From: a virus
Taxonomy: Duplodnaviria > Caudoviricetes
Direction: 5' to 3' (one strand)
IMG/VR virus record: IMGVR_UViG_3300028533_000217
Location: 1-64,000 of that record
Length of the DNA: 64,000 nucleotides
Shown here: in pieces, positions 1 to 64,000 of the stretch
Layout: each line of letters opens with the position of its first letter
Numbering within the stretch: position 1 is the first letter of the stretch
Made by a program: the position numbers and the translations under genes
Notes under the pieces: generated by a model
What the model was told of the DNA's origin: nothing
Database searches by the model: none
What the model saw: the letters and a program-made list of their open reading frames with translations, nothing else

Positions 1-72
1 ACCCTCTTCATACATACCTTCATTCAATATCATTTTTATAGCTTCTTGAAATTTTATATCTCCTATATTCAT
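1..72 (-). CDS. Hypothetical protein, N-terminal fragment (runs off window)
   Basis: GGAGG RBS, ATG at 72, frame open to window edge (MNIGDIKFQEAIKMILNEG...). Confidence 0.7.
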   Translation of the reverse strand, partial: MNIGDIKFQEAIKMILNEGMYEEG

Positions 73-121
73 ATTATTATCCTCCTATAAATTTGATATA
101 ATTTTGTTACACCGAATATAA

Positions 122-352
122 TTATTCAGCGTCATCTTCGTTATGACAATGTCCGCAACATTCATGTCCTTCTCCACAATGTCCACATCCACCACAACAA
201 TCTCCATCTACATCATGGTTGCAATTACATTTATGTTCTTGTGATTTTTCATTATTATTCATTCTGTCTGATAAAAAATTCATTAAAAATATACCTGCAG
301 CCGCTCCTGCACATAAACATAACATTTCTAATAATGGTTTTAACATAATCAA
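122..352 (-). CDS. Small membrane-anchored protein with Cys/His-rich (metal-binding-like) tail
   Basis: N-terminal hydrophobic helix; C-terminus HKCNCNH..CCGGCGHC..HECCGHCH; AAGGAG RBS. Confidence 0.75.
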   Translation of the reverse strand: MIMLKPLLEMLCLCAGAAAGIFLMNFLSDRMNNNEKSQEHKCNCNHDVDGDCCGGCGHCGEGHECCGHCHNEDDAE

Positions 353-429
353 CCACTCCTTTATTTTTTATTCTAAATATTTGTTAAATAAAAAATAAAA
401 AGTTAGTAGGAAAAATTATCCTACTAACT

Positions 430-960
430 TTAGTTATTACCAAATAAGTCAACTATTAATTTATCACCTATAACGTTAACAGGATTATTTAAAATTATAG
501 TTTTACCTGCTATAACATAATCCGATTGAGATAATCTACCTAATTCCGGGTGGAAAACTACAATAGTATAATCACCATCTTCAACTCCTGACGTAGATAA
601 GACAAATTCAACCTGATTAGGTTCTGTAGAGACTATAACTTCTTCCTTAACATCAACATGTGCCACTATAGTTTCTTCTGTAATTATTGGTTTTCTGAAA
701 CTTTGTAATAAATCAATCCATTCATCTGGTACTATTTGACCTACTGTAGTATTTTCTACTTCACATTTATAAATATGATGTGTTCCTCTCTCATCTTTTA
801 TGTAAATTTTATCATTTTTATGATATTCTTTATTCATATCATAATCTTCTACATTATCCAATCCTCCACGTATTACTAAGTCGAATAAAAAAGCTATTAG
901 ATTATCATGATCTATTTTTTTAAGATTCTCTTTAATATAATTTATACTCATTATCATCAC
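430..960 (-). CDS. Putative virion protein with CBM5/12-like module; paralog of 966..1787
   Basis: YDMNKEYHKNDKIY..HHIYKC..PDEW motif shared with the neighbouring ORF. Confidence 0.6.
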   Translation of the reverse strand: MMIMSINYIKENLKKIDHDNLIAFLFDLVIRGGLDNVEDYDMNKEYHKNDKIYIKDERGTHHIYKCEVENTTVGQIVPDEWIDLLQSFRKPIITEETIVAHVDVKEEVIVSTEPNQVEFVLSTSGVEDGDYTIVVFHPELGRLSQSDYVIAGKTIILNNPVNVIGDKLIVDLFGNN

Positions 961-965
961 CTTCC

Positions 966-1787
966 CTACTCTTTGGCTGAAAATAATAATTCATTATTTA
1001 CCATTTCAACTTTAAATTTTTTACCATTACCATCCAATAGTTTGAATTCAGTTACAGATACTTCCGAGTCTGTAACTTCATAATACAGTTCATCATCGAC
1101 CATATAAAATTTATAACTATTTCCGTTTACAATATCTTTAATATATGCAGCATTTTTAGAACTGTTATATGATGTTTCGAATATACAAATATCATCACCA
1201 ACAACACCAATTTCATATTTAATTCCATTGTTGTTTATTAGAACAAATCTATCAGTTACCCCTACAGTTTCTCTAACTTCTAATATTATTCTATCTCCAG
1301 GATTGAATGGTTTATTAAAAAATATTTGATTATTCTTTACAGTAAAGTCGTAATTATTAGCATAACGCTTTTTACCATGATAAATTATATATGTAGAATT
1401 TTCATATTTAGTTTCGAGGTTAGACGTAATTTGATATATTGTTTCTTCGGTTATAACATGAACCTCTTCTTTAATCTTAAAACTATTTACGGATCTTACC
1501 TCTTTATCATAAATATCCAATACATATTCCCATTCATTGAATAAAAACACATCAGAACTTCTATCAACAATACAACGATAAATGTTATGAATATTATTTT
1601 CTTGTAAATATACAATGTCGTTTTTATTATATATGTTACCAACTTGATACTGGTCTACATCTTGTAAATTATTTATGATTAAATCATACAGAAATCTCAA
1701 TAAATTATCGTTTTGTAATTTTTTCAAATTTGTCTGTATTAATTGTATATTCAAAAGAAAACACCTCCTTTTACAGTAATAATTCAT
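966..1787 (-). CDS. Putative virion protein with CBM5/12-like module
   Basis: YQVGNIYNKNDIVY..NIYRC..NEW; paralogous N-terminus; AACA-N6-TA promoter upstream; true start probably ~30 nt downstream of the ORF start. Confidence 0.6.
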   Translation of the reverse strand: MNYYCKRRCFLLNIQLIQTNLKKLQNDNLLRFLYDLIINNLQDVDQYQVGNIYNKNDIVYLQENNIHNIYRCIVDRSSDVFLFNEWEYVLDIYDKEVRSVNSFKIKEEVHVITEETIYQITSNLETKYENSTYIIYHGKKRYANNYDFTVKNNQIFFNKPFNPGDRIILEVRETVGVTDRFVLINNNGIKYEIGVVGDDICIFETSYNSSKNAAYIKDIVNGNSYKFYMVDDELYYEVTDSEVSVTEFKLLDGNGKKFKVEMVNNELLFSAKE

Positions 1788-1855
1788 CTATTAAGAAATT
1801 GTTTCCGATTAATAATTATGAATAATAATGAAAATAAAACATGAAGATAGAATCT

Positions 1856-2020
1856 TCATGTTTTATTTATTCTAATTGAAAGATGTGTTGAATTAGCATT
1901 CTTAACTAAATCACCGCAGAATGGGCATCCAACATTTAATTCAAAATTTTTATAATAAGAAGGTTTTACATTTAACAATATCTCATTAATTAATTCTTGT
2001 TTAAATTCTTTATTATCCAT
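1856..2020 (-). pseudogene. Truncated duplicate of the primase N-terminus (54 aa)
   Basis: MDNKEFKQELINEILLNVKPSYYKNFELNVGCPFCGDLVKNANSTHLSIRINKT*, nearly identical to the start of 3328..4347. Confidence 0.85.
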
Positions 2021-2175
2021 ATAATTACCTATTTTATTATTGTTAGAGAAAATATAGAATAATAGACTCAGTCTATTATTCTATATTTTGTATATATTAA
2101 AAATTATTGTAAACTAAGGTCTGTTAAATACGTGTTATGGAAAGAAGATGCGTAAGAACCACTTTCACTATTTTT
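1865..2175. repeat. Diverged direct duplicate of 4192..4503
   Basis: Colinear near-identity at ~2328 bp offset; includes primase 5' end, 41-bp palindrome and 3' end of the 571-aa gene. Confidence 0.9.
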
Positions 2176-2271
2176 CTGTATTTTCGTAAGATTAGCTATT
2201 ATCGAATCAACTTATTCACTTTGAGTTATAAATAATTAGTGAAGAGTGTTTGAACTCCTCCTTCTATATTC

Positions 2272-3201
2272 TTAATATGAAAATCCTTTAGGTATAGAAA
2301 CGAATGAAGTTTTATCAGTAGTATTATTTAATCCTAATTGTCCTTTACTATTTAAACCACAGGAATATATACTACCATCATTCTTTAATATAAATGTATG
2401 ACTACCACCACAAGCTATTTGATTTACATCGTTATTTATATTGGTAGTTACTTTAGTAAATGTAGTTCTAGTATCAGTATCATTTAATCCTAATTCTCCA
2501 TATTCATTATAACCACAAGACCATACACTACCATCGTTCTTTATTATAAATGTAAAACCAAAACCACAAGATATTTGTTTAACATCATTATTTATATTAG
2601 TAGTTACTTGTGTAAATATAGTTCTATTAGTAGTATTACCTAATCCTAATTCTCCATTAGTATTTAAACCACAAGCCCATAAACTACCATCATTTTTTAA
2701 TATAAATACATGGTCAGAACCACAAGATATTTGTTTAATATCTCCTATCTCTATCTGACTATCATCTAATAGTTGTATTAAATCATCTACTGACATTTCA
2801 CTAGTAGCTTCATTATAACCATCTTCTAACATCATATTGTATAATACTTCTTTAGCATCTGTTTCATTATCACTACTAGATCTTAATGCTAGTATAGCTT
2901 CACTCATAGCTTTAAATGTAGAGTTAGAGTTAATTAACTCATTGCCAATAGCCGATGCTATGAGTTGTTTACCGTTATTGGCACTTTGAAAAAGTTCATT
3001 TATAGCTCCTACTAATGATTTATCATTAGTTAATAGACTATCATCTGTTAAAGCTTCTTGTAGATCTTCTTTAGTAGTATAGTTACTTAGGTCTACATCT
3101 ACATTTCCTATAGCTTCTTGAAGATCATCTTGAAATACTATATCTTCTATTAGATTTTCATTTAATTCTTGTTTTGTTATTTTACCACGCATGTTTATCA
3201 C
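2272..3201 (-). CDS. Tail fibre/receptor-binding-like protein with RCC1 repeats
   Basis: N-terminal LVGAINELFQSANNGK motif; three ~52-aa RCC1 repeats (ISCG.H.FILKNDGS.W.CG.N..G.LGL). Confidence 0.8.
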   Translation of the reverse strand: MINMRGKITKQELNENLIEDIVFQDDLQEAIGNVDVDLSNYTTKEDLQEALTDDSLLTNDKSLVGAINELFQSANNGKQLIASAIGNELINSNSTFKAMSEAILALRSSSDNETDAKEVLYNMMLEDGYNEATSEMSVDDLIQLLDDSQIEIGDIKQISCGSDHVFILKNDGSLWACGLNTNGELGLGNTTNRTIFTQVTTNINNDVKQISCGFGFTFIIKNDGSVWSCGYNEYGELGLNDTDTRTTFTKVTTNINNDVNQIACGGSHTFILKNDGSIYSCGLNSKGQLGLNNTTDKTSFVSIPKGFSY

Positions 3202-3327
3202 TCCTTTTACAATAATTGATTTATAGAATTGTTTCCATATAACAATTTAGCAGAAAGACAATTAAATAAATATATGGTCTCGGAATCAAATTAAAAATAT
3301 TGATATAGATAGAATTGACTATCTATA

Positions 3328-4347
3328 TCAATATGTTTTTATTTCTTTTAATTTAATTTCTTTTACAGGCACTCCATAATCTTTACCTATATCATTATAA
3401 AATAATCTAATGTCGTTTACGAATGGACTTATTATCTCTATCATCTTTTTGTAATAATCAGGTGCTCTATCTGCATCAGAAAATATATTAACATTAACAT
3501 CACAGAGTAATCCTTGTTCTAATATATATTTTATCACATTTAAATATCCCGACCCGTTTATAGCCGCATATATCGTGTTATACTCATACTTATCCATTAA
3601 ATGATAATATATACCTAATATATCAAATACACCTTCTGCTATATTTATAGTTTTAATTTCATTATTAAACGGATCTATTTTATTAGGCATTATATAAAAT
3701 TTACCTGTCGTATCTAAATCCCTTTTTATTTTATAAATATAATATCTCTTATGATTTCCTGTCATATCTCTAAAGTTTATAAAATCATTTCTTGCTGATA
3801 AGAAACCAACGTGGTCAGTTTGTAATGCTTTAAGATGGTCAGCACTTCCATACAATTTATCTATATGATTATATTTTAATAATCCTAGAAAATCATAAAC
3901 TATTTTCTTTTTATGAAGTTCCTCAACATCAGCATTTATTCCTAATCTATTTTCAATATATTTATGTTTTTGTATAACTGAATCAGTTATCTTTAATTCG
4001 GGAAATCTAATATTCAATCCTTTCTTATTAAATGTTAATCCATGTTTCTTACAAGATAATCTATTGTATCTTTCTATATTAACAGAATTTGAATTTGAAT
4101 AAACACCTATCATTGTTAAAGTTGTTCCATTGAATATTCCTGTAGAATTACATCTAAGACATCTAAATACTAATGGATGGTCATCATCTGGATTTATTCT
4201 AATTGAAAGATGTGCTGAGTTAGCATTCTTAACAGAATCTCCACAGAATGGACATCTGACATTAAGTTCATAATTTTTATAATATGATGGTTTTATATTT
4301 AACAATATCTCATTAATTAATTCTTGTTTAAATTCTTTATTATCCAT
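3328..4347 (-). CDS. DNA primase (Zn finger + TOPRIM)
   Basis: CPFCGD..H..CLRC zinc finger; AEGVFD and FSDAD TOPRIM motifs; KDYG. Confidence 0.85.
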   Translation of the reverse strand: MDNKEFKQELINEILLNIKPSYYKNYELNVRCPFCGDSVKNANSAHLSIRINPDDDHPLVFRCLRCNSTGIFNGTTLTMIGVYSNSNSVNIERYNRLSCKKHGLTFNKKGLNIRFPELKITDSVIQKHKYIENRLGINADVEELHKKKIVYDFLGLLKYNHIDKLYGSADHLKALQTDHVGFLSARNDFINFRDMTGNHKRYYIYKIKRDLDTTGKFYIMPNKIDPFNNEIKTINIAEGVFDILGIYYHLMDKYEYNTIYAAINGSGYLNVIKYILEQGLLCDVNVNIFSDADRAPDYYKKMIEIISPFVNDIRLFYNDIGKDYGVPVKEIKLKEIKTY

Positions 4348-4431
4348 ATAAATCACCTCTTTTATTATTGTTAGAGAAAATATAGAATAATAGACTGAGT
4401 CTATTATTCTATATTTTGTATATATTAAAAA

Positions 4432-6223
4432 TTATTGTAAACTAAGGTCTGTTAAATACGCCCTATGGAAAGAAGATGCGTAAGAACCACTGTCACTATT
4501 TTTATTAGAAAGTAAGGCTATTCCTAAATAGTATTCTCCAGTTAAACCTGAAACATCAAAAGTTAGCGTTTTATTACCTGTAAAATCTTCACTTATCATA
4601 ACATATGTATAATCTTCTGCCAAATCAGTCATAGTCGATGTATAAATAGATCCATTGATTTCAGTATTTGAATTAAATGCTAAAAGATAGAACTCACCAC
4701 TAGAACGAGTACTTTCAATAACATTTATAGAAGCATTTATTTTGCTAAATGGTCCAAAATCAATAGGGCGAGGTAATGATGACCAAATCAGACTTTCAGA
4801 AGAATACGAAGAACATGTTGTACTCATTAAAATACCACTTGAAGTGCTGCTCATCGTGTTTTCATCATATCCAGTACCGATAGGGAATGATCCGTAGTCA
4901 GTATTTACATACGCAGCACCTAGCATTAAAACTAAAGATGACTGTGTCAGTTGACCCCATTGTCCTTCTTTATAAACATAAGAATTAACGTTATTATTGT
5001 TGTATGATATTCTATCTATATTATAAATAACATTTATGTTTCCAGATGTTACTGTATGTACACCTGAGAAAGGTGAATTAGCTTCACCTAAATAAACACA
5101 AACGTTGTTAGTAGTGTTTGTTAAATCGGAAGTTTTATTTGAAACTAATATATTGTCAACATCACCTGTAGTTATAACACATATTTGATTTTCTTTACCT
5201 ATAGCAGGTAATTCAGTAGCACTTATTATGTCTAAACCACTATTAGCATTTTTATTATCAAATTCTTCATCTACTTTACTTATTAAACTAGCCATACCAT
5301 CTTCTTCAGATACTTCTACACCTTCTCCTTCAAGTATAGAAGCAAGTGAATCTCTAAGAGTAGTATCTTCTTCTCCTACTCCTATTGCATAATAATCATA
5401 TGTACCATCAGCTAGTACTGGTAAATTGAAAAGTTTATTATTAGACGTAACTGATCTATCACATACAATTTCATATTTTTCACAATAATTACCTGAAGCA
5501 GGTGTTTTTGATGTAAAAATTTGTCCTTCGGATTGAAGGTATATTGTATTATAGTGTGCGTCACTAGTATAATATTTAACTACAATTAGTGCAGGCTCGA
5601 AATCTAAAGATATTGTTAAATAACGACCAAGACTAAGTGTTCCACCACCTCCAACTAATGTATAACTTTTACCATTTGTACTTGTAGTCGTAGTTTTTGC
5701 ACCAGTAACATACTGTATACCCTTACCTTCTCCATCTTCACTCATAGTAGCTATCTTATCTATAAGACTTTTAAATTTATCTCCTGCTTCTACAGCAATA
5801 CCATTATTCATCATATTAGTTTTAAATGTACTTAATAATCCTTTTATACCACTTCCCATAGCAGCAAACGTATCCTCTGCAGATAGAGGCTCGCCAATAG
5901 CGTCTGCTATGATTTCTTTACCGTTATTGGCACTTTGAAAAAGCTCATTTATAGCTCCTACTAATGATTTATCATCAGTTAATAAACTATCATCTGTTAA
6001 AGCTTCTTGAAGTTCTTCTTTAGTAGTATAGTTACTTAGATCTACATCTACATTTTCTATAGCTTCTTGAAGTTCTTCTTTAGTAGTATAGTTACTTAGA
6101 TCTACATCTTCCTTATTTAATTTATTTTTAACTTCATCAGATAACATATCCTCAGTTAAAACACCTTCAGGTATTTTGTTGAAAAAATTATTTTTTTAAA
6201 TCATTTGTCGATATTTTACCCAT
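4432..6223 (-). CDS. Tail fibre-like protein; true start at 6223 interrupted by a +1 frameshift in an A7 tract (open ORF 4432..6147)
   Basis: Shares N-terminal DLSNYTTKE/AINELFQSANNGK block with 2272..3201; GGAG RBS and ATG at 6223 give MGKISTNDLK, like paralog MRGKITKQEL; 60-bp internal repeat 6001..6109. Confidence 0.7.
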
Positions 6224-6282
6224 TTTATTTCAACTCCTTTAATTTAATTTAATTTTATTAAATTGTTTCGTTGAGATAAATC

Positions 6283-6503
6283 TGTAATTCTTAGGATTTT
6301 AATCCCATATTATAAAAGTGAAATAGAAGAAATATACAATAATTTGGAGATTTATAATATGAAATATTTTGAAATAAGAATAGAAAAAAGTTTAAATATT
6401 CGATACAAAAGAAGGATTTAAAATTAAGAATAAAAAATAAAAGAAAATTTAAAATAATAATTAGTATTAAAAATTATTTATAAAAAATGGAGGTATTGTT
6501 ATG
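6283..6503 (+). repeat. Degenerate, internally deleted copy of 6963..7287 (early promoter + DUF3977-like gene remnant + RBS)
   Basis: Shared AATCCCATATTATAAAAGTGAAATA and ..ATATTCGATACAAAAGAAGGATTTAAAATTAAGAAT..ATGGAGGTATTGTTATG blocks. Confidence 0.85.
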
Positions 6504-6920
6504 CTAAATATATATAATAAATACGGATTTGATCATTTTAAATTTGAAGAATATGAAGTGACTATAATGAAATACTCTAATTGTTTATGTAGAGTAAATG
6601 ATATAGATGTAATATATGTAAATAATGAATTTATGAAATTATCAGAAAATACTCAAAGCTTTATATTATATCATGAGTTAGGACATATACAATACGGTCA
6701 TAATAAAGTTGATTATGAAGAGAATGAAAAAATGAATCGTAAAAGAAAGTGGTTTTCAAAATTAGGATTAGTAGTAAAAGAAGAAATACAAGCCGATTTA
6801 TATGCTGTTAAGAGATTAGGTAAAGAAAAAGCATTAGAAGCAATAACTGATACGATAAAATTATTAAACACAAAAGAATTAAAAGTAAGAAAATTAATAA
6901 TAAAATTATTTGCTAAATAG
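6501..6920 (+). CDS. HExxH zinc metallopeptidase-like protein
   Basis: FILYHELGH and EEIQADLYA. Confidence 0.75.
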   Translation: MLNIYNKYGFDHFKFEEYEVTIMKYSNCLCRVNDIDVIYVNNEFMKLSENTQSFILYHELGHIQYGHNKVDYEENEKMNRKRKWFSKLGLVVKEEIQADLYAVKRLGKEKALEAITDTIKLLNTKELKVRKLIIKLFAK

Positions 6921-6929
6921 ATTTGTATG

Positions 6930-6963
6930 TTCCACGAATTACTATGAACCGTAATTCGTGGAA
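6930..6963 (+). terminator. Stem-loop / probable terminator
   Basis: TTCCACGAATTAC..GTAATTCGTGGAA inverted repeat after the stop codon. Confidence 0.6.
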
Positions 6964-7011
6964 TTTCAATCCCATATTATAAAAGTGAAATAAATAAAAT
7001 AAATAATAATT

Positions 7012-7266
7012 TTGGAGGGTTATATTGTGAAGTATTTTGAAATAGGAATAGGAAATAAATGGCTAGTTAGAACTGAAATAGAATTAACTGAAGATTATGA
7101 ATTTGAAGAAAAAGGGTTGTTAGGTGGATTATATTATATAAGTAGTTACTTTAGAATATGGATAGGAAAAAGAGTTTATATATTCGATACAAAAGAAGGA
7201 TTTAAAATTAAGAATAAAAATAAAAGAAAATTTAAAATAATATTTGGTGTTAAAAGTTATTTATAA
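7012..7266 (+). CDS. DUF3977-like small protein
   Basis: KYFEIGIGNKWLVRTE..YFRIWIGK..DTKEGFK recalled as DUF3977; likely GTG start at 7027. Confidence 0.65.
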   Translation: MEGYIVKYFEIGIGNKWLVRTEIELTEDYEFEEKGLLGGLYYISSYFRIWIGKRVYIFDTKEGFKIKNKNKRKFKIIFGVKSYL

Positions 7267-7284
7267 AAAAATGGAGGTATTGTT

Positions 7285-7815
7285 ATGTATAAAAATATAA
7301 TGAATTTAATGAATAGTTTAGAAGAAAGATATCATAAAGATATAACAGATAACACAATAGAAAATACTGAAAATGAATTTAATATATTATTAGCTATAGA
7401 TCCTATAACAATAGCATGCTCAGGTTTATCAATAGCTGCTGGTGGCGTATTACATTTTGAAAATGAAAAAGTTCCTGCAATAATGGTTGATCATATATAT
7501 TTAAATATGAATAAGTCAGATAAAAGTTTTATAATAGCTCACGAATTAGGACATCTTGTTTGTCAATTAGATAAATTTAAAGCTACTGGTTATACTAGAA
7601 ATATAGAAGATGAGTTCGAAGCTGATGAATATGCATTAAGACAAGTGGGATTTAAAACAACAATAAAAGCTTTAATTAATGTAACAGGAATATTAGCAAA
7701 TAACTATGCTTCAAAAGAACAACTAAATGAAATGAAACTAAGAATAAAAAATATAATAAATAAATCAATGATAACTTGGTTCAGCAAGTTATCATTTTCT
7801 ATGTTCCATAAATAA
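7285..7815 (+). CDS. HExxH zinc metallopeptidase-like protein, paralog of 6501..6920
   Basis: FIIAHELGH and EFEADEYA. Confidence 0.75.
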   Translation: MYKNIMNLMNSLEERYHKDITDNTIENTENEFNILLAIDPITIACSGLSIAAGGVLHFENEKVPAIMVDHIYLNMNKSDKSFIIAHELGHLVCQLDKFKATGYTRNIEDEFEADEYALRQVGFKTTIKALINVTGILANNYASKEQLNEMKLRIKNIINKSMITWFSKLSFSMFHK

Positions 7816-7834
7816 AAATACTGGGGGTTATTAT

Positions 7835-8026
7835 ATGAGTAAAGAATATATGAATTTAAATAAAGAATACAGAGAAATGTATGAATCAAGTATAACACAA
7901 ATGTTAATAAGTATATCTGAAGATACTAGATTTGAAGAACCAATAAGACATTTATGTAAAACTGCAGTGGAAAACAACTGGGATATATCTAAGAAAATAA
8001 ATATAATGAATATAATAACACAATAA
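7835..8026 (+). CDS. Hypothetical protein
   Basis: GGGGG RBS, 63-aa ORF. Confidence 0.65.
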   Translation: MSKEYMNLNKEYREMYESSITQMLISISEDTRFEEPIRHLCKTAVENNWDISKKINIMNIITQ

Positions 8027-8060
8027 AAATATAGAATACCTTAACGGTATTCTATATTTT
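8026..8060. terminator. Bidirectional terminator
   Basis: AAAATATAGAATACC-ttaac-GGTATTCTATATTTT between convergent genes. Confidence 0.8.
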
Positions 8061-9011
8061 TTATCTATAAAGATTTCTTAACATTTTTTCTCCACTTTTT
8101 TCTATTATCGATTCTAATTGGAATAATGTAAATATATTATTCCCTCCTCTTCTTACAGTATTCACCATGAATATAAAATATACCATAGATTCTAGACAGA
8201 ATGGAGCAGCTTCACCGTACATAGTCATATAATTATATAGATATGTTCTAACTTGTAATTTACCTTCAAACCCTAGTCCTAATCTATCACTCGCTAAAGC
8301 ATTTATGAATGTACTTAAATCTCCATAAGCATCTTCACCGACTATATTGTCAATTTCTCTTAAAGTATATGGAGAAACTCTATCTGCCACTTTAGAACTT
8401 ACATTGAATATATACTCTTCGTTATCTATTCCTAGTACATTTTTTAAATAAAATTTACTAGCTAAGAATAATACTTTACCTTCTCTCGTTCCATCAACAT
8501 GAATATTAAATACTTTGTTTATAGGTTTTATAAATATATTAGCATACATTAAAGCTCCCTGTTGTCTCATTAAAGTATCATTTTTTACACTATTATAGTT
8601 ATCTGCAAAATTTTTAGCTAAGTATGCACTTTCCATTAATGTATATAATAGTCCTCCTTGTATACTTAATAATCCGTCAGATCGCATATTACAGAATGGA
8701 TTTAAGAATACAATTACTTTATGACCCATTTGCCCTGGAACTAATATAAAAGGCATAACTTTAGATAATGGAACGTTATCCGCATAAACTAATTCTATTC
8801 TACCTTCTTTGTATTCTGTCATAACTCTTTGTTTTAATAATGATCGTTCGTAATTTTTAATATGAACAAATTGTTCTAATAAATCTTTTTCAGTTAATTT
8901 TCTACCTTTCATAACTGCTTCATTTATTCTACCAGTAAGTTGTGTTCCACCTAGGTTTTTAAATATAAACGTACTTGTAATTGGTTTATAGCCTGCCATA
9001 CTAATTTTCAA
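8061..9011 (-). CDS. Hypothetical jumbo-phage protein (late promoter; possibly virion)
   Basis: 316-aa ORF, AAGGAG RBS, AACA-N6-TA upstream. Confidence 0.75.
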   Translation of the reverse strand: MKISMAGYKPITSTFIFKNLGGTQLTGRINEAVMKGRKLTEKDLLEQFVHIKNYERSLLKQRVMTEYKEGRIELVYADNVPLSKVMPFILVPGQMGHKVIVFLNPFCNMRSDGLLSIQGGLLYTLMESAYLAKNFADNYNSVKNDTLMRQQGALMYANIFIKPINKVFNIHVDGTREGKVLFLASKFYLKNVLGIDNEEYIFNVSSKVADRVSPYTLREIDNIVGEDAYGDLSTFINALASDRLGLGFEGKLQVRTYLYNYMTMYGEAAPFCLESMVYFIFMVNTVRRGGNNIFTLFQLESIIEKSGEKMLRNLYR

Positions 9012-9348
9012 CTCCTTATTAAAAGATTCTTTTCTCTATTAAAGAATTGTTTTAATAGAGAAAAAATATTGATAACCCTAATAAAGGATTATCAATATTT
9101 ATGTATTAAGGTAATATATTGAGTCAAATAACAACAAATTGTTCATTGAAAATGAACGTAGCTCCCCAACCGTATTCTAAATAATAACAACTTATTACTC
9201 TCCACTCACCCTTTTAGAGGGTTCGTTTTGTAATTAATGCTTTGCATTAATAAGTTGTTGTGTTGTTGAAATTTTATAATTTTTTGTCTAAAATGCTAGC
9301 ATATGAAACAATAATTATTATAAAGGAACATAGAAAAAATATACTAGC

Positions 9349-10434
9349 CTAAGCTAGTATATTTATATATCCTAAATTATGAAACATAGTTAATAAACTA
9401 TTCCATAATTCAGATTTTTCTTTTTCTAATTCTTTTTCATTTTCAGGATATTTAAATCCAAAATCATGATGTCTTTTCTTTAATTTATCAAACATTTTCT
9501 TTGTTTCTTTATGTCCTATCTTACGTCCAAATTCTTTTATGTTATTATCAATATCTGTATATTCTTTATAATTGTCTGTGGTTTTTAAGGTTATATCCTT
9601 ATTGGCTTTTTGTAAAATATTACATATATAAGCTATATGACCAAATATATCTTTATATTTATATAATGATTTATTTCCATTGTTGAACTTCATTATTATA
9701 TCAGAAACTATCAAAGATATATCTATCAATATATCTTTGTCTAATTGACGTATAACATAAAGCTGATTACATTGTTCATTTAAACTTGTATTAAGGAAAT
9801 ATTGCGTTAATATAAAGTTAGTTATAAATCCTGAATAAAATGATTGGTCTATAGAGGCTAAAGAACTATCTAACATTGTTATTAATCGTATTGTAAATTC
9901 TGAAATTGTTTCTTGTAAATAATCTTCTTCTATTGCATATTTTCCGTCATTAAAATTTTCTTCAGAAATATTAAATGATGGATATTTTAATGAATTAACA
10001 AATTTTATATCTGTTTGCTTAGATGAATCTTCTGTATAGATTTCTGTTATCGTAAGGGTGTAATCTTTACTTTTATTAGATCTATTATAATCGTGTACTG
10101 TTGCTTTAAATTTCATTATATGTCCGTCAAAATATAATTTACTATACCATTCTTTTGGTACGTCTATGTGAAGATGATCATACATGAATTTATTTTGAGA
10201 ATGTAAATTTGTAAATGTTACGGGTATACAACCTTTAAATGCTTTTTCACCAAATTGACCAACACAATATGCTGAATATTCATACTCTTCATTTCCGGCA
10301 TCGAATCTTTCTTTTAAGTTGTATCTTTGATTGAAATGATTTGTTATGTTTATAGAATTATCAATTGTACCATGGTCACCTATGATCTGTGATCCATTAT
10401 TATCATTCATATTAATATTTGACATAAATATCAC
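9349..10434 (-). CDS. Hypothetical protein with a possible N-terminal OB-fold
   Basis: 361-aa ORF with RBS; DHLHIDV..GHIMKFKATVHDY resembles an OB-fold strand pattern. Confidence 0.7.
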   Translation of the reverse strand: MIFMSNINMNDNNGSQIIGDHGTIDNSINITNHFNQRYNLKERFDAGNEEYEYSAYCVGQFGEKAFKGCIPVTFTNLHSQNKFMYDHLHIDVPKEWYSKLYFDGHIMKFKATVHDYNRSNKSKDYTLTITEIYTEDSSKQTDIKFVNSLKYPSFNISEENFNDGKYAIEEDYLQETISEFTIRLITMLDSSLASIDQSFYSGFITNFILTQYFLNTSLNEQCNQLYVIRQLDKDILIDISLIVSDIIMKFNNGNKSLYKYKDIFGHIAYICNILQKANKDITLKTTDNYKEYTDIDNNIKEFGRKIGHKETKKMFDKLKKRHHDFGFKYPENEKELEKEKSELWNSLLTMFHNLGYINILA

Positions 10435-10462
10435 TCTCCTATATTTTTAATAAATAAAAATA

Positions 10463-10488
10463 GAGTATACTCAATATTGAGTATACTC
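10463..10488 (-). terminator. Intrinsic terminator between the RNA repeat array and the 361-aa gene
   Basis: Perfect palindrome GAGTATACTCAATATTGAGTATACTC followed on the minus strand by TATTTTTATTT. Confidence 0.7.
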
Positions 10489-10509
10489 ATTTATAAATTC
10501 AATACTTAA

Positions 10510-10682
10510 GATACAATGTTAGCTATAGAGCCTGCCCTCTATCAGCATATAGTATAGAGCCTGCCCTCTATCACTATACATCATATTGTATCAAATATAT
10601 GTAATGTTAGCTATAGAGCCTGCCCTCTATCAGCATATAGTATAGAGCCTGCCCTCTATCACTATACATCATATTACATATA
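10510..10682 (-). ncRNA. Two-unit structured RNA repeat (88-bp period) carrying four 21-bp hairpin repeats
   Basis: TATAGAGCCTGCCCTCTATCA x4 (10524, 10553, 10612, 10641); closing stems differ but both pair (GATACAAT/ATTGTATC; TATATGTAAT/ATTACATATA). Confidence 0.7.
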
Positions 10683-10705
10683 CGCATTTAATCATTTGTT
10701 ATCAT

Positions 10706-10741
10706 TTATATAATATATAATTGAAATATAACCTTTTTACA
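10706..10741 (-). promoter_or_regulatory. Phage early-type promoter driving the repeat array
   Basis: Reverse complement TGTAAAAAGGTTATATTTCAATTATATATTATA, identical to the copy at 53548. Confidence 0.75.
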
Positions 10742-10796
10742 TTTCATTTAATATACAACATTACTGTAATTTGATTAAAATAAAGGAGGAGATGTT

Positions 10797-11129
10797 ATGA
10801 GAACTACATTCACTTTATATAGATATGAAAGCTTAATTAAAACACCAATGCTTTATGTTGAAGAATTACCTGAAAAGCAAACATTTAAGATAAGAGTAGA
10901 AGGAGATAATATAGAAGAAATATTAGATAGAATTTATTTACCTGAAAGATTAAAACAAGACATGAGAAATGATATAGTCAATATAGTAAAAGGATATCAA
11001 ATGTTAACTATGAATATGTCTTATACGCAAGAGAATGTTAACTTATGTAAAAAATATTTCAGAGATATGCTTGATAAATTTTGCATAATTCATGGTAGCT
11101 TTTATAAATTTGACGAAGACGAAATATAA
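10797..11129 (+). CDS. Hypothetical protein
   Basis: AGGAGG RBS; AACA-N6-TA at ~10757. Confidence 0.75.
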   Translation: MRTTFTLYRYESLIKTPMLYVEELPEKQTFKIRVEGDNIEEILDRIYLPERLKQDMRNDIVNIVKGYQMLTMNMSYTQENVNLCKKYFRDMLDKFCIIHGSFYKFDEDEI

Positions 11130-11144
11130 GGAGGGTAAATTTAT

Positions 11145-11798
11145 ATGGGAAAATATTCAGATCATTCAACTTATATGAATAAAGGGATGGAAGAAGTTCC
11201 ATCAGTCACAACTATTTTAAAAATATTAAATAAACCATTTATAGCTAATTGGGCTAATAGTTTAGGATGGAAAAGACAATCGTATGAAAAAGTGTTAGAA
11301 GAAAAAGCTGCTAAAGGAACATTCGTTCACGCTTTATATCATGAATATTTATTTAAAGAAGGACAGCAGTTTGACATTTCAGATCCGAATAGAATTGAGT
11401 TTATTAAAGAATATATAGCAGGATTTAAACAATTTTTAGAAGACGTTGAATTGGAACCTGTATGGGGTGAAAAATCATTTAGTACGGATTCATATGGAGG
11501 TACGGTGGATTTATTATGTAATCTAGATAAAAAACTAACAATATTAGATTATAAGACTTCTAAAAAAGTGTATTCTTCACATTTTATACAATTAGGAGCT
11601 TATATACAGTTATTGGAATATAATGATATTTATGTTGAACAAGTTGGAATTTGTCAAGTTGATGATGGTGGGAAGATTAATTTAACCTTAAAATCTAGAG
11701 ATGAAATGTTAGAATATATGGAACTATTTAATAAATTAAAAGATGTATTTTATTTAGTATACGAACTTAATAAAGAATGGGGTGATATGTTAAAATGA
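11145..11798 (+). CDS. PD-(D/E)XK exonuclease (RecB/Cas4-like)
   Basis: PSVTTIL, KGT.VH, GGTVDLL, ILDYKTS, QLGAY motifs. Confidence 0.85.
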   Translation: MGKYSDHSTYMNKGMEEVPSVTTILKILNKPFIANWANSLGWKRQSYEKVLEEKAAKGTFVHALYHEYLFKEGQQFDISDPNRIEFIKEYIAGFKQFLEDVELEPVWGEKSFSTDSYGGTVDLLCNLDKKLTILDYKTSKKVYSSHFIQLGAYIQLLEYNDIYVEQVGICQVDDGGKINLTLKSRDEMLEYMELFNKLKDVFYLVYELNKEWGDMLK

Positions 11799-12943
11799 GA
11801 AAAAGATTTTTAGTAGTGGGTGATATCCATTTTGGATATTACCCTCCTGAATTGTTATATAAAGAATTTCAATTAATTTTACACACAATTGAAGAAAATG
11901 TTATAGATTGTGTGGTTATAGCAGGAGATTATTATGACACAAAACTATCAATGGCTAGTGCTCATTCAGTTTATTCAGTAAAAGCATTTTCAGATCTAAT
12001 TAAACTTTGTGAAGAAAAAGGAATTAAAGTTAGACAGATTAAAGGAACTAATTCCCATGATCCTGAAAATCAATTAAAGAATTTAGCACAGATAGCTAAC
12101 AGTAGTAGATGTGATTATAAGCTAATAATGACAGTTGACGAAGAGGAATTATTTCCTGGAATGAACGTGTTATATATTCCTGAAGAATATATGGAAAATT
12201 CTGATGAATATTATAAAGAATACTTCAGTAAAAAGTATCAATTAGTATTCGGTCATGGTATGTTTGAAGAAACAAACTTTTCATCTAAAAATAAATTCAA
12301 AACTATGAAAAAGTATCCAATATTTAATTCCAAACAAATGGAAGAATTATGTGAAGGACCTATAATATTCGGGCACATTCATACAGCTCAAAGAATTAGA
12401 AATAGAATCCAATATACAGGAAGTTTAGTAAGAAGTAGATTTGGAGAAGAAGAAGCTAAAGGATTTTATATCGTAGAATTCGATAATGATTCAAAAGAAT
12501 GTGATTTTGAATTTATAGAGAATGAGTTGACTATGAAATACGATACGATAGAAGTAAATTCCGATAATCCCGTATTCTCAATGATGTTATCTGAACAGAT
12601 TGAATACTTTAAAAAATTAGTTAAAATGTATAAAAAAGATTATCTTAGAATAAAAATAAATATACCCGAAGATATGTTAAATTCTACAACATTTGTAGAT
12701 AATGTAAATGTTGTATTTAATGATATTAAGAACGTTAAAATACAAATATATGAGAATAGTAAAGCTAAATTAGATAGCGAACTTAAAGAAAAGATAAATA
12801 TTTTGATGGATAAGTATGGTTTTATCTTTGATAAATCCGTAGGCTATGATGAGAAGATACAAGAATATATAAAACTTAAAACTGGAAAAGAAATAAGTTT
12901 AGACAGGATCAGGTCTATGATATCAGGAAACTCTTTTAAATAA
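11795..12943 (+). CDS. SbcD/Mre11-like metallophosphoesterase nuclease
   Basis: GDIHFG, AGDYYD, GTNSHD, FGHG, FGHIH motifs. Confidence 0.9.
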   Translation: MRKRFLVVGDIHFGYYPPELLYKEFQLILHTIEENVIDCVVIAGDYYDTKLSMASAHSVYSVKAFSDLIKLCEEKGIKVRQIKGTNSHDPENQLKNLAQIANSSRCDYKLIMTVDEEELFPGMNVLYIPEEYMENSDEYYKEYFSKKYQLVFGHGMFEETNFSSKNKFKTMKKYPIFNSKQMEELCEGPIIFGHIHTAQRIRNRIQYTGSLVRSRFGEEEAKGFYIVEFDNDSKECDFEFIENELTMKYDTIEVNSDNPVFSMMLSEQIEYFKKLVKMYKKDYLRIKINIPEDMLNSTTFVDNVNVVFNDIKNVKIQIYENSKAKLDSELKEKINILMDKYGFIFDKSVGYDEKIQEYIKLKTGKEISLDRIRSMISGNSFK

Positions 12944-13095
12944 AATACTTGTAAGCTAGTGACTGGCTTACAAGTAGTGATTTTTTATTTAATAACAACT
13001 TTATAATTTCAATAAAATTATATTTTATCTTTAACAAATTGATATTATAAAAACGAAATTTGAATTTTCAATTAATCGAAAGGAGATTGTTTTAA

Positions 13096-15042
13096 ATGGA
13101 AAATAATAAATTACAAAATCCAGTTACGATTCATGGAGATGGAAGTATATCTGGGAATAACTTAATACAAACTAATGGAAAAAATAAATTTTTAGATAAT
13201 TATAACAAGATGAAAAAAACTGACACAGAACAGTTATTACAGGGTCTGCCTGAATTTATTATAAAAGATATGGTTTTATATTTTTTATTTGATAATTATC
13301 CAAAGAGAAGTAGTTATATAACAGGAGTTTTAGAAACTTTTATAAATCAATTAAATTTAAAGCACATTGAAGATGTTAAGATATATGATATGATTCAATG
13401 GTGTAAAACTGCAATAGATGCTAGAAATAAAGGAATAATGGGCGGATATGCGTTTTTAGATTTTTGTGATACAGGAATAGAAAAAGAAATGGGTTATTTA
13501 GATTTAATGAACCATGTTAAAAATGAGTTGCCTATAAATGAGTATTTATCAGGAATGACAGAAGCTGATATGTATAATTATTTATCAGAGTCTGCATTTA
13601 ATTATATGGTAAATAGAATATCTAAAAATAAGTTCTTATTTGAACAATGTGAAGATTATGAAGCTTTACAAGCTACAATAGATGGGTTAAGAGAAGGGAA
13701 GGACGTAGAAGAAGATTATATAAACTTAAAGAAAAAAATAGAAAGAAATAGACAAAAGTTTTATAGATTAAATTCTGGAAATAAAGTTGGTAGAAGTGCT
13801 TTAGAATCGGGATTTACAGCAAACTTAAATGAAGAAGAATGTAGAGATGAAAACCAAAGAAACTTACAATTACAAGTAAATGGTTGTAATAAATTTAAAT
13901 TTGGTCATCGTTGGTTAAATATGATAACTGGTGGAGGTTTAGAATCTAAACAACTTATGGTTTATGGAGCTCCATCAGGAAACGGTAAAACTACAATGAT
14001 GATAAGTTCTGCGATAGATATGGCGTTATACAATCCTCAAGTTAAGCACGAACCAGGATTAACTCCTTGTATATTATATATTTCAGCAGAAACCGGTGTT
14101 GAAGATATAAAAGGAAGATATATAAAAATGTTAACTGGTACAGATATATCTTGGGAAGATGAATTAACAAGAGAAAAAATGAGATTAAGTGATGAGGAAA
14201 TAGAAAACGAATTAGTTGAAGCGAGTAGAATATTATCAAGACATACACCAACTAGAATAAGATTTATACAAGTTCCAAATAATTCATATTCTAAAAATGA
14301 AATAATAAGAGATATAGAAATATTAAGAGAGTCTGAAAAGTTACAAGTTGTTGCAGTAATAGCCGATTATCTTAAAGGTTTTAAACCTGTAGAAAATCAC
14401 GTTGAGAACAGAATAAGAATAGATAATATAACTTCAGATTTACGTGCTTTAGCAATAGAATGTGACGTTGCAGTTATAACTGCATCTCAGGTTAAAGTTG
14501 AAATGAGTAATGAGGTTTTTAAAGCAAGAGGAAAAATGGAAACAAGTGTTATACCGAAAGATTGTCCTGAAACTGTTTTCTCAGAATCAAAAGGAGTAGT
14601 TGAATGTGCGGACTTTGCATTAGTATTTGCACAAACATCAGATACCTATGAAAGAGATGACTTATCAGATGCAATAAAATTCACACACCTTGAAGCTTTA
14701 GTTATAAAATCAAGAGCTGGTAGACATAATGCAGCTAGATGTTTTATACCTTATGTTGAGGGAAGTCAAATAGCATTCCAAAAAGACATTGATTTATTCG
14801 ATGAACATGGTAAACCTATATGGTTAACTAAGAAAGAATTAGACTTTAAAGGTGATAGAAGTGAATTAGAAAGTAAGAAAACAAAAAATGTAAACAGTAC
14901 AGGATTATTTAGTAATGCAAGTAAAAAGAAACAAGTTACAGTAACACCGGAATGTAATTTAAATAGAGAAGTAAGTGTTTTAGATACGTTACCTGATTCA
15001 GGATTTGGTAATCCTGTATTAGCAGGTGTTGTTGCGATTTAA
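13096..15042 (+). CDS. DnaB-like replicative helicase
   Basis: Walker A GAPSGNGKT, YISAE, IADYL, VITASQ, KSR. Confidence 0.85.
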   Translation: MENNKLQNPVTIHGDGSISGNNLIQTNGKNKFLDNYNKMKKTDTEQLLQGLPEFIIKDMVLYFLFDNYPKRSSYITGVLETFINQLNLKHIEDVKIYDMIQWCKTAIDARNKGIMGGYAFLDFCDTGIEKEMGYLDLMNHVKNELPINEYLSGMTEADMYNYLSESAFNYMVNRISKNKFLFEQCEDYEALQATIDGLREGKDVEEDYINLKKKIERNRQKFYRLNSGNKVGRSALESGFTANLNEEECRDENQRNLQLQVNGCNKFKFGHRWLNMITGGGLESKQLMVYGAPSGNGKTTMMISSAIDMALYNPQVKHEPGLTPCILYISAETGVEDIKGRYIKMLTGTDISWEDELTREKMRLSDEEIENELVEASRILSRHTPTRIRFIQVPNNSYSKNEIIRDIEILRESEKLQVVAVIADYLKGFKPVENHVENRIRIDNITSDLRALAIECDVAVITASQVKVEMSNEVFKARGKMETSVIPKDCPETVFSESKGVVECADFALVFAQTSDTYERDDLSDAIKFTHLEALVIKSRAGRHNAARCFIPYVEGSQIAFQKDIDLFDEHGKPIWLTKKELDFKGDRSELESKKTKNVNSTGLFSNASKKKQVTVTPECNLNREVSVLDTLPDSGFGNPVLAGVVAI

Positions 15043-15081
15043 AAAACGAATATTGATTAAACTATTTTTTTTAATTTATAA

Positions 15082-15164
15082 TATCAGGATTATCCATGAA
15101 ATTTTGTGGGTAGGGAGTGTTAAACGTCTCTTTCACTTAGGTGAAAACTTAAGTGGTCCTGATA
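15082..15164 (+). ncRNA. Candidate four-way-junction RNA downstream of dnaB
   Basis: TATCAGGA/TCCTGATA closing stem enclosing three hairpins with G-U pairs on the + strand. Confidence 0.4.
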
Positions 15165-15177
15165 ACGACGAAAAGGG

Positions 15178-15214
15178 TGAGAGTGAATGAGTTTAATTAC
15201 TCATTCACTCTCTT
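15178..15214. terminator. Bidirectional hairpin overlapping the stop of 15197..15646
   Basis: GAGAGTGAATGAGT-ttaatt-ACTCATTCACTCTC. Confidence 0.7.
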
Positions 15215-15646
15215 AATTATATTGACTTCATTATCTATATAGTTTTCCGATTCTAGAACCATTATTTCATTCAATAGTGAAGTTATATTACTTTTAAACA
15301 CCCTGACCTCAGTAAAGTCAAATTCTGTTACTGAATATACATAGTTTAATCTAAGCAGCATAAAATGTAGTTCTCTAGTACCATATAAATCCTGAGATAA
15401 TAATCTAGGATTAAATCTATATTTTTTATATTCTTCTTCTGATAGAGTTGCGATTACTGTATTATCTAATAATAATTCATAATATTTTTCAAACAAGTTA
15501 AATAAATTAACTACAAACATTTCCCCCGCACTATTAGTCACTATTTCTTTCAATGAAAGTTCTCTAACAGTCATTTTCTCTTCCAAGCCATATTCTATAA
15601 TATCCTGAATAGTTGATTTATTTGATAAATATGCCAAAATATTCAC
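15197..15646 (-). CDS. Putative baseplate wedge protein (T4 gp53/LysM-like)
   Basis: YRFNPRLLSQDLYGTRELHFMLLRLN resembles gp53-like P..LS..LYG..W.IL..N. Confidence 0.55.
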   Translation of the reverse strand: MNILAYLSNKSTIQDIIEYGLEEKMTVRELSLKEIVTNSAGEMFVVNLFNLFEKYYELLLDNTVIATLSEEEYKKYRFNPRLLSQDLYGTRELHFMLLRLNYVYSVTEFDFTEVRVFKSNITSLLNEIMVLESENYIDNEVNIIKRVNE

Positions 15647-15649
15647 CTC

Positions 15650-16096
15650 CTATAGGAAATTAGTTAAATATCCGTCGTTTACATCTCCGTTCATAAAACA
15701 CACTATCATCTTAGCGCCTTTTGGTAAATATGCTGAAGTAATATGCCCATCTATAAATTTATCATTTTTACCTAAACAATTTTTAACTAAACTATGATCC
15801 GATATATAACAACCACATTCAGATTTTTTAATTACTGCTGATTTAGACAATTCTAAACCTGAGAAAGTTTTAACCGTTATAGTATCTAATAGTTTTATAG
15901 TTCCTGTAGCCTGAGGCTTACACTCTGAGTCATTTATTAAAATAGAACTTTGTGGTCTTACTGTTTGTTTACTTGTACTGACGCTAAGTTTCGCTATCGT
16001 AACTTTAACCGAACTTGCAGGTAATGGTGTATCTTCAGCTACATAACAATATTCAAATTGATTTATTTTAAGTTCTTCTAAATTACTTATATCCAT
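15650..16096 (-). CDS. Putative baseplate hub/spike protein (gp5 OB-fold-like)
   Basis: C-terminal LPKGAKMIVCFMNGDVNDG resembles the gp5/VgrG P..G..V.V.F..GD motif. Confidence 0.5.
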   Translation of the reverse strand: MDISNLEELKINQFEYCYVAEDTPLPASSVKVTIAKLSVSTSKQTVRPQSSILINDSECKPQATGTIKLLDTITVKTFSGLELSKSAVIKKSECGCYISDHSLVKNCLGKNDKFIDGHITSAYLPKGAKMIVCFMNGDVNDGYLTNFL

Positions 16097-16188
16097 AATT
16101 TCAACTCCTTTTAGAATTCAATAAATTATAATATTGTATAATTTTATAGACAATAAAATATTGATATTGGTTTAAGGAGGTAAGATAT

Positions 16189-17379
16189 ATGGGAATAGTT
16201 TTAAATGAACAGCAGGATGAATGTGTTAAAAATGCAGTTAATTGGTTTAGAAGCTTTTCATCTAAGCAGACATTTGAAATAAGTGGTCCTGCAGGTTCAG
16301 GTAAGACAACTATCGTAAAGACGATAATACAGAATTTAGGATTGAAAATGGAAGATGTCATGTTTGTAGCTTATGTAGGTAAAGCAGCCTTGCAATTAAC
16401 TCGAAGTGGAGTTAATGGAAGGACTATTCATAGCGCTTTTTACGATATAGATTTTGTTCCAGTTAAAGACGACGAAGGTAAGCCTATAATTAAAAATGGT
16501 AAGATTATAACTAGACCGGAATTTATTAAAAAAGAAAAAATTCCCAGTAATATCAAATTAATAGTAATAGATGAAGCTCCTATGGTAAATGAATCTTTTG
16601 GGATAGACATAGAGTCATTTAATATTCCTATAATTTGTTTAGGAGATTTACAACAATTACCTCCAGTCATAGGAGGTAGTAAATATTTAATAAGACCCGA
16701 CTATGTATTAACTAAAATAATGCGACAGGCAGAAGGAAATCCAATTATATATTTAAGCCAATTAGCATCTAGAGGTGAACATATACCATATGGTAAATAT
16801 GGTGATAAATGTTATGTTATTCCTAAGGATAGAGTAACAGATTCTATGTTATTAAATGCCGATATGATATTAACACCTACAAATGCTAGTAGAGCAAGAT
16901 GTAATAAATATATAAGAGAAGAACTTAGAAGGATTGACTCAGAACTTCCTGTAGAAGGAGAAAAATTAATATGTAGAAAAAACAACAGAAATAGAATAAT
17001 AGGTGATAATGTATATTTAGTAAACGGTATGTTAGGTTATGTTAATAATGTCGATAAATCAACTTACAATACACGAACAGTCGATATATCATTTTCACCT
17101 GATTTTGACGAAAGATTAGTATTCCATAATATTAGGATAGATTATAAAACTTTAATGCAAAGTATACAAATCGATAACGGACAATATAAAAAAGGATATT
17201 CCATGTACGATATGTTTGAATTTGGCGATGCTATTACAGTTCATTTATCACAAGGTTCTCAAGCAGAAAATGTTTTATTTATGTCCGAACCTTTTGGAAG
17301 AGGTGATAGGGATTTGCAAGCTAAACTAGAATATACAGGGATAACCAGAGCTAGTGAAGGTTTGATATATGCTTATTAA
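16189..17379 (+). CDS. RecD/Dda-like SF1 helicase
   Basis: GPAGSGKT, TIHS, IDEAPM, GDLQQLPPV, MRQ, AITVHLSQGS, YTGITRA. Confidence 0.9.
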   Translation: MGIVLNEQQDECVKNAVNWFRSFSSKQTFEISGPAGSGKTTIVKTIIQNLGLKMEDVMFVAYVGKAALQLTRSGVNGRTIHSAFYDIDFVPVKDDEGKPIIKNGKIITRPEFIKKEKIPSNIKLIVIDEAPMVNESFGIDIESFNIPIICLGDLQQLPPVIGGSKYLIRPDYVLTKIMRQAEGNPIIYLSQLASRGEHIPYGKYGDKCYVIPKDRVTDSMLLNADMILTPTNASRARCNKYIREELRRIDSELPVEGEKLICRKNNRNRIIGDNVYLVNGMLGYVNNVDKSTYNTRTVDISFSPDFDERLVFHNIRIDYKTLMQSIQIDNGQYKKGYSMYDMFEFGDAITVHLSQGSQAENVLFMSEPFGRGDRDLQAKLEYTGITRASEGLIYAY

Positions 17380-17388
17380 GGAGATGAT

Positions 17389-17556
17389 ATGATGATACCT
17401 AAAAACCTAGAAAAAGCTTTTAGAGGAACGGGAGGAAAATCTAATTATTCTCCTCCTGAGACTAAGGAGGAAAGAATGGAAAGGATAATGAAACAATTAG
17501 GTATACAGAAACACGGTAAAGGAAAACGAAAAAAGAAAGGTGGTAAAAGAAAATGA
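17389..17556 (+). CDS. Small basic protein (55 aa, not in ORF track)
   Basis: AAGGAG RBS; MMIPKNLEK...HGKGKRKKKGGKRK; stop overlaps next ATG. Confidence 0.65.
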   Translation: MMIPKNLEKAFRGTGGKSNYSPPETKEERMERIMKQLGIQKHGKGKRKKKGGKRK

Positions 17557-17831
17557 CGATAGATGCAATGAAAGCTGTTGTGAATGAAGTGGGAGGACCT
17601 GAAAAAATTGTAGGGTTCAGACAGGCAAATGGATGTAAACATATATTCAGTAGATTTGTATTTAAATTAGAAGATCTTGTTGAATTAGGTGGTCAAGAAT
17701 TTATTAAACTTAGATATATGGATACATTAGGACATGAATGTATAGGCTATTTGGTAATGGACGAAGTTGTTCATTTATATACAATAGATGATGTTGAAGC
17801 TGGAATAATTGTAAGAGATGTTTTAAACTAA
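17553..17831 (+). CDS. Hypothetical protein
   Basis: 92-aa ORF translationally coupled to upstream gene. Confidence 0.7.
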   Translation: MTIDAMKAVVNEVGGPEKIVGFRQANGCKHIFSRFVFKLEDLVELGGQEFIKLRYMDTLGHECIGYLVMDEVVHLYTIDDVEAGIIVRDVLN

Positions 17832-17861
17832 AATTTTATATTATTACAAACAACTGTCTAA

Positions 17862-17972
17862 GTGTAAAACGTATCAAAATTAAGGCTATATTATAGTAGT
17901 GAATATAGAAATAATTAATATAGTTAAAGTGTAAAACGTAATATTTTAAGGCTATATTATAATAGTGAATAA
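17862..17972 (+). promoter_or_regulatory. Tandem early-type promoters
   Basis: Two copies of GTGTAAAACGTA..TTAAGGCTATATTATA.TAGTGAATA at 17862 and 17929. Confidence 0.75.
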
Positions 17973-18107
17973 TAAATAATATTATATTCGATAGTACTCA
18001 ATAAGCCTATGGTTAATAACTATGCTGAATAAGTTTGAGGCAATAAATAATATTAATTATTTCTATGTTCCAAAAAAATATATTATAATTTATGGGAGGT
18101 AACATAT

Positions 18108-18572
18108 ATGAGCCAATTTAATAACAATAATAACATGAATCAAGGTAATGGAAATAAAGTAGCAGAAGAATTAAGACAAGCAAAATTAGAAAGACAACAA
18201 TTAGACAGAAGAGACAAAATGATTAGATTTAAATGTGACCATAAAGATGGTCATGGTAGACCAGCAGTACAACAAGGTCAAGAAGATGGAACTTTAGTAT
18301 GTAGAATATGTGGAACTAAAATCAATGCTAAAATGTTAAATAAAGTTGAAGTTGATAGAAAGTTAAGAGAAGTTATAAATATAATAGAAGCAATAAAAAT
18401 AGCTTCTAATCCAGAGTTAACTCCTAGCTTAGCTAAGATAGAAGAAGGTGTTGATTCATTATTAGCTCTTTATGAAAGAATAATTCTTAAACAAGGAAAT
18501 GCTAATAAAGGAAACAATAATAACAATAATAACAATCAACGTAAAGCAAATTATGGAGCTACAAAGCTTTAA
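18108..18572 (+). CDS. Zinc-ribbon-like protein with Asn-rich termini
   Basis: CDH..CRICG; GGGAGG RBS; double promoter. Confidence 0.7.
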   Translation: MSQFNNNNNMNQGNGNKVAEELRQAKLERQQLDRRDKMIRFKCDHKDGHGRPAVQQGQEDGTLVCRICGTKINAKMLNKVEVDRKLREVINIIEAIKIASNPELTPSLAKIEEGVDSLLALYERIILKQGNANKGNNNNNNNNQRKANYGATKL

Positions 18573-18577
18573 GATAT

Positions 18578-18612
18578 ATAAGAGGATAGATAAAATCTAT
18601 CCTCTTATTTTA
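18578..18612 (+). terminator. Intrinsic terminator
   Basis: ATAAGAGGATAGAT-aaa-ATCTATCCTCTTAT followed by a T tract. Confidence 0.8.
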
Positions 18613-18655
18613 TTTGTCTTTTATGATAAATTTAAGTTAATGATTTGAAATTATA

Positions 18656-18911
18656 ATGTGAAGTGTACTGTACAGATGTGTAAGCATCCAAATAGTTCGA
18701 AACGAGGGGTTCAACGTAAACGTTGATTATATGATAATTGTGAATTATCAGCCGCAAGGAATAGGCTATTTGTCAAGCATTTATGTGAAGTGTACTGTAC
18801 AGATGTGTAAGCATCCAAATAGTTCGAAACGAGGGGTTCAACGTAAACGTTGATTATATGATAATTGTGAATTATCAGCCGCAAGGAATAGGCTATTTGT
18901 CAAGCATTTAT
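18656..18911 (+). ncRNA. Tandem pair of identical 127-nt structured RNA units (family A/B, locus A)
   Basis: Exact direct repeat 18656..18782 / 18783..18909; GC-richer than flanks; multiple hairpins; homologous to 42005..42282; enclosed by inverted repeats 18621..18645 / 18919..18943. Confidence 0.8.
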
Positions 18912-18962
18912 ACGTTCCAATCATTGATTTAAATTTATTATAAAAAATAAAGGAGTGATTTT

Positions 18963-19616
18963 ATGTATTTAGAAATATGTTCAAATGTTCATGAGGAGTA
19001 TGTAGGTAAAGGAGATTCAATGGTTCATGTTAATGTTAGATTTTGGGTTGATGTTAACAATGTATATTGGTATAGTTATGTAGATATATGTAAATTGGTG
19101 TCATTAAACGAAAACGTCGCAAATAGATGGTATAGATATGAAATGATGGATAATGAAAAATGTACATGTATGGATTCAAATAATTATGATCAATACAACG
19201 TTCAACAACCAAAACCTGTAGATTTTATAACGAGCGAAACTGCAAAATTAGTAGTCCAAAGACATGCCGATTATATATCAGAAAGAGATAATAACATAAT
19301 AAAATCTTTAAATAATCTAGAATGTGTAGGAAATGCTTTTGAAGTATTCCAAGACGCTGAAGAAATAAAACAGCATAAACAAAAGATATATGAAAGTATA
19401 GAAAATAATGATTATGAATCATTCTTCTTCCATTGTCATAAAGTTTCACAAACTAAAACATGTAGAGATACATTATCTAAGAGAGGTGTAATTGATAAAG
19501 ATATGGAGGAAGCTCTTGATACGATACGCGAATATTTATACAACGAACCAGAAACTAAATGTGTGTATGGTAAAAATGATTTTAATGACATAATATGGGA
19601 GTATGATGAGTTTTAA
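18963..19616 (+). CDS. Bro-N domain protein, paralog of 42340..43020
   Basis: VRFWVD.NNVYWYSYVDICKLV..DNEK..FITSE matches the Bro-N pattern VR..D.EPWF..D.C..DDDK..FINE. Confidence 0.7.
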   Translation: MYLEICSNVHEEYVGKGDSMVHVNVRFWVDVNNVYWYSYVDICKLVSLNENVANRWYRYEMMDNEKCTCMDSNNYDQYNVQQPKPVDFITSETAKLVVQRHADYISERDNNIIKSLNNLECVGNAFEVFQDAEEIKQHKQKIYESIENNDYESFFFHCHKVSQTKTCRDTLSKRGVIDKDMEEALDTIREYLYNEPETKCVYGKNDFNDIIWEYDEF

Positions 19617-19666
19617 ATTGAAAAGTAACAAGATTATATAATTATAAAAAATAGGAGGTAATAAAT

Positions 19667-20440
19667 ATGCCAAATTGGAATTATAATAATATGAATGTTA
19701 AAGGAAAACCTGAATTAGTTAAAAGATTTATAAAAGAAAATTTTTCAACTCAAAAAGTTTATGATAATAAAGAAGCATATGTATTAGATTTTGAAGTAAT
19801 GGATCCAACACCTATAGATCCTGAAACAGGGGATATTATAAAAGATTGGTATGACTGGAGATTGAAGCATTGGGGATGTAAATGGAGTCCTATAACAGAA
19901 GATCAAGCTGTATCTCTATGTTTAATTTACAACGATGAAAAGTCTGAGAATATTAACTATGAAAAATTTAATGAAGAATTTGTTGATAAATTAAACGTTA
20001 ATAATATGAAAGAAATAGAATTATATATGACATTTTTCACACCTTGGGCACCTCCTGAAGGAATGTTTGAATTATGGTCAACAAACTATAAAGAAGAAGG
20101 ATTGGAAATGCTAGTAGAATTCTATGAACCTGGATGTGGATTTGCAGGTGAAATGAAATTTGTTAAAGGTGAAGATGATAGATATTTTATGATTGATTGG
20201 TGTAAAGAAAATAAAAATGAATATTTAAAATTTGTATTAGAACATGAATTAGAACCATTAGATTATTATATAGACGAATGCCATTATTGGATAGAAGAAA
20301 TGCACAAAGATGATGGTAAGGAAATGATTGAAAAAATATGTTTAGCTGTGGAAAAACAGATAGCAGAAGCTAAGTTAGAAGATGTGGTAAAATTGATTTT
20401 AGACATAAAGGATAAATATGATAAATTCTGTGAGGAATAG
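19667..20440 (+). CDS. Api92/DUF1281-like ferredoxin-fold phage protein
   Basis: MPNW.N, WYDWR.KHWGCKW, FFTPWAPP, YEPGCGFAG. Confidence 0.75.
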   Translation: MPNWNYNNMNVKGKPELVKRFIKENFSTQKVYDNKEAYVLDFEVMDPTPIDPETGDIIKDWYDWRLKHWGCKWSPITEDQAVSLCLIYNDEKSENINYEKFNEEFVDKLNVNNMKEIELYMTFFTPWAPPEGMFELWSTNYKEEGLEMLVEFYEPGCGFAGEMKFVKGEDDRYFMIDWCKENKNEYLKFVLEHELEPLDYYIDECHYWIEEMHKDDGKEMIEKICLAVEKQIAEAKLEDVVKLILDIKDKYDKFCEE

Positions 20441-20481
20441 ATATATAAATTTCTACGTTCTGAAATAAAAATATTAAAAAT

Positions 20482-20751
20482 ATGGGAGGTAATATTATGC
20501 AAGGATTCTTATTTATAATAGGTATGATAATTTGTTATATGGTGGGTAGAGCAATTATAAGTGCAATGGGATTAATAATGTTTGATACAATAGCAGGATT
20601 GATAATAAAACCTATGGTGATAGGATTCTTCGCATTAGCAATAGGGTTAGGAACTCTATTGCTATTCTTAAAAGCACTATTATGGTTAGCACCTTTTATA
20701 TTAATTATAGGATTAATAGTTGTTATTGTTAGAGCTGTTAGAAAATATTAA
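20482..20751 (+). CDS. Small membrane protein
   Basis: Highly hydrophobic; GGGAGG RBS favours ATG at 20497. Confidence 0.75.
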   Translation: MGGNIMQGFLFIIGMIICYMVGRAIISAMGLIMFDTIAGLIIKPMVIGFFALAIGLGTLLLFLKALLWLAPFILIIGLIVVIVRAVRKY

Positions 20752-20771
20752 AATTACGGGGAGGTAATATT

Positions 20772-20948
20772 ATGTGTAGATATAAAGTATTAGATTATGT
20801 TGAAACTACAAAAGGAATAGGACAAATAGAAAAGATTTGGAGTTTAAATGATATAGTAACAGTATTTGAAGTAAGAATGGAAAATGGTAAAAAAGTTGAT
20901 ATATTCTATGGAGAGATAAAAGCAGTTCTTAATAAAAATATAGATTAA
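20772..20948 (+). CDS. Hypothetical protein (58 aa, not in track)
   Basis: GGAGG RBS; MCRYKVLDYVETTKGIG... Confidence 0.7.
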   Translation: MCRYKVLDYVETTKGIGQIEKIWSLNDIVTVFEVRMENGKKVDIFYGEIKAVLNKNID

Positions 20949-20969
20949 TAAAATGGAGGAATAAAGATT

Positions 20970-21131
20970 ATGGAAAGATATGAAATGTTATGTGATCAAT
21001 TATATATGCTAGATGAATTATTACAACAAGAAGATTTACCAGAAGCTGTGAGAGAACAATATGAATTTGTGTTACAAGAAACAATAAATGAATTAATAGC
21101 AATAGATAAGGCAATATTCTTTGAAGATTAA
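20970..21131 (+). CDS. Small acidic protein (53 aa, not in track)
   Basis: GGAGG RBS; MERYEMLCDQLYMLDELL... Confidence 0.7.
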   Translation: MERYEMLCDQLYMLDELLQQEDLPEAVREQYEFVLQETINELIAIDKAIFFED

Positions 21132-21153
21132 TAAATTATAAGGGGGTATCTGT

Positions 21154-21495
21154 ATGAGATTAACAGATAGTTATTATGATTTAGTATTAGAAAGAGATCA
21201 ATTATTAGAGGAGTTAGAATATATAGAAAAGGAGATTGAAAAAATGGAAAACCAAAAACCAAGATTCATGTTAGTAAAGGAGATAGTTGATAAAGAACAT
21301 GATGAATGTATATTCTACACACATGAGGAGTTTTATAATTATACAGATGCTAAAATCATATTTGACGAGTATGTAAGAGATGTAAAAAGCGCAATAGAGG
21401 GAGTTATAGAAGCTGTAGAACATGAAGGTATATTTCATATAAGTAATAATGAAGAATCAATAAATTTAATAATATATGATTTAGGGGATGAATAA
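21154..21495 (+). CDS. Hypothetical acidic protein
   Basis: ORF with AGGGGG RBS. Confidence 0.7.
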   Translation: MRLTDSYYDLVLERDQLLEELEYIEKEIEKMENQKPRFMLVKEIVDKEHDECIFYTHEEFYNYTDAKIIFDEYVRDVKSAIEGVIEAVEHEGIFHISNNEESINLIIYDLGDE

Positions 21496-21498
21496 GGT

Positions 21499-21756
21499 AT
21501 GGGATTTTATGTTATAACTGAGATATTTGCAAGTAAATTAAATGGTGCTTATACGACAACTAATAATCACGTTAAAGATCATGATGAAGCGATCAATATG
21601 TTTCTTATGAGATCAATGATGTTAATGAATGCTGCAAATTGTTCTAAGATAATAGAGCAAAATTTCGATGCTGAAGAATGTTATGGATTTACAAAAGTTG
21701 AATTGGATAGTGGTTGTACGATAGAGATATCATTAATTAAATTATCATTGGTGTAA
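21499..21756 (+). CDS. Hypothetical protein
   Basis: ORF in operon. Confidence 0.65.
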   Translation: MGFYVITEIFASKLNGAYTTTNNHVKDHDEAINMFLMRSMMLMNAANCSKIIEQNFDAEECYGFTKVELDSGCTIEISLIKLSLV

Positions 21757-21827
21757 TTTATGGGATTTCGATCCCATATTATATCAGTGAAATATCATAA
21801 ATAAATATTAAATAAGGAGGTAGTAAT

Positions 21828-21947
21828 ATGATAATATGTAATATATTTGGTAAATATAATGAACATAAAATGTATAAAGTTCTAGGTGAACATAATAATG
21901 TAATTGAAGTAATCACAGATAAATTAATTAATATAATAGAATTATAA
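21828..21947 (+). CDS. Small hypothetical protein (39 aa)
   Basis: AAGGAGG RBS directly after the early promoter at ~21752. Confidence 0.55.
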   Translation: MIICNIFGKYNEHKMYKVLGEHNNVIEVITDKLINIIEL

Positions 21948-21995
21948 AGAGTTCTAAGGAAGCATCTCTAAAAGCTTCCTTCCATTAGGATTTGT

Positions 21996-22223
21996 ATGAT
22001 CCTAAAAATAAAATATATTAGGGGGCAAAAAACTATGATGAATATAGAAGCAAGAATAATAGAAATGGAAACAAGAAGAGGAATGATATTAGCATACCTT
22101 GAAGAATATAGAAGATATAATGAAGAATATAATACAAATGAAATGGATAGTTATATAGAAAGAGCTGAAGATGTAATAGCACAATATGATATAATGTTAG
22201 AAGATTTAAGATCTTATATGTAG
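21996..22223 (+). CDS. Hypothetical protein
   Basis: GGGGG RBS favours start near 22035; terminator follows. Confidence 0.65.
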   Translation: MILKIKYIRGQKTMMNIEARIIEMETRRGMILAYLEEYRRYNEEYNTNEMDSYIERAEDVIAQYDIMLEDLRSYM

Positions 22224-22296
22224 TTTATAATAAGGATACCTAATAGGTATCCTTATTTAATTTATGTAATTAATAAAAAATATATGGAGGTATATT

Positions 22297-22752
22297 ATGT
22301 ATAATTTAGTATTAGATTTCGTAGAAAGTAAAATAGAAGGATTTGAGAGACCAGAAATAATATTTGAAGAAGAATTTAGTTATGCTGTAAAATCTAGAAA
22401 TATAGCAGTTCCAATAGATTATACATGTTCAATGGAACAACATCATTGGTGGAAAAGTTTCATGATGAAATATTTAATGTTGGAATACGGAGTATTCGTA
22501 ACGGAACAAGATGATTATATATTCTCATTACTTCATGAAATAGGACATTATATAACATTAGAAGATATACCAGCTAACGTTGTATACCACAATTATGACA
22601 AAGATATGGCTAAAGTAGAAAAAGCTACATCATCTTATGAATATGAAAAAGCATATAGACAAATAACAATAGAAAAAATGGCTGATCTATGGGCTATAGA
22701 TTTCATAGAAACTTACCCAGAAGTATTAGAATTAAATAAAATAAGTTTATAA
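22297..22752 (+). CDS. HExxH zinc metallopeptidase-like protein
   Basis: LLHEIGH and EKMADLWA. Confidence 0.75.
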   Translation: MYNLVLDFVESKIEGFERPEIIFEEEFSYAVKSRNIAVPIDYTCSMEQHHWWKSFMMKYLMLEYGVFVTEQDDYIFSLLHEIGHYITLEDIPANVVYHNYDKDMAKVEKATSSYEYEKAYRQITIEKMADLWAIDFIETYPEVLELNKISL

Positions 22753-22784
22753 TAAAATAAAATAAATTTTGGAGGTAATTAATT

Positions 22785-23948
22785 ATGTTAAAACAAATAA
22801 AAACTTTAGGATTAGCTTTAGTAGTAGGATGTATGATGGTAGGATGTTCAGATGTAGAAAGTACTAAAATAGAAGATACAAAAACTAATGAAATAATATA
22901 TACTGAATTTGATTCAGAAAGAGAACAAGAATTAGCTAACATATTTTATGATGGTATTATGATGTATATGGAAGGTAATGATTTAGAATCTATAGATGAA
23001 GAGTATATACATGATATGATAGCAGAACTTGAATCAATAAGCAATGATCCATATGGACATGGATTAACAAAAAACCAAGGTAGATTAGCTGCAATAAAAG
23101 GATGTTTAAATGCTTATAATTTAGATATGACTGCAGAAGAAATATTAAATAATCATATAGAAAAGTATGATTCAGAATCAATAGAAGAAAAAGAACTAGT
23201 TAAAGAAGAAACAAAAGTAGAAGAAAAGAAAACAGAAAAATCAAAAGTAGAAGAAAAGAAAACAGAAAAATCAAAAGTAGAAGAAAAGAAAACAGAAAAA
23301 GAAGAATCAAAAATAGAAGCTATAGAAAAACCTAAAAACAAAAAAGAAAGAAATGCATTAGTTAGAACTATAATAACAGAAGCTATAGAAGAAGGACTTA
23401 ATGCAAATGGCGGATTATTAGAAATGTATGTTAGTTACCATAAAGAAACAGGTAAAGATTATGGAACATTCTTAGAAGAAATAATGATATCAATACACGA
23501 AACAGTTTATGAAGAAGTTGAGACAAATAAATTATATTCAGAATTAGATATAACTGAAAAAGAAGTTGCTGAAATAGTAGCTGAAGTAATAGGATATCAA
23601 GCAGCATTAATAGACGAAAAAGATAGAGATAGAGCAGTATTTAATTCTCAAAGACAAGACATATATGATGAAATGTTAACAGTAGAAAAAGGTGAACCAT
23701 GTTTATCTTATTATGATGTATTCGATACAGCAGATGCTGCTTTCAGAGAAAAATATTACGAAATGCGTCAAAATGGTGAATTGCTTAATAGTAGTTTAGA
23801 TTACACTAACCCATCACCAGCAGCAGAAACATTTAAATTAGATAAAACTAAAGCGACTATGGAAGTATGGAATACATGTGATGAAAAAATAGGAATGGTT
23901 GAATTTGATTTAGATGGAAACATAACAAAAGTAGAAGTATATAAATAA
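22785..23948 (+). CDS. Lipoprotein with Lys/Glu repeat linker
   Basis: Signal peptide ending MMVGC (lipobox); 30-bp tandem repeats (KVEEKKTEKS) ~23213..23300. Confidence 0.75.
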   Translation: MLKQIKTLGLALVVGCMMVGCSDVESTKIEDTKTNEIIYTEFDSEREQELANIFYDGIMMYMEGNDLESIDEEYIHDMIAELESISNDPYGHGLTKNQGRLAAIKGCLNAYNLDMTAEEILNNHIEKYDSESIEEKELVKEETKVEEKKTEKSKVEEKKTEKSKVEEKKTEKEESKIEAIEKPKNKKERNALVRTIITEAIEEGLNANGGLLEMYVSYHKETGKDYGTFLEEIMISIHETVYEEVETNKLYSELDITEKEVAEIVAEVIGYQAALIDEKDRDRAVFNSQRQDIYDEMLTVEKGEPCLSYYDVFDTADAAFREKYYEMRQNGELLNSSLDYTNPSPAAETFKLDKTKATMEVWNTCDEKIGMVEFDLDGNITKVEVYK

Positions 23949-24019
23949 CAGGATTATTTCCTGTTATTTTTTATATGTTCCATAACATTATTATAAATAA
24001 ATTATAGGAGGTTATTAAT

Positions 24020-24202
24020 ATGAAAATAGTAAAAAGATGTGCTTATATGATATATGAGGATGAATTAGTAAGAGATGATTTTGTTATAGAATACGATGCA
24101 AAACATTGGTGTAGATATTATAATGAACACAATGATAATAGAATGGTATTCTACCAAGTAGTTTCAGATGATTATAAATTAAAACAAGGAAAGAAAAGAT
24201 AA
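24020..24202 (+). CDS. Hypothetical protein
   Basis: GGAGG RBS, terminator follows. Confidence 0.7.
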   Translation: MKIVKRCAYMIYEDELVRDDFVIEYDAKHWCRYYNEHNDNRMVFYQVVSDDYKLKQGKKR

Positions 24203-24291
24203 GGAGAAATCCTTATCTTTTTTTCTATTGTAAAAAGGTATTATTTCAATTATATATTATATAGTTGAAATAAATAAAAAATATTGGAGGT

Positions 24292-25323
24292 ATGTTTATG
24301 AAAAATTTAGAAGAATTAAGAAAAGATTATATAAGATATTCTGCACAATTAAAATCTATAGATAGAGAATGTATTGAATATCTTGAACTTAAAATGAGTG
24401 CTAAAGATATTGAAGATGAAAAATTAAGAGTTAAAAGGGCAAAAATAAAAAGAGATTTTTATGAAAAAATGTTTGATGAATGGAAAGAAAAGAATGATGT
24501 ATTTGATCAATGTATGATATGGGCTGAAGAAATTTATAAATATTGCTCATGGCGCGATTGTAAACATAAATATAGAGATTTAGAAGGAAAGTATGCAGAA
24601 TTCATAAATAAAATTAACGAATTGAATGATGACATAGGAAAAATAGTGGCTGAAAATAGAGAAATAAAAAGAGACAAGTTATTCATATATTTCGATTGTC
24701 CAGAGTTCGAAGAATGGAAAGACCAGGATGAGGATTGGCAAAATGTCAATAAAAAATTATTACAAAAGAGATATGAAGTATATAGAAAGTCAATAGACAA
24801 AGCAGTGCAGGTAAGAAATGAATTATTTGAAGAAAAGCATAGAATTAAAATGGAATTTGATACATGGCTTTATAAGAATAACTTAAGACGTGGTGAAATT
24901 AAAACCTTCGAAGAAGAATATCCTAAATGGAGAGGATGGGATTCATCTGCTTATGTATATAATACAATGATTCATTCTATACATCTTACAGATATGGATG
25001 AAGTAAATAAGATTATATCAAACCTAAGAAAAATAGCTGACATAATCATAGCTTATGATAAAGCAAATGATGATGATTGGGGATTTGATTATGAGGTGTT
25101 AGAATATATAGATTATCTTGAAATAGTGAATACAAAAACTCGTTTTCATGACAATGAAGGTTGTATGACGACCTTGGCTTTAGATATTATGGAAAATCAT
25201 TATGTATATGAGCCATTTATGGAAAGTTTTAAGGATTGTATATCCAATATATGCTATTATATGGACAACGAATTCCGCTCATTAATACACCGTATGAATA
25301 AGCGTGGTCATGAACTAGAATAG
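24292..25323 (+). CDS. Hypothetical helical/coiled-coil early protein
   Basis: 343-aa ORF after the early promoter at 24229. Confidence 0.75.
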   Translation: MFMKNLEELRKDYIRYSAQLKSIDRECIEYLELKMSAKDIEDEKLRVKRAKIKRDFYEKMFDEWKEKNDVFDQCMIWAEEIYKYCSWRDCKHKYRDLEGKYAEFINKINELNDDIGKIVAENREIKRDKLFIYFDCPEFEEWKDQDEDWQNVNKKLLQKRYEVYRKSIDKAVQVRNELFEEKHRIKMEFDTWLYKNNLRRGEIKTFEEEYPKWRGWDSSAYVYNTMIHSIHLTDMDEVNKIISNLRKIADIIIAYDKANDDDWGFDYEVLEYIDYLEIVNTKTRFHDNEGCMTTLALDIMENHYVYEPFMESFKDCISNICYYMDNEFRSLIHRMNKRGHELE

Positions 25324-25432
25324 ATTAAATAAAAATAAAATATGTATAATATTTAATACAGGGGTTACTCTGTATTAAATATTATATTTTAATAAACAAA
25401 TAAATGTAAATACCATTAATAGGAGGTAAGTT

Positions 25433-26272
25433 ATGGCTAAGTATTTAAATGAAGAGCTTAAACTAGATGAAAGATTGGGACAAATTGGAATAAATAAATC
25501 AGGAGATAAAATGCAGATTATAGAATATTACACATATGATGATATTGAAGTTAAGTTTTTAGATGGAAATGATTGTATAGTTCATACACAATATATAAAT
25601 TTTCTAAAAGGATATGTTAAGAATTATAATAAAGTTGTATATGGTCTACATGGATATTTAGGTCAAGGTCCATATGCTTCTGAACATAGAGATGAAAATG
25701 GAAAAAGAATTTTACACAATGAATACGGTATATGGAAAAATATACATGAACGTGTTGGTAATTTTGATGGTAAACATCCGTCTTACAAAGATGTTATAGT
25801 TTGTGAAGAGTGGTGGAATTATCAAAATTTTGCTAAATAGTACAATGATCGTAGATATGATACAGGAGAAGATTTTCTATGTATAGATAAAGATTTGTTA
25901 GTACCTGGAAATAGAGAATATGCTCCTGATAAATGTTGTTTAATACCTAATTCTATAAACGAAATATTCCGAAATTATGAAAATTATAAAAGAACTGATG
26001 ATGGTTTACCTATAGGCATTCATAGGAGAACTGATTCTAAATCAATAAGATACAGAACGGAAGGTATATATTTAGATGAATTTGGTAATAAATGTAAAAT
26101 ACGTAAAACATTTGAAGATCCTTTTGAAGCATTTATATTTTATAAAGAATATAAAGAATTATATATCAAACAACTTGCAAACAAATATAAAGATGTATTA
26201 GATAAAACTGTTTATGAAAAACTAATAGAATATAAAATAACAACAAATGTAGATTTTTCAAAAATATATTAG
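25433..26272 (+). pseudogene. HNH-type homing endonuclease-like gene broken by an in-frame TAG (25838..25840)
   Basis: Both ORF halves are in frame; NFAK*YND aligns with NFADWFYN and DFGKWFED of the paralogs; CIDKDLL..GN..Y.PDKC motif. Confidence 0.8.
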
Positions 26273-26289
26273 AATAAGGAGGTATTGTT

Positions 26290-28719
26290 ATGAGTAAAAA
26301 TAGTAGAAAATTTGTTGAAGAAGAAATGTATGTTGCTGAAAATGAATTAGATAAAATACGTATATCTCCATTAATGTATATATCAAGAATCGGGTCATTA
26401 GGAGCTATTCATTTAGCTAAAGAATGTATTAATAACAGTATAGATGAATGTTTAAACATAAATTCACCAGGGGAAAATATATATTTGTATCTAAACGAGG
26501 ATACAAATACGTTTATTACGGAAGATGATGGTAGAGGATTACCATTTGATAGAATGTTAGACGCGTGTACAAAAATACAATCAAGTACCAAATTTAATAG
26601 GACTTCTAATCAGAAGTCTGCAGGGCAAAACGGTCTGGGCATAAAGGCTACAAACGCCCTTTCTGAATATTTCAAACTTGAAGTATACAAATTAGGTGAA
26701 TATGCAGTAGTTGAATTTAAGGACGGAGTTCAGGTACAAGATGGTAAAGTTAAACCTTGTAAAGACAAAAAAAGACATGGTACAATAGTGACATTTAAAC
26801 CTAGTGAAAAATATATGGGTAAATGTCAAATGAAAGGTGAAGACATCTTATTCTGGTTAAATAATATAAAACATTTCTTAGATAAAAATATTACAATAGA
26901 ACTTGAAATAGAAAAGAAAGGTAAAATAACAAGATATGAATTTAACAGAAGTAAAAATGGTATAGGAGATCTAGTATGTGAAATATCTCCTAAAAATCAC
27001 ACGCCTATATATACAGGAATAGGAACTACAAAAATAGATGAAGAAATAAGAATAGTTAAATCAGGAGGTAAAGTTGATAACCAAATATTAAAGAGAGATG
27101 TTGATTTAGAATTTGCATTTGCGCTAAATGTTGATATGTTAGAAATGAAAACACGATCATTCTGTAACTTCGTGCATACGGTAGATGAAGGTGACCATAC
27201 AAATGCAGTAGTTACAGCAATCTGTGAATATTTAAGTAGAAAAACTAAAGATACGTTAACAGAGAAAGAAAAAGAAAAATTTAATATATTATATAATGAT
27301 ATAACAAACTCTTTAGTATTAGCATTAACAGTAAGTACAAGTATGGACCCTGGATTTACAGGACAGACCAAAGAGAAGATAGAAAATAATAAAATGATTA
27401 AACCTTTAAAAGAAATAGTACGTTCTCAATTAACAGTATTCTTTGAGAATAATCCTAAAGAACTTAAATCATATACAAATATAATTAAAGCAAATGCTAA
27501 AGCTAGATATGAATCTACAAAAGCAAAACAAGCAGTAATTAAAAGAGAAGTAGGAGCAGTGGCAGAACATTCTATACCAAACTATTTCCCTGCAAATAAG
27601 AAAGGTAAGAAAGATTATAGAGAATTATTTATATTTGAGGGGTTATCAGTTAAATCAAATGGTACACAAGCAAGAGATGCAGATTATCAAGCAATGTATA
27701 CAATGAGAGGTGTTCCAGGAGAAGCATATACAATGAGTAGTAATGATGTATATACAAAGAATGAAACATTTAAGAATTTAACAAGAGCAATTAATGCAGG
27801 TATAGGTGATAATTTTGATGTAAGTAAATGTAGATTTGATAAAGTAATAATAACATCAGATGCTGACGTTGACGGTTTCTTTATCTTCTCATTATTAGGT
27901 GGGTTCTTCTTAAAACATATGACAGATTTAATATATGATGGAAGATTATATTTATCAGTTCCTCCATTATACAAAATTAAAGATAAGAAAACTCCGTTCG
28001 TAACAGATAAAGAACAATATCAAACAGTATATTTTAGAAATGTTTTAGATAAGTATATTATACAAGAAGATGGAGGTAAAGAATTAAGTAGAAGAGAATT
28101 CTTAGAGTTCTTAAAATTAAATCAATATTATTTAGATGAGCTTATAAGATGTAGTAATCATTATAGTGCAAATCCAACATTAATAGAATATGTTATAAAA
28201 TATAAAGATGAAAAGAACTTTAAGAAAAATATGGCTAAGAAATTCCCAGAGATAAAAATTGAATCTGACAAAGACAATAAGATGAATACGATAATAGAGG
28301 GAATATATGAAGGGGCTTATCAAATATTTACAATAGATAATCTATTTGATAAGAAAACGCAAGATTTAAGAGATTTAATGGATAAGAATGATAGTATGTA
28401 TTATAAAGTAATTGAAAAATATAAGGACGGTAGAGAGTTTAGAGGTAAATTAAGTATAGGAGAATTCTTAGAGTTAACAAATAAATTACAACCAGGAATA
28501 GAGCTAAGATACAAAGGATTAGGGGAATTAAGTTCGGATGATATGTGGATGAATGTAATGAATCCAGAGAAAAGAACGCTAATACAATTAACAGTTAGCG
28601 ATATAAAAGAAGCATGTAAAATGTATGATACGCTTCACGGGAAAGGAAAATCTAATTCAGATAATAGAAGAGAAATGACAGAAGCGTTTGAAATCCGTAA
28701 GGATATGTTAGATAACTAG
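26290..28719 (+). CDS. gyrB: Type II topoisomerase subunit B (gyrase B-like)
   Basis: ECINNSIDE, DDGRGLP, GQNGLGIKATNALS, FEGLS, SDADVDG, RYKGLGE. Confidence 0.92.
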   Translation: MSKNSRKFVEEEMYVAENELDKIRISPLMYISRIGSLGAIHLAKECINNSIDECLNINSPGENIYLYLNEDTNTFITEDDGRGLPFDRMLDACTKIQSSTKFNRTSNQKSAGQNGLGIKATNALSEYFKLEVYKLGEYAVVEFKDGVQVQDGKVKPCKDKKRHGTIVTFKPSEKYMGKCQMKGEDILFWLNNIKHFLDKNITIELEIEKKGKITRYEFNRSKNGIGDLVCEISPKNHTPIYTGIGTTKIDEEIRIVKSGGKVDNQILKRDVDLEFAFALNVDMLEMKTRSFCNFVHTVDEGDHTNAVVTAICEYLSRKTKDTLTEKEKEKFNILYNDITNSLVLALTVSTSMDPGFTGQTKEKIENNKMIKPLKEIVRSQLTVFFENNPKELKSYTNIIKANAKARYESTKAKQAVIKREVGAVAEHSIPNYFPANKKGKKDYRELFIFEGLSVKSNGTQARDADYQAMYTMRGVPGEAYTMSSNDVYTKNETFKNLTRAINAGIGDNFDVSKCRFDKVIITSDADVDGFFIFSLLGGFFLKHMTDLIYDGRLYLSVPPLYKIKDKKTPFVTDKEQYQTVYFRNVLDKYIIQEDGGKELSRREFLEFLKLNQYYLDELIRCSNHYSANPTLIEYVIKYKDEKNFKKNMAKKFPEIKIESDKDNKMNTIIEGIYEGAYQIFTIDNLFDKKTQDLRDLMDKNDSMYYKVIEKYKDGREFRGKLSIGEFLELTNKLQPGIELRYKGLGELSSDDMWMNVMNPEKRTLIQLTVSDIKEACKMYDTLHGKGKSNSDNRREMTEAFEIRKDMLDN

Positions 28720-28755
28720 GAGTGTGAAAGCACTCCTATATAGGAGGTTGATAAT

Positions 28756-29511
28756 ATGAATAGAATAGGTGAAGAGAGATATAACAATAATAAATCATTA
28801 ATGAAAATAACCGATTATAGAAATTCTAAAGATGTTGATGTATATTTTCCAGATTACAATTGGACCTATTATCATGCTCGTTATGATAATTTTACACGTG
28901 GTAAAATAAAATGTCCTTATGAACCAAGATATTATAATGTTGGGTATTTAGGTGAAGGTGAGTATAATATTAAAGAGAACGGTGAATGTACAAAATGTTA
29001 TCGAACTTGGCACCATATGCTACAACGTTGTTATGATATAGATCATTTATACAAAAACCCGACATATGAAGATTGTTTCGTGTGTGAAGAATGGCTAAAT
29101 TTTCAAAATTTCGCAGATTGGTTTTATAATAATTATTATGAAGTGAATGATGAATTGATGTGCTTGGATAAGGATATTCTTTATAAAGGTAATTTAATAT
29201 ATTCACCAGAAACATGTGTATTTGTAACACAAAAAATAAATTCCTTATTTGTAAAATCAGATGCTATAAGAGGAGAGTTACCTATAGGTGTGCAAATTGA
29301 CAAAAGACGTAATACGTATGGAGCATATTGTAATAATGGGTATGGTGAAAGAACTTATTTAGGATCATTTGACACACCTGAAAAAGCTTTTTATATGTAT
29401 AAAAAATACAAAGAGGAGCTTATTAAAAATATAGCTGAAGAATATAAATCTTATATACCTATTGAATTATACAACGCTTTAAACAATTATAAAGTAGAAA
29501 TTAATGATTAA
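28756..29511 (+). CDS. Free-standing HNH-type homing endonuclease-like protein between gyrB and gyrA
   Basis: W..MLQRCY, VCEEWLNFQNF, CLDKDIL.KGN.IYSPETCVFV, AP2-like C-terminus (YLGSFDTPEKAF). Confidence 0.7.
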   Translation: MNRIGEERYNNNKSLMKITDYRNSKDVDVYFPDYNWTYYHARYDNFTRGKIKCPYEPRYYNVGYLGEGEYNIKENGECTKCYRTWHHMLQRCYDIDHLYKNPTYEDCFVCEEWLNFQNFADWFYNNYYEVNDELMCLDKDILYKGNLIYSPETCVFVTQKINSLFVKSDAIRGELPIGVQIDKRRNTYGAYCNNGYGERTYLGSFDTPEKAFYMYKKYKEELIKNIAEEYKSYIPIELYNALNNYKVEIND

Positions 29512-29524
29512 GGAGGTATTTTAT

Positions 29525-31922
29525 ATGAAAAAAGAAGATTTTAAATTTAATGAGAATATATCAGTTATGGAATTAAAAGATAAGGCTGCTGATGCTATAA
29601 GTATCTATGCACCTAATAAAAATGTTTATAGACATATACCTTTTATGAATGATGGTTTGCTTCCATCTGAGCGTCGTGTGTTATATGCAATGTATAAGGA
29701 TGTTAAAGCGTTTCCTTGGCAGAATTATAAGAAGTTAGGATTGACAATAGGTAGTACGATAGTGTATCATCCACACGGTGAAACAAACGTGTATCAGACA
29801 GCTGTTAAACTAGCTCAGCCATGGAAAAATGCTTGTGTGTTTATAGATGGTTCGGGTTCTTATGGTAATGAAGTTGGTGATGGTGCAGCCGCTTGGAGGT
29901 ATCTTTGAGGCGAGATTATCTAAGTTTGCATATAAATGTTATTTTGAAGATTTTAGTGAAGATTTAGTAGATATGAAAGCAGGATATATAGAAGGTATAT
30001 TTGAACCAGAATATCTACCAGCAAGATATCCAGTAGCATTAACTAAATCTATAAAAGCTATAGGATATGGAATGTATTCTCAATTCCCTAACTATAACTT
30101 TAAAGAGTTGGTTGAATTCACATTAAAATTAATGGATAATCCAGATTATGATAAAGTTATATATCCAGATATTCCAAATAATTGTGAGATAATAGATGAC
30201 GGACAATTTGATGAAATAAGAAGAACTGGTAAGGGTAACTTTAGAATGAAGTCTAAAGTAAATATAGATTATGAACAAAACAAAATAGAAGTATTATCAG
30301 TACCACAAGGAACTGATTTAGCATCTATAACTGAAAAGATAGTTGAAATGGGTAAATCAGGAGAATTGATAGGGTTTGTGGATGTTCATAATATGAACGA
30401 TAAACGAAATAATAAAGGTAAGAAAAAGAATAAAGAAGGTAAATTAAGTATAGAAGTATTATTTAAACCAGGAACTGATTTAAATAAGAACCTAGATTTA
30501 TTATATAAGAAAACTACAATGGTAATGACAGCAAGTTATGATTTAACATTAGTTGATGATTATAAGTTAAGACATTATACAGTAAGAACATTATTATTAG
30601 ATTGGATATCATTTAGAAGAGATATTAAAAGAAGACAGATAAATAAAAAGATAACTAAGAAGATGGAAAGAAAACATATATTAGAAGTCTTATTATTTAT
30701 AACAAATGCTAAGAATGGTCAAACTACAATTAAGTTAGCAACTCAATCTGAAGATGCAGTTGAATTCCAAAGTAAATTAGTATCTACATTTGGTATATCA
30801 ACATTACAAGCTAAGAATATAGCTAAGATGAGTGTAACAGCATTTAATAAAGAATCTCATAGAAAATATCAAATAGAATTAGATGAGATAAACAAAGATT
30901 TAGATGAATTATTAGTAATAACAAAATCATCTAAACTTATAGACAATATAATCAAAGATGAATTAAAAGAAGGTATAGAATTATTTAGTAAACCAAGAAG
31001 TAGTGATATAGTGACATTTGGTGATAGCAAGTTTATACCTGATTCAGATCATAAAATAGTAATAACTAAAAATGGTAGAATAAAGAAATTAGATGCAAAT
31101 GTAAATGGAATAGGTCAATTAGAAGATGGTGATAAAGGTAAAGATTTATTCCCAGTAAACAATAGAGGAAGTATAATGGTGTTTGATAAGAGAGGTAACA
31201 TGAGTAATATAGATGTAAATGATATAAGTTCAACTCCAATAGATAGTGGAGGGGTTGATATATCAACAATGGTTACAGTGGCAGGAAATATAGTTGCATC
31301 ATTTCCTAAACCACCTGAAACTATAAAAGATGAAGAGGTATTCTTAGTATTAACAACTAAGAAAGGATTAAGTAAAAAATTAAGTTATAAGAATTTCCAA
31401 AAGATAAGAGGAACGGTTACAGCTATTAAATTAGCAGAAGACGATGAATTAGTTTCTGTAGATGTATTGTTCGGAAACAAAGATATTATAATTTATACAA
31501 AAGAAGGTGGAGCTATACGTATAAGTGTGGATGATATAAGAGAATGTGGTAGAGCCGCATATGGTATAGCTACAATAGATTTAGCAGGAGATGATGAAGT
31601 TGCAGGAACTGCTATAATAAATAAAAATCATAAATATATAGTAGTTGCAACTAACAAAGGTAAAATGAAATTATGTAATTTAAATCAATTTAAAACAATG
31701 AAAAGAAAATCACCAACATTACAATTAACAAGATTGGAAAAGAACGAAATTGTTGTATGTGTTAAGTCAGTTAAAATGACAAATAAGATAATGGTTTATA
31801 CACAATTCTCAGAATATGAATTTAAAGTAAAAGAAATACCAGAATTAACTAGAAACCATCCTTGTAAGAAAATGGTTCCTCTAAAGAATAAAGATGTTGT
31901 AATGGAAGTTGTTGTAGAATAG
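29525..31922 (+). CDS. gyrA: Type II topoisomerase subunit A (gyrase A-like), ~798 aa, requires a +1 frameshift at 29903..29908
   Basis: DGLLPSERR, YHPHGE, AAWRY|LEARL catalytic region split across frames; C-terminal beta-pinwheel repeats; AAGGAGG RBS before ATG 29525. Confidence 0.88.
29895..29909 (+). other. Candidate programmed +1 ribosomal frameshift cassette (prfB type)
   Basis: GGAGG TAT CTT TGA G: internal SD, 3-nt spacer, CUU-UGA shift site. Confidence 0.7.
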
Positions 31923-32002
31923 ATACTGTAAGGTATCTATTCTTTTTTTGTATTGATTAAAACAACCTAATAAGATACTTTAATTGTGATAGAGGTGATA
32001 AA

Positions 32003-32390
32003 ATGATTATTGATAGATTGTATGATGTATACCCTAGTACAATTTTAGAAGGATTTAAAAAGAATCGTGACTATCAAAAAGAAGATATGGTGAGACAAGA
32101 TTTTTTTCAGATACTTAAAACAACAATATCCTGATTTTGATAAAACCGAATTTACTAAAGCAAAGACAAAAGAAGAGGCGAAAGCAGTTGCTGATAAATA
32201 TCAAGATGATTTTAAAAGGTTTGTTAAGAAACAACCTAAAAGGTTCATACCGTTAGCTGTACATTTTGGTATTGTTGCTGCTAATATTGTTGGAGTTATT
32301 CCTGATAATGTTGCGTCTAAGTTATATAAAATATTATTAGTTGATGATGTTATCTATTATGGAAAAGAATTAAAGAAAGGGTTGAAGTAA
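32003..32390 (+). pseudogene. Frameshifted paralog of 32394..32846 (extra T in T7 tract 32101..32107)
   Basis: Removing one T gives ..RQDFFRYLKQQYPDFDKTEFTKAKTKEEAKAVADKYQDDF.., aligning with RVSFLNYLEYKY..KAAETDKEKLEVIKKYAKDY. Confidence 0.7.
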
Positions 32391-32393
32391 AAA

Positions 32394-32846
32394 ATGGATA
32401 GATATAACGAATATTTAGAAGAACGATTAAAAGGTATGTGTCAAGTAATAGAAGAATCTCAAAGTCCTGTTATGGAGGGATTAAGAAAGAAAAAAAGTGA
32501 CCACGAAAAAATGTGTAGGGTTTCTTTTTTAAATTACCTAGAATACAAATATGATGATAAGAATGTTAAATATGAAATAAAAGCAGCTGAAACAGATAAA
32601 GAAAAATTAGAAGTTATTAAAAAATATGCTAAAGACTATGAAGATTGGAAAAAGAGAAATAGAAATTTAAGTCTTTCATGGATAGGAGCCTTAATAGCTC
32701 AATTATCAGTAGCTGCTGCACCTATGACAATGCTTGCAGTTAGTATATTATTATATGGTAATGTTATACGTATATTATTAAAAGATGAGCAAGATAGAGC
32801 GGATATAGGTACAGCTAAGTATAAAGAGGAGAAAAAGAAAAAATAG
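32394..32846 (+). CDS. Hypothetical protein with C-terminal hydrophobic segments
   Basis: 150-aa ORF. Confidence 0.75.
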   Translation: MDRYNEYLEERLKGMCQVIEESQSPVMEGLRKKKSDHEKMCRVSFLNYLEYKYDDKNVKYEIKAAETDKEKLEVIKKYAKDYEDWKKRNRNLSLSWIGALIAQLSVAAAPMTMLAVSILLYGNVIRILLKDEQDRADIGTAKYKEEKKKK

Positions 32847-32858
32847 GAGGTTATTAAA

Positions 32859-33533
32859 ATGGATTTATTCTTAACTAGTGTTTCAAGCGGTGTATCATCT
32901 ATAGATTTTTTAAAAGAAAATGTCAACGAAAGAACTAAGTTAGTCGTAATGCCTTTAGCACATCATTTTGATTACATTTCTTGTGCTGAAGATGTGTATA
33001 AACATTACGGTAGATATTCTAATAACGACTCAATATATTGGAGAACAGTTAGACCGTTTTTAGATATAGGTATAAATCCAGATAGAATAATAGTGATAAA
33101 TGTGTATGCCGACCCAATAAAGCTAATAAGACAAAAGTTATTAGCAGAAAATACAGTCGTATATTTCCCGGGAGGATTTCCTGAGAATATAGTTGCAACA
33201 TTAAAGAAATTTAAATTAGTTGACGTGGTTAAAAGATGTAAAGTTGTTGTTGGAGAATCTGCAGGAGCTATGTTCTGGGGTAAACATTTCTTTGTTTATA
33301 AAGATCCTGATTATCCAGAATATAAATGTTATAAAGGAGTGAAATTATATAACAACTTTACAATCATACCACATCTGAATAAAGAAAATAGAATAGAAGT
33401 TGTAAAAGCAACAAGGAAGTTTAAAAGAAAACATAGAGAAAAGGTTTTCTTAATTAAAGATGGTGGTTGGGTATGGTATAATACGGATAAAAAGAAAATC
33501 ATAAAAACTAAAGATTGTTATATTTATGATTAG
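32859..33533 (+). CDS. Peptidase S51 (dipeptidase E / class I glutamine amidotransferase-like)
   Basis: YFPGG, GESAGA nucleophile elbow, IIPH. Confidence 0.8.
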   Translation: MDLFLTSVSSGVSSIDFLKENVNERTKLVVMPLAHHFDYISCAEDVYKHYGRYSNNDSIYWRTVRPFLDIGINPDRIIVINVYADPIKLIRQKLLAENTVVYFPGGFPENIVATLKKFKLVDVVKRCKVVVGESAGAMFWGKHFFVYKDPDYPEYKCYKGVKLYNNFTIIPHLNKENRIEVVKATRKFKRKHREKVFLIKDGGWVWYNTDKKKIIKTKDCYIYD

Positions 33534-33615
33534 GTGTATATTACACCTAATCATTTTATATGATCCAAAACAATTCACTAAGTATAATGTGATTTTTTAA
33601 TAAAGGAGTGGTAAT

Positions 33616-34809
33616 ATGGAAGATAATAGTAAATCAACGTTATTATTTGATAGCCTATATCCTAAGATAGAAAAATCTCTTTCCTCATCTAGTAATTTAG
33701 TTAAATTAAGAGAATTCTATGGAGAAGTTATCGGTAGAAATAACGAAGCTTTATCAGATTCAATACCTTGTAAAGCTATTTATGTTGATAGACGATTAGA
33801 AGAAAAATATTATAATGCCATAGGATTAGATCCTAAAGAAATAATGACTTTAGTAAAGGCATCTGGACATATAGGAGATAACTGGCATACAGTACAGAAC
33901 CCTATGTATATATCTTTAATATTATTAGTTATATACTTCAATAATAAAGGTAAAAGAGATATGGTAGACCAAACGATGTTAATATGTTCTATCTATATGT
34001 ACAGAAATATACGTTCTAAGTACTTCTCTAAAGTAAGTGAGAATACTATAAACTGTATGAAGTTTACAATGGGTAGATTATCGTATAAAAACGACCTTAA
34101 AAAATATGGTTCAATAATAAAAACAATCGGAAAGAAAAGCGGTTCGTATTTAAATAACTGGTTAGTTGAACATAAAAAAGAAATAACTGGTAGAGTTACG
34201 GATAAAACTATATGTGACATGGTAAATAGAAATCATAGAGATTATGCTAAAATGATGAATAATTTTTATGCTGAATTTAGAAAAGACTTAGAAGCTGAGA
34301 ATTATTTAAACGTTGACCAAGATATAAATACAGATGACCAATATATAGAATCAGATAATGTTTCTTTTATGGTTGAAAAAGCTACACAAAAAGTAATGAG
34401 TAAATTTAATTTATCAGTAGGACCTGATACTAAAATAATGCAACAAGTAGTGGCTAGAGAACCTGGTTGTTCTATTAATAATCTAAGAAATATGTTACAT
34501 TTTATATATAACGGTCATGATGCAACATTTAATAGAATAGTTGGAATAATTATACATGTTTATTTATTTGAATATAAACGAAAAGTTGAAGATATAAAAA
34601 CAATGGACTTTGAAGTTGAAATGAGAAAGTACTACAAAGGTCAAAAAATAGATGATAAAAACTTAAATGAAATGAAAATGCATATAGATAAAGTAATGGA
34701 AGGTTCAGGATTAAATAAAAAAATAACAAGAGATGCTACAAAAAATGATTGTAAAAGAGCTTTCTTTTTATATGTAGTAATATATATCAGATATTGTATA
34801 TTAGGATAG
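33616..34809 (+). CDS. Hypothetical jumbo-phage protein
   Basis: 397-aa ORF; AACA-N6-TA at ~33569. Confidence 0.75.
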   Translation: MEDNSKSTLLFDSLYPKIEKSLSSSSNLVKLREFYGEVIGRNNEALSDSIPCKAIYVDRRLEEKYYNAIGLDPKEIMTLVKASGHIGDNWHTVQNPMYISLILLVIYFNNKGKRDMVDQTMLICSIYMYRNIRSKYFSKVSENTINCMKFTMGRLSYKNDLKKYGSIIKTIGKKSGSYLNNWLVEHKKEITGRVTDKTICDMVNRNHRDYAKMMNNFYAEFRKDLEAENYLNVDQDINTDDQYIESDNVSFMVEKATQKVMSKFNLSVGPDTKIMQQVVAREPGCSINNLRNMLHFIYNGHDATFNRIVGIIIHVYLFEYKRKVEDIKTMDFEVEMRKYYKGQKIDDKNLNEMKMHIDKVMEGSGLNKKITRDATKNDCKRAFFLYVVIYIRYCILG

Positions 34810-34822
34810 GAGGTATAATACT

Positions 34823-35575
34823 ATGAGTGGTGTAGAAACTAAAAAATGTATAAAATGTGGGAGAGTGTTACCTGCGACAGAAGCTTATTTTAAGTACACC
34901 AATAAAAATAAAAATAACTTTAGATCTTGGTGTAGAGATTGTGATAAAGAATATCAAAAAGCTTATAGAGAAAAAAATAGAGAGAAGAATAAAGAATATT
35001 ATAAGAAATATTATCAAGAAAATAAAGAAGAACTGCTTGAAAAAGGTAAAAAATATGTAGACGAGCATAGAGAACAATATTTAGATTATCATAGACAGTA
35101 TTATAAAGAAAACAAAGAAAGACTGGATAAAGATGCTAGAATATATAGAGAACAACATAGAGAAGAAATTGCTGAATATCATAAGAAATACCGAAAAGAA
35201 CATAGAGATGAAAAAAGAACATATTTCTTTAACCGTGCAGCTAGAGATAGATATACTAATGATGAAATAGAATTCAATAATATAACAATGGAAGAATTTC
35301 TAAACATTTATAGTTTTTTTGATAATAAATGTGCTTACAGTGGTGTTGAATTAAACGAATCAAATAGATCTATAGATCATATAATACCTTTAGAATTAGG
35401 AGGGACTAATGATTTGTGGAATTTAGTACCTTGTACAAGAGCTTATAATGCATCTAAATGTAATAAAACCTTGGAAGAATGGTATCCTAACGCTTTTTGT
35501 TATTCAGAAGAAAGACTTAATAAGATATATGAATGGATAAATCTAAATAAAGAGGGTGGGCATTATGATGAATAG
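34823..35575 (+). CDS. HNH endonuclease (free-standing, upstream of the intron-containing RNAP gene)
   Basis: CAYSG..IDHIIPL..GG.N..NLVPC..N.SK; N-terminal CxxC..CxxC; charged repeat linker. Confidence 0.85.
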   Translation: MSGVETKKCIKCGRVLPATEAYFKYTNKNKNNFRSWCRDCDKEYQKAYREKNREKNKEYYKKYYQENKEELLEKGKKYVDEHREQYLDYHRQYYKENKERLDKDARIYREQHREEIAEYHKKYRKEHRDEKRTYFFNRAARDRYTNDEIEFNNITMEEFLNIYSFFDNKCAYSGVELNESNRSIDHIIPLELGGTNDLWNLVPCTRAYNASKCNKTLEEWYPNAFCYSEERLNKIYEWINLNKEGGHYDE

Positions 35576-36592
35576 TAAAAAAAGAAAAGAGATGGAAAAT
35601 CTAATTTATGGGTTCTTTGATGCATTCGATCCAACTGGTAGGAATACGGAGTATTATAGAAACAAATTTAAAAGTATGAGCGACGCACAATTTGATAATT
35701 ATTTTAAACAATTATTTGCTCAAGATGATCCATATTTAACAGCAACTATGGTTGATTATGAGAATCCTATATTGATTGAAAATATTGAAAAAGCTGCGGA
35801 CTTTTTACAAGTTCCCCTTTTTGAAAGAGTCGTGTTACCATATGCCAGTTCGGATCCTAACAACCCAATAATCACAAAACATGAATGTTTAGTGGGGTAT
35901 TTAAATATAAAGCGTTAATTGAAGGCGTTTTTAAAACCTCTTTAATTGCTGGGAAGCCTAAGTCCTTTAAGGATATGGTAATCAGCAGCCAAGACTTCTT
36001 TTAGAAGTAAGGTTCAACGACTATCGAAAGGGTATCTATAGAGAAATACTATAGAGAGTAACCGAGTAGAGTACACTCAAGCGAGTGGAAACGGGAGGGT
36101 TCCTATATTTGGTAATAGAGTATAGGAATATGATATAGTCTAAACTTCTATAGAAATATAGAGCAGTTATAATAAGCGGTATAGTTGTAGCGAAACTGTA
36201 CGAATATAAATTTGCTTCAGCAAATGAACTTTAAAAAACTTGGGCTTTCTACAGATATTACCGATAGAAACATGATAACTGGTCAGGTTGTAGGTCATGA
36301 TAAAAACTCAAGAAACTCAGATGCAGAAACCACTTCGTTATTAACAGTTGGTGCGAATAAGTCTCTTAAAGAGTTTATGTCTATGAGAGCTGACGATATG
36401 GTTATGAAGAAAGAAATGACGCAAAAAATAATAAGAGATGGTTATGTGGCTATGGATGATTTAACTGATAAACTATCTAATAAAACAACATTAAACTCAG
36501 CAGCTGTATTCTTTATAGGAATGGGTTTAATGACTGACTTAGTAATGAATGATTATTTCTTACCAAAAGCAAACATACTGGACGAAGATTAA
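35565..36592 (+). CDS. RNA polymerase beta-subunit C-terminal fragment (probably virion RNAP); spliced join(35565..35915,36215..36592), 242 aa
   Basis: Spliced LVGYLNIKR|LQQMNFKK..RNMITGQV.G.DKNSRNSDAE aligns with beta VG.MY.LKL.H..K..T.QP.GG..RFGEME. Confidence 0.75.
35916..36214 (+). mobile_element. Group I intron (299 nt, no internal ORF)
   Basis: P1 AAAGCGU/GCGUUUU with U-G at the 5' splice site; AAUUGCUGGGAA, AUCAGCAG, UCAACGACUA, AUAUAGUC core; terminal G; P10 UGAAG/CUUCA; splicing restores frame. Confidence 0.92.
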
Positions 36593-36627
36593 TGTAATTT
36601 ACAATATTTCAATCCCATATTATAAAA

Positions 36628-37293
36628 GTGAAATACTATTATAATATGAAAGGAATTGATATTATGAAACAAAATTTAAATAATTATATAGAGGAAATAA
36701 TAACAAGATATAAAAACTTTGATGGAGCACATGATGAAGAACATGCAAAAACAGTTATAAGTAATTCAGAATATATAGCAAATTGTATGATCCAAGAAGA
36801 AAATATAGAAATAAATATGGATATGGTTAGAATAATAGCAGCAATGCATGATTTAGGATTAGCGTATGACAGAAAAACACATCATATAAAATCAGGAGAA
36901 ATAGTTAGAAAAGAAGAAACTTTAAAAGAGTTCTTTAATGATGAACAGATAGAAATCATAGCAAAATCAGTTGAAGAACATAGAGCAAGTTATAAAGGAG
37001 AATATACAAGCATATATAGTATGATAGTATCAGATGCTGATAGAATAAATGATATATACACAATGATAAATAGAAGTTATAAATACAATAAGAAACATAA
37101 TCCTGAATTTAGTGAAGAAGAATTATATCATGCTGTAACAGATCATTTAAGAGACAAATATGGTAGTGAAGGTTATGCAAGATTTAATACAAAGTATGCT
37201 GATGAACAATTAAAACTAACAAGAGAAATACTTATAAATGAAGAAGAATATGATAAAATATATTCTGAATTATTCGGAATGCAATGGAAATAA
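36628..37293 (+). CDS. HD-domain phosphohydrolase
   Basis: AHDEEH, AAMHDLG, HHIKS, EHRAS, SDADR; likely ATG at 36663. Confidence 0.85.
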   Translation: MKYYYNMKGIDIMKQNLNNYIEEIITRYKNFDGAHDEEHAKTVISNSEYIANCMIQEENIEINMDMVRIIAAMHDLGLAYDRKTHHIKSGEIVRKEETLKEFFNDEQIEIIAKSVEEHRASYKGEYTSIYSMIVSDADRINDIYTMINRSYKYNKKHNPEFSEEELYHAVTDHLRDKYGSEGYARFNTKYADEQLKLTREILINEEEYDKIYSELFGMQWK

Positions 37294-37357
37294 GATACCT
37301 AAGGGTATCTTATTTTTTATATTCATTATAACAAATATTTAGAAAATAGAAAGGGGA

Positions 37358-37828
37358 TTGATAAAAATGAAAAGAATGATGATTACAGGATTAATCCTTA
37401 CATTAATTTTAAGTTGTATAGGGCTATCAGGTTGTAAAAAAATTGAAGAAATTGATAATAACAATAATACACAAACTGAAGAACCTCAGATAAATGTATA
37501 TGTTTTAGAAAAAGAATATAATGCAATATTAGGTCTTGCCGAAAACGTATATATGATGTTGTCAGAAAATGAAAATGAGATGACACCAATGCAAGCTATC
37601 GAAATGATAGAATATATACAAAAGAATAGAATAAAACCAACACAAGAATTAACAATCGCATTAGATGACTCATTAGATGATTTATTAGAATTATTTATAA
37701 AATATTATATGGCTTCAGAAAGCGAAAAACCCGTTGTTGAAGCTGAAATAATAGAACTTTTAGAGTATATGAATGATTTAAGTTTAGAAATAGAAAGAAT
37801 TATAGACGAATATAAAACGATTATATAA
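37358..37828 (+). CDS. Lipoprotein
   Basis: Signal peptide with LSGC lipobox. Confidence 0.75.
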   Translation: MIKMKRMMITGLILTLILSCIGLSGCKKIEEIDNNNNTQTEEPQINVYVLEKEYNAILGLAENVYMMLSENENEMTPMQAIEMIEYIQKNRIKPTQELTIALDDSLDDLLELFIKYYMASESEKPVVEAEIIELLEYMNDLSLEIERIIDEYKTII

Positions 37829-37918
37829 AGTTTTATAAATATGTTAACAAAATAGTAACATAAAAATATAATTTATGTATCGGTTAAATAAAAAATATAT
37901 TTTAAAGGAGAGGTCTAT

Positions 37919-38506
37919 ATGAATAAAAAAATAAAAAGTTTATTAGTAGCTGGGTTATTAGTAGTTGGAATGAGTGGAAATGTTTTTGCTGCAGAAAGCG
38001 ATTTACCTTCAATTTCTACATCTACAATAACACAACCAAAATTTGAAGATGGTAAAAGAGTTGTAGAACTTCAAGGTGGTCTTATAATAGTTGAAATGAC
38101 GGAAAAAGAAAATGGTGAATATGATATAGTTGTAAAATGGGATGGTGAAAGTATAAAAGTATTAGGAGTAAAATCATATTATGAAAACGGTTCTATAGAC
38201 CATACAAATTATTTTGAAGAATTATACCATTGTAATACATTAGAGGAAGAAGGTGAGTTCTTTAAAGGTACGGTTTTAGGAGGAGGAAATGGAGTCTCTG
38301 GACCTTTAGGAAAATTAGTTAAAGTTGAGGTAACATTTGAAAATCTTACAAAAGGTAATGAACCGGTAGTTCCACCAGAAGAACCAGAACCAGAAGAGGG
38401 AATAGACGATCCGGAAACAGGAGATGCAGGGATGATGGTCGGAATAGCAACCGCAACATTAGCAAGTTTAGGATTAGTTGTTGTAAATAAAAAGAAAGAT
38501 GAATAA
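37919..38506 (+). CDS. Cell-wall-anchored surface protein (sortase substrate)
   Basis: Sec signal (..NVFA|AE), Pro/Glu linker, DPETGD sorting motif, hydrophobic helix, KKKDE tail. Confidence 0.8.
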   Translation: MNKKIKSLLVAGLLVVGMSGNVFAAESDLPSISTSTITQPKFEDGKRVVELQGGLIIVEMTEKENGEYDIVVKWDGESIKVLGVKSYYENGSIDHTNYFEELYHCNTLEEEGEFFKGTVLGGGNGVSGPLGKLVKVEVTFENLTKGNEPVVPPEEPEPEEGIDDPETGDAGMMVGIATATLASLGLVVVNKKKDE

Positions 38507-38554
38507 GTAAAATAGAGTAGAGATTTTCTCTACTCTATTTTAATTTTAAGGAGG

Positions 38555-39232
38555 TTGAGATATATGCGATTTAAAAGTATAATAAATATGATGTTGATTT
38601 CTATTTTATCTATAAGTGTTTGGGAAATAGGTCAGAAACAATGGGATTATTACAAAGCTAGAGAGACTTACAAACTAGCACAAGAAGAAAAACAACAAAT
38701 GGATGATGCGACAACGTATTTAAAAGAAAATGGATATGACTGGATAACTGTAGAAGGTACATCTATAAACTATCCAATCATGACGTATACAGACAATAGC
38801 TATTATATAAGTCACGACTATAAAGGGAATAAAAGTAACAGTGGTGCTATTTTTTATTGTTCTAGTGATAAACCGTTTAATGGTAGATATACTATGATAT
38901 ATGGACATAGTATGAAAAATGGAACAATGTTTAATAACCTACATTTCTTTCAAAAAGATAAGCAACGATTTAAAGATTCTATATTAACTATAGAAACAGT
39001 GGAAGGTGTTCGTAGATACAAACCATTTGCTTATTATGTAACTAATAACAATTTTTTCTATAAGAAAATAGATGAAATGAAAACAATTGATGCAATAACG
39101 TTGATAAAACAGAATAGTGATTATTTTATTAATGGAGTCGAATACGATGAAAATAGTCATATAGTTGGTTTATATACATGTGATTACAGTATTAATAACG
39201 GTAGGTTGATAGTGTTTTATATATCGGAATAA
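38555..39232 (+). CDS. srtB: Class B sortase
   Basis: N-terminal TM; WI.V.GT.INYPI, Y..HDY.G..SGAIF, IYGHSMKNGTMF, LYTCDY..GRL catalytic His/Cys/Arg. Confidence 0.88.
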   Translation: MRYMRFKSIINMMLISILSISVWEIGQKQWDYYKARETYKLAQEEKQQMDDATTYLKENGYDWITVEGTSINYPIMTYTDNSYYISHDYKGNKSNSGAIFYCSSDKPFNGRYTMIYGHSMKNGTMFNNLHFFQKDKQRFKDSILTIETVEGVRRYKPFAYYVTNNNFFYKKIDEMKTIDAITLIKQNSDYFINGVEYDENSHIVGLYTCDYSINNGRLIVFYISE

Positions 39233-39339
39233 TTTTTTATAATGCGATATACAATTATTTATGAAAGAAGTTCTATTTGGTTTAATATGCATACATGTGT
39301 TAGAAATATGAGGTTAGTATAAAATAGAGGTGATTAAAT

Positions 39340-39528
39340 ATGAAAGACATTATTAATTTAATTTGCGATGTTATCATATTATGCGTTTTATTAACTACAG
39401 GAATGATTGTTATACATGAAGTATTTATGAAAAGTTTATTATGTATTGCAGCCTGCATAGCAATTTTTATTAAAATAAAAGAATTATATTTGACAATAAA
39501 GAAAAATCATGATAAAACTAAAGAATAA
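39340..39528 (+). CDS. Small membrane protein
   Basis: Two hydrophobic helices; GAGG RBS. Confidence 0.65.
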   Translation: MKDIINLICDVIILCVLLTTGMIVIHEVFMKSLLCIAACIAIFIKIKELYLTIKKNHDKTKE

Positions 39529-39638
39529 GTTATGGTGATTTATTTCACCATAACTTATATTTCTACCGTAAAAGATAATATTTCAATACTATATTATATA
39601 ATTGAAATATAATAAATATTATTTGGGGGTTTGATACC

Positions 39639-40052
39639 ATGAAAGAAAATTTAAATGGTTATAGAAAACAATTTAAAGGAAATGGTAGCGATGAACCTAC
39701 AGATAAACAAAAGAATATAATTAAAAAATTAAAAGCATTTTATGGAGATGACGTAATTCCTGATTGTAATACAAAAGGAGCAGCGTGGAGATGTATTAAC
39801 AAATATCAAGAAGTTGTAAAATTCGACAGAACTAAAAATGAATTTTATATTGAAGATGTTTCAGTAACTAATAAAACATCTTACAGATTAATAACAGAGG
39901 ATGAATATATATGTGCAAAATTAATTAAAGAAGTTAAAAAATTAATGACAGAAAAAAATATAGAAGAATTTGAAGAAACTTTGAGTTATATAGGAGATTA
40001 TAGTATAATAAAAGACGTATGTGAATGTATATTAAAACAACAAAATCAGTAG
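39639..40052 (+). CDS. Hypothetical early protein
   Basis: After early promoter at ~39568; PTDKQK motif. Confidence 0.7.
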   Translation: MKENLNGYRKQFKGNGSDEPTDKQKNIIKKLKAFYGDDVIPDCNTKGAAWRCINKYQEVVKFDRTKNEFYIEDVSVTNKTSYRLITEDEYICAKLIKEVKKLMTEKNIEEFEETLSYIGDYSIIKDVCECILKQQNQ

Positions 40053-40106
40053 AAGCTTTTGAAACTGATTGAGTGATGTAAAAATAATATATATATATAT
40101 AAATAA

Positions 40107-40619
40107 TTGGAGGTAATGTATATGAATAAATTACAAGCTGCTATAATAGAAGGATTAAAAGAATTTTATGGAGAAGATTTATATGTTCCTGAATCAATGT
40201 CTGTTGAAGAAGCTGCAGAATTTATAATTAAACATGATAGTGAATTAACAGAAGCTTTTGATGAATACTTTGGAGGAGGATTGTTTATTGCTGGGAAGTT
40301 AATCGTAGCTGAAGGACAATACAGTGCAGAAGAATTTATGGAGGCAATAGGAGCTGACGATGAGATGGATACGATGACTTATTTTGACATAGACTTTAAT
40401 TGTTATGATTATTACACAATAAACAATTTTAAACTAAATGAAGAACAACTTGAAGATCAAAGAAAGAAAATAGAAGAAATGAATAAAAAGTTTGCAGAAG
40501 AGGAAAGACAAATGCTTGAATATGAAGATTATTTAGCTGAACATGCTTATGATGATTTATATGATGGATATGATCCAGGAGATGATTTTGTGACTGATTG
40601 GATACGTTCTTTAGAATAA
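40107..40619 (+). CDS. Highly acidic hypothetical protein
   Basis: Asp/Glu-rich; N-terminus related to 39639..40052 (LK.FYG.D..P); likely start 40122. Confidence 0.7.
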   Translation: MEVMYMNKLQAAIIEGLKEFYGEDLYVPESMSVEEAAEFIIKHDSELTEAFDEYFGGGLFIAGKLIVAEGQYSAEEFMEAIGADDEMDTMTYFDIDFNCYDYYTINNFKLNEEQLEDQRKKIEEMNKKFAEEERQMLEYEDYLAEHAYDDLYDGYDPGDDFVTDWIRSLE

Positions 40620-40665
40620 TGATTATAAATATTTTAATATAAAAAATAATAGGAGGGTTTATAAT

Positions 40666-41580
40666 ATGAAAAATATAAATAATTTTATGAATGAAATGAG
40701 TTATAATTTATCTTTACAAGAATTAGAAGAAGTTATAGTTGATTATCAAGACGTTATAATAGAGTTTATAATAAATAATCAATACAACAAAAAGTATAGT
40801 AAAGAATTTAAAGAAGTTTGTAGTGAAATAAGAAGTGATAAATTCTTTAGTGTATTATCAAGAATGATACATGAAGATGATGAAAGAATTAAATCTGATA
40901 TGGCTTATGTATTATATACAGCAACACATTTCAGTTTTGTTGAAAAAGGATTAAAAGATGAAGCAGTTGAATTAGGATATAAATTAAGAAATGAACAATT
41001 AGAAGGGCAATTAACAGATGACGATGAATTAAATATAGCAATAGTTATATGTTCCATAAAAGCATTTAGAAATTATAATTCAACACCATTCATAAGATCT
41101 AAAATGGTTGAAAATATAGTTGAATCTTTACCGGAAATATTATTTAACGTTTGCGGAAAATTAAAAGGATTAGAACCAAAACAAATAACTGATAAGATGA
41201 TAAGTGAAATATTATTTAATTCAATTATAGATTTAGAAGTTAGAGATATTTTAATGGCTTTAGGAAAAGCAAAATTCCCTGATGATATAGAACCTAAATA
41301 TAAACCATTTGCAATAAGAATACAATCATTCTTATATAAAATTATATCAACATTATCACAACAATCATTTGATGAGGCTATGGTTGTTATATGTAAATCA
41401 ATCAAGAGATTTAACGAAAGAACAGGAATGAATGAAACATTTATGGATAAATATTTAAACTATAGATTGTTAGTAGGATTTGTAAAGAGTGGTCATAAAA
41501 TACCAGCACCAATGTTTACAACATGTGCTATGTTAGCTGAATTTATAAATAAACATAAAGAATTTGCTCAATTATTTTAA
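40666..41580 (+). CDS. Hypothetical protein
   Basis: 304-aa ORF with AGGAGG RBS. Confidence 0.75.
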   Translation: MKNINNFMNEMSYNLSLQELEEVIVDYQDVIIEFIINNQYNKKYSKEFKEVCSEIRSDKFFSVLSRMIHEDDERIKSDMAYVLYTATHFSFVEKGLKDEAVELGYKLRNEQLEGQLTDDDELNIAIVICSIKAFRNYNSTPFIRSKMVENIVESLPEILFNVCGKLKGLEPKQITDKMISEILFNSIIDLEVRDILMALGKAKFPDDIEPKYKPFAIRIQSFLYKIISTLSQQSFDEAMVVICKSIKRFNERTGMNETFMDKYLNYRLLVGFVKSGHKIPAPMFTTCAMLAEFINKHKEFAQLF

Positions 41581-41595
41581 GGAGGTATATAACAA

Positions 41596-41718
41596 ATGAA
41601 AAAAGATTTAGGAAAATTTCTAATAGCAACAGGATCTGTAGAATCATATAACAATAAGCCAAGTTTAATAAGGGTATTAATATATAAATTTAAAAGACTA
41701 ATTAATAAGGAGATGTAG
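41596..41718 (+). CDS. Small hypothetical protein (40 aa)
   Basis: AAGGAGG RBS; fills gap before infA. Confidence 0.55.
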   Translation: MKKDLGKFLIATGSVESYNNKPSLIRVLIYKFKRLINKEM

Positions 41719-41719
41719 T

Positions 41720-41941
41720 ATGGGTAAGAGTAAAGATATAATGAAAATAAAAGGAACTGTAATAAAATGTCTGCCTGGAGCTAAATTTATAGTTCAGGCA
41801 GATGAAGTTGATGTAACAGCAACATGTGTATTATCAGGTAAACTAAGACAAAATAAAATAATGTTAGTTGAAAATGATAAAGTAGAATTTGAAATATCAA
41901 TTTACGATTTAACAACCGGAAGAATAGTTTGGAGATACTAA
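41720..41941 (+). CDS. infA: Translation initiation factor IF-1 homolog
   Basis: KDIMKIKGTVIKCLPGAKF.V..LSGKLRQNKI..DKV.FEIS.YDLTTGRIVWRY. Confidence 0.9.
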   Translation: MGKSKDIMKIKGTVIKCLPGAKFIVQADEVDVTATCVLSGKLRQNKIMLVENDKVEFEISIYDLTTGRIVWRY

Positions 41942-42004
41942 TTTGATAAGAGGAAAAATTCCTCTTATCAAATTTTATATTTTACATAACATAATTATAA
42001 ATAT

Positions 42005-42282
42005 ACTGTGAAGTCGATATGAATATGTAAGTCAAAAGCTTACATACAATGGCGCGAAACAAGTGGTGCTGATGTAAACATCAGATGGATGGCAGGTGTG
42101 ACCTGACAGCCATGCGGAATAGGTCATTGTCAAACAGTATTTACACTGTGAAGTTCATATCATATGTAAGTCAAAAGCTTACATACAATGGCGCGAAACA
42201 AGTGGTGCTGATGTAAACATCAGATGGATGGCAGGTGTGACCTGACAGCCATGCGGAATAGGTCATTGTCAAACAGTATTTA
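42005..42282 (+). ncRNA. Tandem pair of near-identical ~139-nt structured RNA units (family A/B, locus B)
   Basis: Units at 42005 and 42145 differ only just after GAAGT; AACA-N6-TA at 41988; homologous and covarying with 18656..18911. Confidence 0.8.
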
Positions 42283-42297
42283 ATTTACTTTTACATA

Positions 42298-42322
42298 GAG
42301 ATAACCTTTAATAGGTTATCTC
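42298..42322 (+). terminator. Hairpin between the RNA repeats and the Bro-N gene (possible attenuator)
   Basis: GAGATAACCT-ttaat-AGGTTATCTC; weak U tract. Confidence 0.5.
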
Positions 42323-42339
42323 AAATTATTTTAAAAGGA

Positions 42340-43020
42340 GTGATTTATATGTATATAACAATAGAATCTGAAGTTCATAAAGATTGGGGTTATGGATTAG
42401 AATTTAGATATTACGTTGACATGGATAATACATGGTGGTATTGTTATGAAGATATATGTGATTATATAGAATTAAATCAACAAGTTGCTGATAAAATATA
42501 TAGACACAAATTACAAGAAGATGATAAAAGAACCGTATATGACAGAAACCATAACAATAATCGTGGGGAACAAGAAACGATAGTTCTATATTTTATATCT
42601 TCCAATGCTGTAAGATATATGGTGAAACGTAATAATGAACGTAACAGTAGATTAATAAAGGTTATGAACAATTTGGAATTCGTTAGTGGAGCTCATGAAA
42701 TATTTAACGATAACGAAGAGTTAAAAGAAAGAATAAATGTTTTAGGTAAATCTATAGAAAAATATGATTATGAAGAAATATTCTATCAGGCAAAACAATT
42801 AGTTGAATCTGAATCGGGTAAAAATATATTAGACAAGATGGGAGTTATAGATAAAGATAAAGAATCTTTAATAGAACAGATAAAACATGAGATATACGAT
42901 TATGATGAAAATATAGAAGAAGTACAATTAACCATGAGAAACCTAAATGAAGAAAAGAAAGTTAAATTTAAAAAATCAGAAACAGAAATTCCTAAGTGGT
43001 TAAGTGAAGTTGTGAAATAA
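42340..43020 (+). CDS. Bro-N domain protein, paralog of 18963..19616
   Basis: FRYYVDMDNTWWYCYEDICDYIEL..RHKLQEDDK..GEQE..YFISS; shared C-terminal NNLE.V..A.E.F.D.EE.K..YE..F..GVIDKD.E; likely ATG 42349. Confidence 0.75.
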   Translation: MIYMYITIESEVHKDWGYGLEFRYYVDMDNTWWYCYEDICDYIELNQQVADKIYRHKLQEDDKRTVYDRNHNNNRGEQETIVLYFISSNAVRYMVKRNNERNSRLIKVMNNLEFVSGAHEIFNDNEELKERINVLGKSIEKYDYEEIFYQAKQLVESESGKNILDKMGVIDKDKESLIEQIKHEIYDYDENIEEVQLTMRNLNEEKKVKFKKSETEIPKWLSEVVK

Positions 43021-43076
43021 TTCTAAACGGTGTTATATAACACCGTTTATTTTTTCTAAAGGAGGTAAAACATGAG

Positions 43077-43499
43077 ATGATACAAAATGCAGTAATATCT
43101 TATTTCTCCAAAGGAGATGAAGAAGATGCGCTTGTGGGTATTTATAATATTGCTTATAAAATAGCACAAGATAATGAGGCTATAACGTTAATATTTATAA
43201 ATTTATCAAATGATTATGATACAATAACAATAGATGATTTATCATATCCTATACCATATGGATCATATTCAGAATATAACGAGTATACGTTTGAAGAATT
43301 AGAAGATCAAATATATTACATTTACAAAGAATTTTATTCACAAGGTGTTTTATATGAACCTGTGGTTATAATGATCCATGATGCTTCTAAGTTATGTGAA
43401 GATAATGATGATTATCAAATCATAAGTTATTTAGATGATAAATTAACTTTATTAGATATTATGCAAGTTTATGTATTTTGTACAATAAGAGAAAAATAA
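43077..43499 (+). CDS. Hypothetical acidic protein
   Basis: 140-aa ORF with AAGGAGG RBS. Confidence 0.7.
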   Translation: MIQNAVISYFSKGDEEDALVGIYNIAYKIAQDNEAITLIFINLSNDYDTITIDDLSYPIPYGSYSEYNEYTFEELEDQIYYIYKEFYSQGVLYEPVVIMIHDASKLCEDNDDYQIISYLDDKLTLLDIMQVYVFCTIREK

Positions 43500-43560
43500 A
43501 AATTAATAATAACTATAACAAATAAATATAATTATGAAAATAATAAGGAGGTAAGATAAT

Positions 43561-45205
43561 ATGGCAAATCCTTTATTAAGTGCGTTAAGAGAGAATGATA
43601 AAGAAGGTTTATTTAATGCATCACCAGCAATGGTGTGTTATCCAACAGGAATTCCAACATTAGATTATCAATTAGGATATACGTTAGTATCTAAAGACCA
43701 ATATGGAGCAGTAACTGGGACACATGATTGTCTTGGTTTAGTTGGTGGTAGTTTTATAACTATCATAGGAAAATCAGGAACTGCAAAAACAGCGATAGCA
43801 TGTAAAATGGGAGCGGAAATAGTTAAAAATCATAAATCAAGTTTCGTTTTACATTATGATTTAGAACAAGCATTAAACCCAACAAGGGTTATGAATGTAA
43901 CAGGATTAACAAATGCAGAATATATGGACCATTATGTATTAAAATCTTCACGTTCATATATTGAGGATATATTTGATACGATTATGGATATAGCAAATGA
44001 AAAGCAAAAGAATAAAAAACTTTATCAGTATACAACTGATTTTAAAGATGAGTTTGGTCAACCAATAACATTATACGAGCCAACAGTATTCATAATAGAT
44101 TCGATACCAGTATTGGCTACAAGACCAGATCAAAAGAAAGTTAAAGCTAAGAAAGGTTCAGGTCAAGAAGATTATTATGTTGAAGACCAAGAGATAGAAG
44201 GTCAAACATATGCAATGAGGGTAGCAAGAGCATTAAAGCAATTCTTTAGTAGATTAATACCAATAATAAAAGAATTTAATATAACTATAATAAGTATTAA
44301 CCATATAAATCAAAAGATAGAAATAAATCCATTTGCAAAATCACAAGCACAAGTTTTATATCTAAAACAAGACGAAAGTTTGCCTGGAGGAAATGCACCC
44401 ATTAACGCAAATAGTGGCATATAATAGTAATATTATATGAAAACCTCTTTAATTGCTGGAAAGCCTAAGTCCTTTAACGAGGATATGGTAATCAGCAGCC
44501 AAGGTATATAATTAAAAGTATGTCAAAGATGCTAAAAGAAATAGACGTAGAGGATAAAAATAAATTGTATACAAGGTTCAACGACTATCGAAAGGGTAGC
44601 TATGGAGAAAGACCATAGTGAGAACCGAGTAGAGTACACTCAAGCGAGTGGAAATGGGAGGGTTCCTATATTTGGTAACAGAATATAGGATTATGATATA
44701 GTCTGCTCTATATGGAAACATATAGAAGGTATAGAAGTAGCGTTCTATATCGTAACAAATAGGATATTTTGCTAATACATTAATAAAACATGTTGCAGTA
44801 GGAAGTTCTAAATGTACGGTAGAAGAAGATGGATATTCAGGATTTAGAATAAATGCTGAAATAATAAAATCAAGAACGAATATATCTGGAGCAAAAGTCC
44901 CAATGATATATGACCAAGATCACGGATTTAGTAAGGAAAGAACATTATTAGAATATGCAAGAGATTTAGGATTAATTAATGGATCTAGAATAGCTGCTAG
45001 ATATTTAGGTGATGATGATAGTGTTAAATTTAACGAAAAGGATATAGTAAACGAATATCAGAATAGAGAAGAAGTACGAGCAGCTTTTGATAAGTGGGTG
45101 TACCCACATCTAGAACAAATGTTATCTAGAGTAAATAAAGAAGAAGAAAAAGAAATGATGGAAAAAGACCAAAATGATTTATTAAACATAATAGATGAAG
45201 ATTAG
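43561..45205 (+). CDS. recA: RecA/UvsX-like recombinase; spliced join(43561..44402,44764..45205), 427 aa
   Basis: TGIPTLD, GKSGTAKT, YDLEQAL, IIDSI, INHI, PGGNAPI|YFAN (cf. GGNALKFYAS), KSR. Confidence 0.85.
44403..44763 (+). mobile_element. Group I intron (361 nt, no internal ORF), closely related to 35916..36214
   Basis: P1 CCAU|UA..UAGUGG with U-G; same catalytic core sequences; ends in G; splicing restores frame (CCC AT|A TAT TTT). Confidence 0.92.
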
Positions 45206-45306
45206 ACGGATGATTAATTTCATCCGTCTTTTTTCTAATGTAAAAGATAAAATTTCAATTATATATTATATCAATGAAATAAATAATATATAATTGGAGG
45301 AGTAAC

Positions 45307-45642
45307 ATGATAAAATTAATAAATGATATGGAAGCTGTTAAAATATTTGGTGTATCAACACCTAATTCTAGAGTTATAATGTATAATGATATACCTGCAG
45401 GTATAATAGATTTCTATGTAGGACATAACTATGTAAAAATAATGTATATAACTATAAGTGATGAACATAGAAGAAAAGGTATAGCTGCTGAGGTTATAAA
45501 TATGCTAAAGAATAATCATCAAGGTAAATTTATGTATGGAGATTCAGTTCCAGGAGCATTAAGATTCTGGGAAAGCATGGGAGCAGAATTTGATGAAGAT
45601 CCTGATGAAGATTATTTAACTCCATTTCACATAGAATGTTAG
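45307..45642 (+). CDS. GNAT-family acetyltransferase
   Basis: HRRKGIA acetyl-CoA motif; GDSVPGALRFWESMGA. Confidence 0.8.
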   Translation: MIKLINDMEAVKIFGVSTPNSRVIMYNDIPAGIIDFYVGHNYVKIMYITISDEHRRKGIAAEVINMLKNNHQGKFMYGDSVPGALRFWESMGAEFDEDPDEDYLTPFHIEC

Positions 45643-45651
45643 GAGGATTAT

Positions 45652-45966
45652 ATGATTAAACTTGTATTGACAAATACGATTAAAGATAGGTATTATATTC
45701 ATTTAAATGATGAAGTAGTTGGTGTGATAGAATATAAGGATTATGGAGATGAAATAGAAATAAAATATATAAAGATTCATAAAGAATATAGACGTATGGG
45801 TATAGCAACAAGAGCTGTTAATATGTTAAAGAGTAGAACTAATTTGATAACAGGTGATTCTTTACCTGAAGCATTAGAATTTTGGAAGTCGTTAAATGCA
45901 CAATTCTATGAACCATTTGAAAATGATGATGTAGTATTAACACCATTTATATTAAAAAATTATTAG
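45652..45966 (+). CDS. GNAT-family acetyltransferase
   Basis: EYRRMGIA; GDSLPEALEFWKSLNA. Confidence 0.8.
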   Translation: MIKLVLTNTIKDRYYIHLNDEVVGVIEYKDYGDEIEIKYIKIHKEYRRMGIATRAVNMLKSRTNLITGDSLPEALEFWKSLNAQFYEPFENDDVVLTPFILKNY

Positions 45967-45972
45967 GAGGTT

Positions 45973-46338
45973 GTGTGTATGATGATATTTGGTGAAAGTT
46001 ATTATAATGAGTGGTTAGGACCTGTATATACAATTTTAATAGATAAAGAAGAAGCCGGATCAGTTAGATACGAAGAAGTCGGATCAGTTAGATACGAAGA
46101 AGGAGAAGATGAAGTTTGGATTGACGTTTTATCATTTGAATGTGGTTACAAACAATTTGAAAATTTTGCAGAAGCTATTGATATATTAAAATCTATGTTC
46201 CCTGGAAAGAAATTAACAGGTTTAGCAGGACCGATAGGCTGCTATTGTGGTGATATAGAATATTGGGTTGAATTAGGAGCAATAACTTATCCGGATCCAG
46301 ATGATGATATATTTACAGTATTCGAATTACAATGTTAG
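45973..46338 (+). CDS. Divergent GNAT-like protein
   Basis: YWVELGA..F at the paralogous position; motif A degenerate; internal 24-bp duplication (EEAGSVRY/EEVGSVRY). Confidence 0.55.
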   Translation: MCMMIFGESYYNEWLGPVYTILIDKEEAGSVRYEEVGSVRYEEGEDEVWIDVLSFECGYKQFENFAEAIDILKSMFPGKKLTGLAGPIGCYCGDIEYWVELGAITYPDPDDDIFTVFELQC

Positions 46339-46347
46339 GAGGTTAGT

Positions 46348-46671
46348 ATGATTAAATTAATACCTATAAAAGATGATTGTGAAAAAGTTTATATCTTTAT
46401 GAACGATGTTAATATAGGTAAATTGAATTATTATGTTACAAACGATATTGTTATGATAAACTATCTTTTAATATATGAAGAATATAGAAAAGGAGGTCTT
46501 GGTAAAGATATTGTTAATTATATAATGAATCATAACAAAGAAAAAATTATTTATGGTGATGCTTTACCAGAAGCAGTAAAGTTTTGGAAAAAGATGGGAG
46601 CGGAGTTTTCAGATCCGCTCCCATCTAAAATTAAACCAGAAGTATTATTAACACCGTTTAAAATAATATAA
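46348..46671 (+). CDS. GNAT-family acetyltransferase
   Basis: EYRKGGLG; GDALPEAVKFWKKMGA. Confidence 0.8.
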   Translation: MIKLIPIKDDCEKVYIFMNDVNIGKLNYYVTNDIVMINYLLIYEEYRKGGLGKDIVNYIMNHNKEKIIYGDALPEAVKFWKKMGAEFSDPLPSKIKPEVLLTPFKII

Positions 46672-46687
46672 ATAGGGAGAGAATATT

Positions 46688-47206
46688 ATGAGCCAAAAAA
46701 TATCAATTGATAGTATATACAACAGATGTGAAATGCTTTATGAATATTGCACAAAATCTTGTAAGTATAATCATTTCATAATAGATGAAGTTAATGAAGA
46801 TTGGGTTAAGGAAATGAAAAAAGCAATGAACAATGAAGACAAAAAACGAGCAGTTATGTATTACATGAAAATTGATAGACAGATTGACGAACTTAGAAAT
46901 AAATATTGTTACAATGTATTACCTTATCAATCTTCGTTTAGAGGAATAGCAAAGGACTTATATAGAGAACTTAAAATGTCATGGTTATTATACACCATAG
47001 ACGATTTTGATTATATAGGTTACGTTTTAAGATTTATAAGCACGTCTGAACATTATGTTATAAAAGAATTTCTAAAACGAAGAAGTGATACAATGTTTAT
47101 ACAAAAAGATATACCGATAGATCCAGATAGTTTCTATTGTGGATATATACCTATAGAAGCATTTCTATATTATGCAATAACATTATTCCAAGCGTATAAT
47201 GTATAA
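46688..47206 (+). CDS. Hypothetical protein
   Basis: 172-aa ORF with RBS. Confidence 0.7.
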   Translation: MSQKISIDSIYNRCEMLYEYCTKSCKYNHFIIDEVNEDWVKEMKKAMNNEDKKRAVMYYMKIDRQIDELRNKYCYNVLPYQSSFRGIAKDLYRELKMSWLLYTIDDFDYIGYVLRFISTSEHYVIKEFLKRRSDTMFIQKDIPIDPDSFYCGYIPIEAFLYYAITLFQAYNV

Positions 47207-47256
47207 ATTTTAATTATATATTATAAATATGAATAATAATTTAGGAGGTAATATAT

Positions 47257-49542
47257 ATGGCTAGAGAGAAAAAACAAGAACAAGTAAAAGTTAATTTTAA
47301 TAGTGATAATGCATTCTTAAAAGAACAACTACAAGAATTAGAAAAGAAATATTATGGAAAAGATGATATCTTTGGTATGACAGCATTAACAAGAATAGGT
47401 TATATATCAGGGAACAGGGGGATAATGACAACAGGACATCTTAAACAAGCAATGACTCCTATTAATCCTCAATTCCCTAAAGTGTTTACAGAATATGAAA
47501 ACATGGTAGGAAAGAACTCAACAGGTATTCAACGTTCTAAAAGAGAATGGAGAATAATTGATAAGATATATAAATTTGAAGAAGGTAACCATATGTATAC
47601 ATTATTAGTATACGATGAAGCTACAGGATATTATGATGTTATACAAAAGAAATTAGTAGAAGATTTAACAGAAAAATTTGGATTTAGATATAATACAGAA
47701 GAATTAGATAAACTTCAAATAGGAGATATAATTCCAAAAGATTCAGTATTATATAAATCTACGTCATATGATGAATACAACAATTATAGATTTGGAGTTA
47801 ATGCAACATTCTGTTATACATCTGATGTAAGAACTACAGAAGATGCTATTCTTGTAAGTGAATCATTTGCAGATAGTTTCAGATGTGTTGAAGTAGAAAC
47901 TATAAAAGTATCAATAAACGACAATGACGTATTATTAAATCTTTATGGAGATGAAAATAATTATAAATGTTTCCCAGATATTGGAGAATATATAAACAAT
48001 GCAATCATATGTGCAACAAGAAGGATTAATAATGAACAGATATTCTATGATTTTAAAGAAACAAATTTAAGAAAGATAAATTTTGGAGAAGATGTTTTAT
48101 GTATAGAACATGGGTATGGTGGTAAAATAATAGATATAAAAGTATTCTCAAATAAAACGTATGAAGAAATGGAATTAAATGAATATCATGCACAAGTTAA
48201 TAGATATTATAAAAACGAACAAAGATTTTATAAAGAAATGAAAGAAGCAACAGAACATATAGTATTAGATAATAAAGATCATAGTAGAAACTTCAACTAT
48301 ATGTATAAGAAAAGTAAAGATATATTGGATGATAATGTTAAATGGAGTGAACAACAAGGGAAGAAACCATTCAGTAATATAATAATAGAATTCACAGTAG
48401 AAAGAGAAGTTCCATTAAAAGAAGGTAGTAAAATAACAGGGTTATTTGGAAATAAGGGTGTTATATCTAAGATAGTTCCAGATGACGAAATGCCTGTATT
48501 AGAAAACGGTAAAGTTGTAGATGTTCTATTTAACTGTCTAGGGGTTATAAACAGACTTAACTCTTTCCAATTATTCGAGCAATCTATAAACTTTATAATG
48601 AATAGAACTATAGATAGAATAAAAACATTAGAAACTAATGACCAAAGAGCTGCGGTTATATTCACAATGATAAAACATTTCAATACAAGACAAGCTAATG
48701 AAATGGGTGAAATGTATAGTAAATTAAATGTTGAAGAAAGAGAAGAGTTTATACAAGATGTTTATGAAAGAGGTATATTTGTACACATCCCACCATTCTG
48801 GCATGAGAGACCATTGTTTGACGTATTAAATGAAATATATGCTAAATATGATTGGTTAACTCCATATAAAGCTTATATTAAAAAGAATGGTAGATATAGA
48901 CCAATAATGAATGAATTGATAGTTGGTGAGATGTATATAATAAGATTAAAGCAAACAGCATCTAAAGGTTTAAGTACAAGATCTGTTGGTGGTGTTAACT
49001 TAATAGGAGTTCCTGTTAAAGATGCACAAGCAAAAGAAAATAAAATCTTATATAGTAAAACTCCTTGTAGATTAGGTCTTGATGAGGTTCTAAATCTATT
49101 AATAGGAATGGATCCATATGATCTAGCTAAGATGAGTATGAGTTATAGAAACTCTATAGAAGGAACACATGATTTACCAGTTCAGTTATTAAAACAAGGA
49201 TTGGTTGAACAACTTAGAGACGATGATAAAATAATCAATAGAAATATAGAAGTATTCAACGCTTATCTGAAAACGATGGGTTACAAATTACAACAATCAG
49301 AAACTATTAAAGAACTAATCTTCGAATCAATAGATAATGATTTACATGAAAGAATATTACCTAATGGTGAGAAAGTATTAGTTACAGATGATAAATATAT
49401 TGAATTATTAATAGAACATAAGATTGATAAATATTTTGAGGAAGAAATATTTATAGGACCTATGGAAGAATATGAAGAACTTAGAAAAGAATTATTTAAT
49501 AAGTTTAAGAAAGAAATAGAAGAAACTAAATATGAACTATAG
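47257..49542 (+). CDS. RNA polymerase beta subunit, C-terminal half (non-virion RNAP-like)
   Basis: TEDAILVSESF, EGSKITGLFGNKGVISKIVPDDEMP, GVINRLN, VGEMYIIRLKQ. Confidence 0.88.
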   Translation: MAREKKQEQVKVNFNSDNAFLKEQLQELEKKYYGKDDIFGMTALTRIGYISGNRGIMTTGHLKQAMTPINPQFPKVFTEYENMVGKNSTGIQRSKREWRIIDKIYKFEEGNHMYTLLVYDEATGYYDVIQKKLVEDLTEKFGFRYNTEELDKLQIGDIIPKDSVLYKSTSYDEYNNYRFGVNATFCYTSDVRTTEDAILVSESFADSFRCVEVETIKVSINDNDVLLNLYGDENNYKCFPDIGEYINNAIICATRRINNEQIFYDFKETNLRKINFGEDVLCIEHGYGGKIIDIKVFSNKTYEEMELNEYHAQVNRYYKNEQRFYKEMKEATEHIVLDNKDHSRNFNYMYKKSKDILDDNVKWSEQQGKKPFSNIIIEFTVEREVPLKEGSKITGLFGNKGVISKIVPDDEMPVLENGKVVDVLFNCLGVINRLNSFQLFEQSINFIMNRTIDRIKTLETNDQRAAVIFTMIKHFNTRQANEMGEMYSKLNVEEREEFIQDVYERGIFVHIPPFWHERPLFDVLNEIYAKYDWLTPYKAYIKKNGRYRPIMNELIVGEMYIIRLKQTASKGLSTRSVGGVNLIGVPVKDAQAKENKILYSKTPCRLGLDEVLNLLIGMDPYDLAKMSMSYRNSIEGTHDLPVQLLKQGLVEQLRDDDKIINRNIEVFNAYLKTMGYKLQQSETIKELIFESIDNDLHERILPNGEKVLVTDDKYIELLIEHKIDKYFEEEIFIGPMEEYEELRKELFNKFKKEIEETKYEL

Positions 49543-49659
49543 AGAATATTCTCTATAGTTCATTTTATATGTTCCTGAAAGTGTAATTCTCAAAATTTTA
49601 AGCCTATATTATAACAGTGAAGTAAATAAAATATATAATAAATTTAGGAGGATTTTAAT

Positions 49660-50403
49660 ATGAAAAAATATAATTTAAATTTAAAAGAAAACGAAGAAAT
49701 GATGTATGATTGTGATGATTTAATGGAACAAGAATTAGTAACATTCAAAAAATCAATAAAAGACATAAAAGAAAAAGATATAACAAAATTTGGTAACTGG
49801 ACTAAAATATATAAAGCATTAAACTATGATATAATTGAAGGATTAGAAGTTAAGAATACAATAAAATTTAATGATTATTCAGCAGTTGTAGAAATAACAT
49901 TTAGAGGAAAAACTGAATATGATCTAATAAATTTAAATCCAGAATCAATGACAGTTGCTTGTATGAATGTTAAAGAAGATAAAGTTAGACCATATGTTAT
50001 AAGAAGATTATTAGTTCCTCAAACAGTTGAAGAAGCTTTAATGTATGCTAAATCTCCATTACCAGAAGATGGAATAAAATCTGTAGCAAAAACTATAGAA
50101 ACAGTTAAAAATCCTAAGGCAGTTTCTATGAACCAACCTAAAGAACAACCTAAGAAAGATGATAAGAAAGAAGAAGTAAAACAACAAGTTAAAACTGAAG
50201 AACAACCTAAGAAACAACAAGCTAAAGAACAACCTAAGAAAGTAGCAACAACTCCAAAATATAGTGGTAGACCAGAAGTGAAAAATTATCCACAACCAGA
50301 TTATAGTGTAGCTGTAGGTAGAAAAGAAAGAATAAAACCTGAACCTAAGAAACCAGCTCCTAAATGTGGATGGCAACCAGATGGAAGTTATAAATTCTAT
50401 TAA
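49660..50403 (+). CDS. Hypothetical early protein with low-complexity K/E/Q/P tail
   Basis: After early promoter at 49581; EQPKK repeats. Confidence 0.75.
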   Translation: MKKYNLNLKENEEMMYDCDDLMEQELVTFKKSIKDIKEKDITKFGNWTKIYKALNYDIIEGLEVKNTIKFNDYSAVVEITFRGKTEYDLINLNPESMTVACMNVKEDKVRPYVIRRLLVPQTVEEALMYAKSPLPEDGIKSVAKTIETVKNPKAVSMNQPKEQPKKDDKKEEVKQQVKTEEQPKKQQAKEQPKKVATTPKYSGRPEVKNYPQPDYSVAVGRKERIKPEPKKPAPKCGWQPDGSYKFY

Positions 50404-50479
50404 GATAAGAGCTAAGCTCTTATCTTTTTATATTCTTTAACACAATTAAATATATATTTAAAATTAGGAGGTATTTAAT

Positions 50480-52567
50480 ATGAGTAAGAAAATATCAATA
50501 TACCATCAATTAGATGTAATTCATAAAGAGTTATTAAAAATGGATGATGATTCTGTAAATGAAATAGTCGAAATGCTTAAAGGGATAAACTTCGAAGGTA
50601 TTGTAGAATTCTTCAATGAAGCTGATAAATTAGATGATATGGATTTATTTACATGTAGGAAACTTGTAGAAATACTACAATTTATTTATAATAATACAGA
50701 TATAGTCCCACCAGTATCAGATGAGACGTATGATAAATTATATCAGATAATGTTAGATGCTGGTTTAGGAGATATTGTGGGTTCCGTTAATAGTCAAGGT
50801 AAACCAGTTAGAGAGCATAGATATCCTGATTTAAGAGGAACTTTAAATAAAGTACATTTTGTGTTTAATCTTGATAAAGAAGGAGATAAAAGAAGAAGTA
50901 TAGAAGATTGGATAACAACTATAGAAAATATCTTAGGATATCCTATAAATAATTCTAAAGATTTTGAATTAAGATTACAAGCTAAATGGGATGGATGTTC
51001 GGCAGTATTCGAGTGTGATGAAGAAGGTGAATTAGAACATGTATTAATGAGGGGTGATACGGAAAAGAACTTGGCAGTTGATATATTAGAGTTATTTAAA
51101 GATAAAATAAGTTTTAATCAATTTGCAAATGGTAAAGATAAATTTGCAATACAAACAGAAGTTCTTATGAATCAATCTGCATATGAAAGAATAATAAAAG
51201 AATATAAAGATTTCAAATCTCCTCGTTCAGCAACTTCATCAATATTAAATGAAAAAGTTTTACAACCAGAACTTACAGAGTATTTAACAGTAGAGCCATT
51301 AAGAATACAATATGTGGGAAAACAACCCGAAATAATTCCAAATGAAGAATTTGATATGATATCAAACTTATTTGATTTGAGAGATATTAGAGAATGTATA
51401 AGACAAATAAATGAACATGCTAAAGCTGAAGGTAAAAGTACAGATGGTGTAGTATTACATCTTATAGATAAAAATATGCAGAATAAATTAGGTAGAGACG
51501 GAGCTATAAACAGATATGAAGTTGCTTATAAATTTCCAGCAGAAGCTAAGAAGGCTAAATTAATAGATATAGATTTCTCTTATGGATTAGGAGGTAATAT
51601 AACACCTGTAGCGAAAATAGAACCTATTGTAATGTTAGGTAAAACTATAAGTTCTATATCTATAGGTTCTATAGATAGATTTAGAAGTATGCAACATAAA
51701 TTATGTTCAGGAAGTGAGATAATAGTAAGATATGAAATAATTCCATATATGGAAGTGAATGATACATGCAAAGTAAATGGATTCGGTAAACCTTTCTATA
51801 TTCCAACACATTGTAAACATTGTGGTCATCAATTAGTAGAGGATCCATTATTAAAATGTATTAATGAAGATTGTCCTTCAAGAATAATAGGGAATGTTGT
51901 AAACTATATAAATAAGATGAGAATAGAAAATATAAATATAGAAACAGTTTCAACATTATTTGACCAAGGTATAATAACTAAAATAGAATCATTGTATGAA
52001 CTAGATAAACATAAATCTAAAATAGTTTCATTACCAGGATTTGGAGAAAAATCTTATGAAAAAATGATTGATGGTGTTAATAAGCGTAAAGTTGTATTTG
52101 ATTATGAACTATTAGGTTCATTAGGAATTCAATCTATAGGTGTAAGAATGTTTAAGAAGATATTATCCGTTATGGATTTAGAAACATTATTGAGATTAGC
52201 TAAAGACGGAATGTTGGCAATTAATTTAATGGGGTTATCTGGATTTGGAGAGAAAACAGCTAATAGAGTTCAACATGGTATATTAAGTAAATTACCGACT
52301 ATATATTATCTATTGAACGTTATACAATTAAAAGAAAAAGTTGCTCCAGGAAAATTGAAAGGAAAAGTATGTTTCTCTCAAATAAGAGATCCTAAATTTG
52401 AATCAGTATTAATACAAAATGGATATGAAGTGGTTGATTCATTAACTAAATCTACAGATTATTTAGTAGTACCAAATCCTGAAGTAACATCTAGTAAAAT
52501 AACAAAAGCTAAAAAGTATGGAATTCAAATATATAGCTTAGAGGAAGCAAAATTAAAATTAAAATAA
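50480..52567 (+). CDS. ligA: NAD-dependent DNA ligase
   Basis: VSDETYD, KWDG, RGD, TDGVV, AYKF, ITPVA, C4 zinc finger, HhH motifs, BRCT. Confidence 0.92.
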   Translation: MSKKISIYHQLDVIHKELLKMDDDSVNEIVEMLKGINFEGIVEFFNEADKLDDMDLFTCRKLVEILQFIYNNTDIVPPVSDETYDKLYQIMLDAGLGDIVGSVNSQGKPVREHRYPDLRGTLNKVHFVFNLDKEGDKRRSIEDWITTIENILGYPINNSKDFELRLQAKWDGCSAVFECDEEGELEHVLMRGDTEKNLAVDILELFKDKISFNQFANGKDKFAIQTEVLMNQSAYERIIKEYKDFKSPRSATSSILNEKVLQPELTEYLTVEPLRIQYVGKQPEIIPNEEFDMISNLFDLRDIRECIRQINEHAKAEGKSTDGVVLHLIDKNMQNKLGRDGAINRYEVAYKFPAEAKKAKLIDIDFSYGLGGNITPVAKIEPIVMLGKTISSISIGSIDRFRSMQHKLCSGSEIIVRYEIIPYMEVNDTCKVNGFGKPFYIPTHCKHCGHQLVEDPLLKCINEDCPSRIIGNVVNYINKMRIENINIETVSTLFDQGIITKIESLYELDKHKSKIVSLPGFGEKSYEKMIDGVNKRKVVFDYELLGSLGIQSIGVRMFKKILSVMDLETLLRLAKDGMLAINLMGLSGFGEKTANRVQHGILSKLPTIYYLLNVIQLKEKVAPGKLKGKVCFSQIRDPKFESVLIQNGYEVVDSLTKSTDYLVVPNPEVTSSKITKAKKYGIQIYSLEEAKLKLK

Positions 52568-52589
52568 AGAACAATAAATTAATAATGTT

Positions 52590-52743
52590 AGGGTAAATAA
52601 AATAGGATTAGTCTCTTAGTAACATGAGAATTACTTAACCGTAACCAGAACGACGTAAGCTGATAATTCCAGTGATACGGATTAGTAAGCATCGGTTATG
52701 CATGTGAAAAGAGGCTAAAGAACTATTTTTAAGATTTTACCCT
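52590..52743 (+). ncRNA. Candidate rod-shaped structured RNA
   Basis: Nested stems AGGGTAAA/TTTACCCT, AAAATAG/CTATTTT, TTAGTCTCTT/AAGAGGCTAA; AACA-N6-TA promoter at 52570. Confidence 0.55.
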
Positions 52744-52950
52744 GTATAAATTTTGAGTCTCATAGCACTGAATTTTTTATATATTATTTCGAGTGAATGA
52801 GTCTAATTGTTACTAAGTACGTTCTATCAGTACGTCTTATCATATAGATAATTCAGGAAAGTGGTTCAGGAAAACAGTCAACGATTAGCCCCGAGATATC
52901 GAATTGGTTATTAAAAAGTTTAGTTATATAAGGCGATTTTATATTTTTTT

Positions 52951-53086
52951 TAATTTGAACTGGTGATACACGACTGAGGTTACTTAGCATTGACAACATA
53001 GGATTTGACCTTGCGGTAATCAAATATAACTTGAAATTATTTAAGTTGTATAAAGGTTGTGTATCACCCTTCCTACGTTCAAATTA
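52951..53086 (+). ncRNA. Candidate structured RNA
   Basis: TAATTTGAAC/GTTCAAATTA and GGTGATACACGACT/GGTTGTGTATCACC stems (G-U on the + strand) enclosing hairpins. Confidence 0.55.
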
Positions 53087-53144
53087 AATTTTATTAACAA
53101 TATAACAAATATGTAGATTAAATAATATATAGGAGGTAATATTT

Positions 53145-53501
53145 ATGAATGGAAAGAAAATAACAAAAACTATTTTAGTTATAGGTAGAGTAGAATTTAA
53201 AGGTGCTCAATGGAATATTTTAAAAAGAATAATGGGTGTTTCTGAAGAAGAATATGAAAACTGTATAATAAATTTAGTTAATAAACCTTTATCATTTACA
53301 GTGCCTGATAATGTACAAAAATATGATTTAGTCGTAACTTCACAATCAGGACCGTTATTATTAAGAAATATGAAGAAAAGATGTAAAGATGTCCCACTAA
53401 TAAAACCTTATTGGGATAAGGAAAAGAAATTTGTAGGATTTATGAAATTAAATGAAGTTGTAGTTAAATATGATTACGAACTTTTCAGATTTGAAAAATA
53501 A
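53145..53501 (+). CDS. Hypothetical protein
   Basis: AGGAGG RBS, AACA-N6-TA at 53104. Confidence 0.75.
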
Positions 53502-53547
53502 CAGCATTAGACATCTATAGAGATATAGATGTCTAATTTTATGTTAC

Positions 53548-53590
53548 TGTAAAAAGGTTATATTTCAATTATATATTATAATAATGAATA
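53548..53590 (+). promoter_or_regulatory. Early-type phage promoter (representative copy)
   Basis: TGTAA-N~10-TTT(C)AA-N3/4-ATATTATA-N4/5-TGAA; similar copies near 6283, 6963, 17862, 17929, 21752, 24229, 36593, 39568, 45239, 47200, 49581, 60166 and 10741 (-). Confidence 0.8.
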
Positions 53591-53615
53591 AAAATAATAT
53601 TAGGAGGTAATTGAT

Positions 53616-54329
53616 ATGAGTAAATGGAAAAATTTAGAATTTATAGGATCTGAAAAGGAAATAAATAAAATATCTTTATCAACAATAGAATCTTTAAAAA
53701 GAAATTATAAATTATTAATAAACCAAGAAGTTATAATACCTGCAATGGTAGATTGTTTTATAGATTCAGCAATGTATGAAAGCTTACAAATGTTAGGAGC
53801 TGATAAAGTTAGAAGTGAGCTTAACTTATTTGAAATGTTAAGAATAGTTCATGAAGTAATACCAGGAGAAGAAAAACCTGAATTGTTAACAATAATAAGT
53901 TTAGGTAGAATGGCTATGAGAAGATTAGAATTAGAAATACCGAGTGATGATATAGAAGAAACTATGAATAGTGTAGCAGATGTTGATGTTAAACTATTAG
54001 AAATGATATCAATAAGAGCTGCACAATATTTAGAAGATAGACATGGATTAGTAATTAGAGATTGGCAAATAATATTTAAAGTTGCAGAAGTATTCTTTAA
54101 TGAAATGATAGCATTCATTAAAGTTAACACAGTAACAGATGATACGTTAGTTGTATTTGATCAATTTTCAATAGTTTTAGATGACAGTGGGAAATTTGAA
54201 TCTATAGAATTATCAGAATATGCTCAAAAGACAATTGAAGCTATATATGAAAATGTATTATCTGAAGTTAAAAGATTAATTGATGAGGATGACGCTTTTG
54301 CTGAAAATAATAGCAAAGGAGGTAAATAA
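53616..54329 (+). CDS. Hypothetical acidic protein, paralogous family with 54332 and 54810
   Basis: Duplicated helix-helix-LNLF(D/E) module. Confidence 0.7.
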   Translation: MSKWKNLEFIGSEKEINKISLSTIESLKRNYKLLINQEVIIPAMVDCFIDSAMYESLQMLGADKVRSELNLFEMLRIVHEVIPGEEKPELLTIISLGRMAMRRLELEIPSDDIEETMNSVADVDVKLLEMISIRAAQYLEDRHGLVIRDWQIIFKVAEVFFNEMIAFIKVNTVTDDTLVVFDQFSIVLDDSGKFESIELSEYAQKTIEAIYENVLSEVKRLIDEDDAFAENNSKGGK

Positions 54330-54331
54330 TT

Positions 54332-54799
54332 ATGATAGAAGACTTCAAAAATCTATTTAGACATATGTTGTATAAACATTGTAATATATTAGTAAATGAT
54401 TTATCCGAAGTAATTGATGAAGTATCAACATTTATCCATGAAAAGGTTGAACCTTATGTAAAAGAATCAGGTGATAGACTTGTTGTTCATGGTATAGAAC
54501 TAATATACGATGATAATAAAATTATATGGAAATTATTTGATGGTGATTTTACAAATGTGTTGTTAGTAGATTTTTCAAATATAGATTATATCTTTGAAGA
54601 TAAAGAGGAGTATATATTAAAAATAAAACAAAAATATGAACACTATCCAAAAGAATTTTATAATAAATCATTCTTTGCATTTATGGATGCCTTAGCTGAT
54701 TTGGTATATAGTAGTGAGTTCATAGAAGAGGAATTAAACGTATTTGATTTATGTATATTACACAACAATGGAGAGAATAATATAATATATGAAGTATAG
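54332..54799 (+). CDS. Hypothetical acidic protein
   Basis: F.AFMDAL..ELNVFDL module. Confidence 0.7.
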   Translation: MIEDFKNLFRHMLYKHCNILVNDLSEVIDEVSTFIHEKVEPYVKESGDRLVVHGIELIYDDNKIIWKLFDGDFTNVLLVDFSNIDYIFEDKEEYILKIKQKYEHYPKEFYNKSFFAFMDALADLVYSSEFIEEELNVFDLCILHNNGENNIIYEV

Positions 54800-54809
54800 G
54801 GGGTAAAAT

Positions 54810-55556
54810 ATGAGTAATAAAATAAATTACCTTAATACAGTACCATGTATGGAAGCTATGGACCGCATAGCTTCCAAAACTTTTATACGATTAAGTTATG
54901 AATATGGGATTTGTATGATCCGTAGAGAATTAATCCCTTCTATGGGTTCAATATGTCTTAAAAGTTTGATAAGTAATTTAGGATCTATGAGGGGAAATAA
55001 TATGGCAGTGTATATTAATTTATTTGACATATTAACATTAGGATTAGTCGAACTAAATTTTGATGAAACTGAAAAAGCAACTAACATATTACCAGATTTT
55101 AGAATAGGACCTAAAGGTTGTTTATGTTCTGGTATGGAATATGAAAAATATTTAAAATATCAAATGCCTATAGAAAAATATAACGGTAGAGTTATAGAAA
55201 TAGAATCTAATAAACAAACATGGGACGATTTAGTTAGAGAAATGATTGATGCTTGTTATATCAATATAGGATTAAGATTAGAAGATTATAATCTAATAAC
55301 TATATTCTTAAATATATTCTTAGAAGAAGTATTTTATGATTTAGGTATGAATAAACAAAAAGATTATGCTTACAAATTATTTGATATATTGTATTTTAAT
55401 TATAAAGAAGAAGACGATTTATGGGGAACAGATGTTATGCCGGAATATAAACTTATGGTTAAAGATGACACATATAGTGAATTGAAGATTGAAAAATCAA
55501 TTGAGGAATTTAAGAAAGAGAATGATAATGGTTTAAAACCATTAAGATATCAATAA
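54810..55556 (+). CDS. Hypothetical protein, paralog of 53616..54329
   Basis: IPSM..INLFDIL and GLRLEDY.LI.IF..F.EE parallel the 53616 ORF. Confidence 0.7.
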   Translation: MSNKINYLNTVPCMEAMDRIASKTFIRLSYEYGICMIRRELIPSMGSICLKSLISNLGSMRGNNMAVYINLFDILTLGLVELNFDETEKATNILPDFRIGPKGCLCSGMEYEKYLKYQMPIEKYNGRVIEIESNKQTWDDLVREMIDACYINIGLRLEDYNLITIFLNIFLEEVFYDLGMNKQKDYAYKLFDILYFNYKEEDDLWGTDVMPEYKLMVKDDTYSELKIEKSIEEFKKENDNGLKPLRYQ

Positions 55557-55559
55557 GGA

Positions 55560-55772
55560 GTGTATAATATGGAAAGAAAATTATCAGAAATATTAAAAGA
55601 GTTAGCTGAATTAGAAGAAGAATACGCAAGAATAAATGATGAAATGGAAGAATCTGAAGAAAAAGATGATATGTTGTCGTATCTTTCACTTGCTATGGAT
55701 TATTTAGATTGTTGTTTGATGTATGGTGATTATATAAATGATACAGGAATGGATTATGATTATTATAATTAG
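55560..55772 (+). CDS. Small acidic protein
   Basis: Asp/Glu-rich 70-aa ORF. Confidence 0.65.
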   Translation: MYNMERKLSEILKELAELEEEYARINDEMEESEEKDDMLSYLSLAMDYLDCCLMYGDYINDTGMDYDYYN

Positions 55773-55784
55773 GAGGGCAATTAT

Positions 55785-57449
55785 ATGTATAAAATGTTAA
55801 GTGAATATACAAGAACTTTTGATGATAAATTAAATTTACCTCTAATTAATAGAGAGTTAGATAAACCATTATATATTTACGTATACGAAACGATTAAATC
55901 GTTGGAGGTATTCGAATCTATAAAGATTTTAGGATATGAATATAATGAAAATCCTAATGATATAAAACTTAACGATTATATAAGAACTAGATCACAAAAT
56001 GGTAAGAAAGTTCAAGAAGATCCTGTAGAAGTTATGTATATGAGTGAATCTAGATGTGGTGAACTTAAGATTCATTATGAGCTATCTATAGATGTTAAAC
56101 AAGAAGATGGTAGCGTTAAGATGATGAGTAAAACTTATACAAAGAATATATTAATTCCTATAAAGGATCAAGATGGTTATTATATGCTTAAAGGAAAGAG
56201 ATATATTTTAATGTATCAGTTAGTTGATTCAACAACATATAGTACATCAAATAGTGTCGTGCTTAAATCTATAATGCCTATTACATTAAAAAGAAAAACA
56301 AAAGTAATTCATGATGTTGATAGAAATCCATATACAATCCCATTATATTTCACGAATATATTTAAGAATGAAATTAATATGATGTTATTATTCTTCTCTA
56401 AGATGGGATTTGTGGAATCATTAATATATTTCAGCATGGATAAAGTTATAAGTTTATCATTGACATTAGGAGATGATTTAGATAAGTACGTATATTTTAA
56501 AATAAGCAACGACGCATTTGTTAAAGTGAACAGATTCGCATTTGAAGAATCTATTGAAGTTAAATCTATAACAGGAATGATATTAGATTTAGTTAATAAT
56601 AGAGTTTCAGTATCTGATATGGTGGATACAAATTTCTGGTTAGAGAAATTAGGTCATCAACCTAATATTCAACAACCTAACTTTAAAAGAGCAAAAGCGA
56701 GAAATCTTCTATTATCCGTTGACCGTATGATGGATATGACAACTAGAAGAGTTCTTAATATATCAGCAGATCATAAAGATAGTATGTATAGTGCATTAAG
56801 ATGGATGTTTATGAATTATAACGATCTAAAGAGTAAAAGAATTATGGACATAACTAATAAAAGATTAAGAGATAATGAATATATAGCTTCATTAATGACA
56901 AGAGAGTTAAGTAATTCTCTATATAGAATCATGAGTAAAGTAAGAAAACCGCAATCAAGAAATTTAAATACATTAGAAGAATTATTTTCGTTTAGAGGTG
57001 ATATATTAATAACTAATCTTTATAATTCGGGATTATTTAAGTTTGATGATACGGTTAATGATATGGATTTCTTCAATAAGTTACGTTATACAATTAAGGG
57101 ACCAAATTCACAAGGAAATTCATCTGGAAAAACTATAGCTACATGTCAAAGAGGTATAGATCCTTCATTTGTAGGTAGAATAGATTTAAATGTTGTAGGA
57201 AACTCTTCTCCAGGTGAAACAGGTGTGTTGACGCCATTCATAAAAACATATGGATTAAATATATCAGATAAAAAAGAACCTGAAGACGGACAATATAAAT
57301 TATTCAAAATTATAGAAGAAGCGGTTAAAAATGAATATGAATATATAGAACATTTCGGAATAGAAAATTATGATGATTATTATAAAATGGTAAACAAGTT
57401 ATATGAAACAACAAGTGGTTGTTCTATAATAACATCTAAAAAAGAATAA
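55785..57449 (+). CDS. RNA polymerase beta subunit, N-terminal half (non-virion RNAP-like)
   Basis: IP..DGYYMLKGKRYILMYQL (cf. G.FIING.ERV..QL); RGIDPSFVGRIDL..SSPGETG (cf. RDVH.SHYGR.CP..N.GL). Confidence 0.8.
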   Translation: MYKMLSEYTRTFDDKLNLPLINRELDKPLYIYVYETIKSLEVFESIKILGYEYNENPNDIKLNDYIRTRSQNGKKVQEDPVEVMYMSESRCGELKIHYELSIDVKQEDGSVKMMSKTYTKNILIPIKDQDGYYMLKGKRYILMYQLVDSTTYSTSNSVVLKSIMPITLKRKTKVIHDVDRNPYTIPLYFTNIFKNEINMMLLFFSKMGFVESLIYFSMDKVISLSLTLGDDLDKYVYFKISNDAFVKVNRFAFEESIEVKSITGMILDLVNNRVSVSDMVDTNFWLEKLGHQPNIQQPNFKRAKARNLLLSVDRMMDMTTRRVLNISADHKDSMYSALRWMFMNYNDLKSKRIMDITNKRLRDNEYIASLMTRELSNSLYRIMSKVRKPQSRNLNTLEELFSFRGDILITNLYNSGLFKFDDTVNDMDFFNKLRYTIKGPNSQGNSSGKTIATCQRGIDPSFVGRIDLNVVGNSSPGETGVLTPFIKTYGLNISDKKEPEDGQYKLFKIIEEAVKNEYEYIEHFGIENYDDYYKMVNKLYETTSGCSIITSKKE

Positions 57450-57473
57450 AAATAATTAATTGGGGTTGGGATT

Positions 57474-58232
57474 ATGCAGCGTATAGATAGAACGGGTGAG
57501 GTTAATGTTAATAAATATGGAACTAAAATGAAAATTGTTGAATATTATAGTGCCAAAAATATAATAGTTGAATTTCAAGATGAATATAAATACAGAGTCC
57601 ACACGGAGTATAAAAATTTTAAGGAAGGATGTGTTAGAAATGTTTATGATAAATCAGTATATGGGGTTGGTATGTTTGGTGAAGGTAAATATGATAGGGT
57701 GCATTATTTAAAACTTTATAATAGTTGGCAACATATGCTTAGACGTTGCTATGATCCATATACGTTAAATGTTGATATGTCTTATATAGATTGTTTTGTA
57801 GATGAAAGATTTCACAATCTTCAAGATTTTGGGAAATGGTTTGAAGATAATTATTATGAAGTTGGTAATGAATTAATGTGTTTAGATAAAGATATATTAG
57901 TTAAAAATAATAAAATTTATTCTCCTGATACATGTGTTTTCGTACCTGAGAGAATCAATAAACTGTTTATACGTAATTGCAGTACAAGAGGTAAACTTCC
58001 TATAGGTATTTATAAACATGATAATAGATATATAGGACGATGTAATATTGTTGAAAATGGTAAGGAGAAAAGAATAGTTGTATCAGATTCAAAAAGTTTA
58101 ACTGAAGCATTTTTAGGTTATAAAGATTTTAAAGAAACTTATATCAAAGCGGTAGCAAACACCTATAAGAACAGGATTCCTGATAAAGTTTACAATGCAA
58201 TGATTAGTTATAGGGTTGAATGGGATGATTAG
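57474..58232 (+). CDS. HNH-type homing endonuclease-like protein, paralog of 28756..29511
   Basis: W.HMLRRCY, LMCLDKDILVKNNKIYSPDTCVFV, RGKLPIG. Confidence 0.7.
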   Translation: MQRIDRTGEVNVNKYGTKMKIVEYYSAKNIIVEFQDEYKYRVHTEYKNFKEGCVRNVYDKSVYGVGMFGEGKYDRVHYLKLYNSWQHMLRRCYDPYTLNVDMSYIDCFVDERFHNLQDFGKWFEDNYYEVGNELMCLDKDILVKNNKIYSPDTCVFVPERINKLFIRNCSTRGKLPIGIYKHDNRYIGRCNIVENGKEKRIVVSDSKSLTEAFLGYKDFKETYIKAVANTYKNRIPDKVYNAMISYRVEWDD

Positions 58233-58351
58233 TAACAAAAAAAGAATGATTTAATTATCATTCTTTTTTCTTATAAAAAAATATAAATCACATAACAAAA
58301 AAGTAACGGAAAAATGAATAAATAAAATTTGAATTTTTAGGAGGTAATTAT

Positions 58352-60124
58352 ATGGGTGATAATAGATTATCATTTAACGTGTTTAGTGATGCGGATACAA
58401 TGTTAGTTAAGGTTGTATGTGTTGAAGGTGTCGGTGCTATTTTAACATACACTGACAAGTTTAAAATGTTTAAAGAAGCCCATAAAACAACAGCAGAAAA
58501 TTTAGAAAAAATATTAAATTCATTAAACGAATTATTTGCATACGGTCATATAGATGACGACATTGAATTAGTTAGAGTTTCAATGAGTATGTTAGAATCA
58601 TTACCTTTTACATTCTATTTAGAATATTTAGAAGATACAGTTTCATCAAAAATAAATAGAGATCCGATGGAAGATTTTAATCCGATATTATTCGATATGA
58701 ACATATTTCCAGATATGATGAGTATGAAAGGGGATGTTCCGGATATGTTAAATGTTGATAATTTTATGTTAAGTCCAAAGAAAGATAGTGTTTCTAAAAA
58801 AGAAGAACCTAAGAGAACTAGCCTTACATTTGATGATGTAGTTGGTATGCATGAAGTAAAAGAAAAATTAAGAGATGTTATAGATCAATTTAAAAATGCT
58901 GAAAAATATAAAGCATGGCATATAAAACCAATAAAAGGTATATTATTATATGGACCTTCTGGTACAGGTAAATCTTATATATCTGAAGCATTTGCTAATG
59001 AGATAGATGCTAAATTCTTCCCATTATCATCTGCAGATATAATAAGTAAGTACCTAGGAGAATCAGGTAAATCAATAAGAGCTAAATTTGAAGAAGCTAG
59101 AAAACATCCTTTATCTATAATATATATAGATGAAGTTGACTCAATAGCTGCTAAGAGAGATGGTTCTGAAAACAATAAAGAAAGAAATGCTACATTAAAT
59201 GAACTTCTAGTTCAAATGGCTTCACCAGAAAATGATAATGTTATAATGATATTCGCAACAAATATGCTTGAATTATTAGACCCTGCATTCTTAAGATCAG
59301 GAAGATGTGACTTTAAAATAGAAGTTTCATTACCAGATTTTGATTGTAGAAAAGGTATATTAGAATTAAATTCTAAAGATAGACCAATAGCAGAAGATGT
59401 TGATTTTGATAAAATAGCAAGAAACATGAGTGGTATGAACTGTGCAGATATGGCAGTAGTTGCAAATGAAGCTGCTCGTAAAGCATTAAAAGCAGGTAAA
59501 GATGTAATAGAAGTTGAAGATTTTGAAAAAGCATTCGAAGAAATGATATGTGGTGCTAAATCTGAAACTAAGAGATTAGGTGAAAAAGAAAAAGAAATAG
59601 TTTCTATACATGAAACAGGACATTTATTTGCTAATGAAATATTCAAAGTAAATAAAACTAAAAAGATATCAATATTACCTAGAGGTACAACTTTAGGATT
59701 TGTAATGCATGCAAACGAAGAAGAGGATGATAAATTCTTACAAAGCAAAGAAGAATTATTAAATAGAATAAGAGTTTGTTTAGCTGGTAGAGCTGCTGAA
59801 GAAGTATTCTTCGGTGATGTTACAACTGGTGCAGCAAACGATTTAGAAAAAGCTAACAACATAGTTAATGCAATGGTATGTAACTATGGATTAGTTGAAG
59901 AATTAGGATTATCAACATTTGATCCTAAAAACCCAATGATAATATTCACAATACAAAAACATGTGGATAAAATATTAAAAGATTGCTATAGAGATGTTAT
60001 AAATATGGTTGTAGAAAATAAAGATAAAATGAGAGATTTTGCAGAAGTGTTAAAAGAAAAAGAAGAAATGACAGGAGAAGAAATAAACGAAATATTATAT
60101 CCTGAAACAGCAGATGCTGAATAA
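58352..60124 (+). CDS. ftsH: FtsH-like AAA+ zinc protease lacking obvious TM segments
   Basis: GPSGTGKS, IYIDEVD, LDPAFLRSGRCD, HETGH, LAGRAAEE, TTGAANDL. Confidence 0.88.
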   Translation: MGDNRLSFNVFSDADTMLVKVVCVEGVGAILTYTDKFKMFKEAHKTTAENLEKILNSLNELFAYGHIDDDIELVRVSMSMLESLPFTFYLEYLEDTVSSKINRDPMEDFNPILFDMNIFPDMMSMKGDVPDMLNVDNFMLSPKKDSVSKKEEPKRTSLTFDDVVGMHEVKEKLRDVIDQFKNAEKYKAWHIKPIKGILLYGPSGTGKSYISEAFANEIDAKFFPLSSADIISKYLGESGKSIRAKFEEARKHPLSIIYIDEVDSIAAKRDGSENNKERNATLNELLVQMASPENDNVIMIFATNMLELLDPAFLRSGRCDFKIEVSLPDFDCRKGILELNSKDRPIAEDVDFDKIARNMSGMNCADMAVVANEAARKALKAGKDVIEVEDFEKAFEEMICGAKSETKRLGEKEKEIVSIHETGHLFANEIFKVNKTKKISILPRGTTLGFVMHANEEEDDKFLQSKEELLNRIRVCLAGRAAEEVFFGDVTTGAANDLEKANNIVNAMVCNYGLVEELGLSTFDPKNPMIIFTIQKHVDKILKDCYRDVINMVVENKDKMRDFAEVLKEKEEMTGEEINEILYPETADAE

Positions 60125-60238
60125 TCATAAGCCTATGAGATTAATTTCTCATAGGCTTTTCATATTGTAAAAAGATCAATTTTCGATTATATATTATATA
60201 ATTGATAACAATAAAATATAACAAGGAGGTAATATTAT

Positions 60239-60985
60239 ATGAATAATTATGGATATGGAAATTGTGTAATATGTATTGAAGGGGATGAGAATATATATTC
60301 TGTAGTTCCTTATTATAAAGGAATTAAGTTGGAAAAGAATACAGGATATCTTAAAGATGGATTAGTATATATCTATAGAGGAGATATATCTAGACAAAAG
60401 AAATTTAAAACAGGAATATTTACAGACAAGAAAGGTCATGTGTTCTTCTCAATGGATCCGGAAGAAGCTAGTAAATATTCATTTGAGAATATAAAAGACG
60501 ATTCAATACAATCAATAATAAAACAAGCGGAGAAAGTAGACCCGATGTTAAAAAGAAAGATAATGAAACAAATAACACAATCTTCAGATATCTATCTTCC
60601 TGAGTTAGATCCTGGAGTAGATGATTGTTTCAAACATATGGTAAAACTTATGTTACATGATAAAAAGATTGACTTGAAACAATTTAAAGACAAGTTTGTT
60701 AAAAGTCATTCATTAACAAATTTAAAAGCCTCATTAGAAACAAAATCTAGTCCTGATGGAAAGAAAGGTTCTCTAACATATGCAAACTTATGTAGATGGT
60801 TAGAAATATTAGATATGGATATGGAAATAACATTTAAAGACAGTGAAAATTCAGAATATCCTTGTGGAAAAATATTTAAATATGATAGTAATAACGGATA
60901 TACAACTGAATGGGCTGAAGGATTTGAAGAACTAGAAGACGAATTAAATAACTTAGAAGGAGAAGATGAATATGAAGACGAGTAA
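60239..60985 (+). CDS. Hypothetical early protein (possible C-terminal HTH)
   Basis: After early promoter at 60166; LT..NL.RWLEIL. Confidence 0.7.
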   Translation: MNNYGYGNCVICIEGDENIYSVVPYYKGIKLEKNTGYLKDGLVYIYRGDISRQKKFKTGIFTDKKGHVFFSMDPEEASKYSFENIKDDSIQSIIKQAEKVDPMLKRKIMKQITQSSDIYLPELDPGVDDCFKHMVKLMLHDKKIDLKQFKDKFVKSHSLTNLKASLETKSSPDGKKGSLTYANLCRWLEILDMDMEITFKDSENSEYPCGKIFKYDSNNGYTTEWAEGFEELEDELNNLEGEDEYEDE

Positions 60986-61247
60986 TGAACAATTGTACCA
61001 AGCAATAAAAATAAAAATATTAGATGATTTAAATATAGCATATGAAGTGTTTAAAGAAGAGGGATTTGAAAATTTAGGAGGTGTTATATTACAACTAAAT
61101 TCAACAAAAGGATTTGGTGAATATATAAAAAACGAACCTAAAAAATTATCTGACTTTTTAGAACATCTTTATACACATTTAGATTTTCTAGTTCACATAA
61201 CTTTTGGTGAACATGTGGAGGAAGAATTCTTTCCTCTGCTAGACTAG
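60966..61247 (+). CDS. Hypothetical protein
   Basis: 93-aa overlapping ORF with RBS. Confidence 0.65.
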   Translation: MNMKTSNEQLYQAIKIKILDDLNIAYEVFKEEGFENLGGVILQLNSTKGFGEYIKNEPKKLSDFLEHLYTHLDFLVHITFGEHVEEEFFPLLD

Positions 61248-61301
61248 AATTTCATTGAATGATATACAATATGATAGGAAAATAAAAAAATATTTTAATC
61301 A

Positions 61302-62243
61302 ATGGAGGTAGTTGATATGGATTATTTTATATGGGACCGTGAAGAATCATTATTAGGGTTATCTGCTGGAACGATATTAAATTCTCGTGCAGATTTTAAA
61401 TATGGTACAGTAATAGTTATTCATAAAAAAGGCGATAGAAAAAACGTTGTTATGATGGAAACTTTACAAGGATTACGAGATCTTTATGAAATAGACAGCA
61501 CTAATCCTGATGTGGTTGGGTTTGTTGTAGCTGTTATATTAGCTCAAGAACAAGCTCAAACTATAAAAGAAAAATTAGAACAACAAGACGATGAAAATAA
61601 AGACGAATTATTAGAAACTTACACAGGATTATTAGAAGACTTAAATTCTAAAATGAACGATATGAATATAGATGTTAAAAAGGATGAAAAAACATTGTTA
61701 ATACCTTTAGCATTAAGTTATATTGATCCTGAATGTAGTATATTAGATTTATCTGACATTGATGAAGATGTTGAAGAAAAAACAATAACTGTTGTATTGG
61801 ACCATGTATTCATATCAGGTGAAAAAGCTGTAGACGAATTAAAATGCGCAGTTAATTTTAAGAATGAATTGGATAAACTATTATCTGATAAGTACATTCA
61901 GAAAAAACAAAACGATGAAGATGCGTTAGCTATAACTGAAAGGAAAATAGAAATGTTGGAATCAGAAGTTAGTGACGAGTCTGATGCTTTATTAAGAATA
62001 AACGTAAATAAAGTTTATCAGTATCCTAACGTAGTAATTTGTGATTGTGAAAATGGTCAGACGTTATATATACAAAGAGAAGCCATAAATACAATTAAGA
62101 ATAGCTCGATAGCATATGAAAAAAGACGTGAAGGAAGTAATGAAAAATATAAAGTTCATTATAAGATAATGAATATAAATTTAAATACATTCCATAACGA
62201 ATTATTAGAAAGAGGTAATTCAGTATTTGTTATAGAGATATAA
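61302..62243 (+). CDS. Hypothetical acidic protein
   Basis: 313-aa ORF; GGAGG RBS favours start 61317. Confidence 0.75.
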   Translation: MEVVDMDYFIWDREESLLGLSAGTILNSRADFKYGTVIVIHKKGDRKNVVMMETLQGLRDLYEIDSTNPDVVGFVVAVILAQEQAQTIKEKLEQQDDENKDELLETYTGLLEDLNSKMNDMNIDVKKDEKTLLIPLALSYIDPECSILDLSDIDEDVEEKTITVVLDHVFISGEKAVDELKCAVNFKNELDKLLSDKYIQKKQNDEDALAITERKIEMLESEVSDESDALLRINVNKVYQYPNVVICDCENGQTLYIQREAINTIKNSSIAYEKRREGSNEKYKVHYKIMNINLNTFHNELLERGNSVFVIEI

Positions 62244-62298
62244 TTATAACTCCAACCTATAAGGTTGGAGTTTTATCTTTTTATATTGGAGGTAAAAT

Positions 62299-64000
62299 AT
62301 GAAGATAACTTATCTTAGATTAGATAATTTCATAAATGTAAAAGCAGGAATGAAGAGAACTAAAGTTGAAATAGATTTTTCCAGTAGTAAAAACAATCTA
62401 GTTTTGTTATGTGGACCTAATGGTTCAGGTAAAACAAGTCTATTGTCGGAAATGCATCCGTTTGCTAATAGTGGAAATATGGATGTTAGAGGAGAAACTA
62501 ATCTTATAATAGAAGGTAAAGATGGTTATAAAGAAATTCATATATCAGATAAAGATGATATGTATATTATAAAGCATCATTATATGTTTTCAAAGAAAAA
62601 CAAATCAGTTAAATCTTTCATAACTAAAAACGGAAAAGAATTAAATCCTAACGGAAACGTTAAATCATTTAAAGAAGCTGTGAATGAACATTTAGGAATA
62701 GATCATGAGTTATTAAAACTTATGAGATTAGGAAGTAATGTAACCAGCCTTATTAACATGAAATCAACTAACAGGAAGAATTTTGCAACTAAATTATTTT
62801 CTGATATTGAAGTATATAATGGATTTTATAAAAAAGTCTCAGAGGAATATAGGAATATAAGAGCAGTTATGAAAAGCACTGCTGATAAAATAAGTAAATA
62901 TAACATACAAGACGAAGATGAATTTGATAAGCAGATTTATTTAACACAACAGGATGTTTATTTATACACAACAGAAAAAGAAAAGTTACAAAAAGACATA
63001 ATATTATTAGAGAATCAATTAAAAGAAACAAAAATAGATGATGAGGAGTTAGTCTATAATTCTTTCAATTTATTGAAAAAAGAAATTGATTCTGCTAATG
63101 AATTATTAGAGCTGGTTAGAGATATTAATATGAGTAAAGATGAATATGAATTGCAATATGAAAAGAATAAACAACAACTAGAACTAACCTTAATGAGTTA
63201 TAAAAGTAACATCGAAAAAGCTATAAGTGAAAGAGATATCTATTTTAATCAACGACAGGACTTAGAAGAATCTCTTAAAAGAGCTGCTTCACCTGAAAGA
63301 ATTAAGAACTTGAAAAGCACGATTTCAGAATATAAACACAACATAGATATATTAGAAAAAGAGTTAAAAAATAGTAATAAATATAATAAAACGGTTTTAT
63401 TATTATTAAAAGATCATTGCCAGAAAACTTTAGATTATATTAGAGAACTAGAAATATACAGTGATAGTGATATTAAAAGAATAATGGAAAGTGTTATGGA
63501 TAATGACGATTTGATGAAAAGACTTGAGACTAAGAATATAAGTAACAAAGAAACTTATGATATATTAAATGCTGAAATTATTAATATTGAAAAAATGAAT
63601 ATAGATTTCGATATTGACTTAGGGGATGACAATTGCACAAAAGATTGTCCATATAAGAAATTCTATCTACAAACAGTAGGGAAAAGAAACAACTTAGAAA
63701 AATATATAGAAGAAAGAAATAAGATTAACAAAGAAATCCTTAGATACGAAGATTTATACAACCTTTATAATAATATAGTTTTTATAAAAAATCATATATT
63801 ATCTTACGAACATGAATATCAAATTCCTATAGAATACGATTACGCTTATTGTTTTTCAAATTATATAATGAATAAATCAGTAATAAACATAAATCTTTTA
63901 AATTTATCAATAGACGATGCTGAGAAATTTGAGATGCTTGAAAAATATAAAAAAGATTTAGAAAACTTTGAAAAAGAATATAATTTAATAAAATCATCTG
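62299..64000 (+). CDS. SbcC/Rad50-like SMC ATPase (partial, runs off window)
   Basis: MKITYLRLDNF..LLCGPNGSGKTS Walker A, long coiled coil, CTKDCP zinc-hook-like motif. Confidence 0.85.
   Translation, partial: MKITYLRLDNFINVKAGMKRTKVEIDFSSSKNNLVLLCGPNGSGKTSLLSEMHPFANSGNMDVRGETNLIIEGKDGYKEIHISDKDDMYIIKHHYMFSKKNKSVKSFITKNGKELNPNGNVKSFKEAVNEHLGIDHELLKLMRLGSNVTSLINMKSTNRKNFATKLFSDIEVYNGFYKKVSEEYRNIRAVMKSTADKISKYNIQDEDEFDKQIYLTQQDVYLYTTEKEKLQKDIILLENQLKETKIDDEELVYNSFNLLKKEIDSANELLELVRDINMSKDEYELQYEKNKQQLELTLMSYKSNIEKAISERDIYFNQRQDLEESLKRAASPERIKNLKSTISEYKHNIDILEKELKNSNKYNKTVLLLLKDHCQKTLDYIRELEIYSDSDIKRIMESVMDNDDLMKRLETKNISNKETYDILNAEIINIEKMNIDFDIDLGDDNCTKDCPYKKFYLQTVGKRNNLEKYIEERNKINKEILRYEDLYNLYNNIVFIKNHILSYEHEYQIPIEYDYAYCFSNYIMNKSVININLLNLSIDDAEKFEMLEKYKKDLENFEKEYNLIKSS

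What the first reader, a model, noticed from the sequence alone, without database searches (positions are those of the whole stretch)
9349..10741. Promoter / hairpin-repeat RNA / terminator / unknown ORF: type III TA-like or RNA-sponge locus
Seen on the minus strand: an early promoter, two 88-nt-period units, a terminator with U tract, then a 361-aa ORF with a possible OB-fold. Each unit is a three-way junction carrying two identical bulged hairpins (G bulge, AUAGAG-GGCAGG-CUCUAU). The outer stems have different sequence but both pair fully, and the lower stems of the two hairpins also differ compensatorily (UAUAGU/ACUAUA vs GCU/AGC). Known: type III TA loci have repeat-terminator-toxin order, but their antitoxins are pseudoknots and the toxins are smaller. 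Inference: a multivalent protein-binding RNA for the downstream protein, or a decoy against a host defence protein.
Basis: partly seen in the sequence, partly recalled or inferred. Interest (0 to 1): 0.75.

Follow-up and report, generated by a model that had tools for sequence, protein, structure and literature searches.

The report
Jumbo-phage twin-hairpin RNA with partner protein
An uncultured giant phage carries a compact cassette (phage promoters, a folded RNA repeated twice, a terminator, then a protein gene of no known family), and the RNA and protein travel together in every relative found, so this is probably a new RNA-protein pair laid out like a type III toxin-antitoxin system.

Summary
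On the minus strand, 10681-10510, lie two 88-nt units, each a three-way junction with two identical bulged hairpins (AUAGAG-GGCAGG-CUCUAU). Upstream are AR9-type early and late phage promoter motifs. Downstream come a strong intrinsic terminator and, with no room for another promoter, a 358-aa ORF.

The RNA is real. 17 of 29 pairs show compensatory changes across related loci, wobble pairs favour the ORF strand, and Rfam has no match. Every ORF homologue with enough upstream sequence (33-88% identity) has the RNA and a terminator. The same phage has a second cassette outside the window, with a 33%-identical paralogue and different hairpins (GCAGAG-GGUGGA-CUCUGU).

The protein matches no Pfam, PHROG, PADLOC, NCBIfam or PDB sequence. 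Its model shows an OB fold plus a helical domain with no clear structural match.

Best reading (about 0.5): the terminated RNA is the main product and binds and restrains the protein, which is made only by read-through. This is the logic of ToxIN or AbiF-RCd22, but with an unrelated RNA and protein. Binding, toxicity and transcripts are untested.

This scan found the same kind of cassette before on other DNA (e1-5657648) and reached the same reading.

The parts
10710..10722 (-). Early (virion RNA polymerase type) promoter box AATTATATATTAT; the predicted start is G at 10703, 6 nt downstream.
   Evidence: It differs at one position from the AR9 early consensus AAATATATATTAT-(6N)-G+1 (PMC5312081; sequence). 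The extended 29-nt box recurs at 24233, 45242 and 53552 (+), each about 30-35 nt before an ORF start.
10689..10700 (-). Late (non-virion RNA polymerase type) promoter AACA-AATGAT-TA; the predicted start is A at 10689, 8 nt before stem P1 of unit 1.
   Evidence: It matches the AR9 late consensus AACA-(6N)-TA/G, whose last base is the TSS. By my reading, the same motif sits just upstream of the RNA in L005, L006, L008, L009, L013, L020, L025 and L031.
10597..10681 (-). RNA unit 1, a three-way junction. P1 is 10681-10673 with 10605-10597; bulged hairpin P2 is 10666-10636; bulged hairpin P3 is 10634-10610.
   Evidence: The covariance model R1 scores it 102.5 bits.
10510..10592 (-). RNA unit 2, with a core identical to unit 1 and a different P1. 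P1 is 10592-10585 with 10517-10510; P2 is 10578-10548; P3 is 10546-10522.
   Evidence: R1 scores it 105 bits.
10489..10509 (-). AU-rich spacer that begins with a conserved YUUAA just after the last unit. No conserved alternative (antiterminator) pairing was found.
   Evidence: The alignment of 12 loci, from the last AGCUAA to the start codon, has only the terminator hairpin as conserved structure.
10453..10488 (-). Intrinsic terminator: an 11-bp stem (GAGUAUACUC / GAGUAUACUC), a 4-nt loop and a U tract.
   Evidence: The hairpin is kept in 12 loci with different sequences, and 8 of 10 pairs show compensatory changes.
10436..10440 (-). Ribosome-binding site AGGAG, 10 nt before the ATG. About 12 nt (10452-10441) separate it from the U tract, which leaves no room for a separate promoter.
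   Evidence: Sequence.
9349..10425 (-). ORF of 358 aa (stop codon included in the coordinates). Residues 1-31 are N-rich and disordered, 34-137 form an OB fold, and about 155-350 form a helical domain.
   Evidence: There are 10 plus 18 homologues and none has an annotation.
9337..9364 (-). Second intrinsic terminator, which closes the cassette. The stop codon lies in its loop.

Best explanation
This is a self-contained RNA-protein cassette of an AR9-like jumbo phage.

Shown:
- The cassette runs: phage early and late promoter motifs, a structured RNA, a strong intrinsic terminator, a ribosome-binding site, and a 358-aa protein gene.
- The RNA consists of one or two three-way-junction units. Each unit displays two bulged hairpins whose loops and bulge nucleotide are the same in both hairpins.
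- No promoter fits between the terminator and the gene.
- The RNA and the protein family are linked in every locus where this could be examined.
- Two paralogous cassettes with different hairpin tips sit in the same phage.

Inferred:
- Most transcripts stop at the terminator and give an abundant RNA of about 237-250 nt. The protein is made only from read-through transcripts.
- The protein binds the twin hairpins through its OB-fold face, one hairpin per protomer or site.
- The RNA thereby holds the protein in check, by sequestration together with dosage control by the terminator. This is how ToxI restrains ToxN and how RCd22 restrains AbiF.

I put direct RNA-protein binding at about 0.65. I put 'the protein is harmful when free, so this is a toxin-antitoxin or abortive-type module' at about 0.35.
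For: - RNA structure: 95.5% of cells are paired and 17 of 29 pairs have compensatory changes; 0 of 500 shuffles reach this, and slid controls pair in 21-55% of cells (narrower set).
- Strand: G.U pairs outnumber A.C pairs 13 to 4 on the ORF strand. Variant stems add more wobbles, for example GCAGAG/CUCUGU.
- Promoters: they match published AR9 consensus motifs, and the window encodes a phage RNA polymerase beta subunit.
- Terminator: it is conserved by covariation, and no conserved antiterminator exists.
- Linkage: all 15 ORF homologue loci with at least about 150 nt upstream carry a hairpin RNA plus a terminator. Five truncated loci show its 3' end, AGCUAA.
- Self-containment: the hairpin motif and model R1 hit nothing else in the phage except the two cassettes.
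- Twin loops: within a unit the loops stay alike while the stems drift. Examples are L031 (AUGGA vs AUAGG stems, same AUUAUUAA loop), L037 and L008.
- Protein: the OB fold resembles nucleic-acid binders, including the anticodon-loop-binding domain of AspRS/AsnRS (Z 7-8). The residues conserved family-wide (N73, H75, D83, H84, H86, Y113, R115) lie on strands 2-4 of the barrel.
- Asymmetric decay: one locus keeps the RNA with only a 6-codon ORF stub. Another keeps an expanded hairpin array before an ORF with an internal stop. No ORF was found without the RNA.
- Experimental analogue with the same layout: AbiF-RCd22 (bioRxiv 10.1101/2025.04.15.648962).
Against: - No transcript, binding or toxicity data exist for this family.
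- The protein has no similarity to ToxN, CptN, TenpN or Abi_2, and no recognisable nuclease fold.
- The RNA is not a pseudoknot, and no conserved processing site is visible between units.
- Hairpin differences between paralogues may simply reflect divergence rather than selected specificity. One identical protein (P0007) occurs with two hairpin variants.
- A lytic jumbo phage has no obvious need for an addiction module.
- The single-unit loci may be assembly collapses, so the copy-number argument is weak.
Confidence: 0.5

Rival explanations
1. The RNA is purely an autogenous regulatory leader. The protein has another job, such as binding ssDNA or RNA during replication or recombination, and it binds hairpin mimics in its own 5' leader to cap its own synthesis. 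T4 gp32 and E. coli ThrRS work this way; ThrRS uses two anticodon-arm mimics bound by a dimer. No toxicity is involved.
For: - The RNA lies in the 5' leader of the only mRNA that can encode the protein.
- The OB fold resembles SSB, RPA, MCM-N and aaRS anticodon-binding domains.
- The cassette sits next to an exonuclease, an Mre11-like phosphoesterase and DnaB in the window and in L005.
- The hairpin motif occurs only in the protein's own leader.
- The gp32 and ThrRS comparisons rest on my own knowledge.
Against: - No conserved antiterminator or RBS-sequestering structure links the hairpins to the terminator or the RBS.
- The hairpins lie more than 80 nt from the RBS.
- Genomic context varies between phages (dNK, TSCPD, peptidase, ClpP, terL), as for a mobile accessory cassette rather than a core replication gene.
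- An intact orphan RNA persists without its ORF.
Confidence: 0.25
2. The RNA is a cofactor or scaffold of a ribonucleoprotein that acts on other targets, so RNA and protein work together rather than against each other.
For: - Strict co-inheritance of RNA and protein.
- The junction core (AUG, UGCU, AGCUAA) is conserved while the hairpin tips vary.
Against: - There is no variable single-stranded guide-like segment; the variable P1 arms pair with each other.
- No enzymatic domain is recognisable in the protein.
Confidence: 0.1
3. The RNA is a decoy or sponge for a host protein, for example a defence or RNA-binding protein, and the downstream ORF is only a co-transcribed passenger.
For: - Multivalent identical hairpins, and predicted high expression from early plus late promoter motifs.
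- An orphan RNA copy exists without the ORF.
Against: - Hairpin loops differ strongly between paralogous cassettes in one phage, and they track the protein subfamily. That is not expected for one host target.
- The link to this one protein family is constant while the neighbouring genes vary.
Confidence: 0.07
4. The repeats act as DNA: iterons or operators, or hairpins extruded at a replication origin, bound by the downstream protein as an initiator or repressor.
For: - The 18-bp motif is an inverted repeat with conserved arms and a more variable centre.
- The best OB-fold matches are MCM N-terminal domains, Z 8.2.
- The locus lies at a divergent intergenic region beside replication genes.
Against: - Compensatory changes keep P1 and the lower P2 stem paired although they are not repeated sites.
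- Wobble pairs are strand-biased, 13 G.U to 4 A.C, and the variant stem GCAGAG/CUCUGU is not a DNA palindrome.
- The element is framed by promoter motifs and a terminator on one strand in all loci.
- In most relatives the locus is not divergent.
Confidence: 0.05

Closest known systems
AbiF_Cd-RCd22 of the C. difficile phi027 prophage (bioRxiv 10.1101/2025.04.15.648962 / PMC12373285)
   Same: The layout is the same:
- one promoter;
- a short ncRNA with two copies of a conserved hairpin motif;
- a Rho-independent terminator;
- no second promoter;
- an RBS and a protein gene of about 300-350 aa.

In that system the short RNA is the main transcript and the protein comes from read-through. The RNA lowers expression in cis and neutralises the toxic protein in trans by direct binding. 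It is also carried by a phage of a low-GC gut bacterium.
   Different: - The RNA here is a three-way junction with twin bulged hairpins, not the abiF motif. RF03085 gives no match at E <= 10.
- The protein is an OB fold plus a helical domain, not Abi_2/HEPN.
- The carrier is a lytic-type jumbo phage with its own RNA polymerase promoters, not a prophage using SigA.
- Nothing here has been tested experimentally.
Type III toxin-antitoxin systems ToxIN, CptIN and TenpIN
   Same: Tandem RNA repeats, then a terminator, then the protein gene in one transcription unit. The terminator sets the RNA:protein ratio, and RNA-protein pairs are cognate. This comparison rests on my own knowledge of the family.
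   Different: - Type III antitoxins are 34-45-nt pseudoknot repeats cut out by the toxin. Here the units are 88-nt three-way junctions with no visible processing site.
- Type III toxins are endoRNases of about 160-200 aa (my own knowledge). Here the protein has 358 aa and is unrelated, with no PADLOC or Pfam hit.
Autogenous operators bound by nucleic-acid-binding proteins (T4 gp32 leader; E. coli thrS operator with two anticodon-arm mimics)
   Same: A protein with an OB-type or anticodon-binding domain recognises hairpin mimics in its own mRNA leader, and two equivalent hairpins serve a two-site binder. This comparison rests on my own knowledge.
   Different: Those operators overlap or abut the RBS and act on translation. 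Here the hairpins are separated from the RBS by a strong terminator, and no switching structure is conserved.
AR9 early and late promoters (PMC5312081)
   Same: The early box and the AACA-N6-TA late motif are both present in tandem. In AR9, genes with both promoter types are expressed continuously.
   Different: The early box has one mismatch. The phage is only distantly related to AR9; its DnaB is about 24% identical. Promoter use has not been tested.

Membership tests
Type III toxin-antitoxin (ToxIN/CptIN/TenpIN) | Tandem direct repeats encoding the RNA lie immediately upstream of the protein gene in one operon. | tested here: met
   Two 88-nt units are present, as in L005, L008, L009, L016, L020, L025 and L037. 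Some loci show one unit, possibly through assembly collapse.
Type III toxin-antitoxin (ToxIN/CptIN/TenpIN) | A Rho-independent terminator lies between the RNA repeats and the toxin gene. | tested here: met
   The terminator is conserved with compensatory changes in 12 loci.
Type III toxin-antitoxin (ToxIN/CptIN/TenpIN) | The toxin belongs to the ToxN/CptN/TenpN endoribonuclease families. | tested here: not met
   There is no PADLOC, Pfam, NCBIfam or PDB-sequence hit. The model is an OB fold plus a helical domain.
Type III toxin-antitoxin (ToxIN/CptIN/TenpIN) | The antitoxin units fold as pseudoknots and are excised by the toxin. | tested here: not met
   The covariation-supported fold is a nested three-way junction. 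Processing cannot be tested with these tools.
Type III toxin-antitoxin (ToxIN/CptIN/TenpIN) | The protein is toxic and is neutralised by its RNA. | not testable with these tools
   This needs expression assays.
AbiF/Abi_2 with abiF-motif RNA | The abiF RNA motif (Rfam RF03085) lies upstream. | tested here: not met
   cmscan of 9000-11200 at E <= 10 lists no abiF match. The whole window has no Rfam hit at gathering score.
AbiF/Abi_2 with abiF-motif RNA | The protein carries the Abi_2 (PF07751) HEPN-type domain. | tested here: not met
   Pfam gives no family at E <= 0.01. The C-terminal domain folded alone has no HEPN protein among its matches, which by itself is inconclusive.
OB-fold nucleic-acid-binding proteins | A five-stranded closed beta-barrel resembles known nucleic-acid-binding OB domains. 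| tested here: met
   The model has pLDDT 82 and pTM 0.83, with strands at 48-57, 66-76, 79-90, 102-114 and 120-129. VIA-align gives Z 8.2-6.5 to MCM-N, AspRS/AsnRS N-domains, RPA, SSB and PriB over residues 34-137. A shared fold shows no function.
AR9-type jumbo-phage transcription unit | An early consensus AAATATATATTAT-(6N)-G and/or a late consensus AACA-(6N)-TA/G lies upstream of the transcript. | tested here: met
   Sequence against the consensus in PMC5312081. A phage RNA polymerase beta subunit is encoded in the window. Promoter activity was not tested.
Iteron/initiator replication origin | The repeats act as double-stranded sites, with no selection for intrastrand pairing or for one strand. 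| tested here: not met
   Compensatory changes occur in P1 and lower P2, G.U pairs outnumber A.C pairs 13 to 4 on the ORF strand, and the variant stems are not palindromic.

The most novel reading that the evidence does not exclude
A new class of phage-borne RNA-protein toxin-antitoxin-like systems. An OB-fold protein, possibly a His-dependent RNase using the conserved N73/H75/D83/H84/H86/Y113/R115 face, is kept inert by a twin-hairpin three-way-junction RNA. Several orthogonal paralogous pairs occur per jumbo-phage genome, perhaps serving competition between phages or control of the host.
Probability: 0.3. Interest if true: 0.85.

Novelty: new variant of a known kind. Interest (0 to 1): 0.7.

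Why it matters
If the reading holds, the RNA-antitoxin and leader-sRNA logic known from ToxIN and AbiF-RCd22 extends to an unrelated RNA fold and an unrelated protein fold, and to lytic jumbo phages with their own RNA polymerases.

It would add a well-supported new structured RNA family with 17 covarying pairs, and a new OB-fold protein family with no annotation.

The two paralogous cassettes in one phage give a natural test of RNA-protein specificity.

The twin identical bulged hairpins are a compact, modular protein-binding RNA that could become a tool comparable to MS2 or PP7.

The same phage has other cassettes of the form 'tandem RNA, hairpin, gene', so this may be a general regulatory style of these phages.

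Tried and rejected
- Rfam: cmscan of the region at E <= 10 and of the whole window at gathering score found no relevant family.
- Protein annotation: Pfam, PHROGs, PADLOC, NCBIfam, a PDB profile search and the ESM Atlas by features gave nothing for the ORF.
- Phage records: megablast and tblastn against GenBank phages found no match for the locus or the ORF.
- Whole-protein structure search: Foldseek against the PDB gave nothing at E <= 0.001.
- C-terminal domain: folded alone (pLDDT 87), its best hit is DdrC 7qvb at Z 7.0, below the level that is meaningful for helical folds, and Foldseek found nothing. The Atlas shape search gave only weak rows.
- Homodimer prediction (complex prediction, two copies): no verdict, score 0.01. 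This is not evidence either way.
- Collection scans for relatives of the protein: metagenome contigs and genome contigs gave none. IMG/VR gave only two contigs.
- RNA pattern scans of IMG/VR: the exact motif gave none. The degenerate hairpin-junction pattern found only the same two contigs. A loose junction pattern gave 110 stretches, and among the 80 loci returned none matched model R1.
- Riboswitch or antiterminator idea: rejected, because no alternative pairing is conserved between the RNA and the terminator.
- Other RNA classes considered from the sequence and my own knowledge, and rejected:
  - Hammerhead-like core: UGAUG is present, but there is no GAAA strand.
  - CsrA sponge: the loops lack a constant GGA.
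  - HK022 put-like antiterminator: the loops differ between cassettes of one phage.
  - CRISPR-repeat mimic.
Full report
**Setting.**
- The window is the first 64 kb of a 98.3-kb IMG/VR virus contig, estimated about 47% complete.
- It encodes a phage multisubunit RNA polymerase beta subunit, topoisomerase II, an NAD ligase, a Dda-like helicase and a DnaB whose best, distant matches are AR9/PBS1 and Staphylococcus jumbo phages.
- Relatives of the locus come from gut and other metagenome contigs of 150-255 kb.
- So this is an uncultured, low-GC jumbo phage of the AR9/phiKZ transcription type.

**Observation.** On the minus strand the sequence reads, in order:
- An early-type promoter box AATTATATATTAT (10722-10710), with a G six bases downstream at 10703.
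- A late-type motif AACA-AATGAT-TA (10700-10689).
- Two 88-nt units (10681-10597 and 10592-10510).
- An AU-rich spacer.
- An 11-bp terminator hairpin with a U tract (10488-10453).
- AGGAG (10440-10436).
- An ORF from ATG 10425 to the stop at 9349, closed by a second terminator (9364-9337).

The two promoter motifs match the experimentally defined AR9 consensus sequences. These are early AAATATATATTAT-(6N)-G+1 and late AACA-(6N)-TA/G, where the last base is the TSS. In AR9, genes with both promoter types are expressed continuously (PMC5312081). The extended early box recurs three more times in the window, each time shortly before an ORF.

The 73-nt cores of the two units are identical. The 18-nt hairpin motif occurs four times against 0.03 expected, and nowhere else in the contig. 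Folded as RNA, the region gives two three-way junctions, each with two G-bulged hairpins AUAGAG-GGCAGG-CUCUAU, followed by the terminator (-79.7 kcal/mol, z -5.4).

**Is the RNA real?** The ORF has 10 close and 18 more distant homologues, all unannotated. I fetched their loci.

- All units align without gaps. Across 17 units from the window and seven other loci (one of them the phage's second cassette), the proposed structure is paired in 95.5% of cells, and 17 of 29 pairs show changes on both sides. No shuffle of 500 reaches this, and slid registers pair in only 21-55% of cells (narrower set).
- P1 differs in almost every unit yet stays paired, with compensatory changes at 8 of 8 pairs.
- The lower P2 stem covaries: UAUAGU/ACUAUA, UACAGU/ACUGUA, UGUGGU/AUCACA, UAUAUU/AAUAUA.
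- The upper stems change in more distant members: AUAGAA/UUCUAU, AUAGGG/CCCUAU, GCAGAG/CUCUGU, AUGGA/UCCAU, AUAGG/CCUAU.
- Wobble pairs favour the ORF strand, 13 G.U against 4 A.C.
- Single units fold into the junction as the MFE structure in 14 of 17 cases.
- Rfam has no match.
- The terminator is also kept by covariation, with 8 of 10 pairs compensatory. It is the only conserved structure between the RNA and the start codon.

**Linkage to the ORF.**
- Every homologous locus with about 150 nt or more of upstream sequence has the RNA and a terminator. These are L005, L006/7, L008-L013, L016, L020, L021, L025, L037/38, and L036, which has a diverged hairpin array.
- Contigs cut closer to the gene still show the RNA's 3' end (hairpin, AGCUAA, P1 arm) plus the terminator: L015, L017, L018, L039 and L040.
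- Only L019 is unclear and L014 is too short.
- Model R1, built from the units, finds a second cassette in the same phage outside the window (G000:C1:79950-80126, minus). It has the same promoter boxes, two units with hairpins GCAGAG-GGUGGA-CUCUGU, a terminator and a 354-aa paralogue that is 33% identical.
- In two related 200-kb phages, R1 finds a further unit with AU-rich loops (AUUAUUAA) followed by a terminator and only a 6-codon stub, MENNIN-stop, which resembles the family's N-terminus.
- One of those phages also has a very distant paralogue with an internal TAA. It is preceded by at least seven bulged hairpins of the same design: a 4-bp lower stem, a one-base 5' bulge, an 8-bp upper stem and a 6-nt loop.
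- Neighbouring genes differ from phage to phage, so the cassette behaves as a movable accessory unit.
- No relative was found in prokaryote genomes or in GenBank phages.

**What is conserved in the RNA.**
- The junction is nearly invariant in all variants: (U/G)AUG before P2, a single U between P2 and P3, GCU/AGC at the base of P3, and UAA(C/A/U) after it.
- The hairpin tips differ by subfamily. Loops are G-R-C-R-G-N with proteins of about 35% identity or more, then GGUGGA, GGUAGG, GUCGAAAAA, GUAUAGAGA and AUUAUUAA.
- Within a unit, the two loops and the two bulge bases stay the same, or differ at one base, even where the two upper stems have drifted apart (L008, L031, L037).
- This pattern fits two equivalent binding sites for one kind of ligand.
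- The ligand's only sites in the phage are in this leader.

**The protein.**
- The AlphaFold model (23-row alignment; pLDDT 82, pTM 0.83) has a disordered N-rich N-terminus, a five-stranded barrel at 34-137 and a nine-helix domain.
- The barrel matches nucleic-acid-binding OB domains at Z 8.2-6.5. These include MCM N-domain, AspRS/AsnRS anticodon-binding domain, RPA, SSB and PriB.
- The helical domain, folded alone at pLDDT 87, has no convincing match.
- Residues conserved across the whole family (N73, H75, D83, H84, H86, Y113, R115) lie on strands 2-4 of the barrel. I infer, but have not shown, that this is the RNA-binding or catalytic face.

**Mechanism.**
- Shown: the architecture, the conserved fold, the strand, the terminator, the linkage and the paralogous variants.
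- Inferred: most transcripts end at the terminator, so the RNA exceeds the protein. The protein, made by read-through, binds the twin hairpins, and the RNA restrains it.
- The experimentally studied AbiF-RCd22 system has the same layout. It has two motif copies, a terminator, no second promoter, a dominant short RNA, 17-fold derepression on deletion, and neutralisation in cis and in trans by direct binding. ToxIN-type systems share the logic.
- The asymmetric decay (RNA kept, ORF lost or broken, never the reverse) fits a harmful protein, but the sample is small.
- The main rival is plain autogenous control of a nucleic-acid-binding protein. Origin or iteron, RNP-cofactor and host-decoy readings are less likely, for the reasons given under Rival explanations.

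**Caveats.**
- Single-unit loci (L006, L010, L011, L013, L021) join the 5' P1 arm of a first unit to the 3' arm of a last unit, and they pair poorly. This is what a recombinational deletion would give, but also what an assembly collapse of an 88-nt tandem repeat would give. Copy-number polymorphism is therefore not established. L008 even has an N run inside unit 2.
- Several rows of the alignments are close relatives, so cell counts overstate the number of independent events. The pair-level counts are the safer measure.
- No expression data could be obtained.

**Earlier notes.**
- This scan already followed up a look-alike cassette in another genome (e1-5657648) and named the same closest system. 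I reached AbiF-RCd22 through my own literature search before seeing that note.
- A first-reader note (e1-5768385) had spotted the second cassette of this phage. I found it independently with R1 and confirmed it.

**Verdict.** This is a real, uncatalogued structured RNA coupled to an uncatalogued OB-fold protein. It is built like a type III or AbiF-type RNA-protein module but belongs to neither family.

Noticed in passing
G000:C1:78838-80180 (outside the window; locus L025:260-1640, minus strand): A second cassette in the same phage. It has the same early and late promoter boxes, two units with GCAGAG-GGUGGA-CUCUGU hairpins, a terminator and a 354-aa paralogue (33% identical), directly downstream of a 474-aa ORF that an earlier first-reader note calls terL (not checked here).
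   Followed up: yes
L031:1501-1740 (IMGVR_UViG_3300045988_169744, about 150.5 kb; the same in the sister contig, L030): An orphan RNA unit with AU-rich loops (AUUAUUAA) and two different but fully paired upper stems, followed by a terminator, an RBS and only a 6-codon ORF (MENNIN-stop), then a second terminator. The RNA is kept and the protein gene is lost.
   Followed up: partly
L036:930-2580 (IMGVR_UViG_3300045988_141965, about 35 kb): A very distant paralogue of the ORF family with one in-frame TAA. It is preceded by an array of at least seven bulged hairpins (AUUC-G-CACUGUGU-UAUUAU-AUGCAGUG-GAAU and a variant) and a terminator. Whether this is a pseudogene, a read-through site or a sequencing error is open.
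   Followed up: partly
window 18656-18910 (+) before ORF 18963-19616; window 42005-42290 (+) before ORF 42340-43020: Two further cassettes of the form 'tandem structured RNA (2 x 127 nt, 2 x about 139 nt), hairpin, gene'. They have a different RNA, and earlier first-reader notes call the downstream proteins Bro-N (not checked here). The layout seems to be a recurring style in this phage. Neither RNA has an Rfam match.
   Followed up: partly
window 24233-24261, 45242-45270, 53552-53580 (+): Near-identical copies of the 29-nt early promoter box AAAAGGTTATATTTCAATTATATATTATA, each about 30-35 nt before an ORF start. This is useful for mapping the early regulon of this phage.
   Followed up: partly
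window 10505-10509 (-) and the same place in 10 other loci: A conserved YUUAA directly after the 3' P1 arm of the last unit, in nearly all loci. Its purpose is unknown; it could be a processing or binding site.
   Followed up: no
L018:1364-3974: In one relative, the cassette lies next to a ClpP-like protease gene and a Tad2-like (anti-Thoeris family, PF11195) gene. This hints that the cassette sits among accessory or counter-defence genes.
   Followed up: no
L006, L010, L011, L013, L021 versus L009, L020: Near-identical phages differ in having one or two RNA units. The single-unit versions combine the outer-stem arms of two different units, so they may be collapsed assemblies rather than real deletions.
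   Followed up: partly

Follow-up and report, generated by a model that had tools for sequence, protein, structure and literature searches.

As judged by comparative sequence analysis, each of two loci in a phage genome very probably encodes, on the plus strand, a single structured RNA with two domains that belongs to a new family, and in both cases this RNA lies directly 5' of a gene for a protein predicted to contain a Bro-N-type domain. We further propose that the two-domain RNA is released from the mRNA and acts as a partner or regulator of the dimeric Bro-N-like protein, a fuller explanation to which we give slightly less than an even chance.

Both loci lie in the window, the 64,000-nt stretch of DNA analyzed here, which comes from an IMG/VR virus record of 98,306 nt with 27.6% G+C and an estimated completeness of 47%. 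The host genome of the two cassettes is that of an uncultured gut jumbo phage. Tandem Repeats Finder (TRF) detected a repeat with a period of 127, 2.0 copies, and 100% matches at locus A (18656-18911), and one with a period of 139, 2.0 copies, and 97% matches at locus B (42005-42282). Together with an alignment of the four units, this confirmed the claim of an earlier reading made without database searches (the sequence-only reading) that an exact 127-nt tandem at 18656 has a homologous tandem pair at 42005. The same alignment upheld the order of motifs that it had described as shared between the loci, namely TGTGAAGT, CGAAAC, a GTAAAC loop, a GTG(A) loop, AGCC-N4-GGAATAGG, and TTGTCAA. In the 64-kb window, there are 4 occurrences of the pattern CGAAAC..AGCCNNNNGGAATAGG compared to 0.00 expected. 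Across the whole 98,306-nt record, the RNA units number exactly four and the protein paralogues two, arranged as adjacent pairs. The products of the two downstream genes, ORF A and ORF B, are paralogues with 35% identity (E 1e-39). ARAGORN detected no tRNA and no tmRNA in the window. The features of both loci, in coordinates of the whole window, are as follows.

18578-18608, plus strand: terminator hairpin of the upstream gene (18108-18572), with a U-tract that abuts the 5' strand of P0.
18619-18645, plus strand: 5' strand of P0 at locus A, one half of a continuous 27-bp outer helix around both units (MFE fold, duplex search).
18656-18782, plus strand: unit A1 (TRF, covariance model, alignment), with its elements in the order P1, GUGAAGU, self-complementary segment, P2 hairpin, P3, and an inner three-way junction with P4 and P5; the loops are a GNRA-type GUAA (P2), UAAA (P4), and GUG (P5).
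18665-18674, plus strand: inter-unit pairing segment of A1, GUACUGUACA, which contains the palindrome UGUACA; its partner in A2 is 18792-18801.
18783-18909, plus strand: unit A2, an exact copy of A1.
18919-18945, plus strand: 3' strand of P0 at locus A, ending 4 nt 5' of the Shine-Dalgarno sequence AAGGAGTG (18950-18957).
18963-19616, plus strand: ORF A, 217 aa; approximately residues 3-124 are predicted to form a Bro-N/KilA-N/APSES-like domain, and the helical domain at the C-terminus is predicted to mediate dimerization.
41940-41974, plus strand: terminator of the phage IF-1-like gene (41720-41941).
41987-41999, plus strand: TAACA-N6-TA promoter-like motif, directly 5' of unit B1.
42005-42143, plus strand: unit B1, with the inter-unit segment CGAUAUGA at 42015-42022.
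42144-42282, plus strand: unit B2, with the inter-unit segment UCAUAUC at 42155-42161, which forms 7 bp with the B1 segment.
42298-42322, plus strand: terminator-like hairpin that separates the RNA from ORF B at locus B, 10 bp followed by AAAUUAUUUU.
42349-43020, plus strand: ORF B, 223 aa, the paralogue of ORF A, with a terminator at 43024-43049.

Covariation within a unit was assessed with the help of units from about 10 related metagenomic phage contigs. Six helices were defined on a MAFFT alignment of seven canonical units: P1, P2, P3, a short inner helix, P4, and P5. Double-sided changes were present in 18 of the 39 pairs of this alignment, and 95.3% of its cells held standard pairs, compared to 28-45% when the 3' partners were slid by 1-3 columns. 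None of 500 shuffles reached the observed covariation. With nine units in a model-fitted alignment, 24 of 38 pairs had double changes and 96.6% of cells were paired; since that alignment leans towards the covariance model, the MAFFT-based figure is the more conservative one. Even the window units alone yielded 10 pairs with double changes (RNAalifold), and the helices that the sequence-only reading had listed do pair and covary between the loci.

The covariance model, built from the MAFFT alignment of the seven canonical units, also found divergent units in related contigs (designated L), including unit 1 of L019 (55 bits) and units of L071 and L073 (57-61 bits), L025 (31 bits), and L026 (29 bits). 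All of its matches were on the plus strand, always in the orientation of the gene. G.U pairs are frequent inside the unit helices when these are read as the plus strand, which indicates that the RNA corresponds to this strand, the same as that of the ORF. Among single-stranded elements, conservation extends to (G)AAGU, GCGARA, GGU...GCC, and AUAGG or UAAGG followed by UCAAA, with variation between subtypes. Changes of the junction motifs within the family include CGAAAC to UGGAAAGU, GCGUAAGU, or GCGAGAGC, and GGAAUAGG to GAGUAAGG or GCAUAGGG. The two units of L019 are strongly divergent from one another, and its unit 1 lacks P5.

The sequence-only reading did not recognize the RNA family. When gathering thresholds were applied, the whole window had no match to any Rfam 15 family, and a search of the two loci at E<=10 gave low-scoring chance matches only, mostly on the flanking terminator hairpins. 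No ribozyme family matched, leaving readings as a self-cleaving ribozyme or a circular RNA unsupported. A blastn search of the INPHARED phages with both loci produced no match. Complements of the conserved single-stranded motifs occur only at scattered sites of the phage genome, with no evident target beside either ORF.

Wherever the two units are identical, the segment directly 3' of the invariant (G)AAGU can pair with a copy of itself. It contains the palindrome UGUACA in locus A of the window, GUAUAUAC in L019, L028, and L071-75, and AUACGUAU in L025, all of them too short for fold-back hairpins. At locus B, B1 and B2 differ only in this segment, and their two versions are mutually complementary. 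The B1 segment forms 7 bp with that of B2, compared to only 4 bp when each is paired with itself, and 7 of 5000 shuffles were as good. This compensatory change argues for an intramolecular helix between unit 1 and unit 2 rather than dimerization in trans. The units are thus best read as halves of one pseudo-two-fold RNA of approximately 280-330 nt with homologous domains of approximately 130 nt. The 'pair of ncRNAs' of the sequence-only reading gives way to one two-domain RNA, joined by the inter-unit helix and, at locus A, by a 27-bp outer stem that had been missed.

This outer stem, P0, is formed at locus A by pairing of 18619-18645 with 18919-18945 over 27 continuous bp, with both units inside, and the MFE fold of the 351-nt locus A region has a z-score of -5.5. 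P0 is continuous over 27-31 bp at seven loci or modules (locus A of the window, L020, L019, L026, L072, and both modules of L073), and in L028 it comprises 20+9 bp across one bulge. The P0 sequences differ, for example between locus A of the window and module II of L073, with pairing kept (-32 to -42 kcal/mol), and the sole non-Watson-Crick pairs within the continuous run are G.U. Every syntenic homologue of locus A has a P0 of 27-31 bp that ends a few nucleotides 5' of the downstream ribosome-binding site. Locus B has no P0, its outer pairing reaching only -5.4 kcal/mol. We also considered TTTAAG... and ...TTTAAAC as promoter motifs flanking the RNA and rejected them; they are the two strands of P0 and occur nowhere else as a promoter.

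A different motif, TAACA-N6-TA, is enriched in the intergenic DNA of this genome (27 of 58 occurrences versus 8.6 expected) and is usually found 15-45 nt 5' of a Shine-Dalgarno sequence and ATG, on the strand of the gene. It precedes unit B1, and it precedes P0 in L020, L019, L026, and L073. There is no recognizable TAACA promoter at locus A of the window, in L028, or in L071, where P0 comes after the terminator of the upstream gene; these copies would therefore need read-through or another promoter. No TAACA-N6-TA motif is present between RNA and ORF at either window locus. The hairpin that occupies this interval at locus B (42298-42322) has a U-rich tail but a weak U-tract, while at locus A the interval holds no terminator and the 3' strand of P0 is found there instead.

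RNase III processing stems flank rRNA, and RNase III sites are present in the early mRNA of phage T7. P0 resembles such stems in being a long, near-perfect duplex formed by sequences that flank a structured RNA in a longer transcript, and it offers the duplex of about 20 bp or more within one transcript that characterizes an RNase III substrate, although cleavage itself is a prediction. In contrast to the T7 sites, the predicted P0 is continuous over its 27-31 bp, with no internal loop (one bulge in L028). We infer that the RNA is released by RNase III at locus A and by partial termination at locus B. Host RNase III would cut P0 at locus A, separating an abundant, stable RNA from a scarcer ORF mRNA, and partial termination at the hairpin would achieve the same separation at locus B, where the RNA is bounded by the TAACA-N6-TA promoter and the hairpin. 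Both the role of P0 as an RNase III site and the excess of RNA over mRNA are proposed because of the specificity of RNase III and the precedent of toxin-antitoxin (TA) systems of type III.

The downstream gene had been called a Bro-N gene. The predicted fold agrees with this name, whereas the sequence match stayed below threshold: ORF B scored 20.9 bits against PF02498 with a gathering cut-off of 25.6, and ORF A had no match. At E<=1, Pfam returned nothing but weak Bro-N matches for these proteins, and a weak PF02498 match was present in 17 of 32 family members (best E 2.6e-5). PHROGs and PADLOC gave no match for the proteins. In the AlphaFold model (pLDDT 90), an alpha/beta domain at the N-terminus is followed by a helical domain at the C-terminus. 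The top BFVD fold matches of the model were mostly Bro, Bro-N, or antirepressor proteins, with 18 at E<=1e-3. The best solved structures were CpGV Orf22-N (Z 8.0, rmsd 2.9 A, 96 residues aligned) and the APSES DNA-binding domain of Mbp1 (Z 7.0); a Foldseek search against the PDB returned nothing at E<=1e-3. Together, the BFVD and solved-structure matches assign the N-terminal ~120 residues of the modeled protein to a Bro-N/KilA-N/APSES-type fold, with membership at the fold level only because the Z values are middling.

Prediction of the protein in two copies gave an ipSAE of 0.65, compared to 0.01 for the best control, with a partner pLDDT of at least 82, agreement between runs in at least 77% of contacts, and an interface at residues ~114-193. 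Of proteins solved as one-chain pairs, 20 of 30 attained this mark, compared to 1 of 23 solved as single chains; since our own alignment entered the prediction, these counts apply only roughly. The model supports, but does not show, a symmetric homodimer that forms via residues ~114-193.

An exhaustive HMMER search with the two proteins identified 35 relatives, to which a word-index search added more, and the DNA of relatives was taken from 18 contigs from ENA, Logan, and JGI metagenomes; the Logan contigs with relatives are from animal gut metagenomes. Upstream of every homologue in these 18 contigs we found the RNA or, where the contig breaks, its 3' end. Whole units are present in L019, L020/21/22, L026, L028/29, L071/72, and L073/74/75; L023, L024, L025, L027, L030, and L031 break inside the RNA, as would be expected of an exact repeat, with its 3' end still visible. 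The linkage envisaged by the sequence-only reading was therefore observed at both loci and in every related contig with upstream DNA, although it is ascertainment-biased because the protein led to all of the extra loci. Where A-type contigs extend far enough upstream, most share synteny with locus A: a PIF1-like helicase, two small ORFs, an ORF of ~155 aa, the RNA, and the protein in this order.

Assemblies that resolve the repeat contain two units, while single units appear for the same proteins in k141 assemblies (L072 versus L071, L074 versus L073). The single unit in L028-L030, L072, and L074 is probably due to assembly collapse of exact repeats, given that two units were resolved beside the same proteins in L071 and L073; this is least firm for L028. 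In every assembly, the units are in the orientation of the gene, as seen in assembled contigs. RNA-only pattern scans of IMG/VR (2 patterns) and the JGI metagenomes (1 pattern) yielded 12, 2, and 33 stretches, all chance occurrences with none of the other motifs and no model score, and a protein-based locus search in IMG/VR found nothing. In a search of sequencing runs, the matched runs, all available as Logan contigs, had only small shares of the query's sampled words (0.06-0.17). The only RNA run among them, a bovine gut metatranscriptome, had no contig that covers the RNA or the ORF, and it is neutral with respect to expression.

The make-up of the cassette also varies among the relatives. 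In one related phage contig, 41937 is connected to 43046 through 18 unrelated letters, and the RNA pair and ORF B are both absent. In L073 and L075, a single ORF is preceded by two consecutive tandem RNA modules, each clamped by a P0. The first of these modules lacks an ORF and consists of a different unit of ~95 nt with a hairpin in place of the palindromic segment. By eye, the flank of this module in L073 retains an apparent remnant of the ribosome-binding region of the ORF, which suggests that its ORF was secondarily lost. With less certainty than for the RNA fold, the cassette appears to be accessory and to diversify as RNA-protein pairs.

Our preferred explanation, that a released RNA partners the Bro-N-like protein, has the following form. 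One pseudo-symmetric RNA of ~300 nt would be set free from the ORF mRNA and would be the cognate partner of the downstream protein, a nucleic-acid binder of Bro-N fold and a predicted symmetric homodimer, with one Bro-N domain per RNA domain. The RNA would then sequester or regulate the protein, as an autoregulatory or neutralizing RNA. We favor a partner role because of the strict adjacency in two paralogous loci, the joint loss in one relative, and the matching two-fold symmetry of RNA and protein; two points weigh against it, namely that the loci were ascertained via the protein and that one module of L073 has no ORF. We also counted against the preferred explanation that the conserved junction nucleotides would equally suit a small-molecule pocket, that locus A, L028, and L071 lack a TAACA promoter, and that Bro-N domains are known as DNA binders. 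Control of antirepressor-type genes by RNA has a precedent in the c4 RNA of phage P1 and the sar RNA of P22, short antisense RNAs that control antirepressor (ant) genes and have defined complementary targets. The RNA described here is likewise encoded just 5' of, or within the operon of, an antirepressor-type gene, but it is far larger, and its conserved loops have no complementary target in the phage genome beside the ORFs.

Alternatively, the RNA may be a cis-acting tandem riboswitch or leader, in which two cooperating aptamers for a small ligand would control the ORF via the hairpin at locus B, or via processing or translation beside P0 at locus A. The position of the RNA, always 5' of the same gene and on the same strand with no promoter motif in between, fits such a role, as do the conservation of joining strands while helices vary, the contact between the two domains, and the order of aptamer, hairpin with U-rich tail, and ORF at locus B. 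We nevertheless consider it unlikely. No riboswitch family matched even at E<=10, and the changes of CGAAAC and GGAAUAGG across the family are unusual for a ligand pocket. By eye, there was no convincing alternative pairing between the 3' end of the aptamer and the hairpin of locus B. P0 is independent of the units and leaves the Shine-Dalgarno sequence free, and the RNA ends in two different ways at the two loci. The closest parallel is the tandem glycine riboswitch, in which homologous aptamers are connected by inter-aptamer contacts and a leader-linker helix. Both RNAs have two homologous domains in one 5' region that are in contact and tied by an extra helix, but here the two domains meet in a Watson-Crick helix of 6-8 bp, the outer stem extends over ~30 bp, and the core varies between subtypes. 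The RF00504 glycine aptamer consensus had no match at either locus.

We regard it as similarly improbable that the RNA is a free-standing ncRNA unrelated to the protein, such as a host-takeover or anti-defense decoy or an 'ornate' RNA like ROOL or GOLLD, with adjacency explained by a shared accessory cassette. The RNA and ORF are adjacent at both paralogous loci and in all relatives examined, and they were lost jointly in one relative. An extra P0-clamped module without its own ORF, as seen in L073 and L075, would fit a free-standing RNA, but the ribosome-binding remnant retained by module I of L073 suggests secondary loss of the ORF. The locus B RNA does have its own putative promoter and end signals, the phage appears to have other promoter-driven non-coding repeat loci, and large self-pairing, oligomerizing phage RNAs are known (PMC12286853). 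Like ROOL, GOLLD, and OLE (PMC12286853), which are large, highly structured RNAs of phages and bacteria or of gut and rumen samples, the RNA described here owes its symmetry to RNA-RNA contacts. It differs from them in having no Rfam match, in acquiring its symmetry within one molecule by tandem duplication, in its smaller size (~300 nt), and in its tight linkage to one protein family. The tandem glycine riboswitch and the self-associating ornate RNAs are conceptual neighbours without homology.

A type III-like TA or exclusion system, in which the tandem RNA would neutralize a toxic Bro-N-like protein and the hairpin (locus B) or P0 cleavage (locus A) would set their ratio, seems to us quite improbable. 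Known type III TA systems have 1.9-5.6 tandem copies of an RNA repeat upstream of the protein gene, with a repeat unit of 31-62 nt (PMC3401426). Tandem repeats upstream of the gene are also found here, with 2.0 copies at both loci, but in place of a short unit with one pseudoknot there are units of 127 and 139 nt with five helices, well outside the size range of known families. The likeness to ToxIN, CptIN, and TenpIN extends to about two tandem RNA repeats 5' of the gene, a hairpin between RNA and gene in locus B, a presumed excess of RNA over protein mRNA, and the divergence of cognate RNA-protein sets, and the accessory nature of the cassette would also fit. In contrast to arrays that are cut into pseudoknot monomers, however, the multi-helix domains here are inter-paired and closed by P0. 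The protein has no ToxN, CptN, or TenpN family match and no Pfam or PADLOC match, and its predicted fold is of the Bro-N/APSES type, not that of a ToxN-type endoribonuclease. At locus A, there is no terminator between RNA and ORF, and the 27-bp clamp takes its place.

A DNA-level element, either an inverton or MITE with 27-31-bp inverted repeats or a replication origin near helicase genes, is very improbable: long inverted repeats do bound a segment of ~260-300 bp directly 5' of the gene, and a PIF1-like helicase is encoded a few genes upstream of the locus, but the five internal helices covary with conserved single-stranded joiners and with G.U on one strand only, the orientation of the segment is identical in all independent assemblies, the locus B units lack any inverted repeat, and the indel of the relative removes RNA and ORF instead of a segment bounded by inverted repeats.

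Bro-N proteins are among the commonest unexplained proteins in phages and large DNA viruses, and to our knowledge there is no known RNA partner of the Bro-N domain. A full-text literature search for Bro-N with 'structured RNA' or 'riboswitch' identified no paper that addresses such a link by title or abstract. In a more specific form of our proposal, the cassette would be a new phage ribonucleoprotein (RNP) module, in which a duplicated RNA, zipped by the inter-domain helix and a ~30-bp clamp, docks a Bro-N homodimer with one domain per half, and cognate pairs diverge and pass from one jumbo phage to another as modules of specificity, for instance in immunity, exclusion, or phage-phage competition. 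We consider this form possible but doubtful; if true, it would provide the first RNA partner described for a very widespread domain.

The RNA family is new, and the cassette is a variant of the 'tandem RNA plus protein cassette' class that would become categorically new if a complex of RNA and Bro-N protein were confirmed. Dozens of compensatory changes make this a well-supported new RNA fold. It takes an uncommon route to a symmetric RNA, an intramolecular 'dimer' of duplicated domains in which compensatory change makes the pairing hetero-specific, and it comes with two apparently interchangeable designs for RNA release, one with a 30-bp clamp and one with a promoter and a terminator. Should the RNA bind the protein, the cassette would represent a new type of RNP and offer a handle on Bro-N function, and should the RNA instead sense a ligand, it would represent a new class of tandem riboswitch in jumbo phages. 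Either way, Rfam gains a family, and the RNA is a good target for cryo-EM.

The cassette at locus B, a tandem structured RNA upstream of the gene for the Bro-N-like protein ORF B, is flanked by two terminators and has a translation factor gene as its upstream neighbor:

41720-41941: phage-encoded homologue of translation initiation factor IF-1 (PF01176, E 3.5e-14), directly 5' of locus B

In a related phage contig from an animal gut metagenome, window points 41937 and 43046 are joined, with 18 other letters between them, which indicates that the RNA-plus-ORF B cassette is an indel among relatives. The genes 3' of the other cassette, at locus A, vary among relatives, as seen when window positions 19667-20440, which encode a DUF1281_C-like protein, are compared with the corresponding neighbors in two related metagenomic contigs, L028 and L071; in L028, a DUF1232 protein is inserted downstream of the cassette. 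This downstream region is a gene-turnover hotspot.

A second tandem RNA module clamped by P0, the continuous outer helix enclosing both RNA units, was observed directly 5' of the canonical module in the related contig L073 (2340-2640), and is present in L074 and L075 as well. Its unit is ~95 nt long and different from the canonical unit, the palindromic inter-unit segment is swapped for a hairpin (UAUAGUC..GACUAUA), and the MFE z-score is -10.8. This extra module lacks its own ORF and is followed only by what looks like the remains of a ribosome-binding region.

Two further repeats were identified in the window, the first probably reflecting a repeated protein domain:

2320-2742: 156-nt-period repeat, 2.7 copies, 81% identity; putative domain on the minus strand
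10515-10675, minus strand: exact 88-nt tandem, 1.8 copies, composed of 29-nt hairpin repeats

The 88-nt tandem is preceded by the promoter-like motif TAACA-N6-TA at ~10689 (minus strand), and looks like a further promoter-driven non-coding repeat RNA before an ORF. Across the whole genome record, within the window and beyond, intergenic copies of this motif are strongly enriched (27 of 58 occurrences, compared to 8.6 expected). Example sites in the record are:

9185, plus strand: TAACA-N6-TA
53534, minus strand: TAACA-N6-TA
80137, minus strand: TAACA-N6-TA
87968, minus strand: TAACA-N6-TA

Most copies in the record have a Shine-Dalgarno sequence and ATG downstream, while several are followed by GC-rich sequence that forms hairpins and in which no ORF begins. 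These latter copies suggest that several further ncRNAs are made by the phage.

Follow-up and report, generated by a model that had tools for sequence, protein, structure and literature searches.

A probable prfB-type +1 frameshift site beside the catalytic tyrosine codon of gyrA in an uncultured phage

To our knowledge, the +1 frameshift at CUU_UGA that is stimulated by a Shine-Dalgarno (SD) sequence has been regarded as all but confined to the gene for release factor 2 (RF2), prfB. The review by Atkins et al. (2016) records it only in the RF2 gene, where the site combines CUU_U, UGA, a GG_AGG variant of the SD, a 3-nt spacing and UAU (PMC5009743). A second relevant class is 'corrective' frameshifting, with the G-run mutants of herpesvirus thymidine kinase and the +1 sites of mitochondria as examples (PMC5009743). 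Full-text literature searches returned no report of an SD-stimulated CUU_UGA frameshift in a phage or topoisomerase gene. The mobA/gene 60 cassette of phage T4 was reportedly described by Bonocora et al. in 2011. Its gene 60 bypass cassette is compared here from Manning and Atkins (bioRxiv 10.1101/2022.08.31.505936).

The window, meaning the whole stretch of 64,000 nt that was analysed, belongs to IMG/VR record IMGVR_UViG_3300028533_000217, a contig from a metagenome assembly that is 47% complete. Its gyrA gene is interrupted by an in-frame stop, and this interruption is most probably a real programmed +1 frameshift of the prfB type, needed for full-length GyrA (rough probability 0.88). A blastn search of GenBank phages with the gene gave no match, and tblastn against GenBank reached relatives only at ≤32% identity, in Firmicutes phages and gut contigs, so that no cultured relative and no host can be identified. 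The source is an uncultured AT-rich jumbo phage, probably with a Firmicutes host.

The observed anatomy of the site is compact (Table 1). ORF1 starts at the ATG at 29525, preceded by the SD AAGGAGG, and its product ends in GDGAAAWRYL, while positions 29891-29908 read GCT TGG AGG TAT CTT TGA. A +1 step at CTT_T (29903-29906), with CTTT serving as one Leu codon, joins the two ORFs into a GyrA of 798 aa, the length of about 798 aa that the sequence-only reading had derived by skipping one base. The fused product aligns without gaps through the junction to the solved GyrA of Mycobacterium (8s7k; AAWRYLEARL versus AAMRYTEARL), placing Tyr126 on the active-site Tyr motif, and it is equally gap-free there against uninterrupted phage GyrA. 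It meets the criteria of a GyrA/ParC subunit, having a breakage-reunion domain, the catalytic Tyr in an A-A-x-R-Y motif and C-terminal beta-propeller repeats (Pfam DNA_topoisoIV PF00521, 3.3e-76; GyrA C-terminal repeats PF03989, 4.1e-18). The rest of the winged-helix, tower and coiled-coil parts and the C-terminal beta-propeller are encoded by the ORF2 region. A relative that is 97% complete has one copy of gyrA.

Table 1. Features of the gyrB-gyrA region, with positions in the window
Feature	Position	Strand	Description
gyrB-like topoisomerase II ATPase/Toprim subunit	26290..28719	+	809 aa, whole; Pfam DNA_gyraseB, DNA_gyraseB_C, HATPase_c
Mosaic (co-conversion-like) tract	~28600..29930	+	gyrB 3' end, endonuclease gene, gyrA nt 1 to about 390-400
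Free-standing homing endonuclease, HNH + AP2 domain	28756..29511	+	251 aa; between gyrB and gyrA
gyrA ORF1, frame 0	29525..29908	+	127 codons; ends Trp-Arg-Tyr(catalytic)-Leu-stop
Internal Shine-Dalgarno-like GGAGG	29895..29899	+	Trp TGG + rare Arg codon AGG
TAT, catalytic tyrosine codon and 3-nt spacer	29900..29902	+	alignment to GyrA 8s7k; invariant
Shift site CTT_T, then in-frame stop TGA	29903..29908	+	CTT 29903-29905, TGA 29906-29908
gyrA ORF2, +1 frame	29907..31922	+	671 codons; first codon GAG 29907; stop 31920-31922

A chance origin of this arrangement is improbable, because the window has one copy of GGAGG-N3-CTTTGA where shuffled sequences predict 0.01 and because AGG (4.8% of Arg codons) and CTT are rare codons here. 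GGAGG is the usual ribosome-binding site of this phage, standing ahead of 32 of the 62 ORF starts, with only 25 internal sense copies in 50.6 kb, and at the site GGAGGU could form 6 bp with the anti-SD. The 18-mer of the gyrA site, GCTTGGAGGTATCTTTGA, is a genuine prfB frameshift site in some bacteria known from metagenomes. The base after UGA is G in the window and in L007, L011, L059 and L060, and A in L008, L061, L063 and L065; C is ruled out, since this base is the third position of a conserved Glu codon and can only be G or A.

Other ways of passing the stop were considered and rejected. Reading of TGA as an amino acid, by reassignment or readthrough, does not help, for frame 0 stops again 2-4 codons on (in the window, at a TAA four codons later). 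A conserved RNA structure as stimulator found no support from RNAalifold on 8 haplotypes, which returned only a weak fold of -12.9 kcal/mol without covariation, and Rfam models run over the whole window gave nothing at gathering thresholds. A phage-encoded tRNA or release factor driving the shift was likewise set aside, since neither the 98-kb record nor the 78 kb searched from a relative contains such a gene.

Another 22 loci show the same split; they come from about 20 other samples, in nine DNA haplotypes. Those listed are L007-L015, L054, L055 and L059-L068, found through ENA, Logan and the JGI gene index and assembled by MEGAHIT, SPAdes or Logan, with ORFs of 127 aa and 686, 691 or 647 aa. 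L065 and L066 are Logan loci from runs SRR28154173 and SRR28154272. CTT_T and TGA are unchanged in 23 of 23 frameshift sequences (the 22 loci and the window), and the extra T is always accompanied by five other linked substitutions (in TGG, AGG and CTT). Searches of IMG/VR with the 24-nt site pattern gave no match, and the 18-mer met only prfB genes and chance matches in IMG/VR, JGI metagenomes and GTDB genomes, with no further gyrA.

This recurrence bears on the caution, attached to the sequence-only reading, that the extra T in CTTGAG could be spurious, a product of assembly or sequencing. In its favour, the contig is an incomplete metagenome assembly in which two other +1 indels, in homopolymers, were also suspected. 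However, an error would have to repeat itself across three assemblers and nine diverged haplotypes together with the five linked changes, and short reads are not prone to error at a run of three Ts. The suspected indels could not be reproduced either: across 63 ORFs in 41 kb of the window compared with the 97%-complete relative, the frame changes only at gyrA, apart from one ORF split by a 288-nt gap. Error thus retains practically no credence. The 288-nt gap itself looks like an intron.

Selection on the site and on both ORFs was then read from the frameshift haplotypes. The 15-nt core TGG AGG TAT CTT TGA is invariant across all nine, while all 16 codons before it (108-123) and three after it vary, and pairwise pS in the 5' segment is 0.50-0.75, near saturation at synonymous sites. 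The claim of a prfB-type signal, GGAGG, a 3-nt UAU and CUU UGA, is therefore upheld by a cassette that independent assemblies keep unchanged between variable synonymous sites. Among frameshift haplotypes dN/dS is 0.05-0.15 for ORF1, and for frameshift-frameshift pairs 0.025-0.07 for ORF2, including L008 versus L059, a lineage without a close uninterrupted relative. By these substitution ratios, both ORFs are under strong purifying selection. Because segments of ORF2 recombine freely with uninterrupted alleles, part of the selection on it could have acted beside uninterrupted 5' ends.

These data weigh against a dead gene, in which an inactivating 1-nt insertion hitch-hikes with a homing endonuclease, or is tolerated through use of the host gyrase, without productive shifting. 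Frameshift alleles do travel with an endonuclease cassette, uninterrupted alleles are the commoner ones, and in L068, whose contig reaches the natural stop, ORF2 is broken by an extra in-frame TAG and the endonuclease gene is broken as well. However, L068 is the only such exception, ORF2 being intact in 14 loci and the window, all readable to the natural stop; the core is invariant amid nearly saturated flanks; dN/dS stays at 0.025-0.15 over both ORFs, also in the frameshift-only lineage; and a random lesion is very unlikely to reproduce the geometry of prfB exactly, and to do so with rare codons. The frameshift is also kept where the endonuclease is missing (L008-L010, L061-L062). A dead gene is accordingly very unlikely.

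A split gene deserves separate attention, in which a C-terminal piece, translated after re-initiation (independent or coupled) at GGAGG, would co-assemble with the 127-aa piece in the manner of T4 gp39/gp60. GGAGG serves this phage as a strong SD, and phages do have split topoisomerase subunits, gyrB being split in three of the relatives. Nevertheless, no start codon lies at a usable distance from GGAGG, the +1 codons being ATC TTT GAG, and the upstream +1-frame ATGs of other haplotypes are unconserved and lack an SD. The L065 haplotype (19 contigs) is the most telling: its +1 frame is closed at -33 and holds no ATG, GTG or TTG before +66, yet the 22 codons past the site in between are conserved at the protein level. 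The break also falls inside a domain, one residue past the catalytic Tyr, without the added tails of T4-type splits (10.1101/2022.08.31.505936). Separate initiation is thus hard to sustain and is rated as highly improbable.

Repair of the frame in RNA, through loss of one U by slippage of the polymerase or by editing, has equally slight standing. Transcriptional slippage is not known on runs of fewer than about seven identical bases, and the run here has only three Ts. Ribosomal frameshifting accounts for an SD conserved at exactly 3 nt and for the conserved UGA, and polymerase slippage does not, even though transcriptional realignment is known in bacteria (PMC5009743).

Uninterrupted homologues show what sets the frameshift alleles apart. 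At the Trp position about 110 of them carry Y, F, S, A, H, Q or G and none has Trp-AGG, which is present in every frameshift allele; this bears out the proposal that an unusual Trp creates the SD. All uninterrupted alleles checked as DNA use CGT for the Arg, and where the frameshift alleles have the shift site they read CTA GAA or CTT GAA without the extra T. The SD-like element is missing from every uninterrupted allele. As AGG-UAU-CUU-(U)GAR encodes R-Y-L-E, the x-R-Y-L-E motif suits the cassette, because only the variable residue before Arg must become Trp.

The suggested conservation of GGAGG-TAT-CTT-TGA in related gyrA genes holds only in part: the nine haplotypes keep it, but L003-L006 and L056-L058 are uninterrupted. 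Because other, equally close relatives carry the site, these do not refute the frameshift. They do make it dispensable, since many close relatives do without it, some of them on backbones that match at 98% over the remainder of gyrA. A FastTree phylogeny of the C-terminal part forces at least 4 changes of frameshift state, and for the short N-terminal part monophyly of the frameshift alleles is not rejected. A single origin followed by recombination is the preferred reading of these trees, although it is not proven.

The neighbourhood of gyrA is mosaic. Between gyrB and gyrA lies the endonuclease gene (phrog_953 HNH endonuclease, 7e-66; Pfam AP2, E 1.3e-4, below the Pfam cut-off), which is absent from L003, L005, L006 and L058, whose gyrB and gyrA are separated by 47 nt. 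The mosaic tract takes in the last 100-200 nt of gyrB and ends on the right at the frameshift site or shortly beyond it. Counted from the gyrA ATG, the window is divergent from L007 and from L056 between about -900/-1050 and +399 and near-identical beyond. On this scale the cassette of the window type (H2) occupies -816..+430 of the window, and the L007-type (H1) tract occupies -1054..+366 in L007 and -959..+391 in L011. In L007, L011 and L055 the 5' gyrA segment is 100% identical and the 3' parts are 88-91% identical. From this observed mosaic inheritance, it is concluded that the tract with the frameshift site has moved between gyrA backbones. In three relatives (L008, L054, L060) gyrB is split.

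Linkage between endonuclease and frameshift is loose, and strict linkage was rejected on two counts: L056/L057 combine a 253-aa HNH-AP2 allele with an ordinary TAT CGT TAT CTA GAA site, and L008-L010 and L061-L062 have the frameshift without an endonuclease. Three endonuclease alleles are 58-59% identical to that of the window, and the family is multi-copy in other phages. Related endonucleases in IMG/VR (24 loci) never lie beside gyrA or gyrB, and for this reason are uninformative on target choice.

The ribosomal mechanism, its efficiency and its RF2 dependence are inferred by analogy with prfB, in the absence of protein, ribosome profiling or reporter data. Once CUU (Leu127) has reached the P site and UGA the A site, GGAGG(U), separated from the shift codon by 3 nt on its 5' side, would pair with the anti-SD of the translating ribosome, and the TAT spacer codon would occupy the E site. 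During slow decoding of UGA by RF2, the peptidyl-tRNA-Leu would slip from CUU to UUU, GAG (Glu) would be read next, and 671 further codons would be translated in all. Terminating ribosomes would free a fragment of 127 aa that ends one residue past the catalytic Tyr and is presumably useless. As they would give only this fragment, the yield of GyrA should drop with rising host RF2 activity.

As to purpose, protection against the endonuclease is a possibility that can be held only tentatively, and the same caution applies to a tolerated indel whose signals were optimised later and which was carried by endonuclease drive. Expression set or regulated through RF2, which the sequence-only reading had proposed along with protection, is rated slightly lower. 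The protection idea might take the form of a self-protection module of the mobile HNH-AP2 element, in which the insertion and flanking changes would destroy the target at the catalytic-Tyr codons of gyrA and frameshifting would restore the protein. There are no cleavage data, and this form too is no more than a speculative possibility; on a rough weighing, the boundary of the mosaic tract backs it and L056/L057 weaken it. If true, it would set beside T4 mobA/gene 60 a second natural case that works by a different mechanism, with phage topoisomerase output locked to the host RF2 set-point as a by-product.

The site matters as a viral use of the prfB cassette in an unrelated essential enzyme, one codon past the active-site tyrosine, and as a natural test of how portable that cassette is and how much the 3' C weighs. 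It is possibly the second case, after T4 gene 60, of recoding tied to homing-endonuclease traffic in phage topoisomerase genes, and possibly a route by which phage replication senses host RF2 activity. It also carries a practical warning, for in all the public assemblies that were examined gene callers break frameshift gyrA into two ORFs, 127 aa and 686-691 aa (647 aa in the L065 type).

Like prfB, the gyrA site has CUU_U as its shift site and, in frame, a UGA that RF2 alone reads. An SD-like element stands 3 nt upstream, and the UAU between SD and shift codon is identical to that of E. coli prfB (AGG GGG UAU CUU UGA C). Both have a short useless ORF1, a long essential ORF2 and a cassette conserved at synonymous sites. 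In contrast to prfB, the cassette lies in a phage topoisomerase subunit and not in RF2, so no autoregulatory loop is closed. G or A follows UGA where prfB typically has C, a weak stop context, and competition from termination may be stronger in consequence. The site stands at codon 127 beside an active-site residue, whereas that of prfB is near codon 26, and it is present only in some alleles and is mobile by recombination.

Savior-indel, or 'corrective', frameshifting is similar in that translation makes good an indel carried in the DNA of an essential gene, while ribosomes that do not shift give a useless product (PMC5009743). Such cases are mostly low-level slippage without an elaborate stimulator, whereas gyrA has a full, conserved stimulatory cassette. 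With T4 mobA/gene 60, finally, the locus shares a recoding signal in a phage type II topoisomerase gene; signal and free-standing HNH homing endonuclease are inherited together as a single mosaic unit, present in several backbones. In both, the signal survives loss of the endonuclease and involves an SD-like element. The two differ in that one endonuclease allele here, that of L056/L057, comes without the recoding site, the window endonuclease is intergenic and does not split the recoded gene, the recoded gene is GyrA-like here and GyrB-like in T4, and the event is a +1 shift of 1 nt here and a hop of 50 nt in gene 60.

The gyrA gene of the window is considered to carry a real, conserved and programmed +1 frameshift (probability roughly 0.88), the purpose of which is left open. 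Frame 0 comprises 127 codons and ends in ...GCC GCT TGG AGG TAT CTT TGA, while a stretch of 671 stop-free codons follows in the +1 frame from the GAG at position 29907. When CTTT is taken as one leucine, a product of 798 amino acids results, containing a complete DNA_topoisoIV domain and the GyrA C-terminal repeats. The junction aligns without gaps to the solved GyrA 8s7k (AAWRYLEARL versus AAMRYTEARL), which places the catalytic tyrosine at codon 126. The sequence-only reading had described this split and its restoration by a +1 shift exactly.

The window covers the opening 64 kb of an IMG/VR virus record of 98 kb, rated 47% complete by CheckV, and has a G+C content of 27%; complete relatives in its uncultured jumbo-phage group reach about 227 kb. 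A 97%-complete relative carries a single gyrA.

Topoisomerase genes and neighbouring endonuclease gene in the window
Feature	Position	Strand	Remarks
gyrB-like gene	26290-28719	+	809 aa, whole in the window
Free-standing HNH endonuclease with AP2 domain	28756-29511	+	251 aa, between the gyrB-like gene and gyrA
gyrA	ATG at 29525	+	AAGGAGG upstream; third in the row after the gyrB-like and endonuclease genes

The surroundings of gyrA differ among loci from other assemblies (L-numbers). Several of them (L008:1-2611, L009, L054:133-933, L060:29-832, L067:1-2164 and L004:1192-3938) have the gyrB-like gene divided into parts of about 529 and 267-301 aa, an arrangement that recalls the T4 gene 39/60 split; between the parts, L008 and L009 carry a 194-aa HNH_3 endonuclease ORF, the second homing-endonuclease insertion of this topoisomerase operon. 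The region 3' of gyrA is variable even among close relatives (window 31923-32393 versus L058:6398-6942 and L011:5077-5149): a 148-aa ORF follows in L058 and L003, not in L011, and a 796-aa glycogen-phosphorylase-family gene takes its place in L008 and L059. This downstream boundary is another mosaic junction.

The RF2 cassette, as summarised in PMC5009743, combines a CUU_U shift site, UGA in the A site and a Shine-Dalgarno (SD)-like element 3 nt upstream with UAU between, and the GG_AGG variant of that element also occurs in prfB. The gyrA site shares all of these features, GG_AGG included, and departs only in the base after UGA, which is C in prfB and G or A here because a conserved Glu codon (GAG or GAA) forces it. 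The cassette is therefore mechanistically prfB-type, but the gene is not prfB and there is no autoregulatory loop. GGAGG is the usual ribosome-binding site of the phage, preceding 32 of 62 ORFs, and is uncommon within genes (25 copies in 50.6 kb); chance alone would give 0.01 copies of the full site pattern per window. In metagenomic bacteria, an identical 18-mer serves real prfB genes as their frameshift site. The prfB loci L019, L020/L076, L023, L025, L037, L045 and L046, with Candidatus Jacksonbacteria MHJY01000028 as one example, read GCT TGG AGG TAT CTT TGA C, encoding A-W-R-Y-L-stop, the first 18 nt being those of the phage gyrA site.

No conserved RNA structure was found around the site. 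The phage DNA examined holds neither tRNA nor release-factor genes, so the host tRNA-Leu, anti-SD and RF2 must do the work; frameshift efficiency and RF2 dependence remain inferences, not results. TGA is rare as a stop in the phage group: it ends 8 of the 164 ORFs in the window and L077-L082, where TAG ends 52, and 2 of the 62 window ORFs of at least 100 aa, yet as a trinucleotide it equals TAG in frequency. Such scarcity would fit a host with slow UGA termination. The x-R-Y-L-E active-site motif is inferred to have been pre-adapted to become a cassette, as one inserted T plus Trp at a variable position would convert AGG-UAU-CUU-GAR into the full form.

The sequence-only reading had raised the possibility of an assembly error, citing two other +1 indels in the window. 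Compared with the 97%-complete relative over 63 ORFs and 41 kb, the window contains only two frame changes, the gyrA site and a 288-nt split; it is thus not riddled with indels, and the two alleged ones were not found. At the 288-nt split, a 238-aa protein of a relative's genome (G002) aligns to window positions 35565-35915 in one frame and to 36203-36568 in another, which looks like an intron-type interruption, not a frameshift. A search of 5.8 billion proteins returned gyrA matches of 686/691 aa (82-97% identity) mixed among those of about 800 aa. Looking up these matches and 127-aa N-terminal fragments revealed the same two-ORF layout in 22 further loci (L007-L015, L054, L055, L059-L068), from about 20 ENA, JGI and Logan samples assembled with MEGAHIT, SPAdes or Logan. 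Given this recurrence, assembly error is excluded as the main explanation. The sequence-only reading had asked whether related gyrA genes conserve the site, which holds for one part of them: TGG AGG TAT CTT TGA is present in 22/22 two-ORF loci but not in uninterrupted relatives, four of which from IMG/VR (80-89% amino acid identity) read TAC/TTC/AGT CGT TAT CTA/CTT GAA.

The frameshift loci form nine DNA haplotypes, whose 5' segments differ pairwise by 0.50-0.75 synonymous changes per site, near saturation, at a dN/dS of 0.05-0.15. Across them the core TGG AGG TAT CTT plus TGA shows zero variation; all 16 codons before it (108-123) and 3 after it vary. The core employs rare codons (AGG, 4.8% of Arg codons; CTT, 10% of Leu codons in the phage). 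Every uninterrupted allele inspected at the DNA level has CGT for this arginine, and Trp precedes it in 0 of about 110 uninterrupted homologues, where Y, F, S, A, H, Q or G stands instead. The +1-frame part, ORF2, has a dN/dS of 0.025-0.07 between pairs of frameshift alleles, including L008 versus L059, whose C-terminal part lacks a close uninterrupted relative. Among loci readable to the natural stop, ORF2 is intact in 14 and in the window; the sole exception, L068 (1067-3473), has one extra in-frame TAG (AAG to TAG) 253 codons past the site. Its upstream endonuclease ORF is also broken, into 200-aa and 71-aa pieces, and L068 could represent a copy in decay or a misassembly. That gyrA is a pseudogene is excluded as the main explanation by the invariant core, the low dN/dS of both ORFs and an ORF2 intact in all but L068.

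Two further alternatives are a gene split into two polypeptides and TGA read as a sense codon. The L065 haplotype, represented by 19 contigs, has a +1 frame that is closed 33 nt upstream of the site and lacks ATG, GTG and TTG until 66 nt after it; the 22 residues encoded in that 66-nt stretch are conserved all the same. ORF2 therefore cannot start independently there, which excludes the two-polypeptide gene as the main explanation; a sense TGA is excluded likewise, since frame 0 stops again within 2-4 codons. It is conservation, selection, the L065 start-codon gap, the nearby stops and the single gyrA together that rule out these alternatives, along with error and pseudogene, as the main explanation.

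The frameshift travels in a mosaic tract. A tree built from the 671 C-terminal residues intersperses frameshift with uninterrupted alleles, and its well-supported branches require four changes or more; the short N-terminal part still allows a single origin. L011 (frameshift and endonuclease) and L058 (neither) are 97-100% identical over gyrB and gyrA except for one tract of 70-83% identity, which begins about 110 nt inside the gyrB 3' end, takes in the endonuclease gene and stops shortly after the frameshift site. The gyrA 5' segment is 100% identical in L007, L011 and L055, with 3' parts at only 88-91%. Informative sites place this L007-type tract at -1054..+366 relative to the gyrA ATG in L007 and -959..+391 in L011, the frameshift site lying at +370..+384; as the left ends differ, these are separate events. 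Window-type and L056-type cassettes end at the same place. The whole looks like a homing co-conversion tract with its far end at the catalytic-tyrosine codons.

Linkage of endonuclease and frameshift is not strict: the endonuclease is missing from the frameshift loci L008-L010 and L061-L062, and in L056/L057 an endonuclease (judged by eye from an alignment to share about 88% identity with the L007 allele) stands beside an ordinary site, only two synonymous changes in 30 nt away from naive DNA. The stretch directly downstream of the frameshift site is near-invariant in all lineages, and this stretch could be no more than the earliest point at which recombination is able to resolve. For both reasons, it is possible but less likely than not that the frameshift cassette guards its carrier from the endonuclease. 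Relatives of the HNH-AP2 endonuclease (50-57% identical to that of the window) occur in 3-4 copies per contig on phage contigs of about 130 kb (L083-L106; IMG/VR sample 3300045988 and others), none of those copies adjoining gyrA or gyrB; the family is one of proliferating free-standing endonucleases.

A full-text literature search, with most subscription journals outside its scope, turned up no account of +1 frameshifting in the gyrase or topoisomerase genes of phages, which is absence of evidence only. In the T4 mobA/gene 60 unit, a bypass insert confers protection from the endonuclease and persists after its loss (10.1101/2022.08.31.505936; PMC5009743). The gyrA tract resembles that T4 unit in its genetics, although here the shift is of 1 nt, affects the other topoisomerase subunit and has no proven protective role.

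Follow-up and report, generated by a model that had tools for sequence, protein, structure and literature searches.

Type III toxin-antitoxin loci (ToxIN, CptIN and TenpIN) are among the described systems closest to the locus analysed here: near-identical tandem RNA repeats lie directly 5' of a protein gene on the same strand, and RNA and protein are inherited as a pair. In the immI region of phages P1 and P7, the c4 antisense RNA (RF01695) precedes icd and ant; there, a small structured RNA heads an operon with an antirepressor-type product and is released by processing of the common transcript. Tandem riboswitch aptamers, such as those for glycine, place two similar folded domains in a 5' region, and the orphan phage RNAs GOLLD and ROOL combine phage carriage with intricate folds, GNRA-type loops and a function that is not established. 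Finally, a helix between the two flanks encloses a structured RNA in the precursor stalks of rRNA and tRNA, to which the RNase III sites in the early RNA of phage T7 can be compared. On the protein side, Bro-N has been described as a superfamily of DNA-binding domains in DNA viruses, frequently linked to domains of the homing-endonuclease type (PMC8096241).

The locus described here, locus B, lies in a window of 64,000 nucleotides, with which an IMG/VR virus record of 98 kb (estimated completeness 47%) begins. With type III loci it shares the hairpin between repeats and gene, but its units are three to four times longer and form multi-helix junctions, arrays of its kind hold one to three modules (some with unlike distal domains), a long stalk replaces the terminator at most loci, the protein has a Bro-N fold instead of belonging to an endoribonuclease family (ToxN/AbiQ, CptN or TenpN), and the carriers are giant phages rather than hosts or plasmids. 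In contrast to c4, the RNA has no Rfam match, is larger and repeated, and is no more complementary to the ORF start region than shuffled sequences are; a c4-like antisense role was considered and rejected on this comparison. The possible terminator of locus B is a further likeness to tandem aptamers, from which the array differs by its exact copies, its exchangeable distal domains, a non-metabolic downstream gene and the lack of a family match. GOLLD and ROOL are unrelated to this RNA in sequence and structure models, as it has no Rfam hit, and are much larger than one of its modules; it is moreover repeated and tied to one protein family. The precursor and T7 stalks resemble those of locus A and the related loci in the 25-30-bp flank helix around a structured RNA, in G.U pairs and small defects and in the downstream message; the enclosed RNA here is, however, a new modular family, cleavage is only predicted, and locus B has no stalk.

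The features of locus B and of a second locus in the same window, locus A, are collected in Table 1. Tandem Repeats Finder reported a repeat with a period of 139, 2.0 copies and 97% matches at 42005-42282, in agreement with the pair of 139-nt RNA units proposed in the preliminary description. Upon direct alignment, B1 and B2 mismatched only in four columns right after GAAGT (CGATATGAA vs TCATAT-CA) and were identical elsewhere, and locus A carries another sequence in this slot (GTACTGTACA), both as had been stated. The corresponding repeat of locus A (18656-18911) has a period of 127, 2.0 copies and 100% matches. An unrelated exact tandem repeat with a period of 88 nt (1.8 copies, 29-nt hairpin-like subrepeats) is present at 10515-10675.

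The hairpin that had been placed between the RNA pair and the ORF was also detected and is terminator-like; its stem has 10 bp with 4 G-C pairs, and its tail is AAATTATTTT. Shuffled sequences give 0.2 such sites per region. No counterpart was found at locus A or in the related loci examined. The layout likened to type III toxin-antitoxin or attenuated loci is therefore present at locus B but only there, as locus A and nine relatives have a stalk and no hairpin. The proposed AACA-N6-TA promoter amounts to a motif. It is present, and the 19-nt version of it, CATAACAT(A/T)ATTATAAATA, has one further intergenic copy at 23981-23999 that differs by one base and stands just 5' of a ribosome-binding site and gene; however, the loose pattern AACA-N6-TAAATA is not enriched (44 found vs 40.6 expected). 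Other intergenic TATAAATA boxes were seen 9-85 nt 5' of ORF starts (at 40098, 40624, 46667, 47222 and 37834), which suggests a T4-late-like promoter class in the source phage.

Table 1. Coordinates of the features of loci A and B in the 64-kb window.
Feature	Position	Strand	Remarks
Locus A stalk, 5' arm	18619-18647	+	RNAduplex, flank vs flank, -36.5 kcal/mol; shuffles -11.9 +/- 2.7
Locus A RNA units, two exact 127-nt units	18653-18911	+	R1 128.6 and 125.7 bits
Locus A stalk, 3' arm	18917-18945	+	Ends just before ribosome-binding site
ORF A (P0002, 217 aa)	18963-19616	+	Paralog of ORF B
IF-1 homolog ORF, 73 aa	41720-41941	+	Pfam eIF-1a, E 3.5e-14; immediately upstream of locus B
Terminator-like hairpin closing IF-1-like gene	41940-41974	+	16 pairs, then T-rich tail
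Promoter-like element CATAACATAATTATAAATA with TATAAATA box	41985-42003	+	Putative; 1-6 nt 5' of first unit
RNA unit B1	42003-42141	+	Covariance model R1 141.5 bits, E 2.5e-31
B1 P0	42005-42009 with 42134-42138	+	
B1 joiner GAAG	42010-42013	+	
B1 P1 slot	42014-42023	+	
B1 P2	42024-42046	+	
B1 P3	42047-42053 with 42123-42129	+	
B1 P4 (UAAA loop)	42069-42084	+	
B1 P5 (UGUGA loop)	42093-42105	+	
B1 joiner UCAA	42130-42133	+	
RNA unit B2	42143-42280	+	R1 135.9 bits; equals B1 except P1 slot 42154-42162
Hairpin between array and ORF B	42298-42322	+	Weak intrinsic-terminator-like site; specific to locus B
ORF B ribosome-binding site AAAGGAGTGATT	42334-42345	+	
ORF B (P0001, 223 aa)	42349-43020	+	ATG behind AAAGGAG; alternative ORF call starts at GTG 42340
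Terminator-like hairpin 3' of ORF B	43024-43049	+	11 pairs, tail TTTTTTCT

Each unit folds into a four-way junction of helices P0 to P3, with the conserved, purine-rich joiners GAAG and UCAA(A); P1 and P2, like P2 and P3, abut directly without a linker. P0 joins the 5 nt that precede GAAG to the 5 nt that follow UCAA(A), the P2 hairpin is capped by a GNRA loop or by a loop of 7-8 nt, and P3 is a long-range stem that holds a conserved internal loop (CGAAA opposite AUAGG) followed by a distal domain. In its commonest form, which is that of locus B, the distal domain is a three-way junction with two hairpins whose loops are invariant (G-UAAA-C and UGUGA) and whose stems covary. Single-sequence folds of 16 units mostly gave the same junction architecture, and the units of loci A and B share ordered blocks separated by stems that differ by compensation. 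Because G.U pairs are frequent in the unit helices, the fold is assigned to the + strand.

In a model-based alignment of 18 distinct sequences (A6), 96.2% of the cells pair, as compared with 74.8% in shuffles, and both sides have changed in 27 of 33 pairs. The covariation score was 0.512 vs 0.18 for shuffles, none of which reached it in 500 trials, and slid partners scored at most 0.10. Since A6 was fitted to the covariance model, an alignment-free strand check was added. The P3 strands of a unit form 5.8 contiguous pairs with each other vs 2.4 with strands taken from other loci, and P0 strands pair at -4.0 kcal/mol with their own partner vs -0.5 kcal/mol with a foreign one. RNAalifold applied to a plain MAFFT alignment found P0, P2, P4 and P5 unaided, with 15 compensated pairs. 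With the covariance model R1, canonical units reach 126-146 bits and variant units 32-66 bits. Together, these results strongly support the RNA fold and uphold the earlier statement that the repeat units encode a structured RNA; the function proposed for it below is inferred.

The fold is also modular. All stems covary among homologs, the strand between P4 and P5 differs freely, and the distal P3 domain is swapped wholesale, even within one array (units 1-2 vs unit 3 of L028; unit 1 vs unit 2 of L033), with further replacements in L038, L040, L043 and L163. The joiners show a few exceptions: L040 is without both, the sequence is UAAAA in L030, and AUAA occurs in the last units of L033 and L038. 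Searches against Rfam 15 gave no match at the gathering score in the 64-kb window, nothing relevant at E up to 10 on 41940-42360 and nothing at E up to 1 in eight related loci, and the RNA family was not found described in our literature searches. A tRNA-like nature was dropped, as ARAGORN found no tRNA, and a likeness to hammerhead or hairpin ribozymes that had been noticed by eye (GUC, GAAG, GAAAC) was discarded, the core motifs and topology not fitting and the Rfam models giving no match. This previously uncatalogued family is thus a well-supported addition to the catalogue of structured RNAs, and its multi-helix junctions, GNRA-type loops and invariant joiners are features usual in ribozymes, riboswitches and the RNAs of ribonucleoproteins.

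The protein encoded behind the array of locus B, P0001, is 35% identical to P0002 of locus A (E 1e-39). Pfam Bro-N (PF02498) matched P0001 at 20.9 bits (E 5.6e-4), below the cut-off of 25.6, and gave no match to P0002. An exhaustive HMMER search yielded a small family of 37 representatives, nearly all of 208-239 aa (alignment A2), on which an AlphaFold model of P0001 with a pLDDT of 91 was built. Residues 1-101 of the model matched Bro-N/antirepressor models in BFVD (E 1e-4 to 1e-3), and Bro-N clusters of the ESM Atlas align with the N-terminus over 89-99 residues at an rmsd of 2.3-3.3. According to this model, the N-terminal ~100 residues of P0001 have a Bro-N fold, in agreement with the preliminary description, which had recognised a Bro-N paralog and regarded locus B as the second locus of one RNA-plus-Bro-N system. 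The rest of the modelled protein consists of a helical middle and a C-terminal beta-hairpin-plus-helix tail; PDB fold searches with the C-terminal part returned nothing more specific than general helical matches (Z at most 6.3). In PADLOC the protein matched neither ToxN nor AbiQ nor any other defence or toxin model, PHROGs was equally uninformative, and Pfam, too, gave no match to a toxin family. Another protein, which is not of the Bro-N type, shares the C-terminal tail (..YKKHRK..STCP.WLKDVIK) with most members of the family (E 0.002). Its ORF (L028:1851-2378, 176 aa; G001:C1:92891-93022) lies directly 5' of the RNA array in some phages, and the shared tail may be a targeting or interaction module.

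RNA and protein family are linked one to one. For each of the 14 family proteins with readable DNA, the gene is directly preceded, in the same orientation, by the RNA or, where the contig breaks inside the repeat, by the 3' end of the RNA. Many family-gene contigs end 90-250 nt 5' of the ORF. The source record contains only four units, those of loci A and B, and two family genes. A second giant-phage record (202.8 kb, 81% complete) likewise carries a pair of two-unit arrays with a family gene directly behind each, and its 25-bp stalk is perfect. In both records, the count is exactly two for arrays and for full-length family genes, and each array goes with one gene. Furthermore, the RNA subtype follows the protein clade: the RNA of locus B is nearest to that of L033, and the L033 protein, P0011, is in turn nearest to P0001 among its distinct relatives. 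Units measure 121-145 nt, and arrays comprise from one module (L030, L035 and L043) to three and sometimes mix modules. These module numbers are uncertain, since short-read assemblies collapse or break in the repeat, as illustrated by L024, L025 and L026, which represent one lineage in three samples and show two units, an N run inside the array, or one unit.

One locus departs from this linkage. The 19-mer TGAAGTGTATATACAGATG had no real match in bacterial and archaeal genomes (one genome per species) and a single real match in JGI metagenomes, L163 (ERZ808026 NODE-14304, minus strand 397-537). This metagenome contig has 1.3x coverage, may be chimeric and carries one variant module beside bacterial-looking genes, with an intact stalk followed by a 21-codon ORF and no family gene. 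Other searches were less productive. The pattern GTAAAC..AGCC-N4-GGAATAGG gave 21 matches in viral contigs, all of them chance matches in coding DNA, and AAGTGTA-N2-6-TACAGATG was too loose, with at least 117 chance matches. No match to the locus was found in deposited phage genomes by blastn. Viral contigs searched with P0001 or alignment A3 gave nothing; the same contigs searched with alignment A4 gave L032. Just 3' of the cassette, L028, L030 and L031 encode a protein with an ATLF domain (PF07737) and the anaerobic ribonucleotide reductase NrdD, which fits giant phages that infect anaerobes of the gut.

A helix of 25-30 bp, formed by the two flanks, surrounds the array at locus A and at nine related loci. 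Nine of these stalks have energies of -28 to -41 kcal/mol and the tenth (G001) -43.5 kcal/mol, as compared with about -12 +/- 3 when the partners are shuffled. From locus to locus the arms change in sequence but remain complementary. The stalk of locus A contains 7 G.U pairs and is more stable as + strand RNA; all stalks together contain 26, and the + strand RNA is the more stable one in 9 of 10 loci. At locus B, the flanks pair at -12.7 kcal/mol, which equals the shuffles, and at locus A we looked for a terminator-like hairpin between array and ORF and found none. The helix of locus A and its relatives has the anatomy of an RNase III leader-trailer stalk, and cleavage at this helix is predicted. 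In L033 (1440-1470), L043 (295-320) and L039 (55-80), part of the 3' stalk arm also belongs to a local palindromic hairpin (CTTGATTATTAATCAAG or similar); the trailer of this subgroup could therefore alternate between the two structures. The ribosome-binding site of A, L024 and L030 comes immediately behind the 3' arm, and their 5' arm is preceded by a terminator; RNA and ORF should therefore share a transcript with a start further upstream. The promoter-like element and hairpin of locus B and the stalk of locus A would thus be two routes to a defined RNA, and this speaks for a discrete RNA as the product.

These observations lead us to propose that locus B is a copy of a two-part cassette conserved in a group of uncultured giant phages, its first part being a new structured RNA in an array of modules (two at locus B) and its second a protein of about 220 aa with a nucleic-acid-binding Bro-N fold at the N-terminus. 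The RNA would be made as a discrete non-coding product of the + strand. At locus B its transcription probably begins at a dedicated TATAAATA-type promoter, and the hairpin in front of the ORF would terminate or attenuate it; at locus A and its relatives it would be cut from a longer transcript at a stalk of the kind that RNase III cleaves. Most likely the RNA then acts with the protein encoded downstream, as a bound partner that would titrate, regulate or equip it, and a shared transcription unit would set the ratio of RNA to protein. We hold tentatively, at somewhat under an even chance, that a discrete processed RNA works with, or regulates, the Bro-N protein encoded behind it. Several points argue against this reading. 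Bro-N proteins are known as DNA binders and not as RNA binders, L163 has the RNA without a family gene behind it, and the copy numbers rest on assemblies that collapse or break in the repeat. The transcript shared at A, L024 and L030 fits a purely cis-acting leader equally well.

A bolder form of the proposal, in which the cassette represents a new class of phage ribonucleoprotein, with a processed, modular RNA as the obligate partner from which a Bro-N protein gains regulation or target choice, or in which the RNA core is a new self-processing ribozyme, appears doubtful but deserves attention. Bro-N proteins are encoded by some of the commonest genes of DNA viruses and few have a known role; to our knowledge, none has a dedicated RNA. 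A complex RNA fold tied one to one to a Bro-N subfamily of giant gut phages, present as a pair of cassettes within genomes, could reveal a new RNA-protein mechanism in phage biology, and if either of these readings is true the mechanism would have no described counterpart for this very common family. With two RNAs, two proteins and natural variants in one phage, the system is small and tractable.

The second-ranked explanation is that the RNA is purely a cis-acting 5' leader, either an autoregulatory protein-binding site or a riboswitch-like element, that sets expression of the Bro-N gene. The hairpin at 42298-42322 would then be an attenuator at locus B, and at loci of the A type the leader would work through the stalk next to the ribosome-binding site. 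We consider the leader unlikely overall, yet a serious contender. The constant position of the RNA, directly upstream and on the same strand, speaks for it, as do loci A, L024 and L030, where a separate promoter would not fit, the unusual conservation of the ribosome-binding region GGAGTGATT across loci, the terminator-like hairpin between RNA and ORF at locus B and a resemblance, noted by eye, of AAUAGGUCAU in the unit to the 3' arm of that hairpin. However, an array of one to three modules whose distal domains can be exchanged would be unusual for a leader, a stalk of 25-30 bp around the RNA alone suggests excision, the hairpin is not conserved beyond locus B, and the regulated gene is not metabolic and no Rfam riboswitch matches.

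Kinship with type III toxin-antitoxin systems, which the preliminary description had raised, would make the repeat RNA the neutraliser of a toxic protein, with the hairpin setting the ratio of RNA to toxin. The order of promoter, repeats, hairpin and ORF at locus B, the near-identity of repeats within a locus and the strict pairing of RNA and protein are as such a system would have them. Membership nevertheless fails, because neither the toxin family nor the unit anatomy fits: the protein has a Bro-N fold and no ToxN, AbiQ or defence match in PADLOC, where a ToxN-type endoribonuclease would be expected, and the units are elaborately folded and 121-145 nt long, not ~36-45 nt. In addition, three loci have a single module, most are without a terminator, and the cassette resides in giant-phage genomes, one pattern scan of bacterial genomes having found no copy. 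A toxin-antitoxin-like pair is thus improbable.

Quite improbable, too, is a new self-cleaving ribozyme that would cut multimeric transcripts into monomers near GUC/AAA at the unit boundary. The head-to-tail units, with conserved GAAG and (G)UCAAA strands beside the tail-head helix, would suit such an activity, and the GNRA-type loops and conserved internal loop suggest a compact tertiary fold; yet no known ribozyme family matched even at E up to 10, the joiners are absent or changed in L040, L030 and the last units of L033 and L038, and the motif is kept in single-module loci, where there is no neighbouring unit. Tandem repeats and flanking inverted repeats beside a gene with a DNA-binding fold, together with a P1 that is palindromic in many units, could also point to a DNA-level element (iterons, Bro-N operators, an origin or a small inverted-repeat mobile element). 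This is very improbable: the long-range helices conserve pairing through two-sided changes rather than sequence, G.U pairs make the structure strand-specific, and the GNRA-type loops are conserved where the stems vary.

The segment right after GAAGT had been described as an apparently unpaired slot that might be a guide or specificity element or else an unconstrained linker. In relatives, this segment is the small P1 hairpin, with UGUA-loop-UACA or a covarying form such as UGG-UAUA-UCA, and its loop (2-4 nt) varies in length and sequence. The P1 of locus B is AU-rich and degenerate, with the form of a quasi-palindrome; a hairpin of 3 bp is possible in B1, and B2 barely pairs unless it borrows from P2. 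Variation is not restricted to the slot among homologs either, as P0 and P2-P5 change by compensation and the whole distal P3 domain, the site of the largest variation, is replaced in several units; by the reasoning of the preliminary description itself, this spread counts against a hypervariable guide. That the segment pairs with phage or host transcripts, the use preferred at first, is barely credible: the sole B1/B2 difference falls in it and it also differs between loci A and B, but it is 9-10 nt long, either folds into a hairpin or descends from one, with a stem that relatives have kept, varies far less than the distal P3 domain, and lies in units whose complementarity to the ORF start region, taken whole, is no greater than that of shuffles. 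The other suggestion made at the time, an unconstrained element, fits better. Clustered changes in quasi-palindromes can come from one template-switch event. The best explanation of the B1/B2 difference is a local change in a small, loosely constrained P1 hairpin, plausibly produced by a single event of this kind in the quasi-palindrome.
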